From a virus (taxonomy: Duplodnaviria; Heunggongvirae; Uroviricota; Caudoviricetes), in the IMG/VR virus record IMGVR_UViG_3300029705_006930: DNA of 64,000 bases; one strand, given 5' to 3'. Positions 1-64,000 of this stretch are shown piece by piece. The translations under genes were made by a program, and so were the position numbers. Under the pieces are notes generated by a model. The model saw only the letters and a program-made list of their open reading frames with translations, was not told where the DNA came from and searched no databases. Each line of letters begins with the position of its first letter. Positions within the stretch are counted from its first letter, which is position 1.

Positions 1-109
1 TTGTATCTACCCCGCCACAAAATTCATACAGGGCGCAATTTTCACAATTGCAATATTCATCGAACAATATAAGCAATTTCCTCCTTTGCTATATTTTTGT
101 ACTTTAACT

Positions 110-1411
110 CTATATCTCATTTTCAATCTCCTCATCTTCATCGTTATATCGTATCGGACTACCTACGGGAAGCATCTCTAAAAATGCTGCTCCAGGCAAC
201 CAATATTTACTTCCATCATTTGTTCTTTTTGCAACTGAAAAATGTATGTGTGCTATGCGTCCTAAATAATCATCTCTGTGTTCCCAAAATTCTTTGCGTT
301 CTTCATCGCTATATCCAAGAGGCAGCACGACGTTGCTACCTTTATAATCAACTATAAAACTCTGCAGTATATCTTCATTTTCTTTTTTTGTGTAATCAAC
401 TATCATCAAATCTGCTTCATGCATTTGTCTTAGGTATAAGAAACTTTCACTGTTCTGTCGGTATTTATATAAGTCATAATCAAGATTAACTAAAATTCCT
501 GCGTATCCTTTTTCTTTGGCTACTCTGAATGCTTTTAAAATATTTCCTCTGTAACGTCCATTAAATAAAATCGGGGCAAGTTGTATATGTTCGGTAGGTG
601 TAAAATTCGTCTCTAAAAATGTTCGTCGGTCTTTATATATGTTTTTACATGTCTTACGGTTAAATTCTTTCAAAGATAATATGTCATAGATATAAAATAT
701 AATGTCACTTTTATCGCGCTCTGGCAGTCGGACTATCCATCGCTCTTTCATTCGGCGGTCATAAGGGGAGAGGTCTTTTGCATCCTCACCTTTATAAACA
801 AGTTCGCCATCAAATACCACTTCATCAAACGGCAAGTCATTAAATTCCTGCAAGAGTTCATCGAAGCCCTCAAGGACAATGCCGAAGCGTGTATACATTC
901 TTGCTTCGCCACATTCTTTGATAACAGCGCAGCGGGTGCCATTGTACCAACCGGAAACTGTGAACTGTCGCTGACGCACATAGTCTTCGTTACCATAGTA
1001 CAGCCCCGGCATCATCAATGGGATTTCATAAACAGTTCCCGCGCCATATACTGTATTGACCTGTTTGGCTGAAACATTTATTTCAAGGTCTCTCAGCACC
1101 GCATCAATCAAAAAGTCGTGGAGCTCAGCGGGGTAGAGGGTAAGAGAACCATGTATCTTTGCCACAGCTTTTTTATTACCCGCCCCCATATATGTCAGAT
1201 ATTCAAGCAGGTCATCACCTTCGCCTGTCACAAACGGCACAACGTCTTCGGCTGTAATTTCGGACGGCGCCCATTTATCAAAGATAAGGAAACGGCTTAA
1301 CCCAAGACGCGTTTTCCCAAACTGATACAATAAAAAGTCTGTCCACTTGGTATTTGTTGCATTACGGCGCAATATGCGTATTTTTTCATCATAAGATGTT
1401 GTGGCCGCCAA
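110..1411 (-). CDS. ATP-dependent ligase-fold nucleotidyltransferase-like protein, probably non-catalytic
   Basis: Ordered motifs with ligase-like spacing: SGWYNGTR (motif I position, K replaced by W), FDGELV (III), IFYIYDIL (IIIa), EKGYAGILVN (IV, K replaced by N). Window edge; N-terminus at 1411. Confidence 0.35.
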   Translation of the reverse strand: MAATTSYDEKIRILRRNATNTKWTDFLLYQFGKTRLGLSRFLIFDKWAPSEITAEDVVPFVTGEGDDLLEYLTYMGAGNKKAVAKIHGSLTLYPAELHDFLIDAVLRDLEINVSAKQVNTVYGAGTVYEIPLMMPGLYYGNEDYVRQRQFTVSGWYNGTRCAVIKECGEARMYTRFGIVLEGFDELLQEFNDLPFDEVVFDGELVYKGEDAKDLSPYDRRMKERWIVRLPERDKSDIIFYIYDILSLKEFNRKTCKNIYKDRRTFLETNFTPTEHIQLAPILFNGRYRGNILKAFRVAKEKGYAGILVNLDYDLYKYRQNSESFLYLRQMHEADLMIVDYTKKENEDILQSFIVDYKGSNVVLPLGYSDEERKEFWEHRDDYLGRIAHIHFSVAKRTNDGSKYWLPGAAFLEMLPVGSPIRYNDEDEEIENEI

Positions 1412-1455
1412 CGCATCTGCAATTTGTTTAATTTCGTGTATTTATATCGCCCCCT

Positions 1456-2382
1456 TTAAAATAATTCATCATCTGATATATCAGCGGAAATCTCTGCGAC
1501 TGCTTTTTGCGCATCAAGATATTCCTTAATTTCTGGCGGTAACTGTGATGTTACATATGTACGTTCATCAACAGTCATATTTCCAAGCTGTTTTTTGAAT
1601 TGATGATAGAATGCATTACAGTATTCCTGCTGCCAACAATAATTAGGCCGCAACAGATTGCTTGTATTGACAAAAATTGTCTTATGATTATGAAAAACAC
1701 CTTGTACAACAGCACTCATTGGTTTACCAAAGAATATCAATCCAAGCTCTTTTAACAATCCACATATTTCAGAAGTTGTTGATGAACTGTTATAACCTAG
1801 CCCATCCGCAATTTCACCTCGTGATATATACGCATAACGAGGTTGTTTTGACTGTGACTTGCGTTCATCTGCTACTTTGCCCTGATATATTAAAAATTTA
1901 ATATAGATATAATGTAACAATAAAGCTCGAAAGCCATATTTTTTGCCGACACCTAAAGACGCCGTCATCAAAGTCATATATTCACCCTGGGTAATAACTC
2001 GAAAGAACACTTTTATATTCTTATCTGTTTGTCCATTAAAAAACACTGGATTAAGACGGACTATTATTGCGGAACGATTGTCCTGAAATTTTGCTGCATT
2101 TAGAATGACATTGTTAGCATAGAAAAAATCAAGTACAGCATTTAAATTTTCAATATGAGCTTTGCGCACACTCTGAGCATGAATCCCGATATAATTGCAT
2201 AATATTTCAGGATTCACAATACTGATATTGCCATGAGTTTTACAAAACTGTAATCCACAAAATACTGTCAAACTGTTTGGTATAGCTAATTCCGCATCAA
2301 TCATCATTTGCGGAATAAATATTTTTAAATCTTTACAATCGTCTTGAATTGCCTCAGATAATATCTTTAATTCTTCTGTCAT
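1456..2382 (-). CDS. Rep-like protein with winged-helix segment (putative replication initiator)
   Basis: RBS AAGGAGGG before the internal ATG (MTEELKIL). wHTH-like segment YISRGEIADGLGYNSSSTTSEICGLLKELGLI. Iteron-like repeats immediately upstream. Confidence 0.3.
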   Translation of the reverse strand: MTEELKILSEAIQDDCKDLKIFIPQMMIDAELAIPNSLTVFCGLQFCKTHGNISIVNPEILCNYIGIHAQSVRKAHIENLNAVLDFFYANNVILNAAKFQDNRSAIIVRLNPVFFNGQTDKNIKVFFRVITQGEYMTLMTASLGVGKKYGFRALLLHYIYIKFLIYQGKVADERKSQSKQPRYAYISRGEIADGLGYNSSSTTSEICGLLKELGLIFFGKPMSAVVQGVFHNHKTIFVNTSNLLRPNYCWQQEYCNAFYHQFKKQLGNMTVDERTYVTSQLPPEIKEYLDAQKAVAEISADISDDELF

Positions 2383-2440
2383 AAACCCTCCTTCATTTTT
2401 AGATGTCAAAAATCTGCGCCTGCGTCGAAGATATATATAC

Positions 2441-2495
2441 CTATATAAAGAGATACGTATATAAAGAGAAACCTATATAAAGAGATACGATACTC
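2441..2495. repeat. Three tandem iteron-like direct repeats (CCTATATAAAGAGATACG / TATATAAAGAGAAA)
   Basis: Direct repeats read between the Rep-like gene and the integrase; candidate origin iterons. Confidence 0.5.
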
Positions 2496-2620
2496 ATATT
2501 TTTTATAAATAAAAAATATTCGTCCTGTGCCGTTGTGTTGTTGTTTGTTGCGTCGTGTTTTTTGCCGTTGTCACTGTGCCTTGTATGGTTACTGTGGGCT
2601 TTGTCTGTGTTCCTGTGTGC

Positions 2621-3442
2621 CTACCCATTTAATGCGCTGTCAATACTGTCCGCCATCGCATTAATTTCGCCCTGTGTTATTGTAAGGTATGTTTTTGTTA
2701 CGCGCTGGTCACTGTGCTTGTACTTTGCCTGCAAGATGTCCATAACACTGTCGTTGTTCATTGTTTTGCGCGCTGTGTATCCGTATGTTTTGCGCAGTGT
2801 ATGTGTTGCCACGTTCTGTGTGAGGCCCGCCGCCTTTGCACCTTTCTTTAAAATGTCCCACATTTGGTGCAGGCTCATTTGCCCGCCATTGTCACTTTTC
2901 TGGGACTTGATAAGGTAGTCGCTCATTGTATAGTTGCCGTTGAGATGTTCAATGTACATTTCAATGGCTTTTTTTGCGCCCGCTGTTATTTTGTTGCGAT
3001 TGTACTTGCCGGTCTTTTGTTCGTACACATCATAGTAATCTTTTACTGTACCATCCTCATTGAGAACGTCACTGATGCGCGCTCTGAGCAGGTCACTGCC
3101 TCTGTCCCCAATGGTGCAGCCAAACACTACCATCATATAATTGCGGTACTTGTGTCGGCCCCCATGTTCAAGGAAGTAGTTTGCGAGACGCTGAAATTCG
3201 TCCGCGCTGTAAAGAGGCTCTGCACTCTGTGCCTTTTTCACGCCATTGCTTTTGTAAGGCGACGCTGTTCTTGGTGCACGCTGTTTTGGCGCTGGCTTTG
3301 CTGCGGCCATTGCCTGAGCCACTGCATTTGCTATGATGCTCTGGAGCTCGTCCTGTGTCATTTGGAGCTTTGGTGCTGCCGCCTGTGCAGGAAAGTTGAT
3401 TGTATTATTCTGTACGTTTTGTTCTTTTGGCTGAGCGTTCAT
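2621..3442 (-). CDS. int: Tyrosine site-specific recombinase / integrase
   Basis: C-terminal catalytic box HTLRKTYGYTARK ... AKYKHSDQRVTKTYL (R..HxxR..Y). RBS AAGGAGG before the ATG at 3442. Confidence 0.8.
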   Translation of the reverse strand: MNAQPKEQNVQNNTINFPAQAAAPKLQMTQDELQSIIANAVAQAMAAAKPAPKQRAPRTASPYKSNGVKKAQSAEPLYSADEFQRLANYFLEHGGRHKYRNYMMVVFGCTIGDRGSDLLRARISDVLNEDGTVKDYYDVYEQKTGKYNRNKITAGAKKAIEMYIEHLNGNYTMSDYLIKSQKSDNGGQMSLHQMWDILKKGAKAAGLTQNVATHTLRKTYGYTARKTMNNDSVMDILQAKYKHSDQRVTKTYLTITQGEINAMADSIDSALNG

Positions 3443-3514
3443 AGGTGCCTCCTTGTTTGGATTTTTGTTTCCTCTTTTATTGTCTATATTATACCATGAG
3501 AGGGGCTCTTTGAT

Positions 3515-3585
3515 AACGGGGTTTTTGAAAAAACCAAAGAACTTTTTTAAATTTTTTGTGGCGCTTTATATATGTTAATGTATAT
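3515..3585. promoter_or_regulatory. Palindromes upstream of int (GGGGTTTTTTGAAAAAACC; TATATATGTTAATGTATATA)
   Basis: Perfect inverted repeats in the int 5' region; candidate operator or arm-type/att sites. Confidence 0.3.
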
Positions 3586-3599
3586 AAGGAAAGGTTGAT

Positions 3600-4240
3600 G
3601 CGGTTGTTGCGGGGCAGTGTGATTTGGCGCAAAATTAGGCGATTTTTAGGGTGTTTGCAATTGTGTAAGGTCTGGTGTTGGAAATTTGGAAAGGTGTCTT
3701 AATGCCTGAATTTGAGGCTCTGGTGGGGTTATTCTATCACAGTGCTGACGCACTGTGGCGTCGCTGTGCTCCTTTATCTTATCAACGATGAAATGTTTGT
3801 TATTATGTTGCGCGAGAGAGGGTGTGGGGCGCGAAATTTGGGGGCCGGAGAGGTGGGAGGCGCGGTTTTGGGGCGAAATTGGGGCCCGGGTGGCCGGGGC
3901 TAAAATGGGCGTTTCCGGGGGTGTTTTGAGGGGTGTTTGGATAAGTTGCACAAAAATAGAAAAGCCACAGCCGGCTCTGTATGGGGCTAGCTGTGGTTCT
4001 TGTTGTTTATGGGCGTGATTTTGTTGTTTTTATAGTGTTTTGTGGCAAAAATGGTGAAAAAATGTGTAAAAAGGCGCGAAAATGCGTCAAAATGTGTGAT
4101 TTTTGATGATTTTTGGGTGGATTTGGTGTGGAATCAGGGCGAAATGGTGTGGAATGTTGTGTTTGGAGGGTGTTGTGGGGGTGAAAAGTGGACAAATATT
4201 GCTTTTTATGAGCCGAGAGTGAGATATAGCGACGCGTAGC
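3600..4240. other. G+T-skewed non-coding region (C/A-poor on + strand) with G-runs and short repeated motifs
   Basis: Long stretches almost devoid of C. Repeated GGCGCGAAA, GGTGTGGAAT, GAAAATG. Hairpin AGCCACAGCcggctctgtatggggctaGCTGTGGTT. Only low-complexity spurious ORFs. Confidence 0.5.
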
Positions 4241-4306
4241 TTATTATATACATTAAATCTGTCGCAAAGTCAAAATATCCCCCTACGGCAGTTTAAACCG
4301 CTTTAT

Positions 4307-4340
4307 ATCGGTAAATATCAACCTTTGTGAAAAGTTGATA
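4307..4340 (+). terminator. Rho-independent terminator-like hairpin (ATATCAAC..GTTGATAT + T-run)
   Basis: 8 bp perfect stem followed by TTTTTT. Confidence 0.5.
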
Positions 4341-4390
4341 TTTTTTGTACAAAATTTTTCGATTTTTCAAAAATCGGACGCTTGTTGCTA

Positions 4391-4419
4391 TTGACAATCT
4401 GTCGCTCAGGATTTACAAT
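4391..4419 (+). promoter_or_regulatory. SigA-type promoter TTGACA-N17-TACAAT for the sigma-factor gene
   Basis: Consensus -35 and near-consensus -10. Flanked by palindrome CGATTTTTCAAAAATCG (4357–4375) and inverted repeat GTGTAAACcgacaaGTTTACAC (4428–4449). Confidence 0.55.
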
Positions 4420-4545
4420 TTTAAGTGTAAACCGACAAGTTTACACCTACAATTCAATATATCTGTTGTGATTGTTCAAAGGGGGGTACAGATACACAAT
4501 CACAAAATCACACACTATTCAATATTTAAAGGAAGGTATTTATCT

Positions 4546-5241
4546 ATGAAAAAACTCACAAGAAAACAGCTTAAAGCAATAAAAAACACATCAAGCTACA
4601 AATATTTTGAACAATTGAAAACCCTTAAAGGCTCAATGCCGGCAGACAGCAAAAAAACCTATATAGAGCCAAATTCAGACCTTGAAAAATTCGCAAAATT
4701 GCAAGTTATGACCTTAAACAAATATATCCGCCAAGACGGCAAGGGACACAACTTGGCAGCACAAGTTTTGCAAGATTTACAACAGCAAGCTTGTTTGCTT
4801 ATTCTGGAAAACCCTTTAAGCCTTGACTGCTTTACAACAGAACAAGATAAACAGACAGAACAACAGCAACAAGCATTTAAGGCGGTTAAAAATGGTTTAT
4901 ATAGGTATTATTATCACAACTATACAAGCCGCAGCACATCTAAAATTCACAATAACCCGTCAAGTTACATTGCAACAGCTACATATCAAGCAACCGACGA
5001 TATCGGCAAAGATGCACGCGACAGCTATCAAATGGACCTTTACAAATTACATCTGGATGCAATTTTGACAATTTTAACAACGGATGAAAAATACATCTTT
5101 AATGGTTTATTTGTTGAAAACTTAACACAAAAACAACTTGCCGAAAAACTCAATAAATCACAAACTTATGTAGCAAAAACACTTGCAAATATCCGTAGCA
5201 AAATCAAAGCAAATGACCTTGATACACCGATAAACAATTAA
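4546..5241 (+). CDS. Phage-encoded sigma-70 family sigma factor
   Basis: Region-4 HTH LTQKQLAEKLNKSQTYVAKTLANIRSKI; region-2-like upstream segment. RBS AAAGGAAGG; start at codon 68 of the track ORF. Confidence 0.6.
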   Translation: MKKLTRKQLKAIKNTSSYKYFEQLKTLKGSMPADSKKTYIEPNSDLEKFAKLQVMTLNKYIRQDGKGHNLAAQVLQDLQQQACLLILENPLSLDCFTTEQDKQTEQQQQAFKAVKNGLYRYYYHNYTSRSTSKIHNNPSSYIATATYQATDDIGKDARDSYQMDLYKLHLDAILTILTTDEKYIFNGLFVENLTQKQLAEKLNKSQTYVAKTLANIRSKIKANDLDTPINN

Positions 5242-5253
5242 ACCATTATATAA

Positions 5254-5286
5254 AAGGCGGTCACATTTGTGACCGCTTTTTTGTTG
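5254..5286 (+). terminator. Rho-independent terminator (GCGGTCAC-attt-GTGACCGC + T-run)
   Basis: Read directly after the sigma gene stop. Confidence 0.7.
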
Positions 5287-6053
5287 TTCAGGTTATCAAA
5301 AAACATATAAATTATGTACAATTGTTGTAAAATATGGATAAATAAACCATTTTAAACTTTTTGGTAATATTTTTGAGTTTTCATTCAATATATATGCGAC
5401 AGCTAATAGCGGTTAGCGGTTAGGGTGTTAAGCCTTGCCCGCTTGACCGCTTTTTGTCTGTCTGTTTTGCTATGCTTAATTTGTAAGTATAGGACAGGAC
5501 AACCTACCAAGTAGGGACAGCCCAAACGCACAATGTTAGCGTGTTTTGGTTGAAAAAATTTCGGTTTTTTCTTACCTATTGATTGTGTCCCTTTAAAAAA
5601 GGACAGCGGTTCACTCCGCAAGCAAGCCGTCGAGAGATAGTAGATGTTGACACCCTCTTATAAACTGCAAGTAAGGTAGTAAAACAAAAGCCGTAAACGG
5701 CTTGGCTCTTTAAGGTGCCGTTTAGCTAACGGATAAGCGGAAATTGTTCAAAAAAATAATTTTTGTTTGTGAGCGGTTCATTGTGAATATCCAAGGATGT
5801 ACACAACCAAAATGAATTGCCGTCATTACATCTTAGGATGTAAAGGTGGTTACGCAAACGAACAAAAACGAAATTTTCAACAAGAGTATGTGAGAATGTT
5901 TACGATATTTCCAAAGCCGACAGTGAAATGATATATCTGTCGGCTTTTCTTGTAAGCGAATAAGCTCAATAAAAAGTTTGTTCTCTTACAAGATTGTACA
6001 CTCGGTACAGTCTCATTGTAAACATACGCTACATATTCCAAGGAGTAACAATT

Positions 6054-6920
6054 ATGAAACTTAACGAAAAGAAAAACGAAATTTTGTCCGCTATTTCCGC
6101 ACTTAACAAGTTGCTTGTAAACAACGAAAGCAAAAAAGCCGATATCGACAAGGCTCTTGAAAACATCCAGAGCGAAATCAAAGCCTACAATGCCGAAAGA
6201 ACAAGGCTCACTTTTGTTGGGTTGGCTCAGACTGATGAACCTGTTAAAAACGCAATCATTCAGTTGAATTTTGACATCATCAAACTGAAAACAAACAAAG
6301 ACAAGGACACAGATAAAGTGTCATATGAACTTGTAAATGCGAAAAAACAAATCGAATTGCTTGAATTTTCAAAGTATCTCGGTAAAGCAAGTTTTGCAGA
6401 CGAAAACTGGAAATACAAAGTGGAAAAATTCAATCAGCTTATCACATTCAAAGCGGTAAAAGATTTGAATGGCGATATGAACACAATCGCAAAAAGTTTC
6501 TACATCAGCAAACTTGCTGAAAGTGTTGATTTGGGCAAAACACCAACATCAAACACACAGGTTCTCAAACAGTTGCAGACTGTTGTGGACGCAATCATTC
6601 ACGAAAACAAAAGCGAGAATGATGACACAAACAAATTCAAAGTACTGTCTCACGATGTTGCATACATCGTAAAATTGATGTGTAAACGTGCCGACAGCGG
6701 AAAAATCGTAATGCCAAAAGTTTCCTCAATGCACACATTGGTGATGGATGTACTTCACCGTATTGTATGCGACCTCGATTACAAAATCGAATATTCCAAG
6801 AAAAAGGAAGAAGAAACTGCACAGGCTGAAGCCGAAAATGAAATCGAAGCAGCTCAGGAAGAACCAAAAGCTGTAGATGAAAATGCTGAAGAAAAAACAG
6901 CAAAACCAAAAGCGAAATAA
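6054..6920 (+). CDS. Hypothetical early protein, K/E-rich C-terminus
   Basis: RBS AAGGAG; long 5' leader of about 600 nt with hairpins; terminator follows. Confidence 0.6.
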   Translation: MKLNEKKNEILSAISALNKLLVNNESKKADIDKALENIQSEIKAYNAERTRLTFVGLAQTDEPVKNAIIQLNFDIIKLKTNKDKDTDKVSYELVNAKKQIELLEFSKYLGKASFADENWKYKVEKFNQLITFKAVKDLNGDMNTIAKSFYISKLAESVDLGKTPTSNTQVLKQLQTVVDAIIHENKSENDDTNKFKVLSHDVAYIVKLMCKRADSGKIVMPKVSSMHTLVMDVLHRIVCDLDYKIEYSKKKEEETAQAEAENEIEAAQEEPKAVDENAEEKTAKPKAK

Positions 6921-6962
6921 TCGAAAACAAAAATCAAAAATGAATTCAAATCAAAGCTGAAT

Positions 6963-7000
6963 GTGTCACAGCGGGCAAAAGCTCGCTGTGTATCATTGAG
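6963..7000 (+). terminator. Terminator hairpin CACAGCGGGCaaaaGCTCGCTGTG + T-run
   Basis: Stem-loop then TTTTATTTTTT. Confidence 0.5.
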
Positions 7001-7075
7001 CTTTTATTTTTTAAGGCACATCATAGACGCATATGGTGAGCGAAAATGGTTCAAAAAAATTTTTGGAGGTCAAAA

Positions 7076-7243
7076 ATGAAATCATCTTATAAACGCAAAC
7101 TGCGTAAACAAAAACGAGCTGGTTTATTTGCATTTGTTGCTGGCACAATCGGCAGCATCCTTGTAAGCAACTGGTTTGTCGCAATGCTTTTTTATCCATT
7201 GGCTTGGATATTGTTAACCACAAAGGAAATCATTTGGGAGTAA
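7076..7243 (+). CDS. Small membrane protein
   Basis: RBS GGAGG; basic N-terminus then one hydrophobic helix. Confidence 0.4.
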   Translation: MKSSYKRKLRKQKRAGLFAFVAGTIGSILVSNWFVAMLFYPLAWILLTTKEIIWE

Positions 7244-7302
7244 AATGATTTGCAAATCTCTCTCATATATGATAAAATCTAAAACGAAAGGGGGAGATAA
7301 AA

Positions 7303-7845
7303 ATGTACAACGAAAATGAAAAACCATTGGGAATGTCCGATGAAGAATGGGACGAATTAAACAAGCAAGCCTTCTTTCAGCAATGTCCTGACGAAGTAAA
7401 AGAAATTATCCGTAAACAAGGCATAAATCTTACCGATGAAGAACATGAACAAATATGGCAAGATTTACCAAAGTATTTTGCACATCTGCGCAAAGAACAT
7501 AAAAAGAAAAAAATCATAACTATGTTTACACCAGATGGTTTAAATAAAATTTCGCAGTGCATTAGCATTATAAAAACCATAGGTACTCTAATCAATGAGG
7601 ATGTAAAGATTGAACTTGCTCCAATTGAAACAATTTATCGAGCAAACCAAACAGTTTCTCAATTGATTATCGTAGTAATAAACGAAATTAAGTTTGGACA
7701 AGAAGTTGTAGATGGCAAATGTGGCAATTTATTGTCACAGCTCAATGAAATTGCGGATGTAATTAGTTTGTCCACTGATTATAGTGGAGAAAATATTTCA
7801 ATGCACATTTATATAAACGATGCAGTTGTTGTAAAGGAAATATAA
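7303..7845 (+). CDS. Hypothetical protein
   Basis: RBS AAGGGGGAG. Confidence 0.55.
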   Translation: MYNENEKPLGMSDEEWDELNKQAFFQQCPDEVKEIIRKQGINLTDEEHEQIWQDLPKYFAHLRKEHKKKKIITMFTPDGLNKISQCISIIKTIGTLINEDVKIELAPIETIYRANQTVSQLIIVVINEIKFGQEVVDGKCGNLLSQLNEIADVISLSTDYSGENISMHIYINDAVVVKEI

Positions 7846-7846
7846 A

Positions 7847-8071
7847 ATGGAATACGCAGATTTGATAAACAATTTAATTGCATATCGAAAAAGTCAGAAT
7901 ATTACAACTGTCGAACTTGCTCAAAAAATGAATGTAAGTCGACAATCAGTATATAATATTGAAACTTTGAAAAAAGCTGCACCAGATGAAACTTTGCAAA
8001 AAATGTGTCAAGCATTAAATTTGGAACTTGAAATTGTCCCAAAGCAATACAACATCAAATCCCAAAAATGA
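7847..8071 (+). CDS. XRE-family HTH transcriptional regulator
   Basis: ITTVELAQKMNVSRQSVYNIE, a classic Cro/CI-type HTH. Confidence 0.7.
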   Translation: MEYADLINNLIAYRKSQNITTVELAQKMNVSRQSVYNIETLKKAAPDETLQKMCQALNLELEIVPKQYNIKSQK

Positions 8072-8097
8072 ATTTAATTCCAACAACAAGAAAAGCT

Positions 8098-8130
8098 CAC
8101 GGCTCAGGCTGTGGGCTTTTTTGGTTGCTG
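8098..8130 (+). terminator. Terminator-like hairpin + TTTTTT
   Basis: GCTCACGGCTCAGGCTGTGGGCTTTTTT. Confidence 0.4.
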
Positions 8131-8342
8131 TAACAACCACAATGAAAACATCTCATTGAGCCATTAGGGTAAACTGCGACCTCTTTTGACCTCCTGTGTC
8201 GCAGTTCTCCTCAGTGCCTCAAGAATTTTTTCATATTTACTACCTCTTTCGTAATTGATTGGAGAGCCTATGACTACGGTTGTAGGCTCTCTTGTTTATT
8301 ACGAACACACACACTACATCAACGCGAAAGGAGAATAAAAAA

Positions 8343-8639
8343 ATGAAACCAAAGCGTCTTAAAGCGCGCATCAGCTACGAGTCCGCAGCCGGTGTGCCAG
8401 TAACTTTTGACCGCAAAAATCTCAAAGCTTGGATAGACTTTGAAAATGAAACCTTTACATATACCATTCTTGAAGACGGTGACGTTATAGTGCCGGCTGA
8501 TTTCGGCAAAGACCACGACTACATCAGTGTGCTCACAGGGCAGGTATATGTTTTGGTGCACGAAGTAATTTGGAAACCAGGTGAAGAAATGCCACACGCA
8601 AGACTTATCGGCTATGCAACCGATTGGCAGTACATTTAA
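8343..8639 (+). CDS. Hypothetical protein
   Basis: RBS AAAGGAGAA; start at codon 18 of the track ORF. Confidence 0.5.
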   Translation: MKPKRLKARISYESAAGVPVTFDRKNLKAWIDFENETFTYTILEDGDVIVPADFGKDHDYISVLTGQVYVLVHEVIWKPGEEMPHARLIGYATDWQYI

Positions 8640-8651
8640 AGGGAGAAAACT

Positions 8652-8975
8652 ATGGAAGGAAAATTTTTGCTCAATCAGTACACAATTCTGATTGATAAAC
8701 ACGAACTTGCTGAACGCATTGCCGAGTGCGAAAGCACCGCTGTGCTCGAATGTGAACTTATCAACCGCGCCACAACTATGCAACCACAGATACTGCGTAG
8801 TGAAAATAGCTACAGAGAAGCAACAGAACACCACATATATTATCGCAACTCAATTAGCCTTGAACGCAATGCATATAAGGTCACTGTTGTTGGTCTGCAC
8901 AGTCCCGACGGGCTTGAAGAATATGCTATGTTCAACAACACCTTGCGAGATGTCTATATTTCGCTCAAGACATAG
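8652..8975 (+). CDS. Hypothetical protein
   Basis: RBS AAGGGAGAA. Confidence 0.5.
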   Translation: MEGKFLLNQYTILIDKHELAERIAECESTAVLECELINRATTMQPQILRSENSYREATEHHIYYRNSISLERNAYKVTVVGLHSPDGLEEYAMFNNTLRDVYISLKT

Positions 8976-8983
8976 GCGAGCGA

Positions 8984-9012
8984 TTGACAAGCAAAATTTT
9001 TTAGCATAAAAT
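8984..9012 (+). promoter_or_regulatory. SigA-type promoter TTGACA-N17-TAAAAT
   Basis: Followed by operator-like TATGCAAA direct/inverted repeats at about 9030–9090. Confidence 0.5.
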
Positions 9013-9172
9013 ACAACCAATGGTTGTTAATATGCAAATATGCAATAGTTTTGCATAAATATTCATATGCAAAATGTCAACTTTGTGCACTTTGTACAGT
9101 TGATATTTCCATATATTACCAGCAACCAAGCGGTAATGTATACGTTATGATATATGAAAAGGGGGATTAAAT

Positions 9173-9622
9173 ATGGAAATTGAAAATGTAAATAAAAAGT
9201 CGGAGAAAACAACTCAGTATTACAAGGTAAGAGTAATCATATATAGACGTTTGCTGTTTGGATATTATGAAACTTACACAAATTTGATTGATGATGCAGT
9301 ACAGACTGCTGTCACTCAGATGTCGCCAGAGATAATGCATCAAATGTTAGGTGGCAAAGAATACAGTAAATTTTGTAAATGTGTTTATGATATCAAAGGG
9401 TGTAGATGCTATGACATTAATGATGCTCAGGGAATATATTGCTATATTGATTGTGTTGAACAGCCCCGAAAAGATATTGCAAGACAAATTGGTTGGCTTG
9501 AATGTCATTGCAAAGATGATAAAGAAAAAGCATTGCGCAAACATCTGCTTACAATAATCGATACATCAAGAATGAAAGATGGCTTGCGACCAATGTTTGC
9601 CAAACAAATATTAAAATTTTGA
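9173..9622 (+). CDS. Hypothetical Cys-rich protein (paralog pair member)
   Basis: Shares N-terminal KV.VI....YYxTYTNxID(D/E)A motif with the next gene. Confidence 0.55.
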   Translation: MEIENVNKKSEKTTQYYKVRVIIYRRLLFGYYETYTNLIDDAVQTAVTQMSPEIMHQMLGGKEYSKFCKCVYDIKGCRCYDINDAQGIYCYIDCVEQPRKDIARQIGWLECHCKDDKEKALRKHLLTIIDTSRMKDGLRPMFAKQILKF

Positions 9623-9639
9623 TAACGAGGTAAACAATT

Positions 9640-10038
9640 ATGGCAAATTCTATAAATGATGAAAAAGTAGTCAAAGTAGAAATGATAAAAAAATTACCTA
9701 ATCATTTTGCTTATTATAGAACATATACTAATACAATTGATGAAGCACAGAAAATAATGATAACAGATACGTACAATAGTATTTTGTATTGTATGATGAA
9801 TTATAAATCAGCGAGAACTATATTAAAACCGGGAGAAATTCATTGTTATACTTTGCATAACCTTCGTGGAAGTTGGTGTTGGTGTTCCATTGTTTCTAAA
9901 GAAGATGCTAATAATAATCCAGCAACAGAAGTAGATATCCCATCACTTAATCAAGAAGACATTGATAATTATTGGCATATAATATGTAAATTTGTAAAGC
10001 AACATAACAAAGAATTTAAGGAACAAATATTTGGTTAA
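9640..10038 (+). CDS. Hypothetical protein, tandem paralog of 9173..9622
   Basis: YYRTYTNTIDEA versus YYETYTNLIDDA. Confidence 0.55.
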   Translation: MANSINDEKVVKVEMIKKLPNHFAYYRTYTNTIDEAQKIMITDTYNSILYCMMNYKSARTILKPGEIHCYTLHNLRGSWCWCSIVSKEDANNNPATEVDIPSLNQEDIDNYWHIICKFVKQHNKEFKEQIFG

Positions 10039-10041
10039 ATA

Positions 10042-10068
10042 TAGCACTCATACTGAGTGCTCTTTTTA
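10042..10068 (+). terminator. Rho-independent terminator AGCACTCAtactgAGTGCT + TTTTT
   Basis: Perfect hairpin then T-run. Confidence 0.6.
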
Positions 10069-10087
10069 TATAAAAAGGAGGTCAACT

Positions 10088-10339
10088 ATGAAAAATGTAA
10101 TTAGTCCAAACAATCACCTTGGTGATACAGCAGAACAGGCTCTTGCCAATGCAATCATTGTTAAGGCTGCTGAAGACTATCGTGCTGCAAAAACAATCTT
10201 GCAGAAACAGCCGGACAATAAGGGAGCACTGATTGAAATTGACAGTCTGCTGAAATTTTTCCGCAGTGATTGGTTTAAAGTACTCACAAAAGTCAAGGCT
10301 GAATTTCTTATCAGCAAACTTGATGCTGAATTTGCATAA
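10088..10339 (+). CDS. Hypothetical protein
   Basis: RBS AAAGGAGG. Confidence 0.5.
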   Translation: MKNVISPNNHLGDTAEQALANAIIVKAAEDYRAAKTILQKQPDNKGALIEIDSLLKFFRSDWFKVLTKVKAEFLISKLDAEFA

Positions 10340-10481
10340 GGGGGCGGTACCAATGAAAATAAAACGTAAGCTCCTGAGGGCAATCCGCAAAACATACAAA
10401 CACTTGCACTATGCTTTTTGGGATGTATGCAATGCAGACTACTAATGTCACACACAATATGAGCAAAGGGGGAGAATAAAA

Positions 10482-11450
10482 ATGTTCACCAATATGACAG
10501 AGTTTGTGCGAGCGTACAGACAGGGCTGTCGATTTTTATATGCATCATTTGGTTTTGATTTTTCAAAGCCAGTAATTTTTTACAAGACGCGAGGGCCGAT
10601 AACAATTCGCAAACTGGTGCAAAACATTGGCATCTCACACGAGACACATAAAATCGTTATGATAATGCAACAGCCAAATGCAGGACGCACTTGGGAGCGG
10701 AGTCCAAGACTTATAGAAATAAATGCAGAAAACAATTTTGAAATCAATAATTTTAGGCGCAACTATTCTGACCGTCGTATCTCGTATCTGTTTGATAATT
10801 TTAACAGAAAAATAGATGCAAACACTTGGCGTCGTCTAGAAGAAACTATAATTTGGGTTGTAGCTCAACGCAAAGAGCATATTAAAGAAGCACAACCATA
10901 TAGAACACAGCCACAGCCAGAACCATATGTGCGTTATCAGCCGTATACATTGCGCAGTGCTACTAGTTACTCAAGTATAACATTGATACCATATGACAGA
11001 AACAAAGTGTCTGTTTATAAAGGTTTTCAGCCCGGAAAATGGCCACATAAATTGTCAGAAATACAAGACAAAAATGGCTACTACATATATGATATGCGCA
11101 CCAAGTATGCCAACAAAGTAGAAGAAATAAAAGCACAGCGTCGCAAACGCTTGGTTGACAATTATCCCTTTGACGGTATTATTGAAAAGTTTGAAGCTGA
11201 ATATATGGCAGCCAAAAATGAAGTAGCATATTGTATTTTATCGACAGATAACTATACAGTATTGTCTTTAGCTTCGACCGCATTGGGATACATATCATCG
11301 ACGAATAATGCAATCAATACGTTTAAATATCAGGTACAGAAGAAAGTATTCAAAGATATGGACGAAGCCAAACGACGTCGTGCAGATGTTGAAAATAAAA
11401 TAGTTTCGATGAAACGCAGTGTTGCAAATATGCGTTCAACAATGTACTAA
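10482..11450 (+). CDS. Hypothetical protein
   Basis: RBS AAGGGGGAG; 322 aa. Confidence 0.6.
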   Translation: MFTNMTEFVRAYRQGCRFLYASFGFDFSKPVIFYKTRGPITIRKLVQNIGISHETHKIVMIMQQPNAGRTWERSPRLIEINAENNFEINNFRRNYSDRRISYLFDNFNRKIDANTWRRLEETIIWVVAQRKEHIKEAQPYRTQPQPEPYVRYQPYTLRSATSYSSITLIPYDRNKVSVYKGFQPGKWPHKLSEIQDKNGYYIYDMRTKYANKVEEIKAQRRKRLVDNYPFDGIIEKFEAEYMAAKNEVAYCILSTDNYTVLSLASTALGYISSTNNAINTFKYQVQKKVFKDMDEAKRRRADVENKIVSMKRSVANMRSTMY

Positions 11451-11500
11451 AGCGCAAGCTTAAAATAAAAAATTTTATTCACATGAAGGAGAACACAACA

Positions 11501-11866
11501 ATGAATGATTTTATTCAGATGGCAGAAAATCTTATGAGAGAAAATGCTGAACTCAGAGCAGAAAATGCGCGCTATAGAGAGCGCTTGAACGAGGCGCACG
11601 AAGTGACTGCGCCAATTGAACCGCAGAAATGTCTGCGTGATATCATCGCACCACTTGTGGAAAAATACGATGACAAAACAATTCACAATGTAAGCACATT
11701 CCGTCGTGTCTATGAAGAAATGGACATTGACTGGTCGGCTGAAGTTGTGAACTGTATTAAGGCACACAACCTGACACGTATTCCACATAAGGCATACATA
11801 GTAGAAGTTTCACCAGTTTTGACCGCCGAGTTTGAACGCGTGGTGCATTTGCTCTTGGCACAGTAA
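11501..11866 (+). CDS. Hypothetical protein
   Basis: RBS GAAGGAG before the internal ATG. Confidence 0.5.
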   Translation: MNDFIQMAENLMRENAELRAENARYRERLNEAHEVTAPIEPQKCLRDIIAPLVEKYDDKTIHNVSTFRRVYEEMDIDWSAEVVNCIKAHNLTRIPHKAYIVEVSPVLTAEFERVVHLLLAQ

Positions 11867-11914
11867 AGGAGAATACATATGAAAAAGATTTTTTAATTTT
11901 TTAAAAAAAGCTAT

Positions 11915-11942
11915 TGACAAATTGATATGTAAAGTGTATTAT
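11915..11942 (+). promoter_or_regulatory. SigA-type promoter TTGACA-N16/17-TATTAT
   Basis: Directly upstream of the three leader repeats. Confidence 0.55.
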
Positions 11943-11950
11943 GTAGTTGA

Positions 11951-12070
11951 AATAACATACAGCTCATCTTTTTGAGACTGCTTTATTTTTTACAATAATA
12001 ACATACAAATCATCTTTTGTAGCTTTTAATCCTTGATTAAGGAAATATTTTTTTTAAGCAAATAACACAC
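11951..12070 (+). repeat. Three copies of a 21–23 nt motif AATAACATACAAATCATCTTTT in a 5' leader
   Basis: Copies at about 11951, 11996, 12051. Two more copies at 39954 and 40011. Confidence 0.6.
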
Positions 12071-12098
12071 AAATCATCTGTCAAAAGGAGAAATTGCA

Positions 12099-12224
12099 AT
12101 GTTACGTATTGTTAATGATAGGGGACACCTCCTCGCATATTGCGGAAACAAATTTCTTGTTTCGGCAGACAACGAGCGCGAAATGCAAAAAGAACTTGCA
12201 GAGCTCGGTTACACAATGACATAA
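12099..12224 (+). CDS. Small protein (41 aa)
   Basis: RBS AAAAGGAG; below the ORF-track cutoff. Confidence 0.35.
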   Translation: MLRIVNDRGHLLAYCGNKFLVSADNEREMQKELAELGYTMT

Positions 12225-12280
12225 AGGCAAGCCGGCCTTTATATATACAAACACTATTTTTTATAAAAGGAGATTTTAAA

Positions 12281-12727
12281 ATGGCAAAACTTAATCTTAC
12301 AGCAAATGTGCTGTCCCTTGAATCCGCACTTAAACTCGAAGATATCAAAAACGCAATGCGTTGGTGTCCAGATGCTCTCACAGTTATGGACGAAAAAGGC
12401 GAAGAAGAACTCTTCTCTGTTGCTGCAGGTACTTCAAAAGGTTATATCTCACCATACGGCATCACATTTGCTGCTGCAACAGTTCGTGGTGGTAAAGCTT
12501 GCTACACACGCGAAGTTGCACCAGGCACAGAAATGAAAGATATTGCTGAAGTTGTGCTCGCTGAATATGACAAACCAAAAGCATATCTTGAAGTTGTTGA
12601 AGCTCAGGTTGCTGAAGCTCTCGCAAAAGTTGCTGAACGTAGAACAGCTATTATGGCTGAACTTGCTGGCGAATGCGAATGTCCAGACTGCACACCAGAC
12701 TGTCCAACAGCACAGGGCGAAGAATAA
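12281..12727 (+). CDS. Hypothetical protein with strong codon bias and C-terminal Cys cluster
   Basis: RBS AAAAGGAG. Higher GC than neighbours. Followed by an A/C-rich, G-poor leader before the next gene. Confidence 0.6.
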   Translation: MAKLNLTANVLSLESALKLEDIKNAMRWCPDALTVMDEKGEEELFSVAAGTSKGYISPYGITFAAATVRGGKACYTREVAPGTEMKDIAEVVLAEYDKPKAYLEVVEAQVAEALAKVAERRTAIMAELAGECECPDCTPDCPTAQGEE

Positions 12728-12850
12728 TCTTCGCCCAACCTAAACAAACTTATCCGCAATTTAACCCAATATTTTCCATTAACATTAACAAACTTTTAAA
12801 CCGAAATCGTTAACAAACAAACTTAAACACATAAAAGGAGATTAAATATT

Positions 12851-13078
12851 ATGCTTAGAATTTATGTTGGTACAAACACAAACCGTACAGCTTACACACT
12901 TTCCCCAGAAACAACCCTCAGAGCAGCTTTTGAAACTGCAGGCGTGAACTATGAAATGGGTACCGCAACTCTTGATGGTTCCACACTTCAGCCGGGCGAC
13001 CTTGACAAGTCTTTTGCAGACTTCGGCATCACAGGTACAGCTTACCTCCTGAGCATTGTTAAAGCAAACAACGCTTAA
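12851..13078 (+). CDS. Ubiquitin-like beta-grasp protein (ThiS/MoaD-like), non-GG C-terminus
   Basis: 75 aa; MLRIYVG...TLDGSTLQPGD...AYLLSIV pattern resembles ThiS/MoaD. First gene of a Ubl/JAB/E1 operon. Confidence 0.45.
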   Translation: MLRIYVGTNTNRTAYTLSPETTLRAAFETAGVNYEMGTATLDGSTLQPGDLDKSFADFGITGTAYLLSIVKANNA

Positions 13079-13139
13079 TTGATTTTACCTATAGGGGCGG
13101 GAGCAATCCTGCCCCAATCTTTAAAGAGAGGAGCTCAGT

Positions 13140-14540
13140 ATGGCACACACATTTAAAAAATGGATGATAAAAGCCATTCCATATGACAACTTGTTTGACA
13201 TATCGGTGGACTTTGAGAATCCATTCCCGACCGATAATCGTCGCGATGCTACACTCGCGGCTGCATTTCACTGTTTGATTAAAGACAGAATTCCAGAGGG
13301 GGTTAATCGCATTGTAGTGCGTGATATCCACTCATATGACTGCAACGTGAGAGACATTTTTGACTATTATGAGGTTGAAAATGGTTTCAAAAGTTGTATT
13401 TTTTACTACGCAGATTGGGACAATGTGAATCTGCAGAGCAAAATTACATTGCCAAATGAATGGGAAGCTCAGGAAATTGCAAGCAAATTTACTGGATGTT
13501 ATGTTACAAATCACGTATCAAAACAATTGATGGTTATCTTTATTCCGAGCAACTATAACCTTGAAACTTGGCATAGACTTGGTGCATTGTTACCAAAATA
13601 TCCAGTGCTCGAGGATATGTGGGCAGCAAAACCACTTACCGAAGATGAACTCAAGATGTTGAAATCACTGTCAACAGACGGTGTAGATTTTGACACATAT
13701 ATAAAAGCGTGGATTGCGACACTCGACCTGCGCACATCCGCAATCAAAAAAATGTTCAACAAATTCATTATTGATAACATCGAGGAACAGATACGCAATG
13801 CCGAAGATAGACGTAGAAGCCTTGAAAACAATATCACAGACTATGCTGCGAGACTGGCAAGGCTGTATAGCGACCTTGACGGTGTTATTGAAATGATAAA
13901 CCGTCTTATGATAGGTGATGACACTGTTGAAGAAAAAGAAAAGAGACTTATCGAATTCTTGTTAACAAACAAAAATGTTGAGCCAATCAGACGTCGCAAT
14001 GACCGCGTTGAATTCAATGTTCACGCAGCAATTGACTGTTGGGATAACGATATGTTCTCATCTTATATCAATAATCACAACAGTTTATTGTATCGCCATA
14101 CAAGCAGATATTCATATGACCAGTTGAAACGTTTTTATGAGCAGGCATTGTTTGCCGGTCGCTTTAAAATTCAGGGCATTGCTAAATTTGAAATTGCAGC
14201 AACAGGTAATGTGAGACCAATTTCAAAAAATGGGCATTGGCCATCAGCTGAAATCGAAAACTGTATTCCAAATACACATGTGGATAAATTCACTTGTATT
14301 GGTAATCACAGACGTATGCTGGATGATGCTGCAAAAATTCGTGACTATGAACAGGCAATTTTGATTGCTATTCAGATTACACAGTCAGTTAACTGGTCGG
14401 ATGGTGCAGTTATGAATCACTTTATTCCTGAAGTGTTGCACTGTGAACGTCCAATTCTTACAGACAGAACAGGCAATACATACACTGTTGCACAGGTAAT
14501 AAGCATACTTGATGCCGAAATAAAGGAGGTTGAAAAATAA
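13140..14540 (+). CDS. Large hypothetical protein, possible E2-like component
   Basis: Sits in the E2 position of a Ubl-E2-DUB-E1 order. C-terminal PNTHVDKFTCIGN is weakly HPN-Cys-like. E2 assignment is weak. Confidence 0.5.
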   Translation: MAHTFKKWMIKAIPYDNLFDISVDFENPFPTDNRRDATLAAAFHCLIKDRIPEGVNRIVVRDIHSYDCNVRDIFDYYEVENGFKSCIFYYADWDNVNLQSKITLPNEWEAQEIASKFTGCYVTNHVSKQLMVIFIPSNYNLETWHRLGALLPKYPVLEDMWAAKPLTEDELKMLKSLSTDGVDFDTYIKAWIATLDLRTSAIKKMFNKFIIDNIEEQIRNAEDRRRSLENNITDYAARLARLYSDLDGVIEMINRLMIGDDTVEEKEKRLIEFLLTNKNVEPIRRRNDRVEFNVHAAIDCWDNDMFSSYINNHNSLLYRHTSRYSYDQLKRFYEQALFAGRFKIQGIAKFEIAATGNVRPISKNGHWPSAEIENCIPNTHVDKFTCIGNHRRMLDDAAKIRDYEQAILIAIQITQSVNWSDGAVMNHFIPEVLHCERPILTDRTGNTYTVAQVISILDAEIKEVEK

Positions 14541-15475
14541 TGAAACCAATAAGATTGACCGATGATGTAAAAGCGGCTATTCTTGATAAATTTGCAAAAC
14601 AGCTGAGCACGGTTGTACGTGCTTCAACTATTACATTCACACATACGCCAACAGTGGTAAGCACACCGTTAGGCAAAGATGAAAAAGTGCTGATTACTTA
14701 TACAGCAGAAGCATTCCGCAAGCAGCAGATGCTTATTCAGAGTTTTGACAGTGAAGTGGCTTGGCACGGTGTTGTTGAACGTGAAGATGCAAAGCATTTT
14801 ATTATTACAGATATCGTAGTATATCCCCAGACTGTTACCGGCTCAACTGTTGAGATGGACGAAGACAAATATGCTCTTTGGACAATTCAGTTCGGTCGTG
14901 AACACGGCGAAGAAACATTCCAGAAACTGCGTATGCAGGGACATAGCCACGTGAATATGGAATGTTTTGCAAGTGGTACAGACTCTAAACACCAGGATGA
15001 CATCTTGGCAACAACTGACCCAAATGGGTTCTATATTTTCATTATTGCCAATAAAAAAGGCAAATTCTGGAGCACTATTTTCGACCTCGAAGCAAATGTT
15101 CAGTATGAAAATGCTGACATCGAAATCGAGTATGAGGAAGATGAGTACGATGAATTTGTAAGTGCAGCAGAAAGTGTGGTTGTAAAAAAGACTTATACAC
15201 CACCTTACAACTATGGCAATGGCTATCACAACAACGGAGCAGGGTATTCATACGGGGCAAGCGCTTATTCTCAGAAGCCACCTCAGACTCCGCCTATGCC
15301 AGTGCTTCCGACAAATACACAGCCAAAAACAAGCACAAACGAAACAAACACAAAGGCAAACACAAACACAAAAAAGGACGATAAATCCATTGAAGAAGAT
15401 ATCACCAATCTTATTCAGATGTCATTGAACGATATGGAATGGGATGAAGTTGGTGGATGGACAAGCAAAATGTAA
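14540..15475 (+). CDS. JAB/JAMM metallopeptidase (deubiquitinase-like)
   Basis: Upstream Glu (VVERED) then GHSHVNMECFASGTD, i.e. HxHx7Sx2D. Low-complexity Y/G/N/T-rich C-terminal tail. Confidence 0.75.
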   Translation: MKPIRLTDDVKAAILDKFAKQLSTVVRASTITFTHTPTVVSTPLGKDEKVLITYTAEAFRKQQMLIQSFDSEVAWHGVVEREDAKHFIITDIVVYPQTVTGSTVEMDEDKYALWTIQFGREHGEETFQKLRMQGHSHVNMECFASGTDSKHQDDILATTDPNGFYIFIIANKKGKFWSTIFDLEANVQYENADIEIEYEEDEYDEFVSAAESVVVKKTYTPPYNYGNGYHNNGAGYSYGASAYSQKPPQTPPMPVLPTNTQPKTSTNETNTKANTNTKKDDKSIEEDITNLIQMSLNDMEWDEVGGWTSKM

Positions 15476-15484
15476 GGAGAAATT

Positions 15485-16174
15485 ATGGACTTAAGTAAAT
15501 CACTTGACTGGTTTAATCCAGACAGCGTTTCGGAACGCATACATATTATCGGATGCGGTAGTGTAGGTAGTACAGTTGTGGAACTGTTGGCAAGATTCGG
15601 TCTTACAAAGTTCACTCTGTATGATTTTGACCTTGTTGAACCTCACAATATCGCAAACCAGATGTTCAGAAAAACGGACATTGGTAAAACAAAAGTTGAA
15701 GCATTGCAGCAGATTGTATGTGAAATCAATCCAGAGGCGGGCAAAGATATTAAACTTGAACCAGAAGGTTGGCACGGACAGCAGTTGTCTGGCTATGTAG
15801 TTCTTGCTGTTGATAGCATTGAATTGCGTAAAAAGATTTGTGAAGGTTTGCAGATGAATATCTTTGTTAAAGCTGTGTTTGATTTCCGTACAAGTTTGCT
15901 CAACGCACAGCATTATGCAGCCAATTGGCAGGACAAAAAACATCGTGATGACCTCATTGCAACAATGCAGTTCACCGATGAAGAAGCTGCGGCTGAAAAC
16001 CCAGTATCAGCGTGTGGTGTAACACTTGGTGTCGCACCAACAGTAAGACTGATATGCACACTAGGCGTAAGCAATATGATGAACTTTTTCAGAGAAAAGA
16101 AATTGAAAAAAGTTGTATTGGCAGACGCATTTAATTTTGATGCTGACCCTATGGTATTACCTATGGGTCAATAA
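15485..16174 (+). CDS. E1-like ThiF/MoeB-family adenylyltransferase
   Basis: IIGCGSVGSTVVELLARFGL...LYDFDLVEPHNIANQMF, a Rossmann GxGxxG plus D.D.VE.sN..RQ signature. Confidence 0.75.
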   Translation: MDLSKSLDWFNPDSVSERIHIIGCGSVGSTVVELLARFGLTKFTLYDFDLVEPHNIANQMFRKTDIGKTKVEALQQIVCEINPEAGKDIKLEPEGWHGQQLSGYVVLAVDSIELRKKICEGLQMNIFVKAVFDFRTSLLNAQHYAANWQDKKHRDDLIATMQFTDEEAAAENPVSACGVTLGVAPTVRLICTLGVSNMMNFFREKKLKKVVLADAFNFDADPMVLPMGQ

Positions 16175-16199
16175 TACACAATAAGAGAAATGTTTATGG

Positions 16200-16500
16200 T
16201 GAATATTGCACATTGTATGGCAAGCTTTTGCTGTTAGCAGAAGTAAAGAAATGGTAGAGAACATAGAGGCAGGCGCTTAAGGAGCACGCTGAGGTGATTC
16301 CTAAGTACTGCAGCTTCTTGCATCCGACGAGCTCTGAAAAGGTAGGTTTAACAGGAGGATTGGATTACTTACAAGTGAAATTAACCAGTTCAAACCGTAA
16401 AGCTCATCTGAAATTAACGATAAATCCCAGATTTGCATCTCTTTTATCCGGGAATGAAGGGCTTAAAACTATAGCTAGACCATAAACAAGATAGGGAGGA
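16200..16500 (+). ncRNA. Candidate structured non-coding RNA upstream of the RT (contains repeat copy 1)
   Basis: 320 nt gap with repeat TTGCTGTTAGCAGaagtaaaGAAATGGTAGAGAA. An alternative GTG-start 63 aa ORF (16294..16485) with RBS AAGGAG cannot be excluded. Confidence 0.25.
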
Positions 16501-16504
16501 CATT

Positions 16505-17860
16505 ATGGTTTATATCACATATCCAGCACCTAACAAATTTCATCAGATTACATTTGAAGAAATGATGTCGGGCAATGTTAATACAGATAAATTAAGAATT
16601 TTAGGCGGACATAATACGCTTACTTTGCATCTTAACGATGTACCTGCAAACTTAAAAGGTCAGACTTCTGTACGCAAAATGATTGCAGATTTGCAGTATT
16701 TTGTAGGTGTATATTATGACACACTGATGCCACAGATAAAAGAATTTGAGAAGCTTTCAGATGCTCAGCGTCGCAGCGTCAAACAGCGTGACAAGATTGA
16801 AAATTATTTTGAACAGATGGGCGCAACTGCAAATGATGAAGACTTGCAGAAAATCACTGAACAGGTAGATGCGCTGCAGTGTGAAGTTGCAGAACAGCAG
16901 TATAAATATGCTTACTATACATTCGATTTGCGCAAAAGTTCAGCGCCGGAACACATTCCATTGTGGCGACTGCCAAAAGAATACAGACGTACAATCAATG
17001 CTCCGAACATACATCTTAAAAATGCGCTATATGAACTTAAAGAACTGTTTGAAAATATGATGATACGTACATATCATACTGCATCATTTGCGTATGTTAA
17101 ACATCGTGGAACTTTGGATGCTGTAAAACGTCATCAGAGCTGGGAAAGCAAATGGTTTGCAAAGTTTGACTTTTCAGATTTCTTTGGTAGCACAACAATT
17201 GACTTTGTTATGCAACAGTTCTCTCAAATATATCCGTTTAATATGATTTGTGCATATAAAGATGGTAAAGAAGCTCTTTATAAAGCATTGCAGTTGTGTT
17301 TTTTGGACGGTGGACTTCCACAGGGCACACCTATTAGTCCTCTCATCACAAACATAATGATGATACCATTTGACCACGCAATGTCAAAAGCTCTTAAAGA
17401 ATTTAAATATCCAAACAAACACGGTAGTGAACGTTTTGTGTATACAAGATATGCTGATGACCTGCTTATCAGTTGCCGTGTGGATTTTAAAGTGGAAATT
17501 ATTCAGGCATTTATTCTGGAAACTTTAAAATCAATGAATGCGCCTTTTAGCCTTAACGTTAAGAAAACTCGTTACGGTTCTAGTGCAGGTAGCAACTGGA
17601 ATCTTGGGGTGATGCTTAACAAAGACAATAAAATTACAATCGGTGCAGAAAACAAGCGCAGACTTAAAGCTTCTTTGAATTCATTTATCCTTGATATGAA
17701 GAATGAAAAACCTTGGGATATTTCTATGGTGTATAGACTCAGAGGTCAGATTTCTTATTATCGTAATGTGGAAAGGGAAGCAACAAATAACATCATTGCA
17801 GCGATGAACACAAAATATGGTGTTGATGCAGAAGCAATGATGAAATCTATTATAAGTTAA
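16505..17860 (+). CDS. Reverse transcriptase, retron/Abi-like
   Basis: RT motifs FAYVKHRGTLDAV, KFDFSDFFGS, LPQGTPISPLITN, YTRYADDLLIS (YADD). Motif-7 region NLGVMLNKDNKITIGAENKRR aligns to the retron VTGLVIS...IGRE block. Confidence 0.8.
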   Translation: MVYITYPAPNKFHQITFEEMMSGNVNTDKLRILGGHNTLTLHLNDVPANLKGQTSVRKMIADLQYFVGVYYDTLMPQIKEFEKLSDAQRRSVKQRDKIENYFEQMGATANDEDLQKITEQVDALQCEVAEQQYKYAYYTFDLRKSSAPEHIPLWRLPKEYRRTINAPNIHLKNALYELKELFENMMIRTYHTASFAYVKHRGTLDAVKRHQSWESKWFAKFDFSDFFGSTTIDFVMQQFSQIYPFNMICAYKDGKEALYKALQLCFLDGGLPQGTPISPLITNIMMIPFDHAMSKALKEFKYPNKHGSERFVYTRYADDLLISCRVDFKVEIIQAFILETLKSMNAPFSLNVKKTRYGSSAGSNWNLGVMLNKDNKITIGAENKRRLKASLNSFILDMKNEKPWDISMVYRLRGQISYYRNVEREATNNIIAAMNTKYGVDAEAMMKSIIS

Positions 17861-18797
17861 TTTAATTTTTATATATTGAATATCACAGTCATTGTGAAGT
17901 GTTGATGTTATCGGCACTAACGAAATGGTAAGAAAGTATGGCAGGAAGGCCCGCAGGTTCATGATGAAGACGCGTGCGAGCTTACAGCTCCAGCATAAAA
18001 ATTAGAAATGCTGGTACAATGAAAAGGAAGAAAATCATGAACGAAAGCCATACTTTCCAACATCCACAAAACCACGAATTTAAAACGCTTCATTACTCCG
18101 CGACCCTCCGCCAGGAGGGCCCGGGCGCGGTAAAGCGTCAAATAAATAATTGAGAATATATAAAAAAACTTTATTGAATATCTTTAAATTTGTACATAAA
18201 TTTAAGAACTGTTGCTGTTAGCAGCAGTGTCAAACGAACAGGATAAATAAAGAAATACAAATTTCTTTATTTAAATAACTTCTTAGCGTCGTAAGGCGCG
18301 ATGCTCCGACATCGCTCATGACGACGCCAAAGTTATTGAGAATAAAGTTAAAAAAATAATAAGAAAAATAAACAGTGTATATTTGCATAGCAAAGCTATT
18401 GATGTAATCAGTAGTACAGAAATGGTAGGAAAGATTACACGGGACGGTGTCGCCGGTGAGGAGCCACCTCCTTTGCAAACCCCTGCAATATTTCTAAAAC
18501 CTAATTAAAACTATGTCCGAATGGTCAAACATAACAGGAGGACTGAGAAACATCACCTGAAGGATACCAACTGAACCCCCAGTTCAGATGACACGACAGC
18601 TGGAGAAATCTAGACCCATGGGATGGTGATTCAACATTAAATTACAATTCAGACTGTTTATTGCTTTATAGTTTTTGCCAAGCTACGAAAACTCCAAATA
18701 ATGAGTAGTGTGTGACATAAAAGCCAAGCCTCGTCAACTCCCTTTCGGGGCTTGGTAAAGACTATAAAACAAACAATTTAAGTAAAGGAGAATATAT
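17861..18797 (+). ncRNA. About 940 nt structured non-coding region downstream of the RT with three further repeat copies
   Basis: Repeats at 17902–17939, 18212–18224, 18399–18436. GC-rich nested hairpins read at 18097–18140, 18287–18327, 18565–18590 and 18723–18760. Confidence 0.3.
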
Positions 18798-19187
18798 ATG
18801 ACAAAAGCAGAAAAAGCAGCTGGCAGGCTGTTAAGAAGAATGAATAAAGAATACTTGGGTGAGGTAGAAGCATTGATAAAAATGTGTCGACAGCCTAAAG
18901 TTGACCTTTCTGAAATCAGTATTCAGTCCTACAAAGTAACAGTTTTGGCAGAGCTCAAAGACGAATTTTTTGCAATCAAAATGACAGAAGATGAAATGGA
19001 GTATATTTATGACCTCTATGCTTGTCTTGATGCTCCTTTGAATTATTTGTGGGAATGTTGGCGTGATGATGAAGGCTATAACATTTCTGACTCCATTGGT
19101 GATTTAGTTTCTGATATTATAAGCCAGGATATCGAATGTATTTCAGAAGATAACTTAATCGAGGTGAATATGGATGAGACTGAATGA
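18798..19187 (+). CDS. Hypothetical protein
   Basis: RBS AAAGGAG. Confidence 0.55.
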   Translation: MTKAEKAAGRLLRRMNKEYLGEVEALIKMCRQPKVDLSEISIQSYKVTVLAELKDEFFAIKMTEDEMEYIYDLYACLDAPLNYLWECWRDDEGYNISDSIGDLVSDIISQDIECISEDNLIEVNMDETE

Positions 19188-19416
19188 TAAACTCACAATT
19201 TATTTAGACAATGGCAATAAATTGGTTGCTGAATTATATAATCATGCAGGTATAGAAAAAGAAATCTCCGTACATATTGAAAACGCTTCAGGTGTATGTA
19301 TTCAAGATATTTGCACCGTAAAAGCAGTAGAAGAAATTGAATGTTTAGTATGGGGAGATGAAAATTCTGAAGATTATACAGACGAGTTCTATATACCGCT
19401 TTATAAGGAGGTCTAG
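19174..19416 (+). CDS. Hypothetical protein
   Basis: Overlapping start; RBS GAGG. Confidence 0.45.
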   Translation: MRLNDKLTIYLDNGNKLVAELYNHAGIEKEISVHIENASGVCIQDICTVKAVEEIECLVWGDENSEDYTDEFYIPLYKEV

Positions 19417-19418
19417 CT

Positions 19419-19832
19419 ATGATTTCAGATGAATATAGGCGTAGAACAACAGCCGAATTGCTAAATATGGCATCATCAGTGTGGAACAATATGGACACAT
19501 TTTTAAAAACAGTAGATGATTTTCAATATGATTGGATGAAAAATACGCAAATAAATGTATTTGCGCTTGAATTTATGGAACCAATCATGGTTTATGACGG
19601 TTTTTGTATTATGCGTGATAGAACCTATCGCGATTATTATTACATAAGCGAAGATAAAATCGTTAAAGTTATTCCTGAACATATTTTGGCATCAGCTCCA
19701 GATACCGAATACTATGATGAAAATAATAAATTGATTGATACTGAACAGTTGTTGCAGCTACACGACAGTGATGTTTGTGGTGAGACAGATGATTGCCAGT
19801 ATTATGTATGGTTCAGTGAGGTATCACAATGA
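19419..19832 (+). CDS. Hypothetical protein
   Basis: RBS AAGGAGG. Confidence 0.5.
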   Translation: MISDEYRRRTTAELLNMASSVWNNMDTFLKTVDDFQYDWMKNTQINVFALEFMEPIMVYDGFCIMRDRTYRDYYYISEDKIVKVIPEHILASAPDTEYYDENNKLIDTEQLLQLHDSDVCGETDDCQYYVWFSEVSQ

Positions 19833-19916
19833 GTACAACTAATGTAATTGCTGGACTGGTCGCAGTCGGACTGGTCTTGTTTCAAAGTATGAAAAGTATT
19901 GCGGAGGATGAAGAAA

Positions 19917-20294
19917 ATGAAGAAAATTAATTATGATGTTGCATTGCAGATGCGTAATGAAGGCATAACATATGCTGCAATTGCAGAGATGTTTGGAGTA
20001 TCAAAACAGGCCGTACAGCAATTATTGTCAAGGTCTAAGTTTGACCCAAATGATATGCATTCACGCCACAGAAAAGAATTGTTTGAAAGATGTGTTTTCC
20101 CCGGGTTGGCCAGTGCTATAAAAGAACGCTTTCCCAGTATTTCTGATTTTAGCCGTGCATCCGGCATTCCATATACAACTTTATACTATATTTTTATAGG
20201 CAATGTTGAACCGCGTACTTCAACAATCAATGCATTGTGTCAATATTTGGGAAAAACATATGAAGAACTTTTTACAAAGGAAGTGAATGTATGA
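19917..20294 (+). CDS. Putative DNA-binding regulator with two HTH-like segments
   Basis: ITYAAIAEMFGVSKQAVQQL and SGIPYTTLYYIF...LCQYLGKTYEELF. RBS GGAGG is 9 nt before the third in-frame ATG. Confidence 0.45.
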   Translation: MKKINYDVALQMRNEGITYAAIAEMFGVSKQAVQQLLSRSKFDPNDMHSRHRKELFERCVFPGLASAIKERFPSISDFSRASGIPYTTLYYIFIGNVEPRTSTINALCQYLGKTYEELFTKEVNV

Positions 20295-20626
20295 GGTTGA
20301 CAGAACAGACCCCAATAGAAGTTGCGCAGGCATTAAAAAATGCAGACATATCAATTATATATGGTTTAGCGGACGGTATTATGGCAGAAGCAGCTCGCGA
20401 ATATCGTAAAGCGCGAATAATAGTAGAGAGTAAGGCTGTTGTACTTGACAGTGAATTAAAGCGAGCAAAGAAAAAAATTGCAGCTCTGGACAGGTTTTTC
20501 AATTCAAATCGAGCAGTTGTTCTGTGTCGTGAAGAAAAAACCAGGGATTATATTGTATCAAAACTGAGGGCAGAAACGGTTTCAGAGATGCGTGAAAACT
20601 TATATACATATAAAAATAACAATTAA
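20291..20626 (+). CDS. Hypothetical protein
   Basis: Overlapping start. Confidence 0.45.
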   Translation: MRLTEQTPIEVAQALKNADISIIYGLADGIMAEAAREYRKARIIVESKAVVLDSELKRAKKKIAALDRFFNSNRAVVLCREEKTRDYIVSKLRAETVSEMRENLYTYKNNN

Positions 20627-20643
20627 AAAATTAGGAGGACAGT

Positions 20644-20883
20644 ATGGACGGATTAGTTAATATTATGCAAACAGACCTTGAACAGATTCCAACAGGAACA
20701 CTTATTGCATTTGGAAAAGAGTGCTGGAACAAGCGTTACTGTTCAAACTGTCCTCTTGATAAGTATTGCAGAGTCACCAACTGCGTAATGTTTCAGGATT
20801 CCTTTATGGGGTGTGATGATGTGTTGCGTATTGAATTGGCTAACAGACTTGAAAAATATCTTGGAAAGGAGACAAACATATGA
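20644..20883 (+). CDS. Hypothetical Cys-rich small protein
   Basis: RBS AGGAGG; CWNKRYCSNCPLDKYCRVTNC. Confidence 0.5.
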   Translation: MDGLVNIMQTDLEQIPTGTLIAFGKECWNKRYCSNCPLDKYCRVTNCVMFQDSFMGCDDVLRIELANRLEKYLGKETNI

Positions 20884-21314
20884 GATACGAAGAGTGGAAC
20901 AATAAAAAGCAGAAAGCATTTGATGCACTTCCGATTAAATTTGCATTCAGTGAAGAACAGTTTGACCGTGTGTTGAGCGAGTTCGGATTGACAAGAGATA
21001 ATTGTGCTGAATATTTGGCTCGCATTACAGGTAATGGCTTTATGCTTAAAAAAGATGTGCATTTGCTGGGCGAAGTTAGTCAGCAGTATGAAGAAGAACT
21101 TAAAGAATTATTGAAGGATGATGTTTTCGTAGTTGATATGTTCGTCTACGAAATGAAAAATCACGAATATCAGTATACAGAAGAAGATGAGGAAATCACA
21201 GATGCGTGTGGAATAGGCTATGAGCAGTTTAAAGCAGATAAGCGTTTGCGGAAGTTGTTTGCAGAAGCTCGTACACAGTTTTGGAAATTCTGTGCTGATA
21301 ATGATTGGTTTTAA
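20880..21314 (+). CDS. Hypothetical protein
   Basis: Overlapping start. Confidence 0.5.
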   Translation: MRYEEWNNKKQKAFDALPIKFAFSEEQFDRVLSEFGLTRDNCAEYLARITGNGFMLKKDVHLLGEVSQQYEEELKELLKDDVFVVDMFVYEMKNHEYQYTEEDEEITDACGIGYEQFKADKRLRKLFAEARTQFWKFCADNDWF

Positions 21315-21326
21315 GGAGGACAGGCT

Positions 21327-21506
21327 ATGTACGATAAATATGTTGTTAAATATGTTGTAACAACTTTTGATAAAGAGGGCCAGGAATTATTTGAAAGATA
21401 TCATACAAATGAAGAGACTGCTGTTAAAGAAGCTAAGGCTGCTTTAGCATTAGGTCTTAGAGCTAAAATTATTCAGCATAGTGAACTGACTGGTTGGGAG
21501 GAATGA
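21327..21506 (+). CDS. Small hypothetical protein (59 aa)
   Basis: RBS AAGGAGG; below the track cutoff. Confidence 0.4.
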   Translation: MYDKYVVKYVVTTFDKEGQELFERYHTNEETAVKEAKAALALGLRAKIIQHSELTGWEE

Positions 21507-21703
21507 ATGTGAAGTATTTAATTACAGCCATGTATAACGGTCATGAAGTATTTTCGGCAGACCTCACATTTGTTCCACGTCAACATGAACAGTTGAAAAT
21601 TGGAAGAAATTTGTTTGTTATAAGACATGTTCGTTATCACATAGAAGAAGGAACATCATTGTCAACAATGGCCGTAACTTTATATTTAGAGAAGGTTGCA
21701 TAG
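21503..21703 (+). CDS. Small hypothetical protein
   Basis: ATGA overlap with the previous gene; RBS GGGAGG. Confidence 0.45.
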   Translation: MNVKYLITAMYNGHEVFSADLTFVPRQHEQLKIGRNLFVIRHVRYHIEEGTSLSTMAVTLYLEKVA

Positions 21704-21716
21704 GGAGAATCATATA

Positions 21717-21893
21717 TGAAATACGGAATATATACTGAAAATGGCTCAGGCCAAGAATTTTCTACAAAGGAAGCCATTCTTAAAGAAATTAGTCTTATGA
21801 TTGATGACTGTATCACAAACGGTGGTACACAGTTTGATATTGAGGTGTATGCTAATGCTTCATGTTTCAATACAGATGAGGAGGAAGAACAAT
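21717..21893 (+). CDS. Small hypothetical protein (58 aa)
   Basis: RBS AGGGAG. Confidence 0.35.
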
Positions 21894-22242
21894 GAAATTT
21901 TATTTTGACGTAAAAGAAACACACACAAAAACAATTGCTATTGAAGCAGACAATCTTGCTGATGCAGAGAAACGAGTGCGCAATGCATATCAGTATAGAG
22001 AATTTGAAATTGATTATGACATAGCTGATGATGTACAGTTCATTTGTGTTGAAGAGGATGATATTTTCGAGGAAGAAAATGTTGAACACTTTGATTGTCA
22101 CAACGTCATTTATGACGAAGATGATGATTCTTATGTGTGTCCTATTTGCAGCACATATATTTGCTGCGGAGATACTATCAAAGATATGGACTGTTCATTA
22201 CCAAGCTATTGCGATACTTGCGGTGCTAAACTGCATTATTAA
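21892..22242 (+). CDS. Hypothetical protein with C-terminal zinc-ribbon-like Cys cluster
   Basis: CPICSTYICCGD...CDTCGAK. Confidence 0.5.
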   Translation: MKFYFDVKETHTKTIAIEADNLADAEKRVRNAYQYREFEIDYDIADDVQFICVEEDDIFEEENVEHFDCHNVIYDEDDDSYVCPICSTYICCGDTIKDMDCSLPSYCDTCGAKLHY

Positions 22243-22268
22243 CATCTATGTCTGGACGGAGGTTTATT

Positions 22269-22457
22269 ATGAATAAAATCATTATTATCGAAGTTACAGA
22301 ACAACCTGATGAACAAAAATACTGGAGTTATCCTTTGGAAGAAATTCCATATTTAATGGCCGAAATTAAAAACGGAGATAGAGATAATAATTATATTTTC
22401 CACCTGTATGAAGGCAGACTTTATGAAACAGAGGAAACACATATAGGGTGGCCTTGA
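22269..22457 (+). CDS. Small hypothetical protein
   Basis: RBS GGAGG. Confidence 0.4.
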   Translation: MNKIIIIEVTEQPDEQKYWSYPLEEIPYLMAEIKNGDRDNNYIFHLYEGRLYETEETHIGWP

Positions 22458-22487
22458 TATAAAAATGTAATTTTATGAGGTGGTAAT

Positions 22488-22772
22488 ATGAACGAAGAAA
22501 TTAAGCAATACACTATTGAAGATGCCTATACTGATAATACTGAAATAAAAATGTATGAAAAAGGTAAGTTGGTTGATAGAAAGATTATTTCTAATTGGAA
22601 ATTATATGCTTATCTCGAAAGGTTGATAGATGAAGGTTATCAGCAAGCATATGATGTAAAAAAATATGAAAAAGCCGTTCAGAAAGCGAAAGAATCTCTT
22701 ATGCAAGCTGAACTGGAACTTGAAATGGCAAGAGCTAATAAATTATATAGTGAAGAAGAATTGGCTGAATAA
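22488..22772 (+). CDS. Hypothetical protein
   Basis: RBS GAGGTGG. Confidence 0.5.
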   Translation: MNEEIKQYTIEDAYTDNTEIKMYEKGKLVDRKIISNWKLYAYLERLIDEGYQQAYDVKKYEKAVQKAKESLMQAELELEMARANKLYSEEELAE

Positions 22773-22798
22773 ATGATAACTTTTACAGGTACAGATAT

Positions 22799-23164
22799 AT
22801 GAAAATTTATTTTGAAGATGGCGAATTAAAACATCATACACAAATTCCGTTTGAAGTGGATGTGGTAGTGCAAGCAAGTCGTGGTGTAACACAGAACATA
22901 AAAATGTTGGATGCGTTTGCTGAACATTCGTATGACGCAACGGTTTATACCAATTCAATTTTTGCATTTAATAATATATATGCTTGGAATGAAGAACTTG
23001 GAGTGCCGGAAATTTATATTCGTGAAGCTGACAATATGGTATTTACACGTATTGATAGATTAACCAATAGAAAGCTTAAACAAGGACATAATCTTGCAAA
23101 AATGTATGTTGCAGGAGAATTTGATAATGGTGTTGTAGATAAATTTAATCATATAAAAGAGTGA
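22799..23164 (+). CDS. Hypothetical protein
   Basis: ORF track. Confidence 0.45.
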   Translation: MKIYFEDGELKHHTQIPFEVDVVVQASRGVTQNIKMLDAFAEHSYDATVYTNSIFAFNNIYAWNEELGVPEIYIREADNMVFTRIDRLTNRKLKQGHNLAKMYVAGEFDNGVVDKFNHIKE

Positions 23165-23206
23165 ATTTAAGAGGATATTAGAAAAAATATGTAGGGAGGA
23201 TTAATT

Positions 23207-23395
23207 ATGTCGCTTACTGAAATGAAAAGAGAAATCCTATTTAAATATCATAAAGATATAAATTACTGGTGGAAGTTGCTTGGCGAAATGTTTGAAGGGA
23301 CTGATGGGTTTACAAAAGAATATACAATTAAACGCACCCTTGATGGTTCAACTTGTCACATAACATGGAATAATTATAGCTGGACTATTGAATAA
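23207..23395 (+). CDS. Small hypothetical protein
   Basis: RBS AGGGAGG. Confidence 0.45.
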   Translation: MSLTEMKREILFKYHKDINYWWKLLGEMFEGTDGFTKEYTIKRTLDGSTCHITWNNYSWTIE

Positions 23396-23422
23396 ACAAG
23401 TGATAGTTGATGAGGTGATATT

Positions 23423-23590
23423 ATGGGCATACAGAAAAAATATCGTATGTATTACGCAAATATAAATAATGGTCGAGAATTTTACATTGAAGTAAATAAC
23501 TCTGCCGATATTCAAAAAGCTTTGAATAAAAGACCAGAGTATCTTGCTGACCCGGACAGCTGGGAATGCATTGACCAGGAAGAAATAAAA
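23423..23590 (+). CDS. Small hypothetical protein (56 aa)
   Basis: RBS GAGGTG; below the track cutoff. Confidence 0.35.
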
Positions 23591-23647
23591 TAACTGAGGT
23601 TTTTATGTTCAGTACAGATATCATATTGCAATGAAGTAGGTGATTTT

Positions 23648-24100
23648 ATGGATTATTACAAACAGATTACATTTGATGAATTTAATCGTCTTAAAGAAGG
23701 CGATGTTGTCTATGTCAAATGCGGTAATCAATTTTTCAAAAGCAAAATAGTCAGCGAACCATTTTTTAACTTTGGTACAGAAGAACCAGATTGGGAAGTA
23801 GAAACTACAAATGGTTTTTGTGACCAATACAGCTTGTACAACCCTTGTACATATACCATTTACACCCGCGACGAAGCAGCGCGTATTGTCGAACTTTTTG
23901 ATAATATTCTCTGTGAACATAACATCAAAGTTCCAAGCCCTGAAGATGCTGAACGTGAACCGGACAACAATGCTGCACTTTACGGCACAGTATACAGCGC
24001 CCTGCTGGATGATGTCGAACTTGCTCTAACCGAGATTATCTCACAGGCAAGGCGTGATGATGTCGGTGTTATTCCACACGAGTTTTCAGGAGATTTTTAA
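23648..24100 (+). CDS. Hypothetical protein
   Basis: RBS AGGTG. Confidence 0.5.
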   Translation: MDYYKQITFDEFNRLKEGDVVYVKCGNQFFKSKIVSEPFFNFGTEEPDWEVETTNGFCDQYSLYNPCTYTIYTRDEAARIVELFDNILCEHNIKVPSPEDAEREPDNNAALYGTVYSALLDDVELALTEIISQARRDDVGVIPHEFSGDF

Positions 24101-24114
24101 ACAAGGAGACAATA

Positions 24115-24222
24115 ATGACAAAAATCATCATAACAGGTGTTGCAATTTTTATCATTGGTATTCTGATTGGTGCCTACGCAACAGTTAAAGCAGTGAATCA
24201 AATACACTTGGAGGACAGGTAA
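24115..24222 (+). CDS. Small membrane peptide (about 36 aa)
   Basis: RBS AAGGAG; one hydrophobic helix. Confidence 0.3.
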   Translation: MTKIIITGVAIFIIGILIGAYATVKAVNQIHLEDR

Positions 24223-24224
24223 TT

Positions 24225-24536
24225 ATGAAGATATGGGTTGATGATATAAGACCTGCCCCAGAAGGATATGTATGGTGCAAAAGTGTAAACGAAGCAAAGA
24301 TAGTTATAAAACATCCTGACTTATACGCAACTAGAAGACAAAGGAATATTGAAGTTATAGATACAGACCATGACGCTGGGGCATATGCTTATGACGGAGG
24401 AGACTACATTAAACTTTTAGATTGGTTAGAGGAAACAAATAGGAATTATCCAATCAGAATTCACAGTATGAATCCTGTCGGAGTTGCAAATATGAGAGCC
24501 ATTATTCAGAAAAATGGTTGGAAGGAGATTTTATAA
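24225..24536 (+). CDS. Hypothetical protein
   Basis: RBS GGAGGA. Confidence 0.5.
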   Translation: MKIWVDDIRPAPEGYVWCKSVNEAKIVIKHPDLYATRRQRNIEVIDTDHDAGAYAYDGGDYIKLLDWLEETNRNYPIRIHSMNPVGVANMRAIIQKNGWKEIL

Positions 24537-24871
24537 TGTTACAAGCCAAAGAAATCTATGAAAATGCCTTAGCCCTTAATCCGAAATCAAATCCTGATAA
24601 ACCATATAAAGAGAGTTATGTCGTTGATATGATAAATCAGGTTTTAGAACAATCACAGAGATACAATCAGCGTATAAGGACACTAAAGAGAAAAGATGAA
24701 CAACCGGGCGTGCCATATATTAAAGGCATACATAACGAGATTGATTTTGAAATCGAATTTTATGCCCCATTGAGTTATGGTCTAGCAGCATTGATTGCAG
24801 AAGACCTTGGCGATACGCGTCTTGGGCTATTGTATCAAAAACAATTTATGACTTTGCTTACGATGTTTTAA
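24536..24871 (+). CDS. Hypothetical protein
   Basis: RBS GGAAGGAG; ATG at codon 7 of the TTG-initiated track ORF. Confidence 0.5.
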   Translation: MLQAKEIYENALALNPKSNPDKPYKESYVVDMINQVLEQSQRYNQRIRTLKRKDEQPGVPYIKGIHNEIDFEIEFYAPLSYGLAALIAEDLGDTRLGLLYQKQFMTLLTMF

Positions 24872-24908
24872 AATTTGTCACACAATAAAAAATGAAAGGG
24901 AGATTTAT

Positions 24909-25262
24909 ATGCAAGAGGTTAGATTTTTACTTGATTTTTATGTGCCTTTTAACAGGTGGAAAATAGCTTTGATGAATGTTCCCGAAGAACAATATAAAAT
25001 CAATCCAGGTTTAGGAATATCTCTTACACAGTTTGCATATGATGAACACTTGTCCGAAGGTGGTAATCATTATGAATTTGCGTGTCAGGTGCCAAAGCGA
25101 TTTTATAGATTGCTTAGATTACATCCGGATTGGGAGCCTGTAGATGCTGTAGAACTTGCGAGAATGCTTGAAGGTTATATTAAAGCTGATTGGTCTATTG
25201 AATATAATCCTCCAATTATTACATATGAAACAAGCTTTGAGGAACTGATGGGAGGAGTTTAG
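24909..25262 (+). CDS. Array family member 1, C-terminal motif ITYETSFEELMGGV
   Basis: RBS AAAGGGAG; shared C-terminal Y-E-x-x-F-E-E-L-M-G-G motif. Confidence 0.6.
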   Translation: MQEVRFLLDFYVPFNRWKIALMNVPEEQYKINPGLGISLTQFAYDEHLSEGGNHYEFACQVPKRFYRLLRLHPDWEPVDAVELARMLEGYIKADWSIEYNPPIITYETSFEELMGGV

Positions 25263-25263
25263 T

Positions 25264-25590
25264 ATGGAAGAAATGAGTTCAACCAGACTAGCCATTACTC
25301 CGCTGATTGACAAAACACGATATGGATGCGGAGTTGTAGGTGCAGGATATCCATGCGAAATTACATCAGATGCCGTTGAATTTATTAGTAGCATAGCAAC
25401 AGAAACATATACGACGGGAACAGGCCGTGTGGATTATACAATATCACATCCAGCATCCATATATAATGATGTCGTCTCTGAAGGAAGATGTTTGACACAA
25501 GCAGTGTTAGATTATATTTTTAATCATGTATTAATCCAAGGTATTGATTATGAAATGAATTTTGAAGAACTTATGAAAGGAGAGCCATAA
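25264..25590 (+). CDS. Array family member 2 (..IDYEMNFEELMKGEP)
   Basis: RBS GGAGGAG; shared C-terminal motif. Confidence 0.6.
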   Translation: MEEMSSTRLAITPLIDKTRYGCGVVGAGYPCEITSDAVEFISSIATETYTTGTGRVDYTISHPASIYNDVVSEGRCLTQAVLDYIFNHVLIQGIDYEMNFEELMKGEP

Positions 25591-26057
25591 TGGAGATACA
25601 GAATTTTTGTGAATATTTTAATATTCCAACCAACGCAGATATCTCTGTACAACGTGCTGATGACCCATTTGAACGAATGCAGATAGTAGCAGAATATTTT
25701 TCAGGTGGTGGTTGTAAATGTGAACATATAATTAATTTCGATATGGCTCTTTTATATGCTCAACCAAATGAGGCAGTTTACTCTATTTTATATATTGCTA
25801 ATAATATGATACTGAATATTCCAAAACAGTTATTTGATGCAATATTTATTGAATCAAATAATTTTGAGACTGCATCAAATATACCACATTATATAGCTGT
25901 ATTCTCACAATCATCAATGAATTTAGCACAACGAAAAACACAAGTTGAGGAATTGATAAAAAAACATCAGGAGATATTGCATAATCATCATATACCAGAA
26001 ATTATATATGACTTGGATTTTGATAACTTAATGATAGGAGGTAATGCATCATGTTAG
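25590..26057 (+). CDS. Array family member 3 (..IIYDLDFDNLMIGGNASC)
   Basis: RBS AAAGGAGAG; N-terminal FCEYFNIP resembles the DFYEHF N-termini of other members. Confidence 0.6.
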   Translation: MEIQNFCEYFNIPTNADISVQRADDPFERMQIVAEYFSGGGCKCEHIINFDMALLYAQPNEAVYSILYIANNMILNIPKQLFDAIFIESNNFETASNIPHYIAVFSQSSMNLAQRKTQVEELIKKHQEILHNHHIPEIIYDLDFDNLMIGGNASC

Positions 26058-26473
26058 ATTTTTACGAGCATTTTGGATTATCTGAAGATGTTCGGGTAAC
26101 AGCTGAATCTGTAGATGATGAACTACGTATAGTTTGTTGGGATAATGAGACAAAATATATTGTTCCGTTTGATATGATTATCTTGCCAGAGTGGTGGGGT
26201 GATGAAAAAAATGCATATATCCTGACTAAAAATGATACATTTATTCGTATGCCTCATGGTTTGGCTGTAAATGTTTTTGAAAGAGCGCGTGGTGGTTATT
26301 GGCATTATGACAATGATAAATGGGTAGCTGTGTCCTCATGTTATTTAGGTTATGAAAGAATTCAGAAGAAAGCATCTATTTTGCTGCGAAATATAAATAA
26401 TATTTTAATGGAAGAAGATAGTCATAGAAGCTCAATATCTTATGATGTTGAGTTTGATGCATTATTTAAATAA
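26051..26473 (+). CDS. Array family member 4 (..ISYDVEFDALFK)
   Basis: RBS AGGAGG; N-terminus MLDFYEHFGL. Confidence 0.6.
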   Translation: MLDFYEHFGLSEDVRVTAESVDDELRIVCWDNETKYIVPFDMIILPEWWGDEKNAYILTKNDTFIRMPHGLAVNVFERARGGYWHYDNDKWVAVSSCYLGYERIQKKASILLRNINNILMEEDSHRSSISYDVEFDALFK

Positions 26474-26483
26474 AGGAGAACAA

Positions 26484-26813
26484 ATGAATATAACATTTTA
26501 TATACATAGTACAGGGCGTCAATATTTTTTAACTGCGCTGGGCGGTGCAGCCGTGCGTATCAGTCAAAATATGTATACAAGATTACAAAGACATTCTGTG
26601 GATGCAGGCGATGAAATGGTTAACCGAAGAGTTCGCACCAAACGTATTTTAAATATTGAAGATTTAAATTTCGAGAACAATTATAACTACAATACATATC
26701 GTTTGTATGATTTCTTAGAAAGAAATTACAGGTCATGGCGTAACTACACCACAATCACCTCAGAAATTGTTTATGACGAAAATGCTCTATCTTGGGACGC
26801 TCTTTTTCAGTAA
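26484..26813 (+). CDS. Array family member 5 (divergent tail ..IVYDENALSWDALFQ)
   Basis: RBS AAAGGAGAA. Confidence 0.55.
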   Translation: MNITFYIHSTGRQYFLTALGGAAVRISQNMYTRLQRHSVDAGDEMVNRRVRTKRILNIEDLNFENNYNYNTYRLYDFLERNYRSWRNYTTITSEIVYDENALSWDALFQ

Positions 26814-26825
26814 AGGAGATAATAT

Positions 26826-27185
26826 ATGAACGAACATAAACGGATTTTACCAGAAGAGGGTGCCTATGAGGAACGATTTGCTGTTTATCCAAACCCTAAA
26901 GAACCAACTACATATGTGATGGATGTAAGGTCGCTGACAAGATACAATCCAGCGAGCAGTTTGGTTATTGATGATGCAGTTTTGGAATCACTCAGTATAT
27001 TGTCTTACCACAGTTTTGAAGCTGTACGTCCAGATACAACAGTATATTGCATGTTTATAAAAGATGCAGAAAAAGACAATTTTTTAAAAGACCCTGTGCA
27101 TTGGTTGCTACAAACACAAGTTATGAATACTCCAAGAATGGAATATGAGTTGGATTTTGACACACTGATAGGAGTGATAAAATGA
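26826..27185 (+). CDS. Array family member 6 (..MEYELDFDTLIGVIK)
   Basis: RBS AAAGGAG. Confidence 0.6.
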   Translation: MNEHKRILPEEGAYEERFAVYPNPKEPTTYVMDVRSLTRYNPASSLVIDDAVLESLSILSYHSFEAVRPDTTVYCMFIKDAEKDNFLKDPVHWLLQTQVMNTPRMEYELDFDTLIGVIK

Positions 27186-27646
27186 GAAACTTTGAAGAAG
27201 TTTTCCCAATTGATTCTAATATTGAGTGTTATATAGCGCATCAAACATTGGTGAATTTGAAGTTGGCAATAGCAAATAAATATGACACATCACAAATAAT
27301 GACGACAATAGCTTTTGATTATGTGATACGTATATTCCCGGCGTCCCATCTTGATAACCCAATTACAATTATTAGTATAAATGGGCGCAAATATTGGTTA
27401 TCTTATAAGTTATATACCAAAATATTTATGCGCAGCCGCAGAAATCAGCGTGTGTTGTTTAATGAAGACAATCAACAAGAGGATATTGGACTGGTTATTA
27501 TGATTAGCAATAGTCCGGTGCATTTAGACAACGTATCGGATATTGTAACGGAAATTATTGAGCAAAAATGGTCAGGGCCCATAGGCATAATGAATGAGTT
27601 ACAGCAAATTGAATATATAGGGAGTTTTGAAGATTTATTAAAGTAA
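27182..27646 (+). CDS. Array family member 7 (..IEYIGSFEDLLK)
   Basis: RBS AGGAG. Confidence 0.6.
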   Translation: MRNFEEVFPIDSNIECYIAHQTLVNLKLAIANKYDTSQIMTTIAFDYVIRIFPASHLDNPITIISINGRKYWLSYKLYTKIFMRSRRNQRVLFNEDNQQEDIGLVIMISNSPVHLDNVSDIVTEIIEQKWSGPIGIMNELQQIEYIGSFEDLLK

Positions 27647-27658
27647 GGAGATGATTTT

Positions 27659-28144
27659 ATGGCACACATAGATTTAGGCAATGAATATTATACACATGTT
27701 ATCTCGGAAATCAGAATTACGCCTCCAGAATCTGTAAATGATATGTTGATTCCAAGCAGAGCAATTCATTGTAACCCTTATACAGACAACGTATGGGCAC
27801 AAATCAGATTTCACTTACATAATCAATTATGTCACCGTGGCTATATATATTGGATTGAAAATGCAATATCTAAACCAGATGGTATGGTGTATTTAAATTT
27901 GTCTCCATATCCTGTATTAGGTCGTGATAAGCAATGTTGTATGAGTAAAGAATTGTTTGAAATGCTTCTTGAATATGCAAGAAATATCAAGCACTATGGT
28001 AGCTTACACAGTACTTGTGATTGGCAAAGCAGGGAATATACAATGCTGAAAGTGCGCGAGACAATTTCTGCAATGCTTAAAAAAATAGAATATGCAATGG
28101 ATTTTGATGAGCTCTTAGGAGGTCAGAAATATGACAGCGATTGA
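27659..28144 (+). CDS. Array family member 8 (..IEYAMDFDELLGGQKYDSD)
   Basis: RBS AAGGAG. Confidence 0.6.
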   Translation: MAHIDLGNEYYTHVISEIRITPPESVNDMLIPSRAIHCNPYTDNVWAQIRFHLHNQLCHRGYIYWIENAISKPDGMVYLNLSPYPVLGRDKQCCMSKELFEMLLEYARNIKHYGSLHSTCDWQSREYTMLKVRETISAMLKKIEYAMDFDELLGGQKYDSD

Positions 28145-28499
28145 TTTATTAACACAAAAGGATGTACCTAAAGGAGCATATCGAGTATTGATAGTATGTG
28201 ATGCCACTATAGGTTTTGTGTGTAAGCATTATGCATTGATAGAAAATGAAAACAAAACTTGTCAATATATTATCGAGTGTCAAATACAAGGGGATTTGGA
28301 AAAGTTTTATAGTGCCACATATCAAGGCTTGAAGATGGAATTCTATCGGGTTACTACAGTTGAACAGCCTGCAATAACCGAGGATTCACTTGAAATTCAG
28401 AGGATGATAGATTTCTTATTTCAGGTATATCACATAAATTTAAAGTACGAAAATATGTGTTATGAAATTGATTTTGACCAGTTGATGGGAGGAATATAA
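28131..28499 (+). CDS. Array family member 9 (..MCYEIDFDQLMGGI)
   Basis: RBS GGAGG. Confidence 0.6.
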   Translation: MTAIDLLTQKDVPKGAYRVLIVCDATIGFVCKHYALIENENKTCQYIIECQIQGDLEKFYSATYQGLKMEFYRVTTVEQPAITEDSLEIQRMIDFLFQVYHINLKYENMCYEIDFDQLMGGI

Positions 28500-28951
28500 T
28501 GTTTGCAACAATGGTAAATGGTGAAAAACATCTGATAACGCAAGTTGATTGGAGGCCTATATTTAATGATGATGGAAAATGTATTGAAAGAGAAATTTCT
28601 ATAAAGTTCGACTATGATGAATCATTGCGAGCAGCAAAATATAGAGTTGGCTGGTTTGTTGATGAGCATGTAAATAACGAAATACAAGTACATTTAAAAT
28701 TGCGTAATGATAAAACAATTCCAGTTATGATTCCTACGATACTCGCAGAAGCAATGGTGGAATATCAACGCAAATTGCAAAAAGAAGGGTTCTGTGGTTT
28801 GGCTACAGGAGCTCCAGAGTGGTTGTTGACATGGTATTCTGAACAACAACTGAAATTTGGAACTGAAAATGTATTTCATTTTAATAGAACAAATGAAATT
28901 AAGACAATGACTTATGAAGTGGATTTATTTGAGGAGTTGATAAACAGTTGA
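28499..28951 (+). CDS. Array family member 10 (..MTYEVDLFEELINS)
   Basis: RBS GGGAGG. Confidence 0.6.
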   Translation: MFATMVNGEKHLITQVDWRPIFNDDGKCIEREISIKFDYDESLRAAKYRVGWFVDEHVNNEIQVHLKLRNDKTIPVMIPTILAEAMVEYQRKLQKEGFCGLATGAPEWLLTWYSEQQLKFGTENVFHFNRTNEIKTMTYEVDLFEELINS

Positions 28952-29238
28952 ACAAACAAGATGAAGGATATGCCACACTGGGTGATATGACTGCAATATT
29001 TGCAACCATAAATGACCGGACAGACTATTTGGAACATCTGGCGAATTCATCAGCAGCCCGTATTATGGATATAGAGTCAAAAAGTGATTGTTATATAACT
29101 CAATCTTCGCTATATTGTATGCGCGATGACCTCTTACAGCAGATTAGTGAGCTTCGAGAGACAGTGAACATTTTGCTGGACAAGTATAATGCACTAAACC
29201 CACCTATCAGCTTTGATGAAATGATGGAAGGAGAATAA
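28948..29238 (+). CDS. Array family member 11 (..PPISFDEMMEGE), TTG start
   Basis: RBS GAGGAG 11 nt upstream of the TTG. Confidence 0.5.
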   Translation: MNKQDEGYATLGDMTAIFATINDRTDYLEHLANSSAARIMDIESKSDCYITQSSLYCMRDDLLQQISELRETVNILLDKYNALNPPISFDEMMEGE

Positions 29239-29239
29239 T

Positions 29240-29530
29240 ATGCATTTTAATGAACATCTTCGTAGGGTATGGGAGCGAACTACTGCTGCAATAACTACAT
29301 CTGACCATACGGAAAATACAGTGACTTCGTATGTTACAACAAGAAGTGTTCCTGATTATTGTACTACAAGCTGGACAGCACAACCATCATATAAACAATG
29401 GGTACATAAAGATGATTTGGATGCATTAAGATATTCCCTTGGCTGGGCAACGTCAAATCCGGCAGTAAAAGAGCCAGTATCACCGAAATACGATATGGAG
29501 TTTGAAGATTTGTTCAAGGAGGAGACATAA
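29240..29530 (+). CDS. Array family member 12 (..PKYDMEFEDLFKEET)
   Basis: RBS GGAAGGAG. Confidence 0.6.
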   Translation: MHFNEHLRRVWERTTAAITTSDHTENTVTSYVTTRSVPDYCTTSWTAQPSYKQWVHKDDLDALRYSLGWATSNPAVKEPVSPKYDMEFEDLFKEET

Positions 29531-29763
29531 TGCCGCCGAGACCAACATTTTTTGATGAGTTTACAGAAAATATAGTGCACAACACAATGCGAGAATTATC
29601 TGAATATGCAGCCCACTCCACGTTATCAATGGAAGACTCATTAGCTGATTTGAAAGAAACGTTGAAACGACTAAACATAAGTATTAATTTTGTAGAAACA
29701 GAATCTTTGACAGAAATTACATATGAGGCAGAATTTGAAGATTTAATGAAAGGAGATAAGTAA
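29530..29763 (+). CDS. Array family member 13 (..ITYEAEFEDLMKGDK)
   Basis: RBS AAGGAGGAG. Confidence 0.6.
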   Translation: MPPRPTFFDEFTENIVHNTMRELSEYAAHSTLSMEDSLADLKETLKRLNISINFVETESLTEITYEAEFEDLMKGDK

Positions 29764-30311
29764 TGTATTTTATTGGTGATACACATTTTGGCCATAAAAA
29801 TATTTTGGCCTATGATAACAGGCCTTTTAGTTCTATTGAACATCATGATGGCGAAATAATTCGACGCTGGAATAATAAGGTTACAGATATGAATGCAGAC
29901 GTTTATATGCTTGGTGATGTATCTTGGTATGGCGTTGAAAAAACAGTTGAAATTTTGAATCAGTTGAATGGTAAGAAGCATTTGATTGTGGGCAACCATG
30001 ACCATGCATTGCTTAAATCTAAAGCATTTAGAGATTGCTTTGTTGAAATTGCGGACTATAAAGAATTATATCTTGACAAAAAGACCGCAATTGTTTTGTC
30101 ACATTATCCAATTCCTACATATCGTAACTGTTACCACGGTTGGTATCATTTTTATGCTCATGTACATAACGGTTATAAACATAATATGATTTTAAAAATT
30201 AAGCAGCAGATGTGTGACTTGTATCAGAAACCACATAATATGTTTAATGTTGGAGCAATGATGCCGTGTTGTAATTTTGCACCGGTCGCCTTGGACGAAA
30301 TTGTGAGGTAA
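29763..30311 (+). CDS. Calcineurin-like metallophosphoesterase
   Basis: GDTHFG ... GDVSW ... GNHD motifs. Confidence 0.7.
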   Translation: MYFIGDTHFGHKNILAYDNRPFSSIEHHDGEIIRRWNNKVTDMNADVYMLGDVSWYGVEKTVEILNQLNGKKHLIVGNHDHALLKSKAFRDCFVEIADYKELYLDKKTAIVLSHYPIPTYRNCYHGWYHFYAHVHNGYKHNMILKIKQQMCDLYQKPHNMFNVGAMMPCCNFAPVALDEIVR

Positions 30312-30317
30312 TTACAT

Positions 30318-30671
30318 ATGATTAAACTTACTTTGACAGATGAGCAGGCACAGATTGTTGCTCAAGCTTGTGAATTTTATGCACGTGTAAGATATGGCCA
30401 GTTTAATGAAATCATTATAACAACATTGGAATGTGAACGTCCTTTTCCAAAAGATTTTAATGAGAGACGTGATGCCGCGCAGACATTGCTATTTGAGGCA
30501 CGCAAGTATTTACTTCCTGAATTGCACGGAGTTGGGCACAGCTATGGACTGGGACACGATGAAGTAAGTGATAAAGCCTATGACGTATATCAGGTTCTAA
30601 GAAAAGAACTTGGTGACAGTAGAGAACCATTTAGCTATTATGATTTGCCCAAAACAGAACGTTGTGAATAA
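30318..30671 (+). CDS. Hypothetical protein
   Basis: ORF track. Confidence 0.5.
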   Translation: MIKLTLTDEQAQIVAQACEFYARVRYGQFNEIIITTLECERPFPKDFNERRDAAQTLLFEARKYLLPELHGVGHSYGLGHDEVSDKAYDVYQVLRKELGDSREPFSYYDLPKTERCE

Positions 30672-30684
30672 GAGGTGATGGTTT

Positions 30685-31164
30685 ATGAAAAAATCATTTA
30701 ATCATTTAAGTTGGGTTGTTGTTTATTATGATTGCAATGCACAAAAAATCAAACCTTATGATATTTTAAAAAGTCGCGAAGACTTTATTAAACAGCTCAA
30801 AAAGAGATGTGCAACCAAAGAAGAGTTTTCAGAGCGTATGCGCGGCGAAATGATGTATCGTTATTGGTCTAAATGTGAGTGGGAACTTATCATTGAAATT
30901 GATGAAAATGACCACATTTGGTTAAAACCCTGGGTAGGATGTCGAGACCCCGAAAATTGTAACATTGATGTAACGGATTGGGAAAATGGATTTGACTGGC
31001 GAAAATTTGCTAAAAAACATATTGGTGACCAGGTGTACCGAAATAAAGCTAAAATTGATGTTTATGACCAGCTACGATGGCGATGGGACGAATTCATTGA
31101 TTATTGCTGGTATACAAGACTTAGATATGAACGTGACGATGCAAAGTTTCATAGAGAGCTATAA
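30685..31164 (+). CDS. Hypothetical protein
   Basis: RBS GAGGTG. Confidence 0.5.
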   Translation: MKKSFNHLSWVVVYYDCNAQKIKPYDILKSREDFIKQLKKRCATKEEFSERMRGEMMYRYWSKCEWELIIEIDENDHIWLKPWVGCRDPENCNIDVTDWENGFDWRKFAKKHIGDQVYRNKAKIDVYDQLRWRWDEFIDYCWYTRLRYERDDAKFHREL

Positions 31165-31167
31165 ATT

Positions 31168-31395
31168 ATGAATTTATATGGTGATTATATGAATAAAAAG
31201 ATGGAAGGAAAGATTGAAGAATCTTATAGGCATATTAAACCGTATCTTAAAGACCAAGAAATTTTAAAAGATATGTGTGAGCGTTGCGAGAGGTATTGTG
31301 GTAGGCAGCACGATTATGAAGAATGTTTGGATATGCCTTGTTTCAAATGTTTCTTGGGATATTCATATCTTCAATGGGAAACATCATGGGAATAA
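31168..31395 (+). CDS. Hypothetical Cys-rich small protein
   Basis: ORF track. Confidence 0.4.
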   Translation: MNLYGDYMNKKMEGKIEESYRHIKPYLKDQEILKDMCERCERYCGRQHDYEECLDMPCFKCFLGYSYLQWETSWE

Positions 31396-31419
31396 AAACA
31401 AACTTTTATGAGGTGAATT

Positions 31420-31725
31420 ATGGAAGTAAAAGAAGCAATTAAATACATTAATGATATTTTATCCTCTGATTATCATTATGATGAAACATTGGGATATCAA
31501 CTAACTTCAGATGATATTGAATGGTTAGAGATAGCAAAAGAAGCTCTTGAAAAACAGATTCCAAAGAAGCCTGAGAAGCTGACGTATAAGTTGCTGATTG
31601 ATGATGGTTGGATGTATGGATGTCCTACTTGTGGGTGTGCTTGTGGAGAAAACAAGTATCATCCAGACGTTACCAAAGGTGATATTTATTGTACACAGTG
31701 TGGGCAGATGTTGGATTGGAAGTAA
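31420..31725 (+). CDS. Zinc-ribbon protein
   Basis: CPTCGCACGE...CTQCGQ; RBS GAGGTG. Confidence 0.5.
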   Translation: MEVKEAIKYINDILSSDYHYDETLGYQLTSDDIEWLEIAKEALEKQIPKKPEKLTYKLLIDDGWMYGCPTCGCACGENKYHPDVTKGDIYCTQCGQMLDWK

Positions 31726-31752
31726 TAAAAATAAAATTTTAAGAGGTTGATT

Positions 31753-31971
31753 ATGGTTAAAGCGTATTCAAGAGGTTGGGAAATTTATTATGATGGCGAG
31801 AACTGGAGATATGTAGACAACAACGAAATCGAAAACGATTCTCGTCCTTGTAAGAAATGTGGATGTGTGCCGACAAAAGAAGGTTATGATGCTTGTTTAG
31901 GGCATATCAAAGGAGCAAAGTCTGCTTGTTGTGGGCATGGTGCAGAAGAACCATATATTATATATGAATAA
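31753..31971 (+). CDS. Small Cys-rich protein
   Basis: RBS AAGAGGTTG; CKKCGC...CCGHG. Confidence 0.45.
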   Translation: MVKAYSRGWEIYYDGENWRYVDNNEIENDSRPCKKCGCVPTKEGYDACLGHIKGAKSACCGHGAEEPYIIYE

Positions 31972-31988
31972 TAAAAATAGAGTTTTAA

Positions 31989-32174
31989 TTGAGGCAATTT
32001 ATGAAATACATAGCGACTATACGAATCCCAACACAAATTCCAAATAAAAATAGGATGGTATTTTCAGTAGAATGTGCATTTAAACAATTAGAAGATATAA
32101 AGAAACAATATAATGTGTTGCGGTCAAAATGGATTGACGGCGATTTAGTGGTAGAGTTTGAGGTAGAAATATGA
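31989..32174 (+). CDS. Small hypothetical protein
   Basis: ORF track. Confidence 0.4.
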   Translation: MRQFMKYIATIRIPTQIPNKNRMVFSVECAFKQLEDIKKQYNVLRSKWIDGDLVVEFEVEI

Positions 32175-32440
32175 AGTATAAAGTAATTAATATTTGTACA
32201 AATGAAGATGTAACAAATAAATATCCTTGGGTTATCACACCAAATGGAAATCTTTATTATCTGGATGGCGGAGATTTAACAGGTGATTTTGACGCTGAAT
32301 ATATTATTGAAGGAATTTATTTGCCTAATGATAAAATCCCAGAAAAAGATGAGTATTATCTTGACATGTCTGAAACTTCTGCTGCTTATGTTAATGGCTG
32401 GAATGATTGTCTTGAAGAAATTTTGGAGAGAAGCAAATAA
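32171..32440 (+). CDS. Hypothetical protein
   Basis: Overlapping start. Confidence 0.45.
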   Translation: MKYKVINICTNEDVTNKYPWVITPNGNLYYLDGGDLTGDFDAEYIIEGIYLPNDKIPEKDEYYLDMSETSAAYVNGWNDCLEEILERSK

Positions 32441-32466
32441 AAATGAAGTTTTAAGAGGTGGAAAAT

Positions 32467-32736
32467 ATGTTTGATATGAGTAAAGTATGCGAATATGCGT
32501 GTGATAGATATTATCAGGTGGTATATAGTTTAGGTCAGTACGATGTCGAGCAAAGCGTTCATGGTCTACTTCTGAATTATTATAGTGGCAATGTGGTTTT
32601 ATTGTCTGAAAAGGGAATATATCATATTAAGTATAAAGACATTGTTTTTATGAGACCAGTTGAACCACTCACAAATAAACTTAGTAAAGAGTTTAATGAG
32701 CTATTGGAATCTTTTAGAGAAGATAATATATCTTAA
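32467..32736 (+). CDS. Hypothetical protein
   Basis: RBS GAGGTGG before the internal ATG. Confidence 0.45.
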   Translation: MFDMSKVCEYACDRYYQVVYSLGQYDVEQSVHGLLLNYYSGNVVLLSEKGIYHIKYKDIVFMRPVEPLTNKLSKEFNELLESFREDNIS

Positions 32737-32749
32737 AACATACATTTAT

Positions 32750-33109
32750 ATGGTGATGAATATGAAATATATAATTGATTTAGATGCATTTAAAGATTGT
32801 TTGCATTTGCTAAGACACCCGATATTAAAATATGGCATTATAGACGCAGTCTATGTGAATGATGTAATCGAATTACTCGATAAATTCCCAAAAGAAAAAT
32901 ATGGCAATGAATGTATGGATATGCTTGAAAAGTTAGCTGATATTAATGAAGAAAATAATAATGATAAGTCAGAAAATTCACCAATTACAGCAATGAAATG
33001 TTGTGAATCAGAATCTGAGCATGAGTGGGTAGAATTAGTGTCATTATCTTATCCGCAGACAAGCGAAACCTATTGTAAAAAATGTGGTAAAAGGAGAGAT
33101 AATTTATGA
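32750..33109 (+). CDS. Hypothetical protein with C-terminal CxxC
   Basis: Start uncertain; ATGs at 32750, 32756 and 32762. Confidence 0.4.
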   Translation: MVMNMKYIIDLDAFKDCLHLLRHPILKYGIIDAVYVNDVIELLDKFPKEKYGNECMDMLEKLADINEENNNDKSENSPITAMKCCESESEHEWVELVSLSYPQTSETYCKKCGKRRDNL

Positions 33110-33360
33110 AAAAGATTTTAGTAATTATTTCAATGATAGCAATGTTCTTATTTGGTGCTTGCAGTGCTACAAATGTAGGTGCCGAACAGGATAATCCAAT
33201 TAAGATTTGGTTTGAAAATCATAATGGTAACCTTCTAACCTGTAAAGTTGTTGATGATAATACTGGAGTTAATTATATAGTTGTTGCATCAAATTACGAT
33301 GGAAGTGTAACAATCACACCACGCCTTAATGCTGATGGTACTTTGTATGTAAGTAAATAA
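33106..33360 (+). CDS. Lipoprotein (signal peptide with lipobox LFGAC)
   Basis: MKKILVIISMIAMFLFGAC. Confidence 0.6.
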   Translation: MKKILVIISMIAMFLFGACSATNVGAEQDNPIKIWFENHNGNLLTCKVVDDNTGVNYIVVASNYDGSVTITPRLNADGTLYVSK

Positions 33361-33374
33361 AGGAGAATTCATAC

Positions 33375-33658
33375 ATGAAAAGGCACCATCGGAACAACAA
33401 AGTAAATATGTCAGAGATATTATTAGATGGTTAGGCAAGGAGCCTCCTCACGAATTTTCTGCAGCGGCATATTATCAGTTTATAAGAGAAAATATTGACG
33501 AGCTGAAAAAAGTTCAGGCACATTATTACGAAGAACGTGGTAAAACATTGTGGGTAAGTCCATATAAAAAGAGCGGACAAAGTAAACATCATTATTATTC
33601 TGTTATGGATGAAGAAGAGGATGCTGATTGGCGAGCCAGCATGGATTTTGATTGGTAG
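33375..33658 (+). pseudogene. Frameshifted small gene (A4 homopolymer at 33378–33381)
   Basis: Strong RBS AAGGAG + ATG opens a 20-codon frame. The +1 frame continues for about 90 codons (..IRWLGKEPPHEF..MDFDW). One extra A would fuse them. Confidence 0.4.
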
Positions 33659-33668
33659 GTGATTTCTG

Positions 33669-33962
33669 ATGAATATTATTGAAAATGTTATAGTTGGCAA
33701 TCCAACTTTGAACCCAGCAACTGTTTTTGCTTATGATACAGAAGATTGGGAGCTGATTGAAAAGCCTAAAACTTTGTTCACAGCAGAACGTTATCTGCCC
33801 AAAATTATGAAAGATGTTGGCATTGTAAACAGCATTTCAGAGGTTAGACGAAATCAGCCCGGCCTCTGCATAACATTGGAGCAAGAAGAATTCCGGACTA
33901 TAAAATGGGGCAAAAAATTTTTATTCATCCTTGTTGGAGAGGAAACTGATGGAAACCATTAG
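33669..33962 (+). CDS. Hypothetical protein
   Basis: ORF track. Confidence 0.5.
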   Translation: MNIIENVIVGNPTLNPATVFAYDTEDWELIEKPKTLFTAERYLPKIMKDVGIVNSISEVRRNQPGLCITLEQEEFRTIKWGKKFLFILVGEETDGNH

Positions 33963-34203
33963 AGATATCTTATATGAATATATTTTAGATTTAAAACAGC
34001 GGAAACGTATATATAAAGTACCAAGTGTTCAAAGTCCTACAATTACATTTTATACTTCAGACTTTAAAAGAATGTTGAATCTCATTGATAAATATATAGA
34101 TGAAATCAAATGTCGAGATTCACTTTATTGCGAATATTTCTGCAATAAGAAAGGAAACAAAAATGCCCGAAGAAAAGAAACAAAATCCATGCGAGACTTG
34201 TGA
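33949..34203 (+). CDS. Hypothetical protein
   Basis: RBS GGAGAGG. Confidence 0.45.
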   Translation: METIRDILYEYILDLKQRKRIYKVPSVQSPTITFYTSDFKRMLNLIDKYIDEIKCRDSLYCEYFCNKKGNKNARRKETKSMRDL

Positions 34204-34300
34204 ACGCAGTTGTGATGGTTGGGAGGCTATGTTTTGTTGCGCTCGTTGCCATTATTTAGGCATTGAAGATTGTGACAGATGCGACCCATGGGATATATAG
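34163..34300 (+). CDS. Small Cys-rich protein (45 aa)
   Basis: RBS AAAGGAAAC; CETCERSC...CCARCH...CDRC. Overlaps the previous ORF. Confidence 0.3.
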   Translation: MPEEKKQNPCETCERSCDGWEAMFCCARCHYLGIEDCDRCDPWDI

Positions 34301-34308
34301 GAGGAAAT

Positions 34309-34518
34309 ATGAAACAAGAAAAAACAATTTCAGAAATGATTGCTGAATACACAGCTAAAGGATATACGATGTATACAAAAGGCGAAGGAGACAACATTAT
34401 TGGCTATCGTTTTGGTGAACCTATTGAAGCTATGGCCCTATGGGTTGATGATGGCTTTAAAACACCTGAAGAAGCTTTTATGTATTGGTACAATCAACAT
34501 AAGGAGAAGAAATCATGA
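34309..34518 (+). CDS. Small hypothetical protein
   Basis: RBS AGGAGG. Confidence 0.5.
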   Translation: MKQEKTISEMIAEYTAKGYTMYTKGEGDNIIGYRFGEPIEAMALWVDDGFKTPEEAFMYWYNQHKEKKS

Positions 34519-35006
34519 TAGGATTAATACTCACAATTTTTAGCATTGGTTTTATATATATGACAATTTGTGTCATTGCTTCATATAACCGCTTACACAA
34601 GAAATGGCGTAAATTTGAAAAAACACCGTATGTAAGATATGCAGTATATGATGCAGGAGATTTGCATCTCAAATATTCGCAGATTGATAATTTGCTTGAA
34701 TACTTCTATGACGGCGGAGAAGCTGAGATGATTGTATCAGGTAATATTGGTGTTATCAAACCAACTCAAATGAATTGTGATGCGTTTCATCTCAATTATC
34801 ATACTAGAGGTAATATGGTGGCACCTGTAACAAAGCAGTATAAAGTAAGATTTTCATTTATAGATTATCTAAAATATTGCAATAAGATTACCAAAATTGA
34901 ACAGATGCGAAAGCATGAAGAAGCAGTCCGTGAAAAAAATAAAAATAATGAAACGGTTGAATTGATTGCTATTTTAAACCAAGGAAAAGCCAAAATGAAA
35001 GGATGA
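34515..35006 (+). CDS. Membrane-anchored hypothetical protein
   Basis: N-terminal TM helix. Confidence 0.5.
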   Translation: MIGLILTIFSIGFIYMTICVIASYNRLHKKWRKFEKTPYVRYAVYDAGDLHLKYSQIDNLLEYFYDGGEAEMIVSGNIGVIKPTQMNCDAFHLNYHTRGNMVAPVTKQYKVRFSFIDYLKYCNKITKIEQMRKHEEAVREKNKNNETVELIAILNQGKAKMKG

Positions 35007-35010
35007 TTGT

Positions 35011-35412
35011 ATGAGCTCCTGGACACATATTGTTGCAGCAATGGCGGTTAATACATATGAGCGGAAAGACGATATTGCTGCTTATGTTCGTCACATTATG
35101 CGCGACGCTCCTAAAATTACAGGTAGTGAAAGTGATGCTGACATTTTTGTAGTCGAAAGACCGGGCCATGATATTGGCTGCTATCCTGATTGTGGACGGT
35201 GTCCATATGAAAATAGTGAAGGATGTAATCCACCTGAAGAATATGTATGCAAGAATGGGCATTATACAACTACGGTAATCATTACTGTTTTTGGTAATTT
35301 AAGAGACCGTCTAAAAGACCGTACCAAGCAAGAATATAAGGAGTTCAAAAAATATATCAAACAGCAAGGATGGTCTATTGAATATCAAACTTGCAATATT
35401 GAAGGATGGTAA
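35011..35412 (+). CDS. Hypothetical protein
   Basis: ORF track. Confidence 0.5.
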   Translation: MSSWTHIVAAMAVNTYERKDDIAAYVRHIMRDAPKITGSESDADIFVVERPGHDIGCYPDCGRCPYENSEGCNPPEEYVCKNGHYTTTVIITVFGNLRDRLKDRTKQEYKEFKKYIKQQGWSIEYQTCNIEGW

Positions 35413-35413
35413 T

Positions 35414-35770
35414 ATGATAACACGAGAGAAATCTGTAGCAGAACTTTATCCTAACCTTGATGCTATTTGGACTGTTATGGTTATGGAAAAAGTAGAAAAA
35501 GATAAAGTTACTGGGCTAATTGATACTGGTTGTACAGTTGTTTGGGGCTGGTATAAAAATTACGAAGATGCTAAGCGAGCTGTAATAAATAATATTACTG
35601 ACATTTGGGAAGGTATTTATCACTATGCAGTCGTCCAGCGCATCACAGAAGGTATCATTCCTGTACCTCTTGATGAGGAGCACTGGTTTAAATATAATCG
35701 TTACACTCATCAGTACGATGAGATTAAAACGCCCGACCTTGGGCACTGTATGATTAGGTCAATAGGATAA
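35414..35770 (+). CDS. Hypothetical protein
   Basis: RBS GAAGGATGG. Confidence 0.45.
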   Translation: MITREKSVAELYPNLDAIWTVMVMEKVEKDKVTGLIDTGCTVVWGWYKNYEDAKRAVINNITDIWEGIYHYAVVQRITEGIIPVPLDEEHWFKYNRYTHQYDEIKTPDLGHCMIRSIG

Positions 35771-35785
35771 ACGGAGGTGAATCCA

Positions 35786-36598
35786 ATGATAGATTGTAAA
35801 TTTAATGTTGAAAGACGACTTCAGCATCTTGCTGATTATGTAAAGGTAAATGACTTGACGGATAAAAAGCTTGCAGTTTTGCAGGTGGGAGATAATCCAG
35901 CTTCTAATTCTTACATAAAAGGCAAGAAAAAAGATGCGGACAAAGTAGGAATAACAGTACATCATATTAAATACGAGAACGACATCACGACTGATAAAAT
36001 TATTGAAGATATCAAACAGCTCAATAATAATGATGATGTGCTGGGCATTATTGTTCAGATGCCAATTCCAGAACATCTGGACAAAGAAAAGATTATTTCA
36101 ACTATTATTGACAATAAAGACGTTGACGGTTTTAAAAAGACAAGTCCATTCTTGCCATGCACACCGCTTGGTATTATATCAATTTTGGACGACATTAAGT
36201 ATGATGTTAAAGGCAGGACTGTATGCATTTTAGGACAGGGTCATGTGGGACGACCATTGACTCAGCTTCTGATGGATAGAGGGGCAACAATTGTTAGCTG
36301 TAATAGCAAGACACCTTTGCTGCAACGCAATTGTTATATGCGAACAAGTGATGTCCTTATTAGTGCAGTTGGACGCAAAGATTTGGTATTGCCAGGTAAT
36401 TTTTGGGATATGTTTTCTCAACGTTATGAATTTCCAGAAGTAATGATTGATGTTGGCATTAATCGCGATGAAAATGGTAAATTGTGCGGAGACTTTAGCC
36501 CAGAACTTTATGATTATGTAGAGAAAATTACTCCAGTGCCAGGTGGAGTCGGTCTTTATACAAGAGTCTCACTGCTTGAGAACACTATATATAAATAA
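35786..36598 (+). CDS. folD: Bifunctional methylene-THF dehydrogenase/cyclohydrolase
   Basis: VGDNPASNSYIKGKKK, GIIVQMPIP, DVDGF, TPLGI, GQGHVGRP, TPVPGGVG. Confidence 0.8.
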   Translation: MIDCKFNVERRLQHLADYVKVNDLTDKKLAVLQVGDNPASNSYIKGKKKDADKVGITVHHIKYENDITTDKIIEDIKQLNNNDDVLGIIVQMPIPEHLDKEKIISTIIDNKDVDGFKKTSPFLPCTPLGIISILDDIKYDVKGRTVCILGQGHVGRPLTQLLMDRGATIVSCNSKTPLLQRNCYMRTSDVLISAVGRKDLVLPGNFWDMFSQRYEFPEVMIDVGINRDENGKLCGDFSPELYDYVEKITPVPGGVGLYTRVSLLENTIYK

Positions 36599-36619
36599 GT
36601 ATATAAAGGGGGAATGTCA

Positions 36620-36811
36620 ATGAGTGTAATGCAGTGTAAAAATCCAAACTGCAACATTGAATTTGAAGCTGGAAATAATTCAAGAAATACTAAATATTGT
36701 GAACGCTGCAGAAAAGAGATGCGGGATGCATATATGAAACAGTATCGTGCAACCCATCGACAGAAGAATATTGAGTATCAAAAACTGTATCGACGACATG
36801 CGGCACTTTAA
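36620..36811 (+). CDS. Small basic zinc-ribbon protein
   Basis: RBS AAAGGGGGA; CKNPNC...CERC. Confidence 0.5.
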   Translation: MSVMQCKNPNCNIEFEAGNNSRNTKYCERCRKEMRDAYMKQYRATHRQKNIEYQKLYRRHAAL

Positions 36812-36876
36812 TTTGTTCTTGCAAAGAAAGTATGAAAAGAGTACTATGGAAGTAAGAACAGAAATGAGGTGTAGTT

Positions 36877-37770
36877 ATGATATTTGATTGGATTTTGGCA
36901 ACTGGGTTGGGAGCAGCATTGTTTGGCAAGACAATCAGTGAACAAGCTAATAAAAAAATAATCATGCAATCACAAATTGATAAGGAAAAGAAAATTGCAG
37001 ATGCTAAAGCCAGTTTGAAAGATGAATACATTAAGACATTTCATCATTATTGGTCTCATCCAGAATTGGCACCAGTTTATTTAGGCCGCTATTTTGTTAG
37101 AGCAACAACTAAGGAAGAAATATGTGAAATTCTGAATAAAGAACTCAAAGATTTTATTCTAAGTTATGCAAAAGGCAACCATAAAAATTGTGTTGTGGAT
37201 TCAGTATTGTATCCTGAAAATACATCAGCTATTTATATTTTAGAATCTATGCCTTTGATTATGACCAAAGAAGAACAAGAAAGAATCTTACAAGAAACCA
37301 ATTACAATCCTCCTGCATTAAGACGCAGAGATTTTCTAACGCCAGATTTTTTTTCAGAAGAATATCCAGATGATATCATTATAGATATGAATGAATATTG
37401 TTATTATGGAGCACAGCCTTGGAAATATATGAAATTTACCACAGGTTCACCATATGCTATGTATCATCAAAAGCACTGTATAAAAACAAAAATATATTTA
37501 CAGCATGAAAATGACCCCAAGTTTCGCCGGGCGGCCAATGGGTTAGGCAGAATGCCTCTTACACCAGAAGAAATGAGAACGCCTAAAGATATAAAACGGT
37601 CATATCCATACAATAGAAATAATCAAGAAGAACGCAAGTTTTACGCTGTTGCTCTTACAGATGAATATTATCGTTTAAAAGGGGAAACTATATCGATAGC
37701 TGACCTGAAACTACTATTGCGTTATGCAAATATTAGTGAGGAATATCAGAAACAACACATTATTTGGTAA
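36877..37770 (+). CDS. Hypothetical protein
   Basis: ORF track. Confidence 0.55.
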   Translation: MIFDWILATGLGAALFGKTISEQANKKIIMQSQIDKEKKIADAKASLKDEYIKTFHHYWSHPELAPVYLGRYFVRATTKEEICEILNKELKDFILSYAKGNHKNCVVDSVLYPENTSAIYILESMPLIMTKEEQERILQETNYNPPALRRRDFLTPDFFSEEYPDDIIIDMNEYCYYGAQPWKYMKFTTGSPYAMYHQKHCIKTKIYLQHENDPKFRRAANGLGRMPLTPEEMRTPKDIKRSYPYNRNNQEERKFYAVALTDEYYRLKGETISIADLKLLLRYANISEEYQKQHIIW

Positions 37771-37905
37771 ACATTTCCAGTTGAAATTGGATAATTTAGG
37801 AAGATAATTAGAATATACAATGCTGGCAGTATCGTAAATAATTTTAACAACTATTGGTTGTGAGGTTTTATCACACAGCCTTCTAAAATTATGAGGTGAG
37901 CCAAA

Positions 37906-38322
37906 ATGTGTATTCTAATTATTATTTTTCTATTGAATTTTGGCAGTAAAAGGTATAATATTAGTTATACAATAACAACTAATGGTTGTAAAATTTCTAT
38001 GAAAGGAAAACACAATATGCCGAAATACTGTCTCAAAGATGTTTTTGCATCAATTACAGGTTGCATAAATGCAAACAATAAAAATTCAGCCACCAGTTGT
38101 TTATTGCGAGTCTTATTATTTTGTAATGAAGATTGTTGTGTAGAATTATATATTGATAATATAATTTATAATTCAGCTTCATACATAGAAAATGAGCATT
38201 TAATATTTACAGCAGGTAAAATGAATCAATTAAAAATATTTAAAATAAATAAATTTGAAACTAAAGGCGACAAAATATTTCTACAGGTAAACGATAATAC
38301 CGATATTATAATTTGCACATAA
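37906..38322 (+). CDS. Hypothetical protein in a very AT-rich island
   Basis: Followed by hairpin AGTTCttcgGAACT + T-run (38333–38356). Start uncertain. Confidence 0.35.
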   Translation: MCILIIIFLLNFGSKRYNISYTITTNGCKISMKGKHNMPKYCLKDVFASITGCINANNKNSATSCLLRVLLFCNEDCCVELYIDNIIYNSASYIENEHLIFTAGKMNQLKIFKINKFETKGDKIFLQVNDNTDIIICT

Positions 38323-38420
38323 ATTATTTAAAAAAGTTCTTCGGAACTTTTTAAAAACCTATTATCAAAAGATGGTTTGTGTGTTATTATTATAGTAGAA
38401 AACAGGAAAGGAGAAAGTGT

Positions 38421-38861
38421 ATGGGATTTAAGTTTATACCTACAACAACAATTCCAAAGTCGGGCGAAATTCGGCTTGGATATGTAAATGCAGATAATGG
38501 CAACCATAAATATACTGGTATCAGACCATATTTGATTGTATCAAACAATGTGTACAATAACACATCAAACCACGCGGAAGTAATTCCTTTTACAACACGT
38601 AGATTTGACAGTAAAAATCCTGTACACATTCAGTTTCCAAAGGGTGAAGTTAAAGGCTTAAATGAAAATTCAACATTAGTAATTGAAGGCCGCACAACTC
38701 TGCCACATAACCAATTAACCGAACCAATTGGTTATTTCAATAGTGATAATTGGAAGAAGGCTGCGACTGGTCTTCTGTATCAGAATCCTCATATTAAATA
38801 TGCCTTTGATGAAGGAGTGCACAATACATTATTTTTTAATCATTTATTGACTGCTAAATAA
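38421..38861 (+). CDS. MazF/PemK-family endoribonuclease toxin-like protein
   Basis: GEIRLGYVN...GIRPYLIVSNNVYNN..EVIPFTT..PVHIQF matches the MazF/PemK core (RP.LV.S...N......V.P.T). RBS AAAGGAG. Confidence 0.6.
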   Translation: MGFKFIPTTTIPKSGEIRLGYVNADNGNHKYTGIRPYLIVSNNVYNNTSNHAEVIPFTTRRFDSKNPVHIQFPKGEVKGLNENSTLVIEGRTTLPHNQLTEPIGYFNSDNWKKAATGLLYQNPHIKYAFDEGVHNTLFFNHLLTAK

Positions 38862-38938
38862 AACGACATCACCATATTTCATCTTGAAAAATTTACATAT
38901 TATTGTTATTATGTAAATTATAAGATGAGGTGAAATAC

Positions 38939-39931
38939 ATGGATTATACTCGATTAATTGATGAATTTTTAGATGCAGTTGCAAGAAATGAAAATCCAAA
39001 ACAGCATTATAATTATATAAAAGTATTTTCTATCATTAAGAACTATGTTATTGAGAAAAATAAAAGCCTGGAAGAAATGAACCTAAAAGAGCTGGATGAA
39101 TTATTTTTCACTCGCTTCACAGGCAGAGCAGATAGTATCAAGCGCATAGTCACTTATTGTCGTCGATATATAAGATGGCTGCAAACAACGGGCCATTTAT
39201 CTTTTAGGGACGCTGAAAGTCATATTTTATTTGACTTAAGATATTATAATACAAGTTATATTACATCACATAAATTGTATCGTGCAGCTAAATTAAGCAG
39301 TGTGTTTTTTAGTACCGAAGAATATGTTGATTATATGTCTACTGTTTTCGATGAAAAATTAACACAAGGCGACAACACTCGTTATTATACCGATATCGCA
39401 GTTTTTTATTTAAGCTGGTTGGGATTTACAATTGATGAAATGCTGAAATTGAAGAAAAATGATTTTGATTTTTCATCGCGAACTATTGCCGGCAAATATA
39501 TCTCTGATGAGCGAATGCTTACCTTTTTAAACAAGTATAACCAATCTGATACTTATGAAAAATTACGCAAAGGCCATAATTTCACAACAGAAGAATATGT
39601 TTATAATGAATATGAGTTTTTAAAAGGGAAAACGACAGCTTTAAATGAGATGGCCATTTATAACATATTCCGAACAACACGACAACGTATCAATGAATTT
39701 AACAGGGATAATATAGATAATCAAATTGAAAATAAAGTTGATTTCAACAATATTAAAAAATCTGCACTGTTTGAATATATTTATACAGTCCAGAAGATTT
39801 CATATTTTGAAACAACAACTTCTGGTGTTGCTCTTTTCGCTTCGTTTATTAAAGATGAAATACCGACAAGTGCAATTATGCCGTTAATTGAAGATTATAA
39901 TCTATGGGTAGAAATTAGAGGCTCGCTGTAA
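38939..39931 (+). CDS. Hypothetical protein (N-terminus weakly like recombinase SAM/core-binding domain)
   Basis: ATG at codon 4 of the track ORF; no tyrosine-recombinase catalytic box seen. Confidence 0.5.
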   Translation: MDYTRLIDEFLDAVARNENPKQHYNYIKVFSIIKNYVIEKNKSLEEMNLKELDELFFTRFTGRADSIKRIVTYCRRYIRWLQTTGHLSFRDAESHILFDLRYYNTSYITSHKLYRAAKLSSVFFSTEEYVDYMSTVFDEKLTQGDNTRYYTDIAVFYLSWLGFTIDEMLKLKKNDFDFSSRTIAGKYISDERMLTFLNKYNQSDTYEKLRKGHNFTTEEYVYNEYEFLKGKTTALNEMAIYNIFRTTRQRINEFNRDNIDNQIENKVDFNNIKKSALFEYIYTVQKISYFETTTSGVALFASFIKDEIPTSAIMPLIEDYNLWVEIRGSL

Positions 39932-39953
39932 AGGCGAGCTTCTAAATCACTCA

Positions 39954-40030
39954 AATAACATACAAACCATCTTTTAATATAGGTTATGTATGTTCTTTTT
40001 TAAAACTTGTATAACATACAAATCATCTTG
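39954..40030 (+). repeat. Two more copies of the ATAACATACAAA(T/C)CATCTT motif, with an inverted partial copy between
   Basis: Copies at 39954–39975 and 40011–40030. GGTTATGTATGTT between them is the reverse complement of the motif core. Confidence 0.55.
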
Positions 40031-40207
40031 GGAAAAGGGGCTGACAATATGAAATGAACCATAAGAAGAGGAAGACGATTTTCCTCATGTATTTTATGTA
40101 CGTTTTTAATTTTAATATTTTCAATTTGTCCCACAGTTAATGCTTACGCATACAATGAGGGCACAAATTCAGATGTATATTCATTATATGGCAATTTTGA
40201 TATCAAG

Positions 40208-40738
40208 TTGAAGAAATATGCTTATTTGCAATGTCGACAAAATAATTTGTCATACTCCATGTTTTTAGCAGTCGTATACAACGAAAGCAGATTTCAGACA
40301 GATGCCGTGCACATAAATCAAAATGGTTCGATAGATAGAGGATTGTGTCAGATTAATGATGCTTGTTTTGACTTTTTATATAACAAGGGTGTTTTGAATT
40401 CAAAAGAAGAATTATTTAATCCTTATATAAATATCGACTGTTATATAGCACTGATGAAGTATCACAAAACGTATACAAGAGACGATAGCAAGGCATTACT
40501 TAGATATCAGGTAGGCGAAGGTAAATATCGCCGTAAATATAATGAAGGCACACTGACTAACCCAACACATCAAAGGGTTTTAGATTTGGAATTAAAATAT
40601 CGTACATATTTAAATTCTCTTTCAGCACAGTTAGAACTTCAGAATGTTATTACAACACCTTATTTGTTGAATGATTATCCGGAGTTAAATCGATTGTTGC
40701 TTTTTAAAATATATGACACACATAACATACTAATTTGA
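40208..40738 (+). CDS. Lytic transglycosylase (SLT domain), probably frameshifted from an upstream signal-peptide ORF
   Basis: ESRFQTDAVHINQNGSIDRGLCQIN SLT motif. Open frame extends upstream without ATG (..PTVNAYAYNEG..). Separate frame at 40054 encodes MNHKKRKTIFLMYFMYVFNFNIF signal-like peptide. Confidence 0.55.
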   Translation: MKKYAYLQCRQNNLSYSMFLAVVYNESRFQTDAVHINQNGSIDRGLCQINDACFDFLYNKGVLNSKEELFNPYINIDCYIALMKYHKTYTRDDSKALLRYQVGEGKYRRKYNEGTLTNPTHQRVLDLELKYRTYLNSLSAQLELQNVITTPYLLNDYPELNRLLLFKIYDTHNILI

Positions 40739-40756
40739 AGGGATAGGTGACACAAA

Positions 40757-40945
40757 ATGTTAACAGGAAAAGTATATTGCGCTAATTGTGGTAAAGAACT
40801 CACAGAAATTGAAATAATGAATATGCAGCCAATGCAAATAACATTTCCTTTTGGAACTGAACATGATAGTGAGAATTTTACATTTAGTTTTTGCCATACT
40901 TGTTTAGACCATTTTGCTGATACATATTGTTCAATACCTAATTAA
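40757..40945 (+). CDS. Small zinc-ribbon protein
   Basis: CANCGK...CHTC. Confidence 0.5.
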   Translation: MLTGKVYCANCGKELTEIEIMNMQPMQITFPFGTEHDSENFTFSFCHTCLDHFADTYCSIPN

Positions 40946-41006
40946 TTTACTCTTTGTTTTTTCGGCAAAAGCCTGAAAATAAATATTTTAAATGAAAAGG
41001 AGATTT

Positions 41007-42227
41007 ATGGAAACAAGATTTAGTTTTACCGGGAAACTTGTATTCCCAAAAGAAGGCTCTAAACAGCCTTTTGTGGTGTCCTCATCATACAAAGATGCTG
41101 GCTCACAGAAAGAAATTCCATCTTTGCGAATGAATGTCGGCATCCGCGAAGGTGAAGCAAATACTGCTTATATCAGTGCGTTTGGTTCAGCAGATAATGG
41201 CAGAGATATTTTCTCAATAGACAAAGACAATAACAAGATTTCGGTTGCTTGGAAAGACCGATTTGATGCAGATGTTATTGAATCTGTAGCTTCTTATCGT
41301 CTTTATACTGTTGACTTAGCTGACCCAGAACAGAAGGCAGATTTGCGAGAAGCACTTAAAACCGATGACTATTCTATTGTGTCTGAAAAATATGGTGTAA
41401 CAAATAAAGATGGTGCTGATGCAATGCTTAAAGCTTTGCAGTCAGAACGTAAACAGTTTATTACTTCATATGATTTTATTGAATACCTGTCAAAAGAACT
41501 TCCTAAATGCAAACACAAAGTAACTGCAACAGGTCGAGTACGTAAAAGATTTTATAAGGACAGATATTCTGATAATTTTGAAGTTACAGCTATTTATGCT
41601 GTAACCAATGACACAAAAGAAAAACTGAGTCTCACAATGGACTTGTACTACAACAAAGATTGTGTTGATGCAACTGACCTGGAAACTGAAAAACGTATTT
41701 ATGTAAACGGTTATGTGCAGCAGTACATCAATAAAGATGAGGGTAACAAAATGATGCCTCAGCAGGCAATTCTTGATTTGTCAAAGTATCAGCTTGAAAC
41801 AAACCCGCGACATAAACAGTTGGCTGACTATAAACGTAGCTATCTTGAAGGCTTAGACGAAGAATATGTACATATGAATTGGGAAGTGCGCTATCTCAAT
41901 GGTGCAGATGTGGTTGAGTTTACAAAAGATTTGCTTACTCCGGCACAGCTTGCTCAGGTGGAACTTGGCATAAAAAATGTGGAAGATTTTAAACCACGCG
42001 GAAACATTTTTGGTGAACGAGTTGTCGAATATCGTCTTGCTGACCCAAAACTTATGGGTGATTTTGCTGATGGTTTGGTAAAAACAGGTGAGTATCCAAA
42101 TGAATTTGAAGCTCAGATTTATGTTCCTAACAAGACAGTAAATATTGAAGCAGAAGTTGCAAAAGTTACAGCACCTAAAGAAACTAAAAAAGCAATTGAC
42201 GAAATCAGTGAAGAAGACCTCTTTTAA
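41007..42227 (+). CDS. Hypothetical replication-module protein (possible ssDNA-binding/annealing)
   Basis: RBS AAAGGAG before the ATG at codon 6. Position before ATPase, helicase and primase. Function not established. Confidence 0.5.
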   Translation: METRFSFTGKLVFPKEGSKQPFVVSSSYKDAGSQKEIPSLRMNVGIREGEANTAYISAFGSADNGRDIFSIDKDNNKISVAWKDRFDADVIESVASYRLYTVDLADPEQKADLREALKTDDYSIVSEKYGVTNKDGADAMLKALQSERKQFITSYDFIEYLSKELPKCKHKVTATGRVRKRFYKDRYSDNFEVTAIYAVTNDTKEKLSLTMDLYYNKDCVDATDLETEKRIYVNGYVQQYINKDEGNKMMPQQAILDLSKYQLETNPRHKQLADYKRSYLEGLDEEYVHMNWEVRYLNGADVVEFTKDLLTPAQLAQVELGIKNVEDFKPRGNIFGERVVEYRLADPKLMGDFADGLVKTGEYPNEFEAQIYVPNKTVNIEAEVAKVTAPKETKKAIDEISEEDLF

Positions 42228-42238
42228 GGAGAAAGTAA

Positions 42239-43393
42239 ATGGGATTTGGTAAAAAGAACAGAGTGGACTTGAATCCGCTTCATTATAATATAGGCCTTTT
42301 GGGTGAAGGTGGTATCGGTAAAACTACATTGTTTAAAGAAGTTTGTGAAACTCTTGCGCCAGAAGTAAATGGTGCAAGCGGATATCTTCATTTGGACATT
42401 GGTAAAGAGGATGGTTCAGAAGCGCTCGAAGGTCTTAATTCAGAAAAGGTTCGTAATTGGGCAAAATTTGCAGCAGTTGTAGATGATATTGTAAAGAATA
42501 AATATACTGACCCTGATTATGCCAATTTGCAAACAGTTATTGTGGATACATGGGATGAACTTATTAAAATTACAGAACCTGAAGTAATCCGTTTACACAA
42601 TAAAGAAAATCCAGATAAACCTAAAATTACTTCTATTAAACAGGCATATGGTGGATTCTCTGGTGGCCCGGATAAAGTAACTGAGCTCATTTTGGATAAA
42701 CTTTGGGAACTTAAAGAAGTTGATGTGCACTTTATGACAATTATCCACACAAAATCTAAGGAAGTAGATGACCCTGTTACTGGTGCATCATATTCAATTC
42801 TGACATCAGATACTACTCAGAGATATTTCAATGCTCTGAAAAATAAACTGCATTTCCTTGGTGTTGCTTATGTCGACAGAACCATTGTCAAGGAAAAAAC
42901 TGGCAAGAAAGATATTATGACTAAGAAGGATATTGAACGTAGTATTGTAACAGATGAAAAGCGTGTAATTAAATTCAGAGATAATAACTATAGTGTGGAT
43001 GCAAAATCACGTTTTGCAGAAATTACAGATAGTGTACCTTTTGATAAAGATGAATTCATTAAAGCTATCCAGGATGCAATCCTTGCTGAAAGTGCAAAAG
43101 GTAATCGTACAGAAGAAGAAAATAAAAAGCTACAGAAGGAAGCAGACGCAAAGAAAACAGAACAGGCAAAATCATATGCAAAATCTAAGGTGGAAGCTGA
43201 AGACTATGCTGAAAAATCCAATGAATATATTGCATATATCAAAGACAATTTCACCAAATGTACTGCTGCAACCAAAGCAGAAGTAAAAGCAACTATGGCT
43301 GAATACAACTTTGAAAAATTTACTGATGACAATATTCCGCTTGAGGCATTGGAAAAGATTACCAATATTATTTCAGCTTCATTGAAAGGTTAA
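42239..43393 (+). CDS. P-loop NTPase (AAA/RecA-like), K/E-rich C-terminus
   Basis: Walker A GEGGIGKTTL. Confidence 0.6.
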   Translation: MGFGKKNRVDLNPLHYNIGLLGEGGIGKTTLFKEVCETLAPEVNGASGYLHLDIGKEDGSEALEGLNSEKVRNWAKFAAVVDDIVKNKYTDPDYANLQTVIVDTWDELIKITEPEVIRLHNKENPDKPKITSIKQAYGGFSGGPDKVTELILDKLWELKEVDVHFMTIIHTKSKEVDDPVTGASYSILTSDTTQRYFNALKNKLHFLGVAYVDRTIVKEKTGKKDIMTKKDIERSIVTDEKRVIKFRDNNYSVDAKSRFAEITDSVPFDKDEFIKAIQDAILAESAKGNRTEEENKKLQKEADAKKTEQAKSYAKSKVEAEDYAEKSNEYIAYIKDNFTKCTAATKAEVKATMAEYNFEKFTDDNIPLEALEKITNIISASLKG

Positions 43394-43397
43394 AAGA

Positions 43398-43916
43398 ATG
43401 GCAAGAATAGTTACTTGTGCTGTGACAAAAGAAAAAGGAACCAGTGATGTTTTTTATAAGGCGGACAATGGAAAATGGTATAAGAGCGAATCTGTATTTC
43501 GTCAGTTTCAGAAAGATAAACACACCAGAGAAACTATTCAACGTGTTTTACTTACATATCTTGGATATCAGAAAGGAGAGCCATTTCCGGCTCTCCTCAA
43601 CAAAAAGATAAAAGAATATTCTTTTTATTCACCAGAAGTATTGCTTGAAACAATTACAAAGTGTGAAAAAGACATTACATGGGCATTCAATAATAAAGAA
43701 TTTTCTTCTACACAAGGCAAAATATTTTATATGTTTGCAATCATTTCAAATCATATCAGTGATGTGAATAGACAAAACAATAAAGTGAATGAGCTAAGAA
43801 ATAAACAAACTCAAAAACACATCGATACCATCCAAGAAATGGACATTTCAACCATCGGCACATCAAAAAAAGGTAAAGATATTACGGATTTCTTGGAGGA
43901 TGATTTATGGAATTAG
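43398..43916 (+). CDS. Hypothetical protein
   Basis: ORF track. Confidence 0.5.
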   Translation: MARIVTCAVTKEKGTSDVFYKADNGKWYKSESVFRQFQKDKHTRETIQRVLLTYLGYQKGEPFPALLNKKIKEYSFYSPEVLLETITKCEKDITWAFNNKEFSSTQGKIFYMFAIISNHISDVNRQNNKVNELRNKQTQKHIDTIQEMDISTIGTSKKGKDITDFLEDDLWN

Positions 43917-45379
43917 ATGTATTGTTGCAAAAAATTAATGAACATCGTGGTGAAATTGAAGCCCCATTTGTTTTTTGTTTATGGAAGAATCCGGATTTAT
44001 ATGATGATTATAAATTTGTAAACGAAAAAGAAGACGATATCATTCGTAATCCTGATGCACAGTTTTATTTCAATTTAGGTAGAGCACTGTATAAAGCTGG
44101 ATATCGCAATTTTGACCATATTGCTGTCTACACTTTTCTTCAAGACAAAGAAACAATAAAAAAGCAGTTTGACAGTTATGGTGGTTTCAAAGAAGTTGAA
44201 GAATTTAAAGGCTTAGTCAGCATAGAGAATGTTAATGCATATTTTGATAAAGTAGCAAGACTTAATATTCTTGATGAAATGTGCAAGATGATGTTTTCAT
44301 CATTTGATAAACTTGAAAAGTTTGATAGGATGACAAGTCAGCAGATTTACGATTATTTTGAGTACAAATTAAATGACATTAGTATCACCGCAACGCATGA
44401 TGTTGAAGAAGAAAGTTTGGTCATTGATGATGCTTTTATTGAAGAGTGCAATAGCGGTGATACTGTTGGAATCAGTTATGGCAAGCAGTGCCCATTATTG
44501 AATTATTTAACATTAGGAGTTCCACTTGGTGAAATGTATATGATTGCTGGACATAGTGGTGCAGGCAAATCTAGTTTTGCATTTGAAAATATGGCTATTC
44601 CAATGGCCCAAGACGGCATAAAGGTAGCTATTGTTTCTAATGAAATGCGAAGCAAAGATTATAAAGTAATGTTACTTGCCCATATATTAACAAAAGACCT
44701 AAATTATTGGGGCTTGACACGCAAACAAATAAAAATAGGCCACTTTACAGACGAACAAAAGATAATGATTGCCAAGGCACAAAAAATTAGTAAAGAAAAA
44801 TATAGCAATCTCAAATTTGTGAAACTGTTTGATAATGATGTTTCTAAAGTTATGAAATACATCAAGATGAACGCCAAAAAAGGTTATCAGGTTTTTCTAT
44901 GGGACACAATGAAGAGTGATGATAGTCTTGATGAAAAAATGTTTTTGCAATTATTAGTCAATAGCAGAAAGGTTTTTCAGTTGGCATCAAAAGAAAACAT
45001 TGCAATTATTACAACTTATCAGTTGGCACTATATACCGTTAATCAAAGATATTTGGATGCGGGATGTCTTGCAAATGGTAAACAGATAAAAGAAGTGTTT
45101 TCTGAAATGGTTTACATGCGTACTTTATGGGATGACGAATACACAGGCAAAAAATTTGATTGTCGACCATACAATTTACAGCGTAATGCAGAGGGCAAAT
45201 ATACTGGTGTTAAGCAATATGTTGAATTAAACCCAGATAATAAATATATAGTTGTCTTTTTGGATAAGACTCGCAATGATGAAGACAAGCAGCAGGTTTT
45301 ATACGAAGTAAACGGTCGTTTTAATAGCTGGAAAGAAATTGGCCGTTGCAACATAGTTAATGAACATGGAAGGTATTAA
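43907..45379 (+). CDS. DnaB-like replicative helicase
   Basis: Walker A GHSGAGKSSFA; RecA-fold C-terminal domain with long N-terminal domain. Confidence 0.7.
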   Translation: MELDVLLQKINEHRGEIEAPFVFCLWKNPDLYDDYKFVNEKEDDIIRNPDAQFYFNLGRALYKAGYRNFDHIAVYTFLQDKETIKKQFDSYGGFKEVEEFKGLVSIENVNAYFDKVARLNILDEMCKMMFSSFDKLEKFDRMTSQQIYDYFEYKLNDISITATHDVEEESLVIDDAFIEECNSGDTVGISYGKQCPLLNYLTLGVPLGEMYMIAGHSGAGKSSFAFENMAIPMAQDGIKVAIVSNEMRSKDYKVMLLAHILTKDLNYWGLTRKQIKIGHFTDEQKIMIAKAQKISKEKYSNLKFVKLFDNDVSKVMKYIKMNAKKGYQVFLWDTMKSDDSLDEKMFLQLLVNSRKVFQLASKENIAIITTYQLALYTVNQRYLDAGCLANGKQIKEVFSEMVYMRTLWDDEYTGKKFDCRPYNLQRNAEGKYTGVKQYVELNPDNKYIVVFLDKTRNDEDKQQVLYEVNGRFNSWKEIGRCNIVNEHGRY

Positions 45380-45381
45380 CA

Positions 45382-46188
45382 ATGAGCAGAAAAGTAAGAA
45401 ACAAAACTGGAGCTGTTTGTTTTAACACCGATGGTAAAGAATTTACATATCTTGATGATGGCACTCGTGATAGACATAACAATATTTTATATAAGGTGAT
45501 ATTCAAAAGTGGATATTCAACTTATGTTCAGGCTAACAAAATAGTCACTGGAAATATTCATGATTATGGCAGTCCAACAATACATGGCGTTGGATGTACT
45601 GATTACAAAGGCGCGTCTTACGAGCCAGAATATAAACTGTGGATTAAAATTTTTCACAGATGTTACAGTACTTCATATCATAAGAGATTTCCATCATACA
45701 CTAATTGTTCAGTTGATTTAAGATGGCATCACTATTCTCATTTTAAAAATGACATCAATAAAATTTGTAATTATAAAGAATGTTTACAATATAATGATGG
45801 GAAACGCCTTGTTATTGATAAAGATATCTTAGTTTATAAAAATAAACAATACTCATTACAAACTTGTTGTATAGTTCCTGAGCCCATCAATATTTTTATC
45901 ACTAATGTTAAATCTGACAATACATCTGGTTTAATCGGAGTGCATAAACGTCATAGTCACTATGTTGTCGTGTTTTCATATAAAAATCAGACAATACAGG
46001 GAGGAACATATAGCAATCCTGTTGATGCTGTCAATGCATATTATCAGCATAAATTATGCAAACTAGCAGATTTGTTAATTCAATATGATTGGATTGATGA
46101 CCGAGTAAAAACAGGATTATATGCATATTTTGATAAACAAAAAGAAGAGCAGCTTCGCATTGCTTTAGCACTTCAAAAAATCAGATAA
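45382..46188 (+). CDS. Putative free-standing endonuclease/DNA-binding protein with AP2-like C-terminal domain
   Basis: SGLIGVHKRHSHYVVVFSYKNQTIQGGTYSNPVDAVNAY resembles AP2 domains of phage HNH-AP2 proteins. Inserted between helicase and primase. Confidence 0.3.
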   Translation: MSRKVRNKTGAVCFNTDGKEFTYLDDGTRDRHNNILYKVIFKSGYSTYVQANKIVTGNIHDYGSPTIHGVGCTDYKGASYEPEYKLWIKIFHRCYSTSYHKRFPSYTNCSVDLRWHHYSHFKNDINKICNYKECLQYNDGKRLVIDKDILVYKNKQYSLQTCCIVPEPINIFITNVKSDNTSGLIGVHKRHSHYVVVFSYKNQTIQGGTYSNPVDAVNAYYQHKLCKLADLLIQYDWIDDRVKTGLYAYFDKQKEEQLRIALALQKIR

Positions 46189-46217
46189 GGCGGTGAGGCT
46201 TTATCAATGTATTACAA

Positions 46218-47234
46218 TTGAATGATTATCTGCAAGCACGTCCGGACGACGTACTTAAAGTCCTTAATTCATTGGGATTACCTAATTTGTCACATAACAG
46301 AGGACGAAATGAAATCAGATATTCATCAAGAGTAGGTAGCAATCCTACCTCAAATATTTTTTATTTAGATACACTTAGGTATTACAGCTTTTCAATGGGT
46401 GAAAGTGGAAATCTTTACACATTGGTGATGAACAATCAGAATTGTAATTTCCCGCAAGCCTTAGAATATGTGGCGCAAGTAGTTGGACTTTCCAAAAATG
46501 AATTCAATACTGAAATCAAATTACCATTTGGTGGCTTCTATAAAAAACTCATAAAACAACAGCGCGAACCTGAGTTGGACATACCTACATATCCTGATTC
46601 GCTCCTTGAGGAATACAACGGGCAGCTAAGTCTACAATTTTTTAATGATGGCATCAATTTCCAAACACAAGAAAAATATCATATTGGGGTTGATTTTTCT
46701 GCAATGCGCATAGCAATTCCACAATGGACAATTAATGGTCAGTTATGCGGAATTATGGGCAGAGCAATGGGAAAAGATGTACCGCATGAAGAACGTTGGC
46801 TACCTATTATTCCGTGCACGAAAAGCTACACATTATTTGGCTATCATCAAAACTATCATAAAATTCAAGAAAAAAATATGTGCATTGTATTTGAAAGTGA
46901 AAAAGCTGTATGTCAGCTTGATAGTTTTGGTTGTTATATTGGACTTGCAACAGGGGGATGTCATATTTCTTCAACACAAGCCAAATATTTGCGTGCATTA
47001 AGAGTTGAAAAAATTATTATTGCTTATGATGAGGGCCTTGATGAAGAACATATTATTGCCCAGGCACAAAGACTTCGCAGTAATGAAAATCAGCTTGTTA
47101 GAGGAGCGAAGATAGGATATATCTGGGACGATAATAATACATATTTGCCACTTGGCAGCAAAATGAATGCAGCTGATGTTGGTAAAGAAAAATTTATAAA
47201 ATTAATCAAAGAAAAAGTGAGGTGGCTCGAATAG
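46218..47234 (+). CDS. DNA primase (TOPRIM domain), TTG start
   Basis: IVFESEKAV ... IIAYDEGLD TOPRIM acidic motifs. No in-frame ATG near the 5' end. Confidence 0.55.
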   Translation: MNDYLQARPDDVLKVLNSLGLPNLSHNRGRNEIRYSSRVGSNPTSNIFYLDTLRYYSFSMGESGNLYTLVMNNQNCNFPQALEYVAQVVGLSKNEFNTEIKLPFGGFYKKLIKQQREPELDIPTYPDSLLEEYNGQLSLQFFNDGINFQTQEKYHIGVDFSAMRIAIPQWTINGQLCGIMGRAMGKDVPHEERWLPIIPCTKSYTLFGYHQNYHKIQEKNMCIVFESEKAVCQLDSFGCYIGLATGGCHISSTQAKYLRALRVEKIIIAYDEGLDEEHIIAQAQRLRSNENQLVRGAKIGYIWDDNNTYLPLGSKMNAADVGKEKFIKLIKEKVRWLE

Positions 47235-48325
47235 CTGTAAGAGAAAAAGATATAACACTTGAAGAATTACAAAAACAAGGTAAAAAATTATATTCAATTT
47301 CAAAAGCAGACACAATTGACCAGTGTCATTATCAGGCATATCTTGCATACATCGTACACAGTAAATCGGTTCCTAATATTTATTCATTAATGGGTTCTAA
47401 AATTCATGACACTTTAGAAGGCATTATGAATCAGAAAAATACAACGGAAGATTTGATTGTAGCTCTAGATAATGAGCTTGAAGATATGCAAATGCTTGGA
47501 TTTGATTTTCCTCGCGATAGCAGAGGAAAAACATCTATCCGTGATAATTGGATAAAAAATATGCGTCATTTCTGTAGCAATTTTATACCGCCACGAGGCG
47601 AGTTTGAAACTGAACAGTTATTTATATATCCACTCACAAAAGACAGATATGTACGAGGTTATATTGACCTTGTTCAGCATCTGGATAAAGATACAAAAAC
47701 AATTTCAATTTGGGACTGGAAAACTTCCTCACAATTTTCTCAGGAAACATTATTGGAACACGGCAGACAGCTTGTTATATATGCCATTGCAAAAGAAGCA
47801 GAAGGCTATACCGTCAAAGACGTAGGCTGGATAATGCTTAAATATGTTGAAATTGTTTTTCAAGGCAAATTGCGCAGAAATTCTAAAGAAAAAACTAAGA
47901 TTACCAAAGTTTGTGACCGTTATAAGATAGTACAAACATTGCAGCCATATTTAGAGCAAGAGCTGATAGAAGCTGGCTATGATGATATAGATATTGAAAT
48001 GTTTATGATAGATGCACTGGAAAATAATTCATTGGATAAGCTTCCAAATGAAATTCGTTCCAAATTTATCATTAAACCATATGTAAGGCGCTATCCGATA
48101 ACCGAAAAGCTCAAACAGGAAACCTTAGATTACATAAATCATCAGGCTGATATTTTTGAGTCATTGCCTAAAAATGATAAATCAGCCTGGAAGCCTAAAG
48201 TGATTGATAAAGGCAATGAATTTTTCTGCAATTATCTTTGTGATTATAAGTCTTCTTGCGAATATATTGCCAGATATAATCTTGAAAAACAGTTGGCAAA
48301 AACTTCAGATGAAGAATTATTTTAG
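47222..48325 (+). CDS. PD-(D/E)XK nuclease, Cas4/RecB-like with C-terminal Cys cluster
   Basis: YIDLVQ...IWDWKTSS (D..E/D.K) and CNYLCDYKSSCEY. Confidence 0.6.
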   Translation: MARIAVREKDITLEELQKQGKKLYSISKADTIDQCHYQAYLAYIVHSKSVPNIYSLMGSKIHDTLEGIMNQKNTTEDLIVALDNELEDMQMLGFDFPRDSRGKTSIRDNWIKNMRHFCSNFIPPRGEFETEQLFIYPLTKDRYVRGYIDLVQHLDKDTKTISIWDWKTSSQFSQETLLEHGRQLVIYAIAKEAEGYTVKDVGWIMLKYVEIVFQGKLRRNSKEKTKITKVCDRYKIVQTLQPYLEQELIEAGYDDIDIEMFMIDALENNSLDKLPNEIRSKFIIKPYVRRYPITEKLKQETLDYINHQADIFESLPKNDKSAWKPKVIDKGNEFFCNYLCDYKSSCEYIARYNLEKQLAKTSDEELF

Positions 48326-48333
48326 GAGGAAAT

Positions 48334-49029
48334 ATGCAGAATTATCATTGCCATACCAGTTATAGTAATTTGTTTTCATTTGACTCTATTGCATCTTATG
48401 AAGATTATGCAAAACGAGCTCAGGAACTTGGGCACAAAGTTATTTCATCTGTCGAACACGGCTGGCAATGTAATTATTATGTACCATATGGCATAGCTCA
48501 AAAATATGGATTGAAATTTGTTTTTGGTACAGAAGCATATTGGGTAAAAGACAGGATAGAAAAAGATAATAAGAATAACCATATTATTATTCTTGCAAAA
48601 AATGAAAACGGCAGACAAGCCATAAATGATATTTTAGCAGAAGCTAATATTACAGGTTACTATTATAAACCACGTTTGGATACAAAACTGATTCTGTCTT
48701 TACCCGCCAATGATGTCTTTATTACAACAGCATGTGTTGGATTTTATGGATATGGTTTTGAAGAAAGTGAAAAATTTATTGTTCAGTTGCATAAGCACTT
48801 TAAAAATAATTTTATGCTTGAAATTCAAAATCATAATACTGACAAGCAAAGAGAATTAAATAACCAAATTAAAAAGTGGTCAAAAAAATACAATATTGAA
48901 ATGATTGTTGGGTTAGATAGTCATTATATATATCCAGAGGATGCTGGTCTTCGTGATGAAGCTCTTAAATCAAAAGGCATTATTTATGAAGATGAATCTG
49001 GTTGGTATTCTAAATGCCGTTTAATTTAG
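48334..49029 (+). CDS. DnaE/PolC-type polymerase PHP-domain fragment
   Basis: YHCHTSYSNLFSFDSIAS PHP signature; RBS AGGAGG. Confidence 0.65.
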   Translation: MQNYHCHTSYSNLFSFDSIASYEDYAKRAQELGHKVISSVEHGWQCNYYVPYGIAQKYGLKFVFGTEAYWVKDRIEKDNKNNHIIILAKNENGRQAINDILAEANITGYYYKPRLDTKLILSLPANDVFITTACVGFYGYGFEESEKFIVQLHKHFKNNFMLEIQNHNTDKQRELNNQIKKWSKKYNIEMIVGLDSHYIYPEDAGLRDEALKSKGIIYEDESGWYSKCRLI

Positions 49030-49277
49030 TAATAAATTAAATAATTACTGGGGAAAATCGGTGAAGTCCTCCAATGATATAGGATAATACCGAGGTAAAC
49101 AATAAAATTGCGTAAGGTTTATTGTCACCGTAGAGCATAGATAGTGAATAAATATAATCTATCCAAGAGTCTCCAGCATCCCACCTAAATATAGAGGATG
49201 AAAATATATGCCGAGCTTACATAATGGAAAAATGTAAGAACTATGGGGTAAAAAACCTATAGGATAACAAAACTGAT
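49030..49277 (+). other. About 250 nt structured spacer splitting the DnaE-like gene (candidate ORF-less group I intron)
   Basis: Hairpins ACAATAAAattgcgtaaggTTTATTGT and CATCCcacctaaatatagaGGATG. No RBS-less continuation checked. Confidence 0.3.
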
Positions 49278-51809
49278 ATGGACTATCCCTCTGACAATGA
49301 ATGCATAAAGCGTTTTTTAGACCAAGGAATTTTTACTGAGACAGAAATTCAACGTGCAATGGATAACACAGATATCTGCTTAACATTTGAGAATTTTTAT
49401 TTTAGTAAAGATATTAAACTACCAACTTTATATCCAGACAAGACTCAAGAGGAAAAGAACAAGATATATTCAAGACTGATTACAAAAAAGTTTAAAGAAT
49501 ATATGAAATATGTTCCTGCTGAAGACTATGACAGATATTATCAAGGTGTTAAAGAAGAAGTTCAGGTATATAAAGATACTGGTATGGTTGACTATCCGCT
49601 AATCAACTATGAAGTTATTAAGCGCGGGATTGAATTGGGCGGGGTAATTACAGATAGTGGACGTGGTTCCGCTGTTGGCTTCTTCACAAACACATTGTGT
49701 GGATTCTCAAAAGTTGACCGTTTTACATCTGCAATTCATCTTTATCCAGAGCGCTTTATGTCAACAAGCCGAATATTAGAGTCCGGCTCCCTACCAGATA
49801 TTGACTTTAACGTAGCTAATACTGAGCCTTTTGAACGAGCACAAAAAGAAATACTTGGAGAAGAACATTCATATCCAATGATTGCATTTGGCACTTTGAA
49901 AAAGAAATCTGCTTTTAAGCTTTATGCAAGAGCAAAAGATGTGCCAGCTGCCATTGCAAATGAAATCACAAAACAGATTGAAAAATATGAAAATGATTTA
50001 AAACATGCCGATGATGATGACAGGCGCGATATAAATATCTATGACTATGTAGATGAACAGTATCATGACCATTTGAGACAGAGTGAATCATATTGGGGTA
50101 TCATTTCTGACCGCAAAAAAGCTCCATCGGCACATCTCTTATATCAAGGCAATATTCGTAAAGAAATTGGGCTCATTAAATGTAAGAGTGAAAGTACCAA
50201 GAAGGAATGCATCACTTGTGTTATTGATGGTGCAGTCGCAGAAGAATATAAATTTTTGAAAAATGACCTGCTCACTGTAAATGTGGTGGATATTATTGAC
50301 CGTGTTTTTAAACGTATTGGCATTGAGCATTTTAATGTAAATACATTGTTGGGACTTATTAAAAATGATAAACCGACTTGGGATATTTATGCTAAAGGTT
50401 TGACTATAGGTGTTAACCAATGTGAAAAAGCCTCAACAACAAAAAAAGCAATGCGATATAAACCACGAAACCCATCTGAGCTCTCGGCATTTATAGCAGG
50501 TATTCGTCCAGGCTTTAAATCAATGTATCCGATTTTTGAAAGTAGACAGCCGTTCTCATATGGAGTTGCTACACTGGATAATCTGCTGATTACCGAAGAA
50601 CTTCCGATTCCCTTTATGATTTTCCAGGAACAGACAATGAAAGTCCTTAACTATGCTGGATTTCCAATGGACGAATGCTATGGTCTTATTAAAGCTATCA
50701 GTAAAAAGAAACCAGAAAAGGTAAAAGCAATCAAAGATGATTTTATTAAAAATTTCTGCAAACAAATTCAAGAAGATAATGGACTTGATTTTGAAATTGC
50801 ACAAAATAACAGTGAAAAAGTATGGACAGTAGTAAATGATAACTCAGGTTATGCATTTAACAGTTCTCATGCATACTGTATGGCGTTGGATAGCTTATAT
50901 TGTGCTTATCTCAAATCTCACTATCCTTATGAATTTTATGAGGTACTTCTCACATTTTATTCCAACAAAGGCAACAAAGATAAAGTTGCTGAACTGAAAA
51001 GAGAAATGCTCCAAGGTTTTGGTATCAGAGAAGGCAAGTTTAAGTTTGGCAATGATAATCGCAGCTTTAAAGCCGACAAAGAAAACGGTGTTATATATTC
51101 ATCACTATTATCATTAAAAAATATGAACCAGAAATGTTCTGAGGACTTATATGCTTTATCACAAAAAAAACAATATACAAACTTTTTTACACTGCTCAAA
51201 GATATTAAACAACTTAAGAGTCTGAAATCTGACCAGCTTAATATTTTGATTAATATTGGATATTTTGATGATTTTGGTACAGTCCCACAGATTCAGACAT
51301 TTGTAAAAGCATATGACGACCTTTATGGACGAGCTCAATTTTCCAAAGATAATCTGGATGCTAATTATGCAGCACTTATTGCTGCTGACAGTACGCAGAC
51401 TGAAAAACAATATCGCAACTTTGATTATGAAAATGCATTGCATAAATTGTGGATGCAAATTCCGCCAATTAAATTAGGTTTGCATCAGAAAATTAAAAAC
51501 GAACTTGAATATTTTGGATACATACAAACAATCATACCAAAGCTCTCAGATGAATATGTAGTCGTAACTGATAAGATTGACAAATATTCGAAACTGACGG
51601 TCACGGTTTATGTATTACAGACTGGAGCAATTCATACTTATCGAATGCGAAGCAGAGTTGCAGAGCAATGCGGAACAATTAATGTGGGCGATATTATTAA
51701 ACTGATGAAGTTTAGCGAAGAAAAGAAATGGACAAAAAATGTCAACGGAGATTGGGTACACACAGATGAAACCGAAACACTCATTAAAAAATATGCACTG
51801 ACAAGATGA
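49278..51809 (+). CDS. DNA polymerase III alpha (DnaE-type) catalytic core
   Basis: Palm motif GRGSAVGFF; 843 aa, which with the 231 aa PHP ORF gives about 1074 aa. Confidence 0.7.
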   Translation: MDYPSDNECIKRFLDQGIFTETEIQRAMDNTDICLTFENFYFSKDIKLPTLYPDKTQEEKNKIYSRLITKKFKEYMKYVPAEDYDRYYQGVKEEVQVYKDTGMVDYPLINYEVIKRGIELGGVITDSGRGSAVGFFTNTLCGFSKVDRFTSAIHLYPERFMSTSRILESGSLPDIDFNVANTEPFERAQKEILGEEHSYPMIAFGTLKKKSAFKLYARAKDVPAAIANEITKQIEKYENDLKHADDDDRRDINIYDYVDEQYHDHLRQSESYWGIISDRKKAPSAHLLYQGNIRKEIGLIKCKSESTKKECITCVIDGAVAEEYKFLKNDLLTVNVVDIIDRVFKRIGIEHFNVNTLLGLIKNDKPTWDIYAKGLTIGVNQCEKASTTKKAMRYKPRNPSELSAFIAGIRPGFKSMYPIFESRQPFSYGVATLDNLLITEELPIPFMIFQEQTMKVLNYAGFPMDECYGLIKAISKKKPEKVKAIKDDFIKNFCKQIQEDNGLDFEIAQNNSEKVWTVVNDNSGYAFNSSHAYCMALDSLYCAYLKSHYPYEFYEVLLTFYSNKGNKDKVAELKREMLQGFGIREGKFKFGNDNRSFKADKENGVIYSSLLSLKNMNQKCSEDLYALSQKKQYTNFFTLLKDIKQLKSLKSDQLNILINIGYFDDFGTVPQIQTFVKAYDDLYGRAQFSKDNLDANYAALIAADSTQTEKQYRNFDYENALHKLWMQIPPIKLGLHQKIKNELEYFGYIQTIIPKLSDEYVVVTDKIDKYSKLTVTVYVLQTGAIHTYRMRSRVAEQCGTINVGDIIKLMKFSEEKKWTKNVNGDWVHTDETETLIKKYALTR

Positions 51810-51868
51810 GGTGATATTGTATAGCATTTACAGCAAAAGAAATTGAATATTTACAACAACATATTACA

Positions 51869-52339
51869 GTGCTTGTCGATACACGTGAAAAGGTATGGGA
51901 ACATATTAGGCAATATCTTATTGCAAATGATATTCCATATAAAATGCAAACACTGCAAAGTGGTGATTATTCCTTCATTTTGGAATATGACGACCAAGTA
52001 CATATATTTGTAAAGCAGATAGTAATTGAACGCAAGAATTCTTTAACAGAACTAGCAGCTTGTTTTTCTACAGAGCGAGCCAGATTTGAACGTGAATTTG
52101 AACGACTTAAAAAATCTAAAACCATGTGTTTTTTACTTGTAGAGAATAGTTCATTCGATGGTATATACAAGGGCAACTATCGCACACAAATGAATCCGAA
52201 ATCATATGAAGCCAGCTTAATATCTTGGCTTACAAAGTATAATATCATTCCAATTTTTTGTGATAAAGAAAATAGTGGACGGGTTATTCATAATATTTTT
52301 AAACAATACTTGCGGAATTACTTGTTAGATAAAATTTAA
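51869..52339 (+). CDS. ERCC4/XPF-type nuclease-like protein (possible resolvase), GTG start
   Basis: LVDTREK ... GDYSF ... IERK motifs. No upstream in-frame ATG. Confidence 0.4.
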   Translation: MLVDTREKVWEHIRQYLIANDIPYKMQTLQSGDYSFILEYDDQVHIFVKQIVIERKNSLTELAACFSTERARFEREFERLKKSKTMCFLLVENSSFDGIYKGNYRTQMNPKSYEASLISWLTKYNIIPIFCDKENSGRVIHNIFKQYLRNYLLDKI

Positions 52340-52358
52340 TCATAAAGGAGCAATCACT

Positions 52359-52592
52359 ATGGGAAGAAGAATGGTCAACAATAATGATTTATTTAGCAAC
52401 ACTATACCGATGGAAACTATGTTTCATACTGTTGATGATGAAACTGTTCGGCCATTATATATGATAAGACGAAATCAGATGGGAGAATATTCCTTCTGGG
52501 TTCCTCTTGATGAAACCTGTACAGGATGGAAACACATCAATTCTTCCTATAGCGGTGCTTTTGAAAAGGAGAGAATTAAGTGGGGAAAATAA
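52359..52592 (+). CDS. Hypothetical protein
   Basis: RBS AAAGGAG. Confidence 0.5.
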   Translation: MGRRMVNNNDLFSNTIPMETMFHTVDDETVRPLYMIRRNQMGEYSFWVPLDETCTGWKHINSSYSGAFEKERIKWGK

Positions 52593-52798
52593 TAATTTTC
52601 AAAGAAGCAGTCTTTGATACTGTTGTAACTGATACCGAAGAATTTGAAGCACTGATATGGATTGCTAATAAAAAATATAAAGTTTGTGATGAACATAAAT
52701 ATTTTTACATATTGGAAAATGATTTTGATGATACAAAACGTGGTATTTCAAAAGATTTTGAAAACGAACTATATGATGTAATGGAGGTAGATAAATGA
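52580..52798 (+). CDS. Hypothetical protein
   Basis: Overlapping start. Confidence 0.45.
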   Translation: MGKIIIFKEAVFDTVVTDTEEFEALIWIANKKYKVCDEHKYFYILENDFDDTKRGISKDFENELYDVMEVDK

Positions 52799-53475
52799 AA
52801 GTAACATTGATTGCACATACGCCAAATCCAGAAAATGTTGTGGCAACTGCAGCAAAGCTTTGTTATAGCTCTAAAACTTTAACAGAGCTATATGACGAAA
52901 CAATCAATAAAGACAACGAAAAATATTTAAACAAACTTGCAGAACTGGGACATACAAGCCCATTGGAACATGCGACTTTCACCTTTGGCATCGAAGGTGT
53001 TTCCCGCGCTTTGCTTGCACAGATAACACGCCACAGAATTGCATCCTACAGTGTTAAATCTCAACGTTATGTGTCTGAAGTAAATAGTCACTATGTAATT
53101 CCAGATGAAATTATGAAATCATCAGAAGCCCGAATTATCTATGCTGACGCTCTTGATAAAGTTTCAAAAGCCTATGACCAACTTTCAAAACTTGGTATCG
53201 AAAAAGAAGATGCTCGTTTTGTGCTTCCAAATGCAACAGCTACTCAGATGATTGTCACAATGAATGCCCGTAGTTTGTTAAATTTCTTTGGATTGCGTTG
53301 TTGTAACCGAGCACAGTGGGAAATACGAGCACTCGCTGATGAAATGTTGAAATTGTGCCTTGAGGTTGCACCAACATTGTTTGGTAAAGCAGGAGCTTCC
53401 TGTGTGTACGGTACCTGTTCAGAAGGAGCTATGTGTTGTGGCCATCCAAGAAAGGCAGAAGAATATGCAAGATAA
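52795..53475 (+). CDS. thyX: Flavin-dependent thymidylate synthase
   Basis: RHRIASYSVKSQRY ThyX motif. Confidence 0.85.
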   Translation: MKVTLIAHTPNPENVVATAAKLCYSSKTLTELYDETINKDNEKYLNKLAELGHTSPLEHATFTFGIEGVSRALLAQITRHRIASYSVKSQRYVSEVNSHYVIPDEIMKSSEARIIYADALDKVSKAYDQLSKLGIEKEDARFVLPNATATQMIVTMNARSLLNFFGLRCCNRAQWEIRALADEMLKLCLEVAPTLFGKAGASCVYGTCSEGAMCCGHPRKAEEYAR

Positions 53476-54025
53476 TTTTATTATTCTTCTTGTTGGTAAA
53501 AGTGGTTCTGGCAAATCAACTATTGCAAATGAACTGGACAATCAGTTTGGTTGGACACAGGTTCAGTCATATACTACACGTCCAAGACGCCATCAGAATG
53601 AAACAGGACATATATTTGTTAACGACGAACAATTTGATAAATTATCTGATTTTGTAGCTTATACAGAATTCAATGGTTTTAGATATGGGGCTACTCAACA
53701 GCAAGTCGAAGATAACCAGATTTATGTTATTGACCCTGCCGGAATCAAATATTTTCAAGAACAATATACAGGCAAAAAAAATATTTACATATATTACATT
53801 GATGTACCCGTACAGACTCGTCTTGAAAGAATGATAAAACGAGGAGACTCTGCAGGTAAGGCATTAAGTCGTCTTAAACATGATAAAGAAGCATTTAAAA
53901 CAATTGATGATATTGAGAATGTAATTTATATCAACAATGAAAATTTATATGATGCTGTATCAAAAGTTCATATTTCTGTTGTGGTACAACAGTGTATGCA
54001 AGATATACAAAAAGAAAAAGACTAA
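53465..54025 (+). CDS. Guanylate-kinase-like (d)NMP kinase
   Basis: P-loop LLVGKSGSGKST; TTRPRR...GHIF GK motif. Start overlaps the thyX stop. Confidence 0.6.
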   Translation: MQDNFIILLVGKSGSGKSTIANELDNQFGWTQVQSYTTRPRRHQNETGHIFVNDEQFDKLSDFVAYTEFNGFRYGATQQQVEDNQIYVIDPAGIKYFQEQYTGKKNIYIYYIDVPVQTRLERMIKRGDSAGKALSRLKHDKEAFKTIDDIENVIYINNENLYDAVSKVHISVVVQQCMQDIQKEKD

Positions 54026-54040
54026 CTTTGGAGGAATTAT

Positions 54041-54289
54041 ATGCGCTATACAATTAAAAACATTGAGCGTGATGATGCAATGAGACATATACATAAGATG
54101 ATACTTGGGTGTGAATGCGAATTTGATATCAGAATGTTTGATGTAGGTGAAAGTCTGTATTTTAAAGTTTTTACCGAAGATGAAATTCATCGTGAAATCG
54201 TCACAAGCCATATCGAATCAATTACTGAATATGACAATAAACTCATTGTTCAGACACGTAATACAAAATACACTTTTGAAAAAGTTTAA
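54041..54289 (+). CDS. Hypothetical protein
   Basis: RBS GGAGG. Confidence 0.5.
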   Translation: MRYTIKNIERDDAMRHIHKMILGCECEFDIRMFDVGESLYFKVFTEDEIHREIVTSHIESITEYDNKLIVQTRNTKYTFEKV

Positions 54290-54300
54290 GGAAAATAATA

Positions 54301-54479
54301 ATGAATATATTTTTTTGGCTGCTTGTAATTATTGCAGCAATCATATTGTGGTTTACCCTGCGCAAAATCTTCACTTGCACAGGCAAATATATCAATAAGG
54401 TTTTAGATGACACAAAAGAAATTATGTCATTTGAAGATAAAGAAGATAAAGAAGAAACAAAGAAAAAGGAGATTAACTA
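54301..54479 (+). CDS. Small membrane protein (59 aa)
   Basis: RBS AAGGAAAA; N-terminal TM helix. Confidence 0.35.
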
Positions 54480-55373
54480 ATGAAGAAAAACGGTTTTGTT
54501 GGTGGTGTTCTTGCCGCAGCAATTATTGTAATTGCGCTTTTAGGGATAATCACTTGTATTGAAAAAATTCCAACAGGGTACGTTGGCGTTGTATATAAAA
54601 TGTCCGGTGGTGTGCAGGACGAAATTCTCACACAGGGCTGGCATATTGTTTCTCCAACCAAAAAGGTTAAGGAATTTACTGTTGGTAATGAGCAGATTGT
54701 TATGACAAAAGACGAACGCGATGGCAGCAAAGGTGATGACAGCTTTGCTGTAGCTACAGCAGATAATGCAAATATTGATATTAGTTTTCAGATGTTATAC
54801 AGATATGATGCTCAAACAGTTGTGAATACATTTAAAGATTATAAAGGCATGAGCGGTGAAGATATTGTTAATAACCGAGTGCGTACATTACTTAAATCTA
54901 AAATTTCCGAAGTTACAACCGATTACACAATGATGGATATTTACTCTGGTGACAGAACGACAATCAATCAGGAAATCACAGAACATCTCAATGAAGAATT
55001 CCATCGTCAGTTTGGTATCAATGTTTTGGATGCTTCTATTGTTGATGTACATCCAAGCGAACAACTGCAGGACACAATTAACAAACGTGTAGATGCAATC
55101 CAGAAAAAACAGGAGGCAGAAGCAAATCAGGAACGTATTAAAGTAGAAAAAGAAACAGAACTTATTCAGGCAGAAGCAGATGCAAAAATTGCCGAAGCAA
55201 AAGCACAGGCAGAAGCACGAGTAATCGAAATTGAAGCACAGGCAGAAGCCGAAGCAAATCGTCTTATTGCACAGAGTATTACCCCAGAACTTATCGCTAT
55301 GAAAGAAGCCGAAGCTCGTCTTGTTCACGGCTGGGTGGAAATCACAGGCTCAGAAGCCGTAGTAGTTAAATAA
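54480..55373 (+). CDS. SPFH/band-7 (prohibitin/HflC-like) membrane protein
   Basis: N-terminal TM helix, SPFH core, A/E/Q-rich coiled-coil tail. Confidence 0.7.
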   Translation: MKKNGFVGGVLAAAIIVIALLGIITCIEKIPTGYVGVVYKMSGGVQDEILTQGWHIVSPTKKVKEFTVGNEQIVMTKDERDGSKGDDSFAVATADNANIDISFQMLYRYDAQTVVNTFKDYKGMSGEDIVNNRVRTLLKSKISEVTTDYTMMDIYSGDRTTINQEITEHLNEEFHRQFGINVLDASIVDVHPSEQLQDTINKRVDAIQKKQEAEANQERIKVEKETELIQAEADAKIAEAKAQAEARVIEIEAQAEAEANRLIAQSITPELIAMKEAEARLVHGWVEITGSEAVVVK

Positions 55374-55426
55374 TAAATTGAATAACAATCTCCGCAGGGG
55401 AAACTCTGTGGAGAACAAGGATAACT

Positions 55427-56749
55427 ATGAGACAAATATTAAATATGAGAGAAACATTAACGCGAGTAAGTTTTTTATTTAAGACTATTGCGAGTACACC
55501 AAGGACAACTGAAAAGAAACGATTGTTGCGTTATATCAACAGCTCAGAACCAGAGAATGTATGTGAAATGTTTCTGTATACTTTACGATTTTTATTGGAT
55601 AACAATGTAACAACAGGTATCGATAAAAAGAAACTCAAAGCTCAAATTAATATGCCTGATATTAATTTTCCAATGAAATGGTCACATATGTTGGAATATA
55701 TCAAAGAAAACAATACAGGAAGGCATGAAGATATTCGCAGAGCACAGCTCTTTATCGAAGATAATCCCGAGAATGCGGAATTTATTGCTGATATTATAAC
55801 AAAATCATATAGGTTAGGACTGACAGCCAAAACAGTAAATGAAGTTTATGAAGATTTTATTCCTGTTTGGTCAGTACAGCAGGCATATCCTTTGGAAAAA
55901 TATCCGCTTAAGGACGGAGAATGGTTTTCTTTATCACAAAAGCTTAATGGGTTCCATGCCTCATATTACAAGGGTAAATTAATAAGCCGACAAGGAAAAG
56001 AAATCAAAGGTTGTAAGCACGTTATTAACGCAATAAACAACTTTAAACTTCAAGATTTCTTTATTGATGGCGAGCTTATCCGGCGTAATGATATTGAACC
56101 TCATCTCTCAGACGAAGAAAATTTTCGACAGACTGTTTCAATTGCGAATTCTGATTCTGACGACAAAACAGACCTGTGTTTTATTTATTATGATATCATT
56201 CCAGCTGATGATTTTGACAAAGGCAAATGTGAAATAACATATCGCCAACGTCTTAATGACATGCATAAATTAAACAGTATAATTCTGCAGACTCCATTTT
56301 ATAAAACGTTTCATATGGTGAAATGGTTTTATCACGGCAATGACCAAAAGAAAATTCAGTTTTGGCTTGATTATGCAAATGAAAATGATATGGAGGGTCT
56401 TATGTTAAATAAGGATACTGTATATCAATGCAAACGTAATTCAGGCATTTTAAAGGTAAAAAGTTGGAAACATTGTGACCTTAGAGTAACGGGCGTTGAA
56501 GAAGGCGATGGCAAATACAAAGGAACCCTTGGAAAACTGATTGTGGACTATAAAGGAAATACTTTGGGATTAAGTGGAATGAGCGATGAGGAACGTTATA
56601 TATTTTGGAATAATCCACAGGACATAGTTGGGAAGATTGTGCTCGTTAAATATAAACAGGAAACAAAAGACAAAACAGGTAAACGTAGTTTGCAGTTCGC
56701 AACCTACCAAGGTGTTAGAACTGATAAAGATGAAGTCAGCTACAATTAA
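55427..56749 (+). CDS. ATP-dependent DNA ligase
   Basis: KLNGFHA (I), FIDGELI (III), EGLMLNK (IV), ILKVKSW (V). Confidence 0.65.
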   Translation: MRQILNMRETLTRVSFLFKTIASTPRTTEKKRLLRYINSSEPENVCEMFLYTLRFLLDNNVTTGIDKKKLKAQINMPDINFPMKWSHMLEYIKENNTGRHEDIRRAQLFIEDNPENAEFIADIITKSYRLGLTAKTVNEVYEDFIPVWSVQQAYPLEKYPLKDGEWFSLSQKLNGFHASYYKGKLISRQGKEIKGCKHVINAINNFKLQDFFIDGELIRRNDIEPHLSDEENFRQTVSIANSDSDDKTDLCFIYYDIIPADDFDKGKCEITYRQRLNDMHKLNSIILQTPFYKTFHMVKWFYHGNDQKKIQFWLDYANENDMEGLMLNKDTVYQCKRNSGILKVKSWKHCDLRVTGVEEGDGKYKGTLGKLIVDYKGNTLGLSGMSDEERYIFWNNPQDIVGKIVLVKYKQETKDKTGKRSLQFATYQGVRTDKDEVSYN

Positions 56750-56765
56750 TAGATGGGGGAATAAA

Positions 56766-58065
56766 ATGAACGTAAAAGATTGGCTTGGAGAAGAAAATCA
56801 GCTCGGCATTGATATTGCTACAAAAAAATATATTAAAAACGAATCCTTTGATGAATTTATCGGAAGAATTTCAAATAATAATCCAGAAATTAAAAGAATT
56901 ATTTTAGAAAAGAAATATCTGCATGGTGGCAGAACACTCAGTAACTACAATACGGGTAATGGTGCATCCACATCCAACTGTTATTCAAGTGGTTACTGCC
57001 CGGATGATACAGCAGGTATTCTGGAGCTAAATAAAAATATAGGTCTTACATATAAAGCACAGGGTGGGCAGGGTTTATCTCTGAGTAAAATCCGTCCAAA
57101 GGGCTGTAAAATCAGCAAAGGTGGATATGAAACTGATGGCATCATTCCATTTATGCAGATGTTTGATACTACAACAGCAAGTATTTCACAGGGCGGTTCA
57201 AGAAAAGGAGCTCTGATGATGTCTCTTGACTGCTGGCATAAAGAGGTTAAAGATTTTATCACAATCAAAACCGATACAAATCTTATTACAAAAGCAAATC
57301 TGTCAGTTGAAATTGACGATGAATTTATGACCTGTGTCAGAAAATATTATGATGAAGGCTTGGTATTTGAAAAACAAGTAAACTTTACTTATGATGGCGG
57401 TGAAACCAGATATATGGTGAAACCTATTGAAGTATATCAGCTGATTTGTAAAACGGCTCATGAATATGCTGAGCCAGGCATTATCTATACTGAGCAGTTT
57501 CGCAACTATAATTTAATGCAGTACGATGATGAATATCAGATTGTAACTGGTAACCCATGTGGAGAACAGCCTTTGCCACAGAATGGGGCGTGCAATCTGG
57601 GCAGTATTAACCTTGCAGAATTTGTAAAACACCCATATTCATCAGAATCAGAGTTTGATTTTGTAGATTTCCGCAATACAGTAGAAATTGCAATCAGAGC
57701 ATTGGATGACGTACTGGATTATGGTGCTGAACTTCATGCTTTGCCAGAACAGAGAGAAATGGCAAAGAATTATCGCAATATAGGTCTTGGCATTATGGGC
57801 CTTGCTTCAATGCTTTTTAAGATGGGCATTAAATATGGCAGTGATGAATCTCTCCATCTTGTAGATACCATTGGCTATACAATGTTTAGAACTGCTTTGG
57901 AGACATCTACTGAGCTCGCAAAAGAAAAAGGAACTTTCCCAAAATATAAAGATGTTGTTTTTGATGCAGAAATTATTAAGGCACATTTTAATGCAGACGA
58001 AATCGCAGAGCTCCGCAAATATGGTCTTCGCAACTGCTCATTGCTTTCAATCGCTCCAAGTGGGT
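56766..58065 (+). CDS. nrdJ: Class II (NrdJ-like) ribonucleotide reductase, exon 1
   Basis: NPCGEQPL...ACNLGSINL catalytic motif; RBS GGGGGA. Exon ends ..SIAPSG + t. Confidence 0.75.
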
Positions 58066-59266
58066 TGACTAACTGGCTCACATAAAACATTTTTAATTGC
58101 TGGAACATCCTTAGAGCTTCATAAACTACAACATAATGATGAAATATACATAAGTGTGAATGTTTGAAAATTATGAAGATTGGATAATCAGCAGCGAAGC
58201 TCTGAATAGGAGAACGTTCAACGACTATCCCTTAATGGGAGTACACTGCAAGTGATTGGCAGTGGAAATAAAATGTACTAATTATTTATAAACTTAGGTA
58301 AAAGTAATAATAGAATTAAAAAATATAACATATGACGACATATATAATTTATATATAACACAACAAAAATCACAGCGACAAGTAGCAAACATACTTCACA
58401 TTGGGCAAACATCGGTTAGAAGGTTGTTACAAAAATATAATATTCCATCTAGGACTTCAGAAGAAAGCAAACAAACTCCAGATTTCATTGCTCGTCAAGC
58501 AGAACTTGCTCATAGATATCAAAATGAGTATAGAAAAATAATTGTCAAACAGTGTAAATGGTGTGGAAAAGATTTCGAAGTAGATGGTGAACATAAAAGA
58601 AAAAAATATTGCTCCCCAGAATGTGTTTCTATGTCTCAAAAATCTAAAACCAAAACACAATTTTGCCAGCGTTGTGGTAAAGAAATAAAAATATCATCTG
58701 GAAGACATTATAAAAGAATCTATTGTGATGAATGTAATGTTGTTGGCAGAAGTGAAAAGCAAATTAATAAGATACAAACTACTTGTGGATATTGTGATGC
58801 AAAAATCGAAGTAATTCCAAGTGTATATAAGGCAAATCGTTTTTGTTATTGCGATATGAATTGCATGGCTAAGCATTACGCAGAAATATATAGCGGGGAA
58901 AATAATCCCTCTTGGAAAGGTGGAAAATCACATCATTACACAGGTGGGTTTTATAATGCTCGGCAAAAGGCAAGAGAAAGAGATAAATATACTTGTCAAA
59001 TATGTGGAATTACGGAAACTGACTTTGGTCAACAAATGAGTGTGCACCATATCAAAAATTATAGATTATTTGAAGATAAGGCTGAAGCAAATAAACTTGA
59101 TAATTTAATATGTCTATGTGAACCTTGTCACCGATTTGTACATTCGAACAATAATAAAGAAGGATTGTTTATAAATAATTAGTAAAGATATAGTCTCAAC
59201 TTATATGAAAATATAAGCAGCCAGAAGATGGCGGCGATGGTGTAGCGAACCATCGCGAAGACATTG
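58066..59266 (+). mobile_element. Group I intron interrupting the RNR gene, carrying an HNH homing endonuclease ORF
   Basis: Exon 1 ends in U and the intron ends in G. Splicing restores SIAPSG-SIGTMLNVTTGCEP. In-frame stop just inside the intron. Confidence 0.65.
58424..59182 (+). CDS. HNH homing endonuclease (intron-encoded)
   Basis: Multiple CxxC zinc knuckles; HNH core VHHIKNY...NLICLCEPCHRFVH. Confidence 0.75.
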   Translation: MLQKYNIPSRTSEESKQTPDFIARQAELAHRYQNEYRKIIVKQCKWCGKDFEVDGEHKRKKYCSPECVSMSQKSKTKTQFCQRCGKEIKISSGRHYKRIYCDECNVVGRSEKQINKIQTTCGYCDAKIEVIPSVYKANRFCYCDMNCMAKHYAEIYSGENNPSWKGGKSHHYTGGFYNARQKARERDKYTCQICGITETDFGQQMSVHHIKNYRLFEDKAEANKLDNLICLCEPCHRFVHSNNNKEGLFINN

Positions 59267-60246
59267 CAATTGGCACAATGCTCAATGTGACAACAGGATG
59301 TGAACCTGCATTTAGATTGTCATATAAACGTAAAACAGAAAGCTTACATAAAGATAAAGAAGTTTATTACGATGTATTTCTTCCGGAAATAGAAGAATTT
59401 AAACGTCTTTACCCAAACAAAGAATTGCCAGAGTACTTTGTATCAAGTGAAAATATTTGCTGGGCAGACCGAGTAAAAATGCAGTCAGTATTGCAGGAAC
59501 ATATTGATACAGCTATTTCATCAACAGTAAATCTGCCAAATTCAGCAACAATTGAAGATGTTGAAGACCTGTATTTGTATGCTTGGGAACAAGGTCTTAA
59601 GGGTATTACAATCTACCGTGATGGCTGTGCAAGAACTGGTATTCTCACAACAGATAAAACTGGTAAAAAAGAATCACCTGAAACATCGGAAAAGATAATA
59701 TCAGCTGAATTGCCAAGAGGCTACATTATGGATGTAAGTGACGACCTTATTGGTTATAAACGTAAACTTAATACAGGTTGTGGTTCAATTCATATGGAAG
59801 TATATTTCGATGAAATATCTGGTGAACCACAAGAAACCTTTGTCAACATTGGCTCTAGCGGCGGCTGTGAACGTAATTATCAACTCATCTCACGCCTTAT
59901 ATCTCTTGCATTAAGAGGTGGTGTTCCAATTGAATCTATCATTGACCAAACAATGAGTATTCGCCCTTGCACAGCTTATATCAACAGAACAAAAGCAAAA
60001 GGGGATACTTCAAAGGGAACTTCTTGCCCGAGCGCCATAGGCTATGCTTTACAAGAATTACAAAAGAAAATTAATGATAGGTGTTTTGGTTGCGAAGAAG
60101 AAATTGCAGAATCAGAATGCAATTGTAATATAGAAGACAAAGCAAGAATAAGTACATATACACCTTGTCCAGAATGTTCATCCCAATTGCAATTTGAAGG
60201 TGGTTGTATTATCTGTAAAAATTGTGGGTGGTCAAAATGCGATTAA
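59267..60246 (+). CDS. nrdJ: Class II RNR, exon 2
   Basis: ..GTMLNVTTGCEPAF; C-terminal Cys-rich tail CPECS...CKNCGWSKCD. Total 759 aa in frame. Confidence 0.75.
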
Positions 60247-60773
60247 AGCAATGTAAAAAATGTAAACAAGAACTACCTACTTCTATGTTCTATAAAAGTT
60301 CTTACACAAAAGATGGATTTAGAGATTATTGTAAAGAATGTTGTAAACAAAACAATAAAAATTATTATGTAAAACATAGAACAGAGATAATTGAAAGAAC
60401 TAAACAGTATGTTGACAACAATAAAGAAAAAATTAAAGAGTATCAGAATCAATATTCTTATGTACATAGAGATGATAGAAAAGAATATCAAAAAATATTA
60501 TTTGATGATAAAAGAGAATTTTTAAATTCTTTAAAATACCCTTGTGTAAAATGTGGAGAGGACAGGCCATGGATAATTGATTTTCATCATATAAATCCTA
60601 AAAATAAATGTTTTACGGTTGGAAATAAATATCGTGGAAATATAGAAGTAATACAAGCAGAAGTTGAAAAATGTATATGCTTATGTAGAAATTGTCATGC
60701 TGAATTTCATTGGATATATGGCGCTGTTCCAAAATATCCTGAATTAGCATTAAATGAATATTTAGCGCAATAA
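60237..60773 (+). CDS. Free-standing HNH endonuclease
   Basis: DFHHINPKNK...CLCRNCHAEFH; overlaps the RNR stop. Confidence 0.7.
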   Translation: MRLKQCKKCKQELPTSMFYKSSYTKDGFRDYCKECCKQNNKNYYVKHRTEIIERTKQYVDNNKEKIKEYQNQYSYVHRDDRKEYQKILFDDKREFLNSLKYPCVKCGEDRPWIIDFHHINPKNKCFTVGNKYRGNIEVIQAEVEKCICLCRNCHAEFHWIYGAVPKYPELALNEYLAQ

Positions 60774-60779
60774 ACAATA

Positions 60780-60806
60780 CAGAGGGCTGGGAACTCCAGC
60801 CCTCCC
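60780..60806. terminator. Hairpin AGAGGGCTGGgaactCCAGCCCTC
   Basis: 9 bp stem; weak T-run. Confidence 0.3.
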
Positions 60807-60819
60807 AAAAGGAGAAATA

Positions 60820-61197
60820 ATGTATATAGTTTTAGTATATATCGGCGTTTTCATTGTGATATGGAGTATTCTTTTCGTCATCTTGAAATTATGTGCTGAT
60901 ATTGATAAGCAATGGCGTATAAGCTATCCAGTCATTAATTTTAATATATTTATGAATGCATATACGTTAGCCTCTGAACAATGGGAACTAGATGAGCGTA
61001 CAGTAACCTTTTGGGATATGAGGTACTACGGAACATTTAGAACTACGTTCAAATTTAATTATTTGGATTATAGAAAATATAAAAAATGGAGAGAAACCTG
61101 TAAAACCGAAGAATGGAACAATAAACAGTATCAGGTTTTAGACCAGATTATTCAAAAATATAAGGAGAATAATAATGCATCAGCATATAAAGGTTAA
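60820..61197 (+). CDS. Membrane protein
   Basis: RBS AAAAGGAG; N-terminal TM helix. Confidence 0.5.
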
Positions 61198-61609
61198 ATA
61201 CTTTACAGATAAAATTGATAATCTTGCAAGCATTAAAAAAGGTAATTGGATTGATTTGCGAGCAGCTGAGGATGTAGAACTGAAAGCTGGCGAATTTAAG
61301 CTTATTCCACTTGGTATTGCAATGCAGCTTCCAGAGGGCTACGAAGCACATATTGTCCCTCGCAGTTCTACATTTAAAAACTTTGGCATAATTCAGACAA
61401 ACCATTGTGGTATTATCGACAACTCATACTGCGGAGACAATGACCAGTGGCTTTTCCCTGCATATGCGTTGCGTGACACTGTAATTAAAACAAATGACCG
61501 TATTTGTCAGTTTCGTATAATGGAAATTCAGCCAGAAATTACTTTTGAAGAAATATCAGTACTGAGCGGCCCAAACCGTGGTGGATTCGGTTCAACAGGA
61601 ATTAATTAA
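61175..61609 (+). CDS. dut: dUTP diphosphatase
   Basis: [23 protein letters not shown] trimeric dUTPase motifs. Confidence 0.85.
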
Positions 61610-61620
61610 GGAGAAAGAAT

Positions 61621-62118
61621 ATGAGTGTTGTAGCCGCAAAAGTTTATCCCGATAAGGTTGTTATCGCAGCTGACTCTATTATGATAAAAGGCTGGTCAAA
61701 ACGCAATACAAATGTGACAAAATTAGCAGAAATCAATGAAATGATTATTGGTGGTGTGGGCACCGCACAGGAAGACAGTTTGATGTGGCACTATATGCGC
61801 ACCCATAAACCACTATCCGCGACCGAAAAAGATATCCTTGCCTTTATTATTGAATTCTCTCAGTGGAAAAATACTATGATAGGGAACAGCAATATTGAAA
61901 ATGAATATTTGCTAATTTTCCAAGGACATTTATTCCAGATTGATAATATGTTTGTAAATGAAATAACAGACTATTCAGCAATTGGTGCAGGTGAAGACTA
62001 TGCGTTGGCAGCACTTTACCTTGGGCATACCCCTAAAGAGGCCACAAAAGTTGCCTGTGAATTGTCTTGTTATGTTTGTGAACCTATTATTGAATATGAA
62101 ATGAAAAAGGAAAAATAA
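61621..62118 (+). CDS. HslV/proteasome-beta-like Ntn-hydrolase peptidase
   Basis: Ser2 after Met; VVIAADSIMIKG ... GGVGTAQE ... SAIGAGEDYALAAL parallels HslV TT..AGDGQ..GFAGGTADA..IGSGGPYA. Confidence 0.45.
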   Translation: MSVVAAKVYPDKVVIAADSIMIKGWSKRNTNVTKLAEINEMIIGGVGTAQEDSLMWHYMRTHKPLSATEKDILAFIIEFSQWKNTMIGNSNIENEYLLIFQGHLFQIDNMFVNEITDYSAIGAGEDYALAALYLGHTPKEATKVACELSCYVCEPIIEYEMKKEK

Positions 62119-62204
62119 AATAATTACTGCAAAAAAATATATGTCCGTGAACTTTGTTTGGTGAACACGAGGCTCCCTTTATTCACCTTCATATGATTTA
62201 GCAA

Positions 62205-62232
62205 TAGAGCCGTCAGATAAGCGGCGGCTCTA
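62205..62232 (+). terminator. Hairpin AGAGCCGtcagataagcgGCGGCTCT
   Basis: 7–8 bp stem. Confidence 0.3.
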
Positions 62233-62267
62233 TAATATAATACATTATTATACAAGGAGGTATTTTT

Positions 62268-62411
62268 ATAGGAGAAGATTTTAATTATACATATCAAAAT
62301 AATTACACACTTGTTACTTTTGACGATGAAACTAATTTACATATCATTTTAAAATTTACCGATGACTCCAACGATATGTTCGACATGTTTGTCGAGGAGC
62401 TTATATCATAG
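62268..62411 (+). CDS. Possible small ORF (about 48 aa) with non-canonical ATA start
   Basis: RBS AAGGAGG + 7 nt spacer. Open frame to ..NDMFDMFVEELIS. No ATG/GTG/TTG at the 5' end. Confidence 0.2.
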   Translation: MGEDFNYTYQNNYTLVTFDDETNLHIILKFTDDSNDMFDMFVEELIS

Positions 62412-62419
62412 GAGGCTAT

Positions 62420-64000
62420 ATGAAAAGAGTTGCATGTTTATATCGTGTTTCAACAAAAGGACAAGTTGATAAAGATGACATTCCTATGCAGCGTAAAGAA
62501 TGCAGTGAATTTATTAAAAAACAGGGATGGCAATTAGTCAATGAATATTATGAAAAAGGTGTCAGTGGCTATAAAAAATCAGCAGACCAACGTGATGTAT
62601 TGCAAACAATCAAGAATGATGCTTTAAATAATCAGTTTGACATTCTGCTTGTCTATATGTTTGACAGATTAGGACGACGCGAAGATGAAACTCCATTTAT
62701 TCTTGAATGGTTTACAAAACAAGGTATAGAAATGTGGAGTGTTAAAGAAGGCCAACAGTCCTTTTCACAACATATTGATAAATTACTTAACTACATACGT
62801 TTCTGGCAAGCCAGCGGTGAAAGTCATAAGACTTCTATGCGTGTTGATAGTAGCCATAGGCAAATGGCTGAAGAAGGCAAATTTAGAGGCGGCGATGCAC
62901 CATATGGATATATGCTTGTAAAAACAGGTGTATTCAATAAAAAGAAAAAAGAATTATTAAAATTAGTCATCAATACCATTGAGGCCCCTATTGTGCAGCT
63001 TATATATAAGTTAGCTTTGGAGGGATATGGTCAAACAAAAATAGCCAAATATTTAAATGAGCACGGCATAAAAACTCGAAACAATAAAATGTGGAATAGT
63101 GGTACAATTGGTTATATCCTAAAAAATCCAATTTATAAAGGTTATCCTGCATATAGAAAGAAAACAGGACAAGGAGAGGGAGTTCATAATTTGCCAAGTT
63201 CAGAATGGATATTATCTTCGGCACAGCAAATTGAGCTTGTTATAATTTCAGAGAATGATTGGGATAGAGTGCAGGAATTACGTACACAACATCATAATTC
63301 TCCTAATCATAACACAATCACAAATTCACCATTATTATTAGTTGGGTTGACTTACTGTGGATGCTGTAAAAGTCCATTGACTACCACTTATTCATATAAG
63401 TACAATAAAGATAAAACAAAGGTATATCAGCGACCAAAATATCGTTGCTCTGGTAAGGCAAATGCAAAAGCACTCTGTGATGGACAAACCGTTTATAGCG
63501 CAGAGAAATATGAAAAAGCTGTTTTAAATCAGATTGATATTTATTTAAATAAAATCAAAAATACACCACAATCTCAACAAGATACAACAGCTAATGATTT
63601 TCAAAAAAATATTAAATCTCTCGAGCATAAATTAGCAAAAATCAATAATATGATAGAAATATTATCTGATGAAGTTGGTAATGCCTTGATAGGAGAAAGT
63701 CGATTTACACCAGAAGTTTTGGCAGAACAAATTAACAAAAAACAACAAGATAAAATTTTAATACAAAATGAACTTGACAAAATAAAACAAGAGGCAGATA
63801 ATTATAACCATGAACAAATCAATACACAGCAATTAAACCAAGTTATTCCAATCTGGAAAGAAAGGTTTGACGGATTTTCAACTGAAAAGAAAAAACGTTT
63901 ATTGCGTATCTTGATTTCACGCATTGAATTTAATAGAGATACAATTATTATAGATTTTAATACAACTATTCAATGCTTTTTAGATGCTATCACTGCATAA
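62420..64000 (+). CDS. Large serine recombinase (integrase)
   Basis: Resolvase N-terminal domain YRVSTKGQ...LLVYMFDRLGRR; recombinase and zinc-ribbon/coiled-coil C-terminal domains. TAA at the window end. Confidence 0.85.
   Translation: MKRVACLYRVSTKGQVDKDDIPMQRKECSEFIKKQGWQLVNEYYEKGVSGYKKSADQRDVLQTIKNDALNNQFDILLVYMFDRLGRREDETPFILEWFTKQGIEMWSVKEGQQSFSQHIDKLLNYIRFWQASGESHKTSMRVDSSHRQMAEEGKFRGGDAPYGYMLVKTGVFNKKKKELLKLVINTIEAPIVQLIYKLALEGYGQTKIAKYLNEHGIKTRNNKMWNSGTIGYILKNPIYKGYPAYRKKTGQGEGVHNLPSSEWILSSAQQIELVIISENDWDRVQELRTQHHNSPNHNTITNSPLLLVGLTYCGCCKSPLTTTYSYKYNKDKTKVYQRPKYRCSGKANAKALCDGQTVYSAEKYEKAVLNQIDIYLNKIKNTPQSQQDTTANDFQKNIKSLEHKLAKINNMIEILSDEVGNALIGESRFTPEVLAEQINKKQQDKILIQNELDKIKQEADNYNHEQINTQQLNQVIPIWKERFDGFSTEKKKRLLRILISRIEFNRDTIIIDFNTTIQCFLDAITA

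Follow-up and report, generated by a model that had tools for sequence, protein, structure and literature searches.

The window (64,000 nucleotides [nt] of viral DNA; IMG/VR record IMGVR_UViG_3300029705_006930) encodes a DnaE-type DNA polymerase in two plus-strand open reading frames, ORF1 and ORF2, separated by a gap of 248 nt (Table 1). The initial annotation had placed a PHP ORF ending in a stop codon upstream of a polymerase core ORF. The PHP ORF was confirmed, and its TAG stop is followed directly by TAA TAA. The length and spacing of the core ORF were as described, but the ATG that it was said to own is a Met codon lying inside the gene in its uninterrupted form. ORF2 matched the Pfam families DNA_pol3_alpha (E = 1.4e-21) and DNA_pol3_finger (E = 9.7e-16), with HHH_6 below threshold, and DnaE structures in the PDB (e.g., 2hpi; E = 2e-43). 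The spacer, described as structured and free of ORFs, proved to be both (no plus-strand ORF of at least 30 amino acids [aa] in the 248-nt gap), but the element itself is predicted to measure 269 nt, not 248 nt. The replication genes neighboring DnaE are also intact, and a serine recombinase lies from position 62420 onward.

Table 1. Features of the interrupted polymerase gene, its predicted intron, and a second intron in the window
Feature	Positions	Strand	Description
ORF1	48334-49029	+	231 aa; Pfam PHP, E = 1.7e-18
5' exon (PHP domain), predicted	48334-49006	+	Codons 1-224 and base 1 of the Tyr225 codon; last base U49006
P1 hairpin	49003-49019	+	49003-09 with 49013-19; wobble U49006.G49016; internal guide sequence (IGS) GCCG
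Group I intron, predicted	49007-49275	+	269 nt, no ORF; junction mapping, covariation-supported fold
P2 hairpin	49020-49041	+	49020-27 with 49034-41; 8 standard pairs; holds the ORF1 TAG (49027-29)
P3 5' strand	49049-49053	+	Pairs with 49171-49175; then J3/4 AAAA (49054-57)
P4-P5	49058-49093	+	P4 49058-62/49089-93; J4/5 GAAG; P5 49066-70/49081-85; J5/4 AAU
P6 and P6a	49094-49129	+	P6 49094-96/49127-29; P6a 49099-106/49118-25
P7 5' strand	49133-49139	+	G49133, bulged A49134, G49135-A49139; pairs with 49207-49212
P7.1-position hairpin	49140-49163	+	Stem 49140-44/49159-63; loop UGAAUAAAUAUAAU almost invariant
Joiner CAAGAGU	49164-49170	+	Conserved; 3' of the P7.1-position hairpin
P3 3' strand	49171-49175	+	Closes the P3/P7 pseudoknot
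P8 hairpin	49177-49200	+	49177-81 with 49196-200; then J8/7 AAAAUA (49201-06)
P7 3' strand	49207-49212	+	Same covariation evidence as the P7 5' strand
P9 and P9.1	49216-49262	+	P9 49216-22/49232-38; P9.1 49241-47/49256-62
3' tail GAUAACAAAACUG	49263-49275	+	Ends in omega G at 49275; GAUAAC nearly invariant
3' exon, predicted	49276-51809	+	Palm, thumb, fingers, HhH, C-terminal region
ORF2	49278-51809	+	843 aa; GRGSAVGF present; starts ATG
Second, classical group I intron with HNH ORF	about 58086-59277		Splits the RNR gene; RF00028 33.2 + 23.8 bits

Comparison with uninterrupted polymerases

All 11 relatives fetched encode the polymerase as a single protein, as do 119 of the 120 best-matching database homologues (1,014 to 1,338 aa overall; 1,040 to 1,338 aa among the homologues). 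The insert was absent from all 11 fetched relatives, in which the PHP match ended one base before the core match with the frame unchanged. The motif G-W-[YF]-[ML]-D-Y-P was contiguous in 117 of the 119 single-protein homologues, and uninterrupted relatives read GWY-MDYP or GF[IF]-[ML]DYP in the protein alignment; the window reads ...GWY, 269 nt, MDYP... (intron-side reading, GWY/SKCRLI-stop.../MDYP). Relatives aligned with the 5' exon through ...GWY, and at the position of the ORF2 ATG the motif-bearing relatives carried Met (113/117) or Leu (4/117). Joining 49006 to 49276 in silico restored GWYMDYP in the conserved reading frame; the predicted spliced mRNA would read GGU UGG U/AU AUG GAC (G W Y M D) and encode 1,068 aa, with the last six codons of ORF1 (SKCRLI) and two bases of the Tyr225 codon being intron sequence. 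The full-length DnaE alignment proposed in the initial annotation found zero residues missing between ORF1 and ORF2, a result that an intron predicts and that does not count against one. Inteins (PF14890) occur in some of the polymerase homologues; none was found in the window gene.

When 12 kb of the window was compared with GenBank phages by megablast, nothing matched, and an annotated twin is thus lacking among them. At only 72% identity, the nearest relative of the polymerase is too distant to date a gain or loss at the DnaE site.

Boundaries and fold of the predicted intron

The predicted intron starts 23 nt before the ORF1 stop codon and ends 2 nt before the ORF2 ATG. Protein alignment limited the junction to 49006-49008, which leaves a 3-nt ambiguity (49007-49275, 49008-49276, or 49009-49277). 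Group I introns end in a guanosine (omega G), and their 3' exon pairs with the internal guide sequence to form P10. Among the three placements, 49007-49275 was the only one with both a U at the end of the exon and a G at the end of the intron. In group I introns the terminal exonic U at the 5' splice site pairs with a G in P1 (PMC3428280). All seven P1 pairs were standard in the window, and the protein-based junction fell on the same nucleotide. Across the family columns, G49016 was G in 42/44 copies; the pair seen most often was U.G (23 U.G, 7 C-G; n = 38). A strict per-copy P1 test succeeded in 9/41 copies versus 3/41 in control windows, a signal weak across the family; an upstream stretch is conserved among many of the copies, perhaps owing to an insertion before P2, which would put their 5' splice sites outside the search range of the test. 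At the other end, the terminal column was G in 34 of 47 copies (ungapped-tail MAFFT alignment), and the protein-based 3' junction coincided with it. By inspection, P10 could comprise just 2 bp (A49276-U49015 and U49277-A49014); the same IGS bases could serve in turn as partner for AUU at the beginning of the intron and for AUA at that of the 3' exon, as P10 would require, although a pairing of 2 bp carries no weight as evidence.

Folded as a single sequence, the gap was modestly better than shuffles (minimum free energy, -65.4 kcal/mol; z = -2.4; 5/200 shuffles equally good). The comparative evidence for the predicted structure is far stronger, and overwhelming. Group I introns have ordered paired elements, with a P4-P6 scaffold, a P3-P7-P8-P9 catalytic domain, a P3/P7 pseudoknot, and a G-binding site in P7 (PMC3984707). 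When the group I fold was projected on 47 nonredundant copies, 89% of cells were paired versus 33 to 43% in slid controls, and the covariation score was 0.575 versus about 0.1 in controls; values this high were reached in 0/500 shuffles. Pairing was complete (100% of cells) in P3, P4, P7, and the hairpin after P7, and P3, P4, and P7 showed compensatory changes. Changes on both sides were seen in four of the five P3 pairs, in 10 of the 11 P6/P6a pairs (97% of cells paired), in four of the five pairs of the P7.1-position stem, in all five P8 pairs (87%), and in all P2 pairs (about 70%; MAFFT, variable region). Pairing reached 98.6% in P9 and 99.4% in P9.1, both with compensatory changes, and 69% in P5, which varies in length (MAFFT). 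The joining segments J4/5, J5/4, and J8/7 were nearly invariant, and some copies nest an extra hairpin in the loop of the P7.1-position stem.

The five core pairs of P7 were paired in 100% of cells, with A-U/G-C and C-G/A-U exchanges. The pair 49133-49212 was G-C in 22 copies, A-U in 22, and C-G in 3 (47/47 paired), and the bulge was A in 25 and C in 22. The group I G-binding site is classically a conserved G-C pair adjoining a bulged nucleotide. G49135-C49211 was invariant (47/47) and adjoins the bulge at 49134, an architecture that makes it the candidate G-binding site.

Covariance models and the Twort link

The intron covariance model check suggested in the initial annotation failed with the curated model RF00028. 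At the gathering score of 50 bits, a scan of the entire window gave no match, and the 286 nt searched alone scored 12.9 bits (E = 0.57). This weak alignment nonetheless ran in the same register as the proposed helices, with its P3 at 49049-49053. Rfam at E of 10 or less on 901 nt gave no match for the insert, group II families included, and on six homologous loci it gave no usable match. As a positive control, RF00028 scored the introns of phage Twort at 64 to 101 bits. Because Twort and a neighboring intron of phiCD211 were detected by RF00028, the Rfam negative is uninformative for this lineage. Rfam and GISSD models may miss phage introns (PMC11878797).

A covariance model (R1; 166 positions, 36 bp) was built from the DnaE-intron family alone. 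R1 scored the window intron at 171 bits and, on 160 kb, found two Twort introns, one at 27.8 bits (E = 1.8e-4) and the other at 21.6 bits (E = 6e-3), with the next-best match at E = 3.6; these E values are rough owing to a shortened calibration. With filters off, a third Twort intron scored 13.8 bits. All three matches were full length and lay inside RF00028 matches. The link to Twort was given by the covariance model and not by the nhmmer family profile, which indicated no sequence-level relation to Twort (first 50 kb) or Pf-WMP3.

Spread of the RNA family

Group I introns are mobile elements, in which the same ribozyme recurs across genes and genomes and homing endonuclease ORFs sit in the peripheral loops of some. 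At least 126 homologous copies of the window insert exist elsewhere (126 profile hits), and the family was found in 65 GenBank phage records and at least 119 IMG/VR stretches. Copies sit in unrelated genes (tape-measure, capsid, terminase, polymerase, and others) of phages of clostridia, staphylococci, streptococci, and Bacillus, of crAss-like phages, and of one cyanophage. They often adjoin HNH, LAGLIDADG, or "intron-associated" endonuclease ORFs, and in these endonuclease-adjoining copies homology to the window intron begins at differing helices. Further copies adjoin distant DnaE homologues at other positions. The family is marked by one hairpin at the P7.1 position, whose UGAA...AAUAUAAU loop is invariant, by the CAAGAGU joiner and, in the 3' part, by the P9.1 loop GAUAAAAAG and the tail GAUAACAAAA. 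In the public records examined, family copies carried no intron annotation, being overlapped by spurious "hypothetical protein" calls or credited to neighboring endonuclease ORFs. A literature search for this lineage, or for an intron in a DnaE-type polymerase, returned nothing specific, and no member of the lineage with an experimental splicing assay.

The DnaE insert may tentatively be placed as a minimal, endonuclease-free member of a large and widespread phage lineage that lies outside the IA2 definition, is invisible to RF00028, and forms an uncatalogued subgroup; we regard this placement as possible and put it slightly short of an even chance.

Interpretation and alternatives

Judged from sequence, positions 48334 to 51809 very probably hold one replicative polymerase gene of the DnaE type, into which a 269-nt group I intron without an ORF is inserted. 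The insert at 49007-49275 would be an ORF-less, IA-like intron that is predicted to splice. The group I reading, one of two offered in the initial annotation, is supported by junction mapping, by the covarying fold with its P3/P7 pseudoknot, by the behavior of the family, and by the recovery of Twort introns with R1.

The other reading offered was a genuinely split two-subunit polymerase, in which the spacer is no longer removed and the PHP protein (231 aa) and the core protein (843 aa) assemble noncovalently. In its favor, both ORFs are intact, and ORF2 begins with an ATG that has an AGGA 12 nt upstream. However, 0/130 relatives (0/11 loci and 0/119 homologues) are split at this site, and the ORF2 ATG is the usual internal Met codon and not a new start. 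The AGGA, the sole Shine-Dalgarno-like sequence upstream, lies in an intron-family motif (UAGGAUAACAAAA) that takes part in P9.1 pairing over some of its length and is conserved regardless of which gene follows. The spacer lacks a plus-strand terminator and has promoter-like sites at chance level, and the ribozyme core is undecayed, with all helices intact and 84 of 86 family-conserved columns matched. A split polymerase was not supported and is improbable. In cyanobacteria, split DnaE is encoded by two distant genes whose proteins are joined by a split intein (protein trans-splicing). Like that system, the window encodes a DnaE-type polymerase in two pieces that are predicted to end as one protein; unlike it, the pieces are adjacent, are divided at another position, and flank noncoding RNA with stop codons, so that joining is inferred at the RNA level.

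It is very improbable that the gene is dead, with a decayed or splicing-incompetent intron in a polymerase pseudogene of a defective (pro)phage. The serine recombinase hints at an integrated, possibly decaying element, but the exons are without stops or frameshifts over 1,068 codons and retain the PHP, palm, and finger motifs, and the neighboring replication genes show no such damage. Within the intron every pair is standard in the window copy. It departs from just two conserved columns, 49248 and 49255; these lie at the base of the P9.1 loop, where A.G has been exchanged reciprocally for G.A.

Some other insertion (a MITE/IS-like element, group II intron, intein, or nonintron structured RNA such as an sRNA or riboswitch) would fit the lack of a significant Rfam family assignment, but is extremely improbable given a fold that has the P3/P7 pseudoknot and the P7 bulge specific to group I and whose register agrees with RF00028 and the Twort introns, a codon-precise site with U...G termini that fits splicing and not transposition, and the lack of a second copy within the window (blastn and family HMM). 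Inteins are in-frame coding insertions with a Hint/splicing domain; this candidate was rejected on the in-frame TAG TAA TAA 20 nt into the insert and the lack of a plus-strand ORF. Group II introns are six-domain RNAs that run to several hundred nt or more and have a catalytic hairpin (domain V) and often a reverse transcriptase ORF; the insert is too small (269 nt), had no Rfam group II match at E of 10 or less, and folds as group I. Stop-codon reassignment was rejected because the TAG is trailed by TAA TAA, and translational bypassing because the insert, at 269 nt, greatly exceeds the length that could be bypassed and is structured as a group I intron.

Comparison with known introns

The tandem Twort introns (L137 16606-17506), which we take to be the self-splicing orf142 introns, one of them crystallized, are the closest comparison in form. 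Like them, the DnaE intron is compact (roughly 220 to 290 nt), ORF-less, and located in a protein-coding phage gene; it shares the order P3-P4-P5-P6-P7-(peripheral helices)-P3'-P8-P7'-P9, the P9 hairpin, and a similar J8/7-P7' string (AUAUAGUCUGAAC versus AUGUAUGCUGAAC). It differs in host gene, in its RF00028 score (12.9 bits versus 64 to 101 bits for Twort), and in having a single invariant-loop hairpin between P7 and P3', where R1 placed inserts of 27 to 63 nt in Twort. A peripheral helix at this place is an IA trait, and we therefore call the DnaE intron IA-like, with no finer subgroup. Subgroup IA2 is defined by P7.1 and P7.2 joined by G-U-A between P7 and P3' (PMC3428280); tandem GUA-joined hairpins were absent from the family, which has one covarying hairpin there (49140-63).

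Group I introns are known in the DNA polymerase genes of phages SPO1, Bastille, and Pf-WMP3 (PMC3984707, PMC11878797, PMC3428280). The DnaE intron resembles these in interrupting an essential replicative polymerase gene at a conserved coding motif and in its exonic U paired to a G in P1 and its terminal G, with splicing predicted here. In contrast, their polymerases belong to family A (Pol I-like) and the window polymerase is a family C enzyme of the DnaE type, and their introns carry HNH or nicking endonuclease ORFs, of which the DnaE intron has none. The Pf-WMP3 intron has been assigned to IA2 (P7.1-GUA-P7.2) and showed no sequence-profile relation to the DnaE intron.

The phage carries at least two group I introns, the DnaE intron and the HNH-bearing RNR intron, which has a P7.1-GUA-P7.2-like stretch. 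A comparable second tape-measure intron in phiCD211 (L005 1806-2070; RF00028, 41.7 bits) directly adjoins a family copy. Both resemble the DnaE intron in being group I introns in typical phage targets, among which DNA polymerases and RNRs are known (PMC3984707). On sequence comparison they are of a different lineage, with no meaningful nhmmer or R1 match to the DnaE intron; R1 gave noise only on the RNR intron, as expected since an ORF of roughly 900 nt splits its core.

Proposed splicing and implications

Group I self-splicing is started by exogenous guanosine and is Mg2+ dependent. In the proposed pathway, the polymerase gene would be transcribed as one pre-mRNA, in which the intron would fold into P1 to P9.1, with P4-P6 as scaffold and P3-P7-P8-P9 as catalytic domain closed by the P3/P7 pseudoknot. 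Exogenous guanosine at G49135-C49211 would attack after U49006, held as a U.G wobble with G49016; G49275 would then take the same P7 site, and the 3'-OH of U49006 would attack after G49275. The exons would thus be joined within the Tyr225 codon (U/AU), and one 1,068-aa polymerase with GWYMDYP restored would be made, whereas unspliced RNA would give just the 231-aa PHP fragment ending in SKCRLI. We infer splicing of the DnaE copy, its chemistry, and its arrival through intron mobility; having no homing endonuclease gene, this copy would be unable to home by itself. The element is of an ordinary and familiar kind, a selfish intron in a conserved motif of an essential phage replication gene.

The gene is best annotated as one spliced 1,068-aa DnaE, not as a PHP protein and an N-terminally truncated polymerase. 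RF00028 misses the whole lineage, common though it is in gut, skin, and environmental phages, and the genes that the lineage splits are being misannotated; a family covariance model (A3/A4, R1) would mend this detection gap. At 269 nt and with no ORF, the DnaE copy is a candidate ribozyme small enough to be convenient for biochemistry. Should the family prove to be an uncatalogued subgroup, many phage polymerase, terminase, capsid, and tape-measure genes recorded as "split" or "truncated" would be intron-interrupted genes.

Interruption of the polymerase gene

The initial annotation described a DnaE-type polymerase encoded as a PHP ORF (ORF1) and a core ORF (ORF2) with an ORF-free spacer between them. 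ORF and Pfam analysis confirmed this arrangement, including the GRGSAVGF motif, and a search of the + strand of the 248-nt gap found no ORF. The joined protein aligned full length with the Thermus, Escherichia coli, and mycobacterial DnaE proteins in a comparison with solved structures. When ORF2 was searched against GenBank phages (tblastn), its residue 1 was the start of the homologue matches, a point that lies ~228 codons into one annotated CDS (1014-1053 aa) in Geobacillus virus E3, Bacillus phage Sophrita, and Lactococcus phage WRP3. The closest GenBank relative (MT835469) has a single 1102-aa ORF. In 11 of 11 fetched relatives (seven IMG/VR contigs among them; identity up to 55%), the PHP match runs up to the base immediately preceding the start of the core match, with no change of frame. 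Among the best 120 hits from 5.8 billion proteins, PHP was missing only in the window's own ORF2; the other 119 were single proteins (1040-1338 aa; identity up to 72%).

Relatives read GWY-MDYP or GF[IF]-[ML]DYP at the junction in the protein alignment, and the window reads GWY, then SKCRLI and a stop, and later MDYP; G-W-[YF]-[ML]-D-Y-P was contiguous in 117 of the 119 homologues. Because the relatives are contiguous across the break site, no residue is missing or added at the junction, which answers the question of lost residues raised with the initial annotation. By the same contiguity, the window has a 269-nt insertion within a highly conserved motif, and the ATG that begins ORF2, previously taken as its own start, is the usual internal Met codon. 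Since t, a, and t are repeated at both ends, three placements fit the insert (49007-49275, 49008-49276, and 49009-49277); a 5′ exon with U as its last base and an insert with a terminal G are obtained together only with 49007-49275.

Features of the polymerase and ribonucleotide reductase (RNR) region of the window
Feature	Position	Strand	Details
Primase-like ORF and PD-(D/E)XK nuclease ORF	46218-48325		weak CHC2 zinc-finger match (primase-like); 13-nt overlap; directly upstream of polymerase
ORF1, PHP domain	48334-49029	+	231 aa; Pfam E=1.7e-18
Insert in DnaE gene	49007-49275		269 nt
ORF2, DnaE palm (NTPase) and finger domains	49278-51809	+	843 aa; sub-threshold HhH match; GRGSAVGF
SPFH/Band-7 protein and ATP-dependent DNA ligase	54480-56749		between ThyX and RNR genes
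RNR large-subunit exon ORF 1	56628-58085		Pfam profile 9-390
RNR insert	about 58086-59277		splits RNR large-subunit gene
HNH endonuclease ORF in RNR insert	58424-59182
RNR large-subunit exon ORF 2	59278-60246		Pfam profile 396-523 plus TSCPD
Large serine recombinase	62420-64000		Resolvase, Recombinase, and Zn ribbon; runs past window end

Fold and predicted splice sites

The fold was derived from 47 non-redundant copies of the insert's RNA family (alignment A3), with pairs counted on a MAFFT alignment that was not fitted to structure. Helix order was that of canonical group I introns (P1, P2, P3, P4, P5, P6/P6a, P7, a peripheral hairpin, P3′, P8, P7′, P9, and P9.1), and every pair of the fold is standard in the window copy. 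Across the 47 copies, 89% of cells were paired (33-43% with the 3′ partners slid by 1-3 columns), the covariation score was 0.575 (0.08-0.13 in slid controls), both sides changed in 59 of 70 pairs, and 0 of 500 shuffles matched any observed measure. P3, P4, P7, and the post-P7 hairpin had 100% of cells paired, followed by P9.1 (99.4%), P9 (98.6%), P6/6a (97%), and P8 (87%); P1, P2, and P5 (55-70%) are length-variable or exon-dependent regions, poorly aligned by MAFFT. Joining segments were near-invariant (J3/4 AAAA, J4/5 GAAG, J5/4 AAU, J6/7 GUAGA or GUAAC, and J8/7 AAAAUR).

An extra P7 pair (49133-49212) across a single bulged nucleotide was formed in 47 of 47 copies (G-C in 22, A-U in 22, C-G in 3); the bulge is A or C and adjoins the invariant pair G49135-C49211. 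A bulged nucleotide beside a conserved G-C pair is part of the classical G-site. The P7 bulge with G49135-C49211 is thus arranged as in classical group I architecture and is the candidate G-site of the insert. The G-binding site of group I introns is located in P7 (PMC3984707).

The loops of the post-P7 hairpin (49145-49158; UGAA...AAUAUAAU) and of P9.1 (49248-49255; GAUAAAAAG) were near-invariant across very different phages, which suggests tertiary contacts. Of the 86 columns that the other 46 copies conserve at ≥90%, the window copy matched 84, which ranks it 28th among the 47. The two mismatched columns (49248 and 49255) form a reciprocal A.G to G.A exchange at the P9.1 loop base, where the window copy alone of the 47 has G...A.

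P1 sets U49006 opposite G49016, a G kept in 42 of 44 copies, so the 5′ splice site predicted from the RNA falls at the same position as the junction that the protein alignment gave independently. At the other end, the family tail GAUAACAAAAYUG ends at G49275. An exonic U paired to G and a terminal G are typical group I features (PMC3428280). Many family copies, such as those at eight fetched loci (L101, L044, L106, L033, L104, L007, L123, and L011), have a conserved GAAAAUAUAA-like stretch 15-25 nt upstream of the internal guide sequence and no recognisable 5′ strand of P1. This stretch could represent an additional element inserted ahead of P2, or else the conserved terminus of an endonuclease ORF; either would move the 5′ splice sites of these copies a long way upstream and account for the weak result of the family-wide P1 test.

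Relation to known group I introns

Intron covariance models, named as a check in the initial annotation, divided: Rfam RF00028 left the insert below its gathering score, and a family-built model detected Twort introns. RF00028 did not report the insert at the gathering score or at E≤10 in 901 nt; with the insert alone (286 nt searched), it gave 12.9 bits (E=0.57). The same model found three tandem Twort introns (64-101 bits) and a different intron in the phiCD211 tape-measure gene (41.7 bits), ignoring the family copy that adjoins the latter, so its miss reflects what the model is able to recognise. Phage introns may escape the Rfam and GISSD models (PMC11878797). The weak RF00028 alignment puts P3, J3/4, P4, P5, P6, J6/7-P7, P3′, P8, and J8/7 on exactly the helices assigned by covariation and handles the 28-nt post-P7 hairpin as an insertion.

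The family model (R1; 166 positions, 36 bp) was built from an alignment of the family core only (A4). In a 160-kb search it found Twort introns at 27.8 bits (E=1.8e-4) and 21.6 bits (E=6e-3), both full length, with the next-best hit at E=3.6 (E-values rough, from a shortened calibration). With filters switched off, R1 also picked up the third Twort intron (13.8 bits), and all three hits fall within RF00028 hits. The Twort introns of this control are presumably self-splicing, one of them with a crystal structure. Self-splicing Twort RNR introns are cited in the literature (PMC3984707). Judged by sequence and predicted structure, the RF00028 register and R1 detection of Twort link the family with bona fide group I introns.

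IA introns characteristically have a helix between P7 and P3′. Subgroup IA2 is recognized by P7.1 and P7.2 joined by G-U-A (PMC3428280); the family has one hairpin with the invariant loop, and a nested second hairpin in some copies. We call the insert a putative IA-like group I intron, without the IA2 P7.1-GUA-P7.2 signature.

Distribution of the intron family

Homologues of the insert (66-79% identity; blastn, distant mode) were found in 65 GenBank phage records, from clostridial, staphylococcal, streptococcal, Bacillus, crAss-like, and cyanobacterial phages. Copies sit within or between fragments of tape-measure, major capsid, terminase, DNA polymerase, and other genes, often adjoined by HNH, LAGLIDADG, or "intron-associated" endonuclease ORFs; some adjoin distant DnaE homologues, at other positions of those genes. 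The 24-nt core motif occurred in at least 119 IMG/VR stretches, and a profile search placed 126 copies in the fetched loci, several of which had two or three. Blastn and profile searches of the window found no second copy. This distribution is the behaviour expected of a mobile intron family rather than of a polymerase-specific linker.

Two to four copies per genome occurred at L020, L042, L083, L102, and L006. In L006 (bajarodcaudo virus 1; 1455-3565), several copies alternate with "intron associated endonuclease" ORFs and fragment the major capsid protein gene. The tape-measure gene of Clostridium phage phiCD211 (L005) has an unannotated family copy (1501-1779), missed by RF00028, directly followed by the RF00028-type intron (1806-2070), labelled Intron_gpI by the depositors; it appears to carry two tandem group I introns, whose flanks were deposited as separate CDSs ("minor tail protein" and "tape measure protein").

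Genome context

The DnaE gene lies within a replication module (AAA_24 ATPase, DnaB-like helicase, primase-like protein, PD-(D/E)XK nuclease, DnaE, ERCC4 nuclease, ThyX-like protein, ligase, and RNR), whose nuclease-polymerase-ERCC4 order is shared with MT835469. RF00028 matched the flanks of the RNR insert (58089-58269, 33.2 bits, E=2.5e-6; 59183-59215, 23.8 bits, E=1.6e-3), as in a classical group I intron, and a P7.1-GUA-P7.2-like stretch is present. These features mark it as a classical IA2-type, homing-endonuclease-bearing group I intron, and its lineage differs from that of the intron in the DnaE gene. DNA polymerases and RNRs are typical phage intron targets (PMC3984707).

The serine recombinase suggests an integrative or temperate element. 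The longest contig in the ORF2 protein cluster is 325,858 bp (protein database), and the element may therefore be either a very large phage or a prophage carried on a bacterial contig. A search of the window for tRNA genes was negative.

Expression and significance

No + strand terminator was found in the spacer, and promoter-like matches there were at chance (10 found, 10.6 expected). The AGGA that lies 12 nt upstream of the ATG belongs to the intron-family motif UAGGAUAACAAAA and is in part base-paired within P9.1. Nothing in the sequence indicates separate expression of ORF2. The other reading offered initially, a genuinely split polymerase, is opposed by this lack of signals, by relatives unsplit at the site, and by the internal Met codon. 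An ORF-less group I intron, with splicing predicted, is the right reading of the insert, borne out by the junction, the covariation fold, the mobile family, and the Twort link.

The DnaE gene would be transcribed as one pre-mRNA, in which the intron would fold. Guanosine-initiated cleavage after U49006 would free a 3′-OH to attack after G49275, and exon ligation would give ...GGU UGG U|AU AUG GAC... (junction GGUUGGU|AUAUGGAC), translated to a 1068-aa DnaE. With no endonuclease gene, the window copy is incapable of independent homing; it would be kept by vertical inheritance, or would move with trans help or through recombination during co-infection.

Other insertions occur in this polymerase family. 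In Lactococcus phages AM1, AM2, AM3, AM8, AM9, AM11, AM12, and LW81, the homologous DnaE gene matches as two pieces separated by ~1.1 kb, and two "DNA polymerase III alpha" CDSs enclose one or two CDSs annotated as "hypothetical protein"; the gene is uninterrupted in sister phages WRP3, AM4, and AM5. A further intron or endonuclease insertion, elsewhere in the same gene, is the probable explanation. Four close homologues of the predicted spliced DnaE (P0021, P0038, P0044, and P0047; 64-67% identity, 1210-1338 aa) have the intein splicing domain PF14890, so both introns and inteins have entered this family.

A group I intron in a phage polymerase gene is of a well-known kind. Mildly new is its host gene, a DnaE-type rather than family A polymerase, within the limits set by the other inserts in the DnaE gene of Lactococcus 949-like phages and the inteins in some relatives; also mildly new is that the intron comes from a large lineage missed by current models.

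What the first reader, a model, noticed from the sequence alone, without database searches (positions are those of the whole stretch)
56766..60246. Class II RNR gene split by a 1.2 kb group I intron with an HNH homing endonuclease
Exon 1 ends SIAPSG+U and exon 2 resumes at ..caattggcacaATG. Joining recreates SIAPSG-S-IGTMLNVTTGCEP, the conserved NrdJ segment, in frame (759 aa). The intron ends in G and encodes a 252 aa HNH protein. A second free-standing HNH gene overlaps the RNR stop.
Basis: partly seen in the sequence, partly recalled or inferred. Interest (0 to 1): 0.5.

Follow-up and report, generated by a model that had tools for sequence, protein, structure and literature searches.

The report
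Self-splicing intron in phage nrdJ gene
A phage gene for a B12-type ribonucleotide reductase is interrupted by a 1.2 kb self-splicing group I intron carrying a homing-endonuclease gene, which is a real but textbook kind of selfish element in an unusual host gene.

Summary
Exon 1 (56766-58065) and exon 2 (59267-60246) join in frame to a 759 aa protein. That protein passes the NCBIfam NrdJ equivalog cut-off in one continuous stretch. An intronless relative (L001, 80% identical) reads GGGT|CAAT exactly where the predicted splice falls.

The 1201 nt insert (58066-59266) has the expected group I features:
- a P1 helix with a U.G pair at the 5' splice site, and a terminal G;
- a core 70-82% identical to hundreds of phage group I introns, including the HNH-carrying second intron of phage Twort nrdE;
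- 28 of 48 core pairs with compensatory changes across seven introns.

The HNH gene sits in the loop of a 17-18 bp P8 stem. The same intron and endonuclease occupy exactly this site in five other diverged phage nrdJ genes. A free-standing HNH gene overlaps the nrdJ stop by 10 nt.

One point is unresolved. The endonuclease's conserved N-terminal helix-turn-helix segment has no ATG, GTG or TTG start.

Splicing itself was not observed. This is a new member of a well-known kind, so interest is low to moderate. In passing, a second, ORF-less group I intron (49007-49275) was found in the DnaE-like polymerase gene; Rfam does not detect it.

The parts
56766..58065 (+). nrdJ exon 1: 433 codons plus the first base (T) of the Ser434 codon. 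ATG at 56766, preceded by GGGGGA.
   Evidence: The gene call in independent assemblies starts at the same ATG. dN/dS against intronless L001 is 0.07.
58060..58081 (+). P1 helix. The exon end GUGGGU (58060-65) pairs with the internal guide GCUCAC (58076-81). U58065.G58076 is the wobble pair at the 5' splice site. The loop is 58066-58075.
   Evidence: 6 of 6 pairs. The four comparison introns with defined exon ends have an equivalent P1 (5-6 of 6 pairs) and a T before the splice site.
58066..59266 (+). Group I intron, 1201 nt, of the phage IA2-like type with no P2. It ends in G59266.
   Evidence: It is identical in 8 independent metagenome assemblies apart from one SNP.
58083..58085 (+). In-frame TAA, six codons into the intron. 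It ends translation of unspliced RNA.
58087..58276 (+). The 5' half of the catalytic core:
- P3 5' strand: 58087-93, pairing with 58270-76 (7 Watson-Crick pairs). An alternative register is 58089-94 with 58264-69.
- P4: 58098-103 with 58188-193.
- P5: 58108-110 with 58182-184.
- P5a: 58117-124 with 58171-178.
- P5b: 58131-137 with 58150-157.
- P6/P6a: 58195-96 with 58215-16, and 58200-03 with 58209-12.
- P7 5' strand: 58223-27.
- P7.1: 58228-31 with 58237-40.
- P7.2: 58244-47 with 58251-54.
   Evidence: Rfam match to model positions 50-157. RNAalifold and pair counts on 7 introns. Coordinates. An SNP at 58203, T>C in L014, turns a U.G pair into C-G in P6a.
58277..59183 (+). P8: a 17 bp perfect stem (58277-93 with 59167-83; 18 bp if 58276 and 59184 are counted). 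It closes the 873 nt loop that holds the endonuclease gene.
58298..59182 (+). Intron-encoded HNH endonuclease reading frame, open for 294 codons after the TAG at 58295. Its parts are an N-terminal helix-turn-helix, three CxxC...CxxC modules and a C-terminal HNH domain. The first canonical start is TTG 58424 (252 aa), inside HTH helix 3. The last codons lie in the P8 3' strand.
59185..59266 (+). The 3' half of the core:
- J8/7, then the P7 3' strand UAGUC at 59191-95.
- P9: 59200-06 with 59211-17.
- P9.1: 59220-23 with 59229-32.
- P9.2: 59234-41 with 59249-56.
- Terminal G at 59266.
   Evidence: Rfam match to model positions 219-251..
59267..60246 (+). nrdJ exon 2. It begins CA, completing the Ser434 codon, and then reads IGTMLNVTTGCEP... 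It includes the TSCPD domain and a C-terminal Cys cluster. The stop is TAA at 60244-46. A weak P10 forms between 59267-71 and 58071-75 (4 of 5 pairs).
   Evidence: dN/dS against L001 is 0.06.
60237..60773 (+). Free-standing HNH endonuclease gene (178 aa from the ATG at 60237; a TTG lies at 60222). It overlaps the end of nrdJ by 10 nt.
   Evidence: PHROG phrog_2255 at E = 2.3e-26. Pfam HNH_2 is below its cut-off.

Best explanation
The window carries a phage gene for an adenosylcobalamin-type (class II) ribonucleotide reductase, NrdJ. It is interrupted by a mobile group I intron after the first base of the Ser codon in the conserved motif SIAPSG-S-IGT.

Inferred mechanism:
1. The pre-mRNA folds so that the last six exon bases pair with an internal guide sequence (P1, with U58065.G58076).
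2. A free guanosine bound in the P7 pocket attacks after U58065.
3. The terminal G59266 then takes the same pocket.
4. The freed exon 1 end attacks after it, joining the exons to GGG-UCA-AUU (Gly-Ser-Ile) and giving a 759 aa enzyme.
5. Unspliced RNA is translated only to a stop six codons into the intron.

The intron's P8 loop holds a gene for an HNH endonuclease with a helix-turn-helix and three zinc-type modules. By analogy with other phage intron HNH enzymes, it cuts or nicks intronless nrdJ alleles of co-infecting phages near the insertion site. Repair then copies the intron in (homing).

Shown here: the anatomy, the homology, the covariation, the restored reading frame and the presence/absence pattern. 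Inferred: splicing chemistry, endonuclease activity and target.
For: 1. The reading frame and protein are restored.
- The spliced product scores 462 bits on TIGR02504 against a cut-off of 400, in one stretch across the junction.
- It aligns continuously to T. maritima NrdJ 1xje, including ...lsiapsgsigtmlnvttgcep against LTIAPTGSISNIADTSSGLEP.

2. An intronless allele exists. Viral contig L001 has an uninterrupted nrdJ that is 80% identical, with GCTCCAAGTGGGT|CAATCGGCACAATG. That differs by one base from the predicted ligated exons.

3. Both exons are equally constrained, with dN/dS of 0.07 and 0.06.

4. The RNA is a group I intron.
- RF00028 matches lie on both sides of the ORF.
- 484 phage records match the core, among them Twort nrdE-I2 with I-TwoI.
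- RNAalifold independently recovers P4, P5, P5a, P5b, P6, P7, P7.1 and P7.2.
- 94% of cells are paired against 34-43% when partners are slid. 28 of 48 pairs have double changes. 0 of 500 shuffles reach the observed values.
- P1 with a U.G pair, P3 and P10 were checked in five introns.

5. The element looks mobile. The same intron plus a homologous HNH gene sits at exactly this nucleotide position in five other nrdJ genes that are only 37-53% identical in protein to this one: L032/33, L034, L037, L038 and L039. L001, BS-TP1 and LIBA6276 lack it.

6. The ORF encodes an HNH domain, by Pfam and by PHROGs. It has 94 homologs.
Against: - No transcript evidence. The exact spliced protein is absent from a collection of 15 billion proteins, so no cDNA-like or intronless copy of this allele was found.
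- Rfam reports nothing at its gathering score, and nothing when the whole window is searched. Each partial hit is below 50 bits.
- The endonuclease has no ATG, GTG or TTG upstream of its conserved helix-turn-helix. The codon aligned to a homolog's Met is TTA. It may therefore be poorly expressed, truncated or defunct.
- P10 is weak, at 4 of 5 pairs.
Confidence: 0.9

Rival explanations
1. The intron splices, but its own endonuclease is defunct or crippled because its start codon is lost. The intron then persists passively, or is moved in trans by gene conversion started by the neighbouring free-standing HNH endonuclease (60237-60773). This would parallel T4, where MobE mobilises the nrdB intron that carries the defunct I-TevIII.
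For: - There is no canonical start between the stop at 58295 and TTG 58424, which lies inside HTH helix 3.
- Eight assemblies agree on this sequence, so it is not a sequencing error.
- Other copies have lesions in the same region: L037 and L038 also lack a canonical in-frame start before the HTH, and L032 has its only one (GTG) 15 codons into the open frame, after the start of the conserved segment; in all three an upstream ATG is out of frame.
- A free-standing HNH gene abuts nrdJ.
- The T4 precedent is described in PMC2790892.
Against: - The rest of the 294-codon frame is intact, and every invariant Cys, His and Asn of the family is kept.
- An AGGT lies 8 nt before ATA codons at 58307 and 58310, which could support weak non-canonical initiation.
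- Nothing shows where the downstream HNH enzyme cuts.
Confidence: 0.3
2. A fractured gene without RNA splicing. An endonuclease gene inserted into nrdJ, and the two halves are translated separately and assemble, as reported for nrdA of Aeromonas phage Aeh1 split by mobE.
For: - Split phage RNR genes that work as two polypeptides are known (PMC3653736).
- Exon 1 has its own stop at 58083.
- An ATG lies four codons into exon 2, at 59278.
Against: - About 330 nt of conserved, covarying group I core flank the ORF.
- The boundaries obey the rules of U before the 5' splice site and a terminal G, with a matching guide sequence.
- No Shine-Dalgarno-like sequence precedes 59278.
- The break falls inside a codon.
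Confidence: 0.03
3. The insert is an intein or a group II intron rather than a group I intron.
For: Inteins are common in RNR genes.
Against: - The exon 1 frame hits a stop six codons into the insert, and the HNH ORF is in another frame, so there is no in-frame intein.
- No reverse transcriptase is present.
- Rfam finds no group II match even at E <= 10.
Confidence: 0.01

Closest known systems
Staphylococcus phage Twort nrdE intron 2 with I-TwoI (GenBank AF485080; cited as self-splicing, Landthaler et al. 2002, in PMC3653736)
   Same: - The catalytic core is about 82% identical over P3-P7.2.
- It has the same P7.1/P7.2 architecture and the same P9.2 loop, GUAGCGA here against GUAACGA in Twort.
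- It carries an HNH endonuclease.
- It interrupts the RNR large-subunit gene in the same conserved motif, LAP|TQSIS in Twort against IAPSG|SIG here.
   Different: - The host gene is class Ib nrdE, not class II nrdJ.
- The insertion point is 7 nt upstream of the equivalent position.
- The ORF is in P6 rather than P8.
- Only the RNA cores were compared; the two proteins were never compared with each other. The Twort intron has a P2; this one has none.
Phage T4 nrdB intron with I-TevIII, plus free-standing mobE (PMC2790892)
   Same: - A group I intron in a phage RNR gene encodes an HNH enzyme.
- A free-standing HNH gene lies directly beside the RNR gene.
- The intron enzyme may be N-terminally compromised.
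   Different: - The subunit and the insertion site differ.
- I-TevIII in T4 is truncated, whereas here the frame is intact and only the start codon is missing.
- Trans-mobilisation is not shown here.
Group I introns of phage nucleotide-metabolism and replication genes in general (T4 td and nrdD, SPO1 and relatives' DNA polymerase with I-HmuI, SPbeta bnrdE/F, Bacillus phage AR9/PBS1)
   Same: They belong to the same RNA family by blastn and are inserted in highly conserved coding sequence. The ORF's 3' end runs into core structure, as noted for intron endonuclease genes in PMC2677866.
   Different: The 2013 survey of split phage RNR genes listed no group I intron in nrdJ. Its two split nrdJ cases had a 12 nt gap and overlapping ORFs. 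From memory only, and not checked here, a group I intron in a cyanobacterial class II RNR gene has been described.
Intron-rich jumbo gut phages (Jug phages, PMC12880540)
   Same: These are large phage genomes with many group I introns and stand-alone HNH genes that interrupt RNR, polymerase and terminase genes. Splicing was confirmed by metatranscriptomes for about half of the predictions. The present sequence occurs on contigs of up to 326 kb.
   Different: Those phages carry nrdD, not nrdJ. Membership of this window in that clade was not tested.

Membership tests
Group I intron | The 5' splice site follows a U that forms a U.G wobble pair with an internal guide sequence (P1). | tested here: met
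   GUGGGU (58060-65) pairs with GCUCAC (58076-81) at 6 of 6 positions, with U58065.G58076.
Group I intron | The last intron nucleotide is G (omega-G). | tested here: met
   G59266. It is the only junction that recreates GGGT|CAAT as seen in intronless L001.
Group I intron | Match to the curated covariance model (Rfam RF00028) at its gathering score. | tested here: not met
   There is no hit at gathering. Two partial hits of 33.2 and 23.8 bits (gathering score 50) are split by the 873 nt P8 loop and appear only when 1.5 kb is searched. The model cannot bridge the ORF, so this is a limit of the test rather than evidence against membership.
Group I intron | A conserved core of paired elements P3-P9, including the P7 helix, supported by covariation. 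| tested here: met
   Alignment of 7 phage introns: 94% of cells paired, 28 of 48 pairs with compensatory changes, 0 of 500 shuffles as high, and slid controls at 34-43%. P3 was checked by script. P7 (GACUA with UAGUC) is invariant.
Group I intron, subgroup IA2-like | Extra hairpins P7.1 and P7.2 between P7 and the 3' strand of P3. This criterion is recalled from the Michel-Westhof classification and was not checked against a paper here. | tested here: met
   P7.1 is 58228-31 with 58237-40. P7.2 is 58244-47 with 58251-54. Both covary in the alignment.
Group I intron | Guanosine-dependent self-splicing with exon ligation. | not testable with these tools
   There is no transcript data. The exact spliced protein is not in the protein collection.
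Class II ribonucleotide reductase (NrdJ) | Score above the curated cut-off of the NrdJ equivalog model, continuous across the junction. | tested here: met
   TIGR02504 at 462 bits against 399.95, covering residues 35-556. The class I NrdA/E model scores 249 against 341, and the RTPR model 35 against 340.
Class II ribonucleotide reductase (NrdJ) | Conserved active-site loop NPCGE, and a C-terminal TSCPD/Cys-rich tail. | tested here: met
   NPCGEQPLP aligns to NPCGEIGLS of T. maritima NrdJ. PF12637 TSCPD scores 68 bits.
Class II ribonucleotide reductase (NrdJ) | Adenosylcobalamin dependence, with no small subunit needed. | not tested
   This is biochemical. The rest of the genome was not searched for an nrdB/F gene.
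Intron-encoded HNH homing endonuclease | An HNH (beta-beta-alpha-metal) nuclease domain. | tested here: met
   PF01844 at 27.4 bits against 21.4. PHROG HNH families at E = 3e-29. The invariant residues HH...N...H/CxxC are kept. The AF2 model's C-terminal domain matches the Cap5 HNH nuclease locally, with probability 0.99.
Intron-encoded HNH homing endonuclease | Located in a peripheral loop of the intron, with the intron present or absent at one identical site among homologous genes. | tested here: met
   The ORF is in the P8 loop. Six intron-containing alleles share the site, and three alleles lack the intron.
Intron-encoded HNH homing endonuclease | A translatable gene with a recognisable start. 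| tested here: inconclusive
   No ATG, GTG or TTG precedes the conserved HTH. TTG 58424 would delete most of it. ATA codons at 58307 and 58310 follow an AGGT.
Intron-encoded HNH homing endonuclease | Site-specific cleavage of the intronless allele. | not testable with these tools
   The predicted target is GCTCCAAGTGGGTCAATCGGCACAATG of L001.
Free-standing HNH endonuclease (60237-60773) | An HNH domain in a gene that lies outside any intron or intein. | tested here: met
   phrog_2255 at E = 2.3e-26. The sequence contains CVKCG...DFHHINP...CRNCHAEFH. Pfam HNH_2 reaches only 15.5 bits against a cut-off of 21. No intron-like sequence was found around it by nhmmer.

The most novel reading that the evidence does not exclude
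The intron belongs to an undescribed, nrdJ-specific family. Its homing endonuclease has the layout HTH, then three zinc modules, then HNH. The N-terminal DNA-binding segment repeatedly lacks a canonical start: 4 of 7 copies examined, three of them with an out-of-frame upstream ATG.

That pattern could reflect deliberate low-level expression through non-AUG initiation or a +1 shift rather than decay. Alternatively, intron mobility could depend in trans on the adjacent free-standing HNH gene, as with T4 mobE and I-TevIII.
Probability: 0.12. Interest if true: 0.45.

Novelty: new member of a known kind. Interest (0 to 1): 0.25.

Why it matters
For annotation, the two RNR fragments and the "HNH protein" between them are one functional nrdJ gene plus a selfish element. 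Standard gene callers split the gene, and Rfam at default thresholds misses the intron.

For biology, it adds class II RNR to the phage RNR genes invaded by group I introns. It defines a precise, recurrent homing site, after nt 1 of the Ser codon in IAPxG-S-I. That site lies 7 nt from the equivalent of the Twort nrdE site, so related introns target the same conserved phosphate-binding loop in two RNR classes.

None of this changes what is understood about group I introns or homing.

Tried and rejected
Searches that found nothing or were uninformative:
- Rfam at gathering score on the whole window gave no hits.
- Rfam at E <= 0.1 on the whole window also gave none, because the filters are stricter on long input. 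Only the 1.5 kb search shows the group I matches.
- Megablast of 56000-61000 against phage genomes found no match, so no close sequenced relative exists.
- The exact spliced 759 aa protein is not in the 15-billion-protein collection. No cDNA-like evidence was found.
- A profile of the HNH family against PDB sequences gave nothing below E = 0.04.
- Foldseek of the AF2 model against the PDB gave no full-length match. Only the HNH and HTH domains match locally.
- Rfam on five loci carrying the polymerase-type intron gave nothing, even next to an annotated Intron_gpI.
- A search for further copies of either intron family in the window found none, by blastn and by nhmmer --max.

Readings considered and rejected:
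- Intein, because of stops in frame.
- Group II intron, because there is no reverse transcriptase and no RNA match.
- Sequencing error as the cause of the missing start codon, because eight assemblies agree.

Not resolvable: downstream synteny with L001 is absent. It therefore cannot be said whether the free-standing HNH gene is itself an insertion.
Full report
**Observation**

The ORF map and raw sequence show an ORF that starts upstream of 56766 and ends at 58085. Its last in-frame residues are ...LLSIAPSG followed by LTNWLT and a stop. A 252 aa ORF lies at 58424-59182, and another ORF at 59278-60246. Joining 56766-58065 to 59267-60246 gives 2280 nt, or 759 codons, reading ...SLLSIAPSG-S-IGTMLNVTTGCEP... 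The insert is 1201 nt, is preceded by T58065 and ends in G59266.

**What the interrupted gene is**

- The joined protein matches Pfam Ribonuc_red_lgC at E = 5e-105 and TSCPD at E = 9e-19.
- It scores 462 bits on the NCBIfam equivalog TIGR02504 NrdJ_Z, cut-off 399.95. The match is a single stretch, residues 35-556, and so runs through the junction at residue 434. The class I and RTPR models fall far below their cut-offs.
- It aligns without a gap to the solved Thermotoga maritima NrdJ (1xje) across the junction. There, lsiapsgsigtmlnvttgcep faces LTIAPTGSISNIADTSSGLEP, and the active-site NPCGE loop is present.

**Comparative proof of the junction**

A scan of viral contigs found L001 (IMGVR_UViG_3300029705_005472), which has an uninterrupted nrdJ 80% identical in protein. 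Its DNA at the site reads GCTCCAAGTGGGT CAATCGGCACAATG. The predicted ligated exons read GCTCCAAGTGGGT|CAATTGGCACAATG. No other choice of boundaries reproduces this sequence while also keeping a T before the 5' site and a G at the intron's end. Against L001, exon 1 and exon 2 are equally constrained, with dN/dS of about 0.07 and 0.06, although dS is saturated. That is what a gene expressed as one protein should show.

**What the insert is**

Rfam finds nothing at its gathering scores, nor when the whole window is searched at E <= 0.1. A search of 57900-59400 alone gives two RF00028 (group I intron) matches:
- 58089-58269 to model positions 50-157, at 33.2 bits and E = 2.6e-6;
- 59183-59215 to model positions 219-251, at 23.8 bits and E = 1.6e-3.

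These two matches are the two halves of the core, separated by the ORF.

A sensitive blastn of the intron against phage genomes matches 484 records over the same two segments at 70-82% identity. The hits include introns of Bacillus phages AR9, PBS1 and BpSp, Enterococcus, Streptococcus, Aeromonas and crAss-like phages. They also include the second intron of Staphylococcus phage Twort nrdE, which carries the HNH endonuclease I-TwoI. A survey read here cites that intron as self-splicing.

I aligned seven of these introns with their ORFs removed. RNAalifold recovered P4, P5, P5a, P5b, P6, P7, P7.1 and P7.2 on its own, and 26 of its 45 pairs showed compensatory double changes. Counting with three P9 pairs added gave:
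- 94.0% of cells paired, against 34-43% when the 3' partners are slid by 1-3 columns;
- 28 of 48 pairs with changes on both sides;
- 0 of 500 shuffles reaching any observed measure.

A script confirmed three further points in five of these introns: a 5-6 bp P1 with T before the splice site, a 6-7 bp P3, and the invariant P7 pair GACUA/UAGUC.

In the window the elements are as follows:

| Element | Coordinates | Note |
|---|---|---|
| P1 | 58060-65 with 58076-81 | U58065.G58076 wobble |
| P3 | 58087-93 with 58270-76 | 7 Watson-Crick pairs |
| P4 | 58098-103 with 58188-193 | |
| P7 | 58223-27 with 59191-95 | |
| P7.1 and P7.2 | between P7 and the P3 3' strand | IA-type hallmark, recalled from memory |
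| P8 | 58277-93 with 59167-83 | perfect 17 bp stem closing the ORF-bearing loop |
| P9 | 59200-06 with 59211-17 | |
| P9.1 | 59220-23 with 59229-32 | |
| P9.2 | 59234-41 with 59249-56 | |
| P10 | 59267-71 with 58071-75 | weak, 4 of 5 pairs |

One natural SNP, 58203 T>C in assembly L014, changes a U.G pair of P6a to C-G.

**The endonuclease**

The 252 aa ORF matches Pfam HNH above its cut-off and PHROG HNH-endonuclease families. Its frame is in fact open from 58298, directly after a TAG that follows the P8 5' strand.

A database search with the 294-residue frame returned 94 homologs. Most are 285-305 aa and cover 94-99% of the query, including the N-terminal part. The alignment shows the full layout: an N-terminal helix-turn-helix, three CxxC...CxxC modules and a C-terminal HNH domain, with all family-invariant residues kept in the window's copy. 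An AlphaFold model has a mean pLDDT of 82. It folds residues 12-46 into three helices at pLDDT 90-95, so TTG 58424, which is residue 43, lies inside helix 3.

No solved structure resembles the whole protein. Only the HNH domain (the Cap5 nuclease, probability 0.99) and the HTH domain match locally.

The window has no ATG, GTG or TTG between 58298 and 58424. The codon aligned with the Met of the closest full-length homolog is TTA 58316. Eight independent assemblies carry the identical sequence, so this is not a sequencing error. Candidate weak starts are ATA 58307 and 58310, which lie 8 and 11 nt after an AGGT.

**Distribution**

Looking up where homologs of the endonuclease are encoded gave five further, mutually different phage contexts: L032/33, L034, L037, L038 and L039. 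In each, the gene lies between two RNR fragments. In all five the intron sits after the first base (T) of the Ser codon that follows AP(S/T/N)G. Those NrdJ proteins are only 37-53% identical to the window's. L001, Bacteroides phage BS-TP1 and Clostridioides phage LIBA6276 have no intron there.

This is the presence/absence pattern expected of a homing element with a defined target. The homologous position of the Twort nrdE-I2 site lies 7 nt upstream, in the same motif (LAP|TQSIS). The Twort ORF is in P6 rather than P8.

Among the seven endonuclease copies examined, L034 and L031 have a clean Shine-Dalgarno sequence plus ATG, and L039 has an in-frame TTG. The window, L037 and L038 have no canonical in-frame start before the HTH. 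L032 has only a GTG, 15 codons into the open frame and after the conserved segment has begun. L032, L037 and L038 each have an upstream ATG in the -1 frame. I cannot tell decay from regulated non-canonical expression.

**The second HNH gene**

ORF 60237-60773 (an alternative TTG lies at 60222) overlaps the nrdJ stop by 10 nt. It matches PHROG HNH-endonuclease families at E = 2e-26, while Pfam HNH_2 is below its cut-off. The arrangement recalls T4, where free-standing MobE beside nrdB mobilises the nrdB intron with its defunct I-TevIII. Whether the same happens here is speculation.

**Mechanism**

This section rests on established knowledge of group I introns and is inferred for this case.
1. 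P1 presents U58065.
2. Exogenous guanosine bound at P7 cleaves after it.
3. G59266 replaces the guanosine.
4. Exon 1 attacks the 3' site, and the exons are ligated to give Gly-Ser-Ile.
5. Ribosomes on unspliced RNA stop at TAA 58083.
6. The endonuclease, if it is made, cuts intronless nrdJ in a co-infecting genome, and recombinational repair copies the intron in.

**Comparison with the literature**

RNR genes are the phage genes most often interrupted by group I introns: nrdA, nrdB, nrdD, nrdE and nrdF. The 2013 survey listed two split nrdJ genes, and neither split was by an intron. Large gut phages with around 18 group I introns per genome, many stand-alone HNH genes and metatranscriptome-confirmed splicing have since been described. 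The present case is therefore a new member of a very familiar class, in a host gene (nrdJ) where I found no published description in the searchable library. Absence from that library is weak evidence.

**Verdict**

- Confidence that this is a splicing-competent group I intron restoring nrdJ is about 0.9.
- Confidence that its own endonuclease is currently active is lower, roughly 0.6.
- Novelty: new member of a known kind. Interest: 0.25.

Noticed in passing
window 48334-51809 (intron 49007-49275): A second intron. The DnaE-like DNA polymerase III alpha gene is split into a PHP-domain ORF (48334-49029) and a polymerase ORF (49278-51809).
- In 9 of 9 related viral loci the two parts are contiguous. 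L009, for example, reads GGATGGTATATGGATTATCC (GWYMDYP), where the window reads GGTTGGT|269 nt|ATATGGACTATCC.
- The 269 nt insert has no ORF.
- Its boundary is ambiguous by 2 nt. One choice gives a U before the 5' site, a terminal G, and a 7 bp P1 hairpin with a U.G pair.
- Homologs interrupt tail, capsid, terminase and polymerase genes of Clostridioides, Staphylococcus, crAss-like and cyanobacterial phages, one of them with a LAGLIDADG ORF.
- A six-sequence alignment supports the topology P2, P3, P4, P5, P6, P7 (pseudoknot), P7.1, P8, P9 and P9.1. 94% of cells are paired, 43 of 66 pairs are compensatory, and 0 of 500 shuffles reach the observed values.
- Rfam RF00028 finds nothing here even at E <= 10.
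   Followed up: yes
window 58295-58424; L032 3422-3501; L037 2353-2501; L038 2380-2501: The conserved HTH-coding N-terminus of the intron endonuclease lacks a canonical in-frame start in 4 of 7 copies. Three of them have a short ATG-initiated ORF in the -1 frame that overlaps it, and two of those have an A8 run just after the ATG. This could be decay of the homing gene, or non-canonical initiation or a +1 shift.
   Followed up: partly
L034 2305-2760; L038 393-1196; L010 (Clostridioides phage pCD1602_4) 1278-1948: Relatives' nrdJ genes carry further insertions at other sites.
- L034 has an insert at the active-site NPC|GE motif. Its 3' part, read by eye in the raw sequence, carries the conserved motifs of the polymerase-type intron seen at window 49007-49275; no search or alignment was run on it.
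- L038 has a LAGLIDADG ORF between two earlier RNR fragments.
- pCD1602_4 has a 671 nt insert at NPCA|EEPLP.
   Followed up: partly
L020 (Clostridium phage phiCD211) 301-578 and 605-870: A copy of the polymerase-type intron lies directly upstream of a separately annotated Intron_gpI feature, just after a tail-protein CDS. These may be tandem or twin introns.
   Followed up: no
window 58203: This is the only polymorphism across eight assemblies of the intron. T>C in L014 converts the U.G pair 58203-58209 of P6a to C-G.
   Followed up: yes
window 62420-64000 (runs off the end): A large serine recombinase gene (Resolvase, Recombinase and Zn_ribbon_recom domains, as annotated on identical contig L015) lies 1.6 kb downstream of the nrdJ cluster. 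It hints at an integrative or temperate lifestyle. The same sequence occurs on contigs of up to 326 kb.
   Followed up: no
window 54480-62118: The neighbourhood is a nucleotide-metabolism and replication cluster: a Band_7 protein, an ATP-dependent DNA ligase (55427-56749), nrdJ, the HNH gene and a dUTPase (61175-61609).
   Followed up: partly
whole window (method note): Rfam's group I model reported the nrdJ intron only when about 1.5 kb was searched. It did not report it on the full 64 kb at either threshold, and it never reported the polymerase intron. Default RNA-family scans will under-count introns in this kind of genome.
   Followed up: yes
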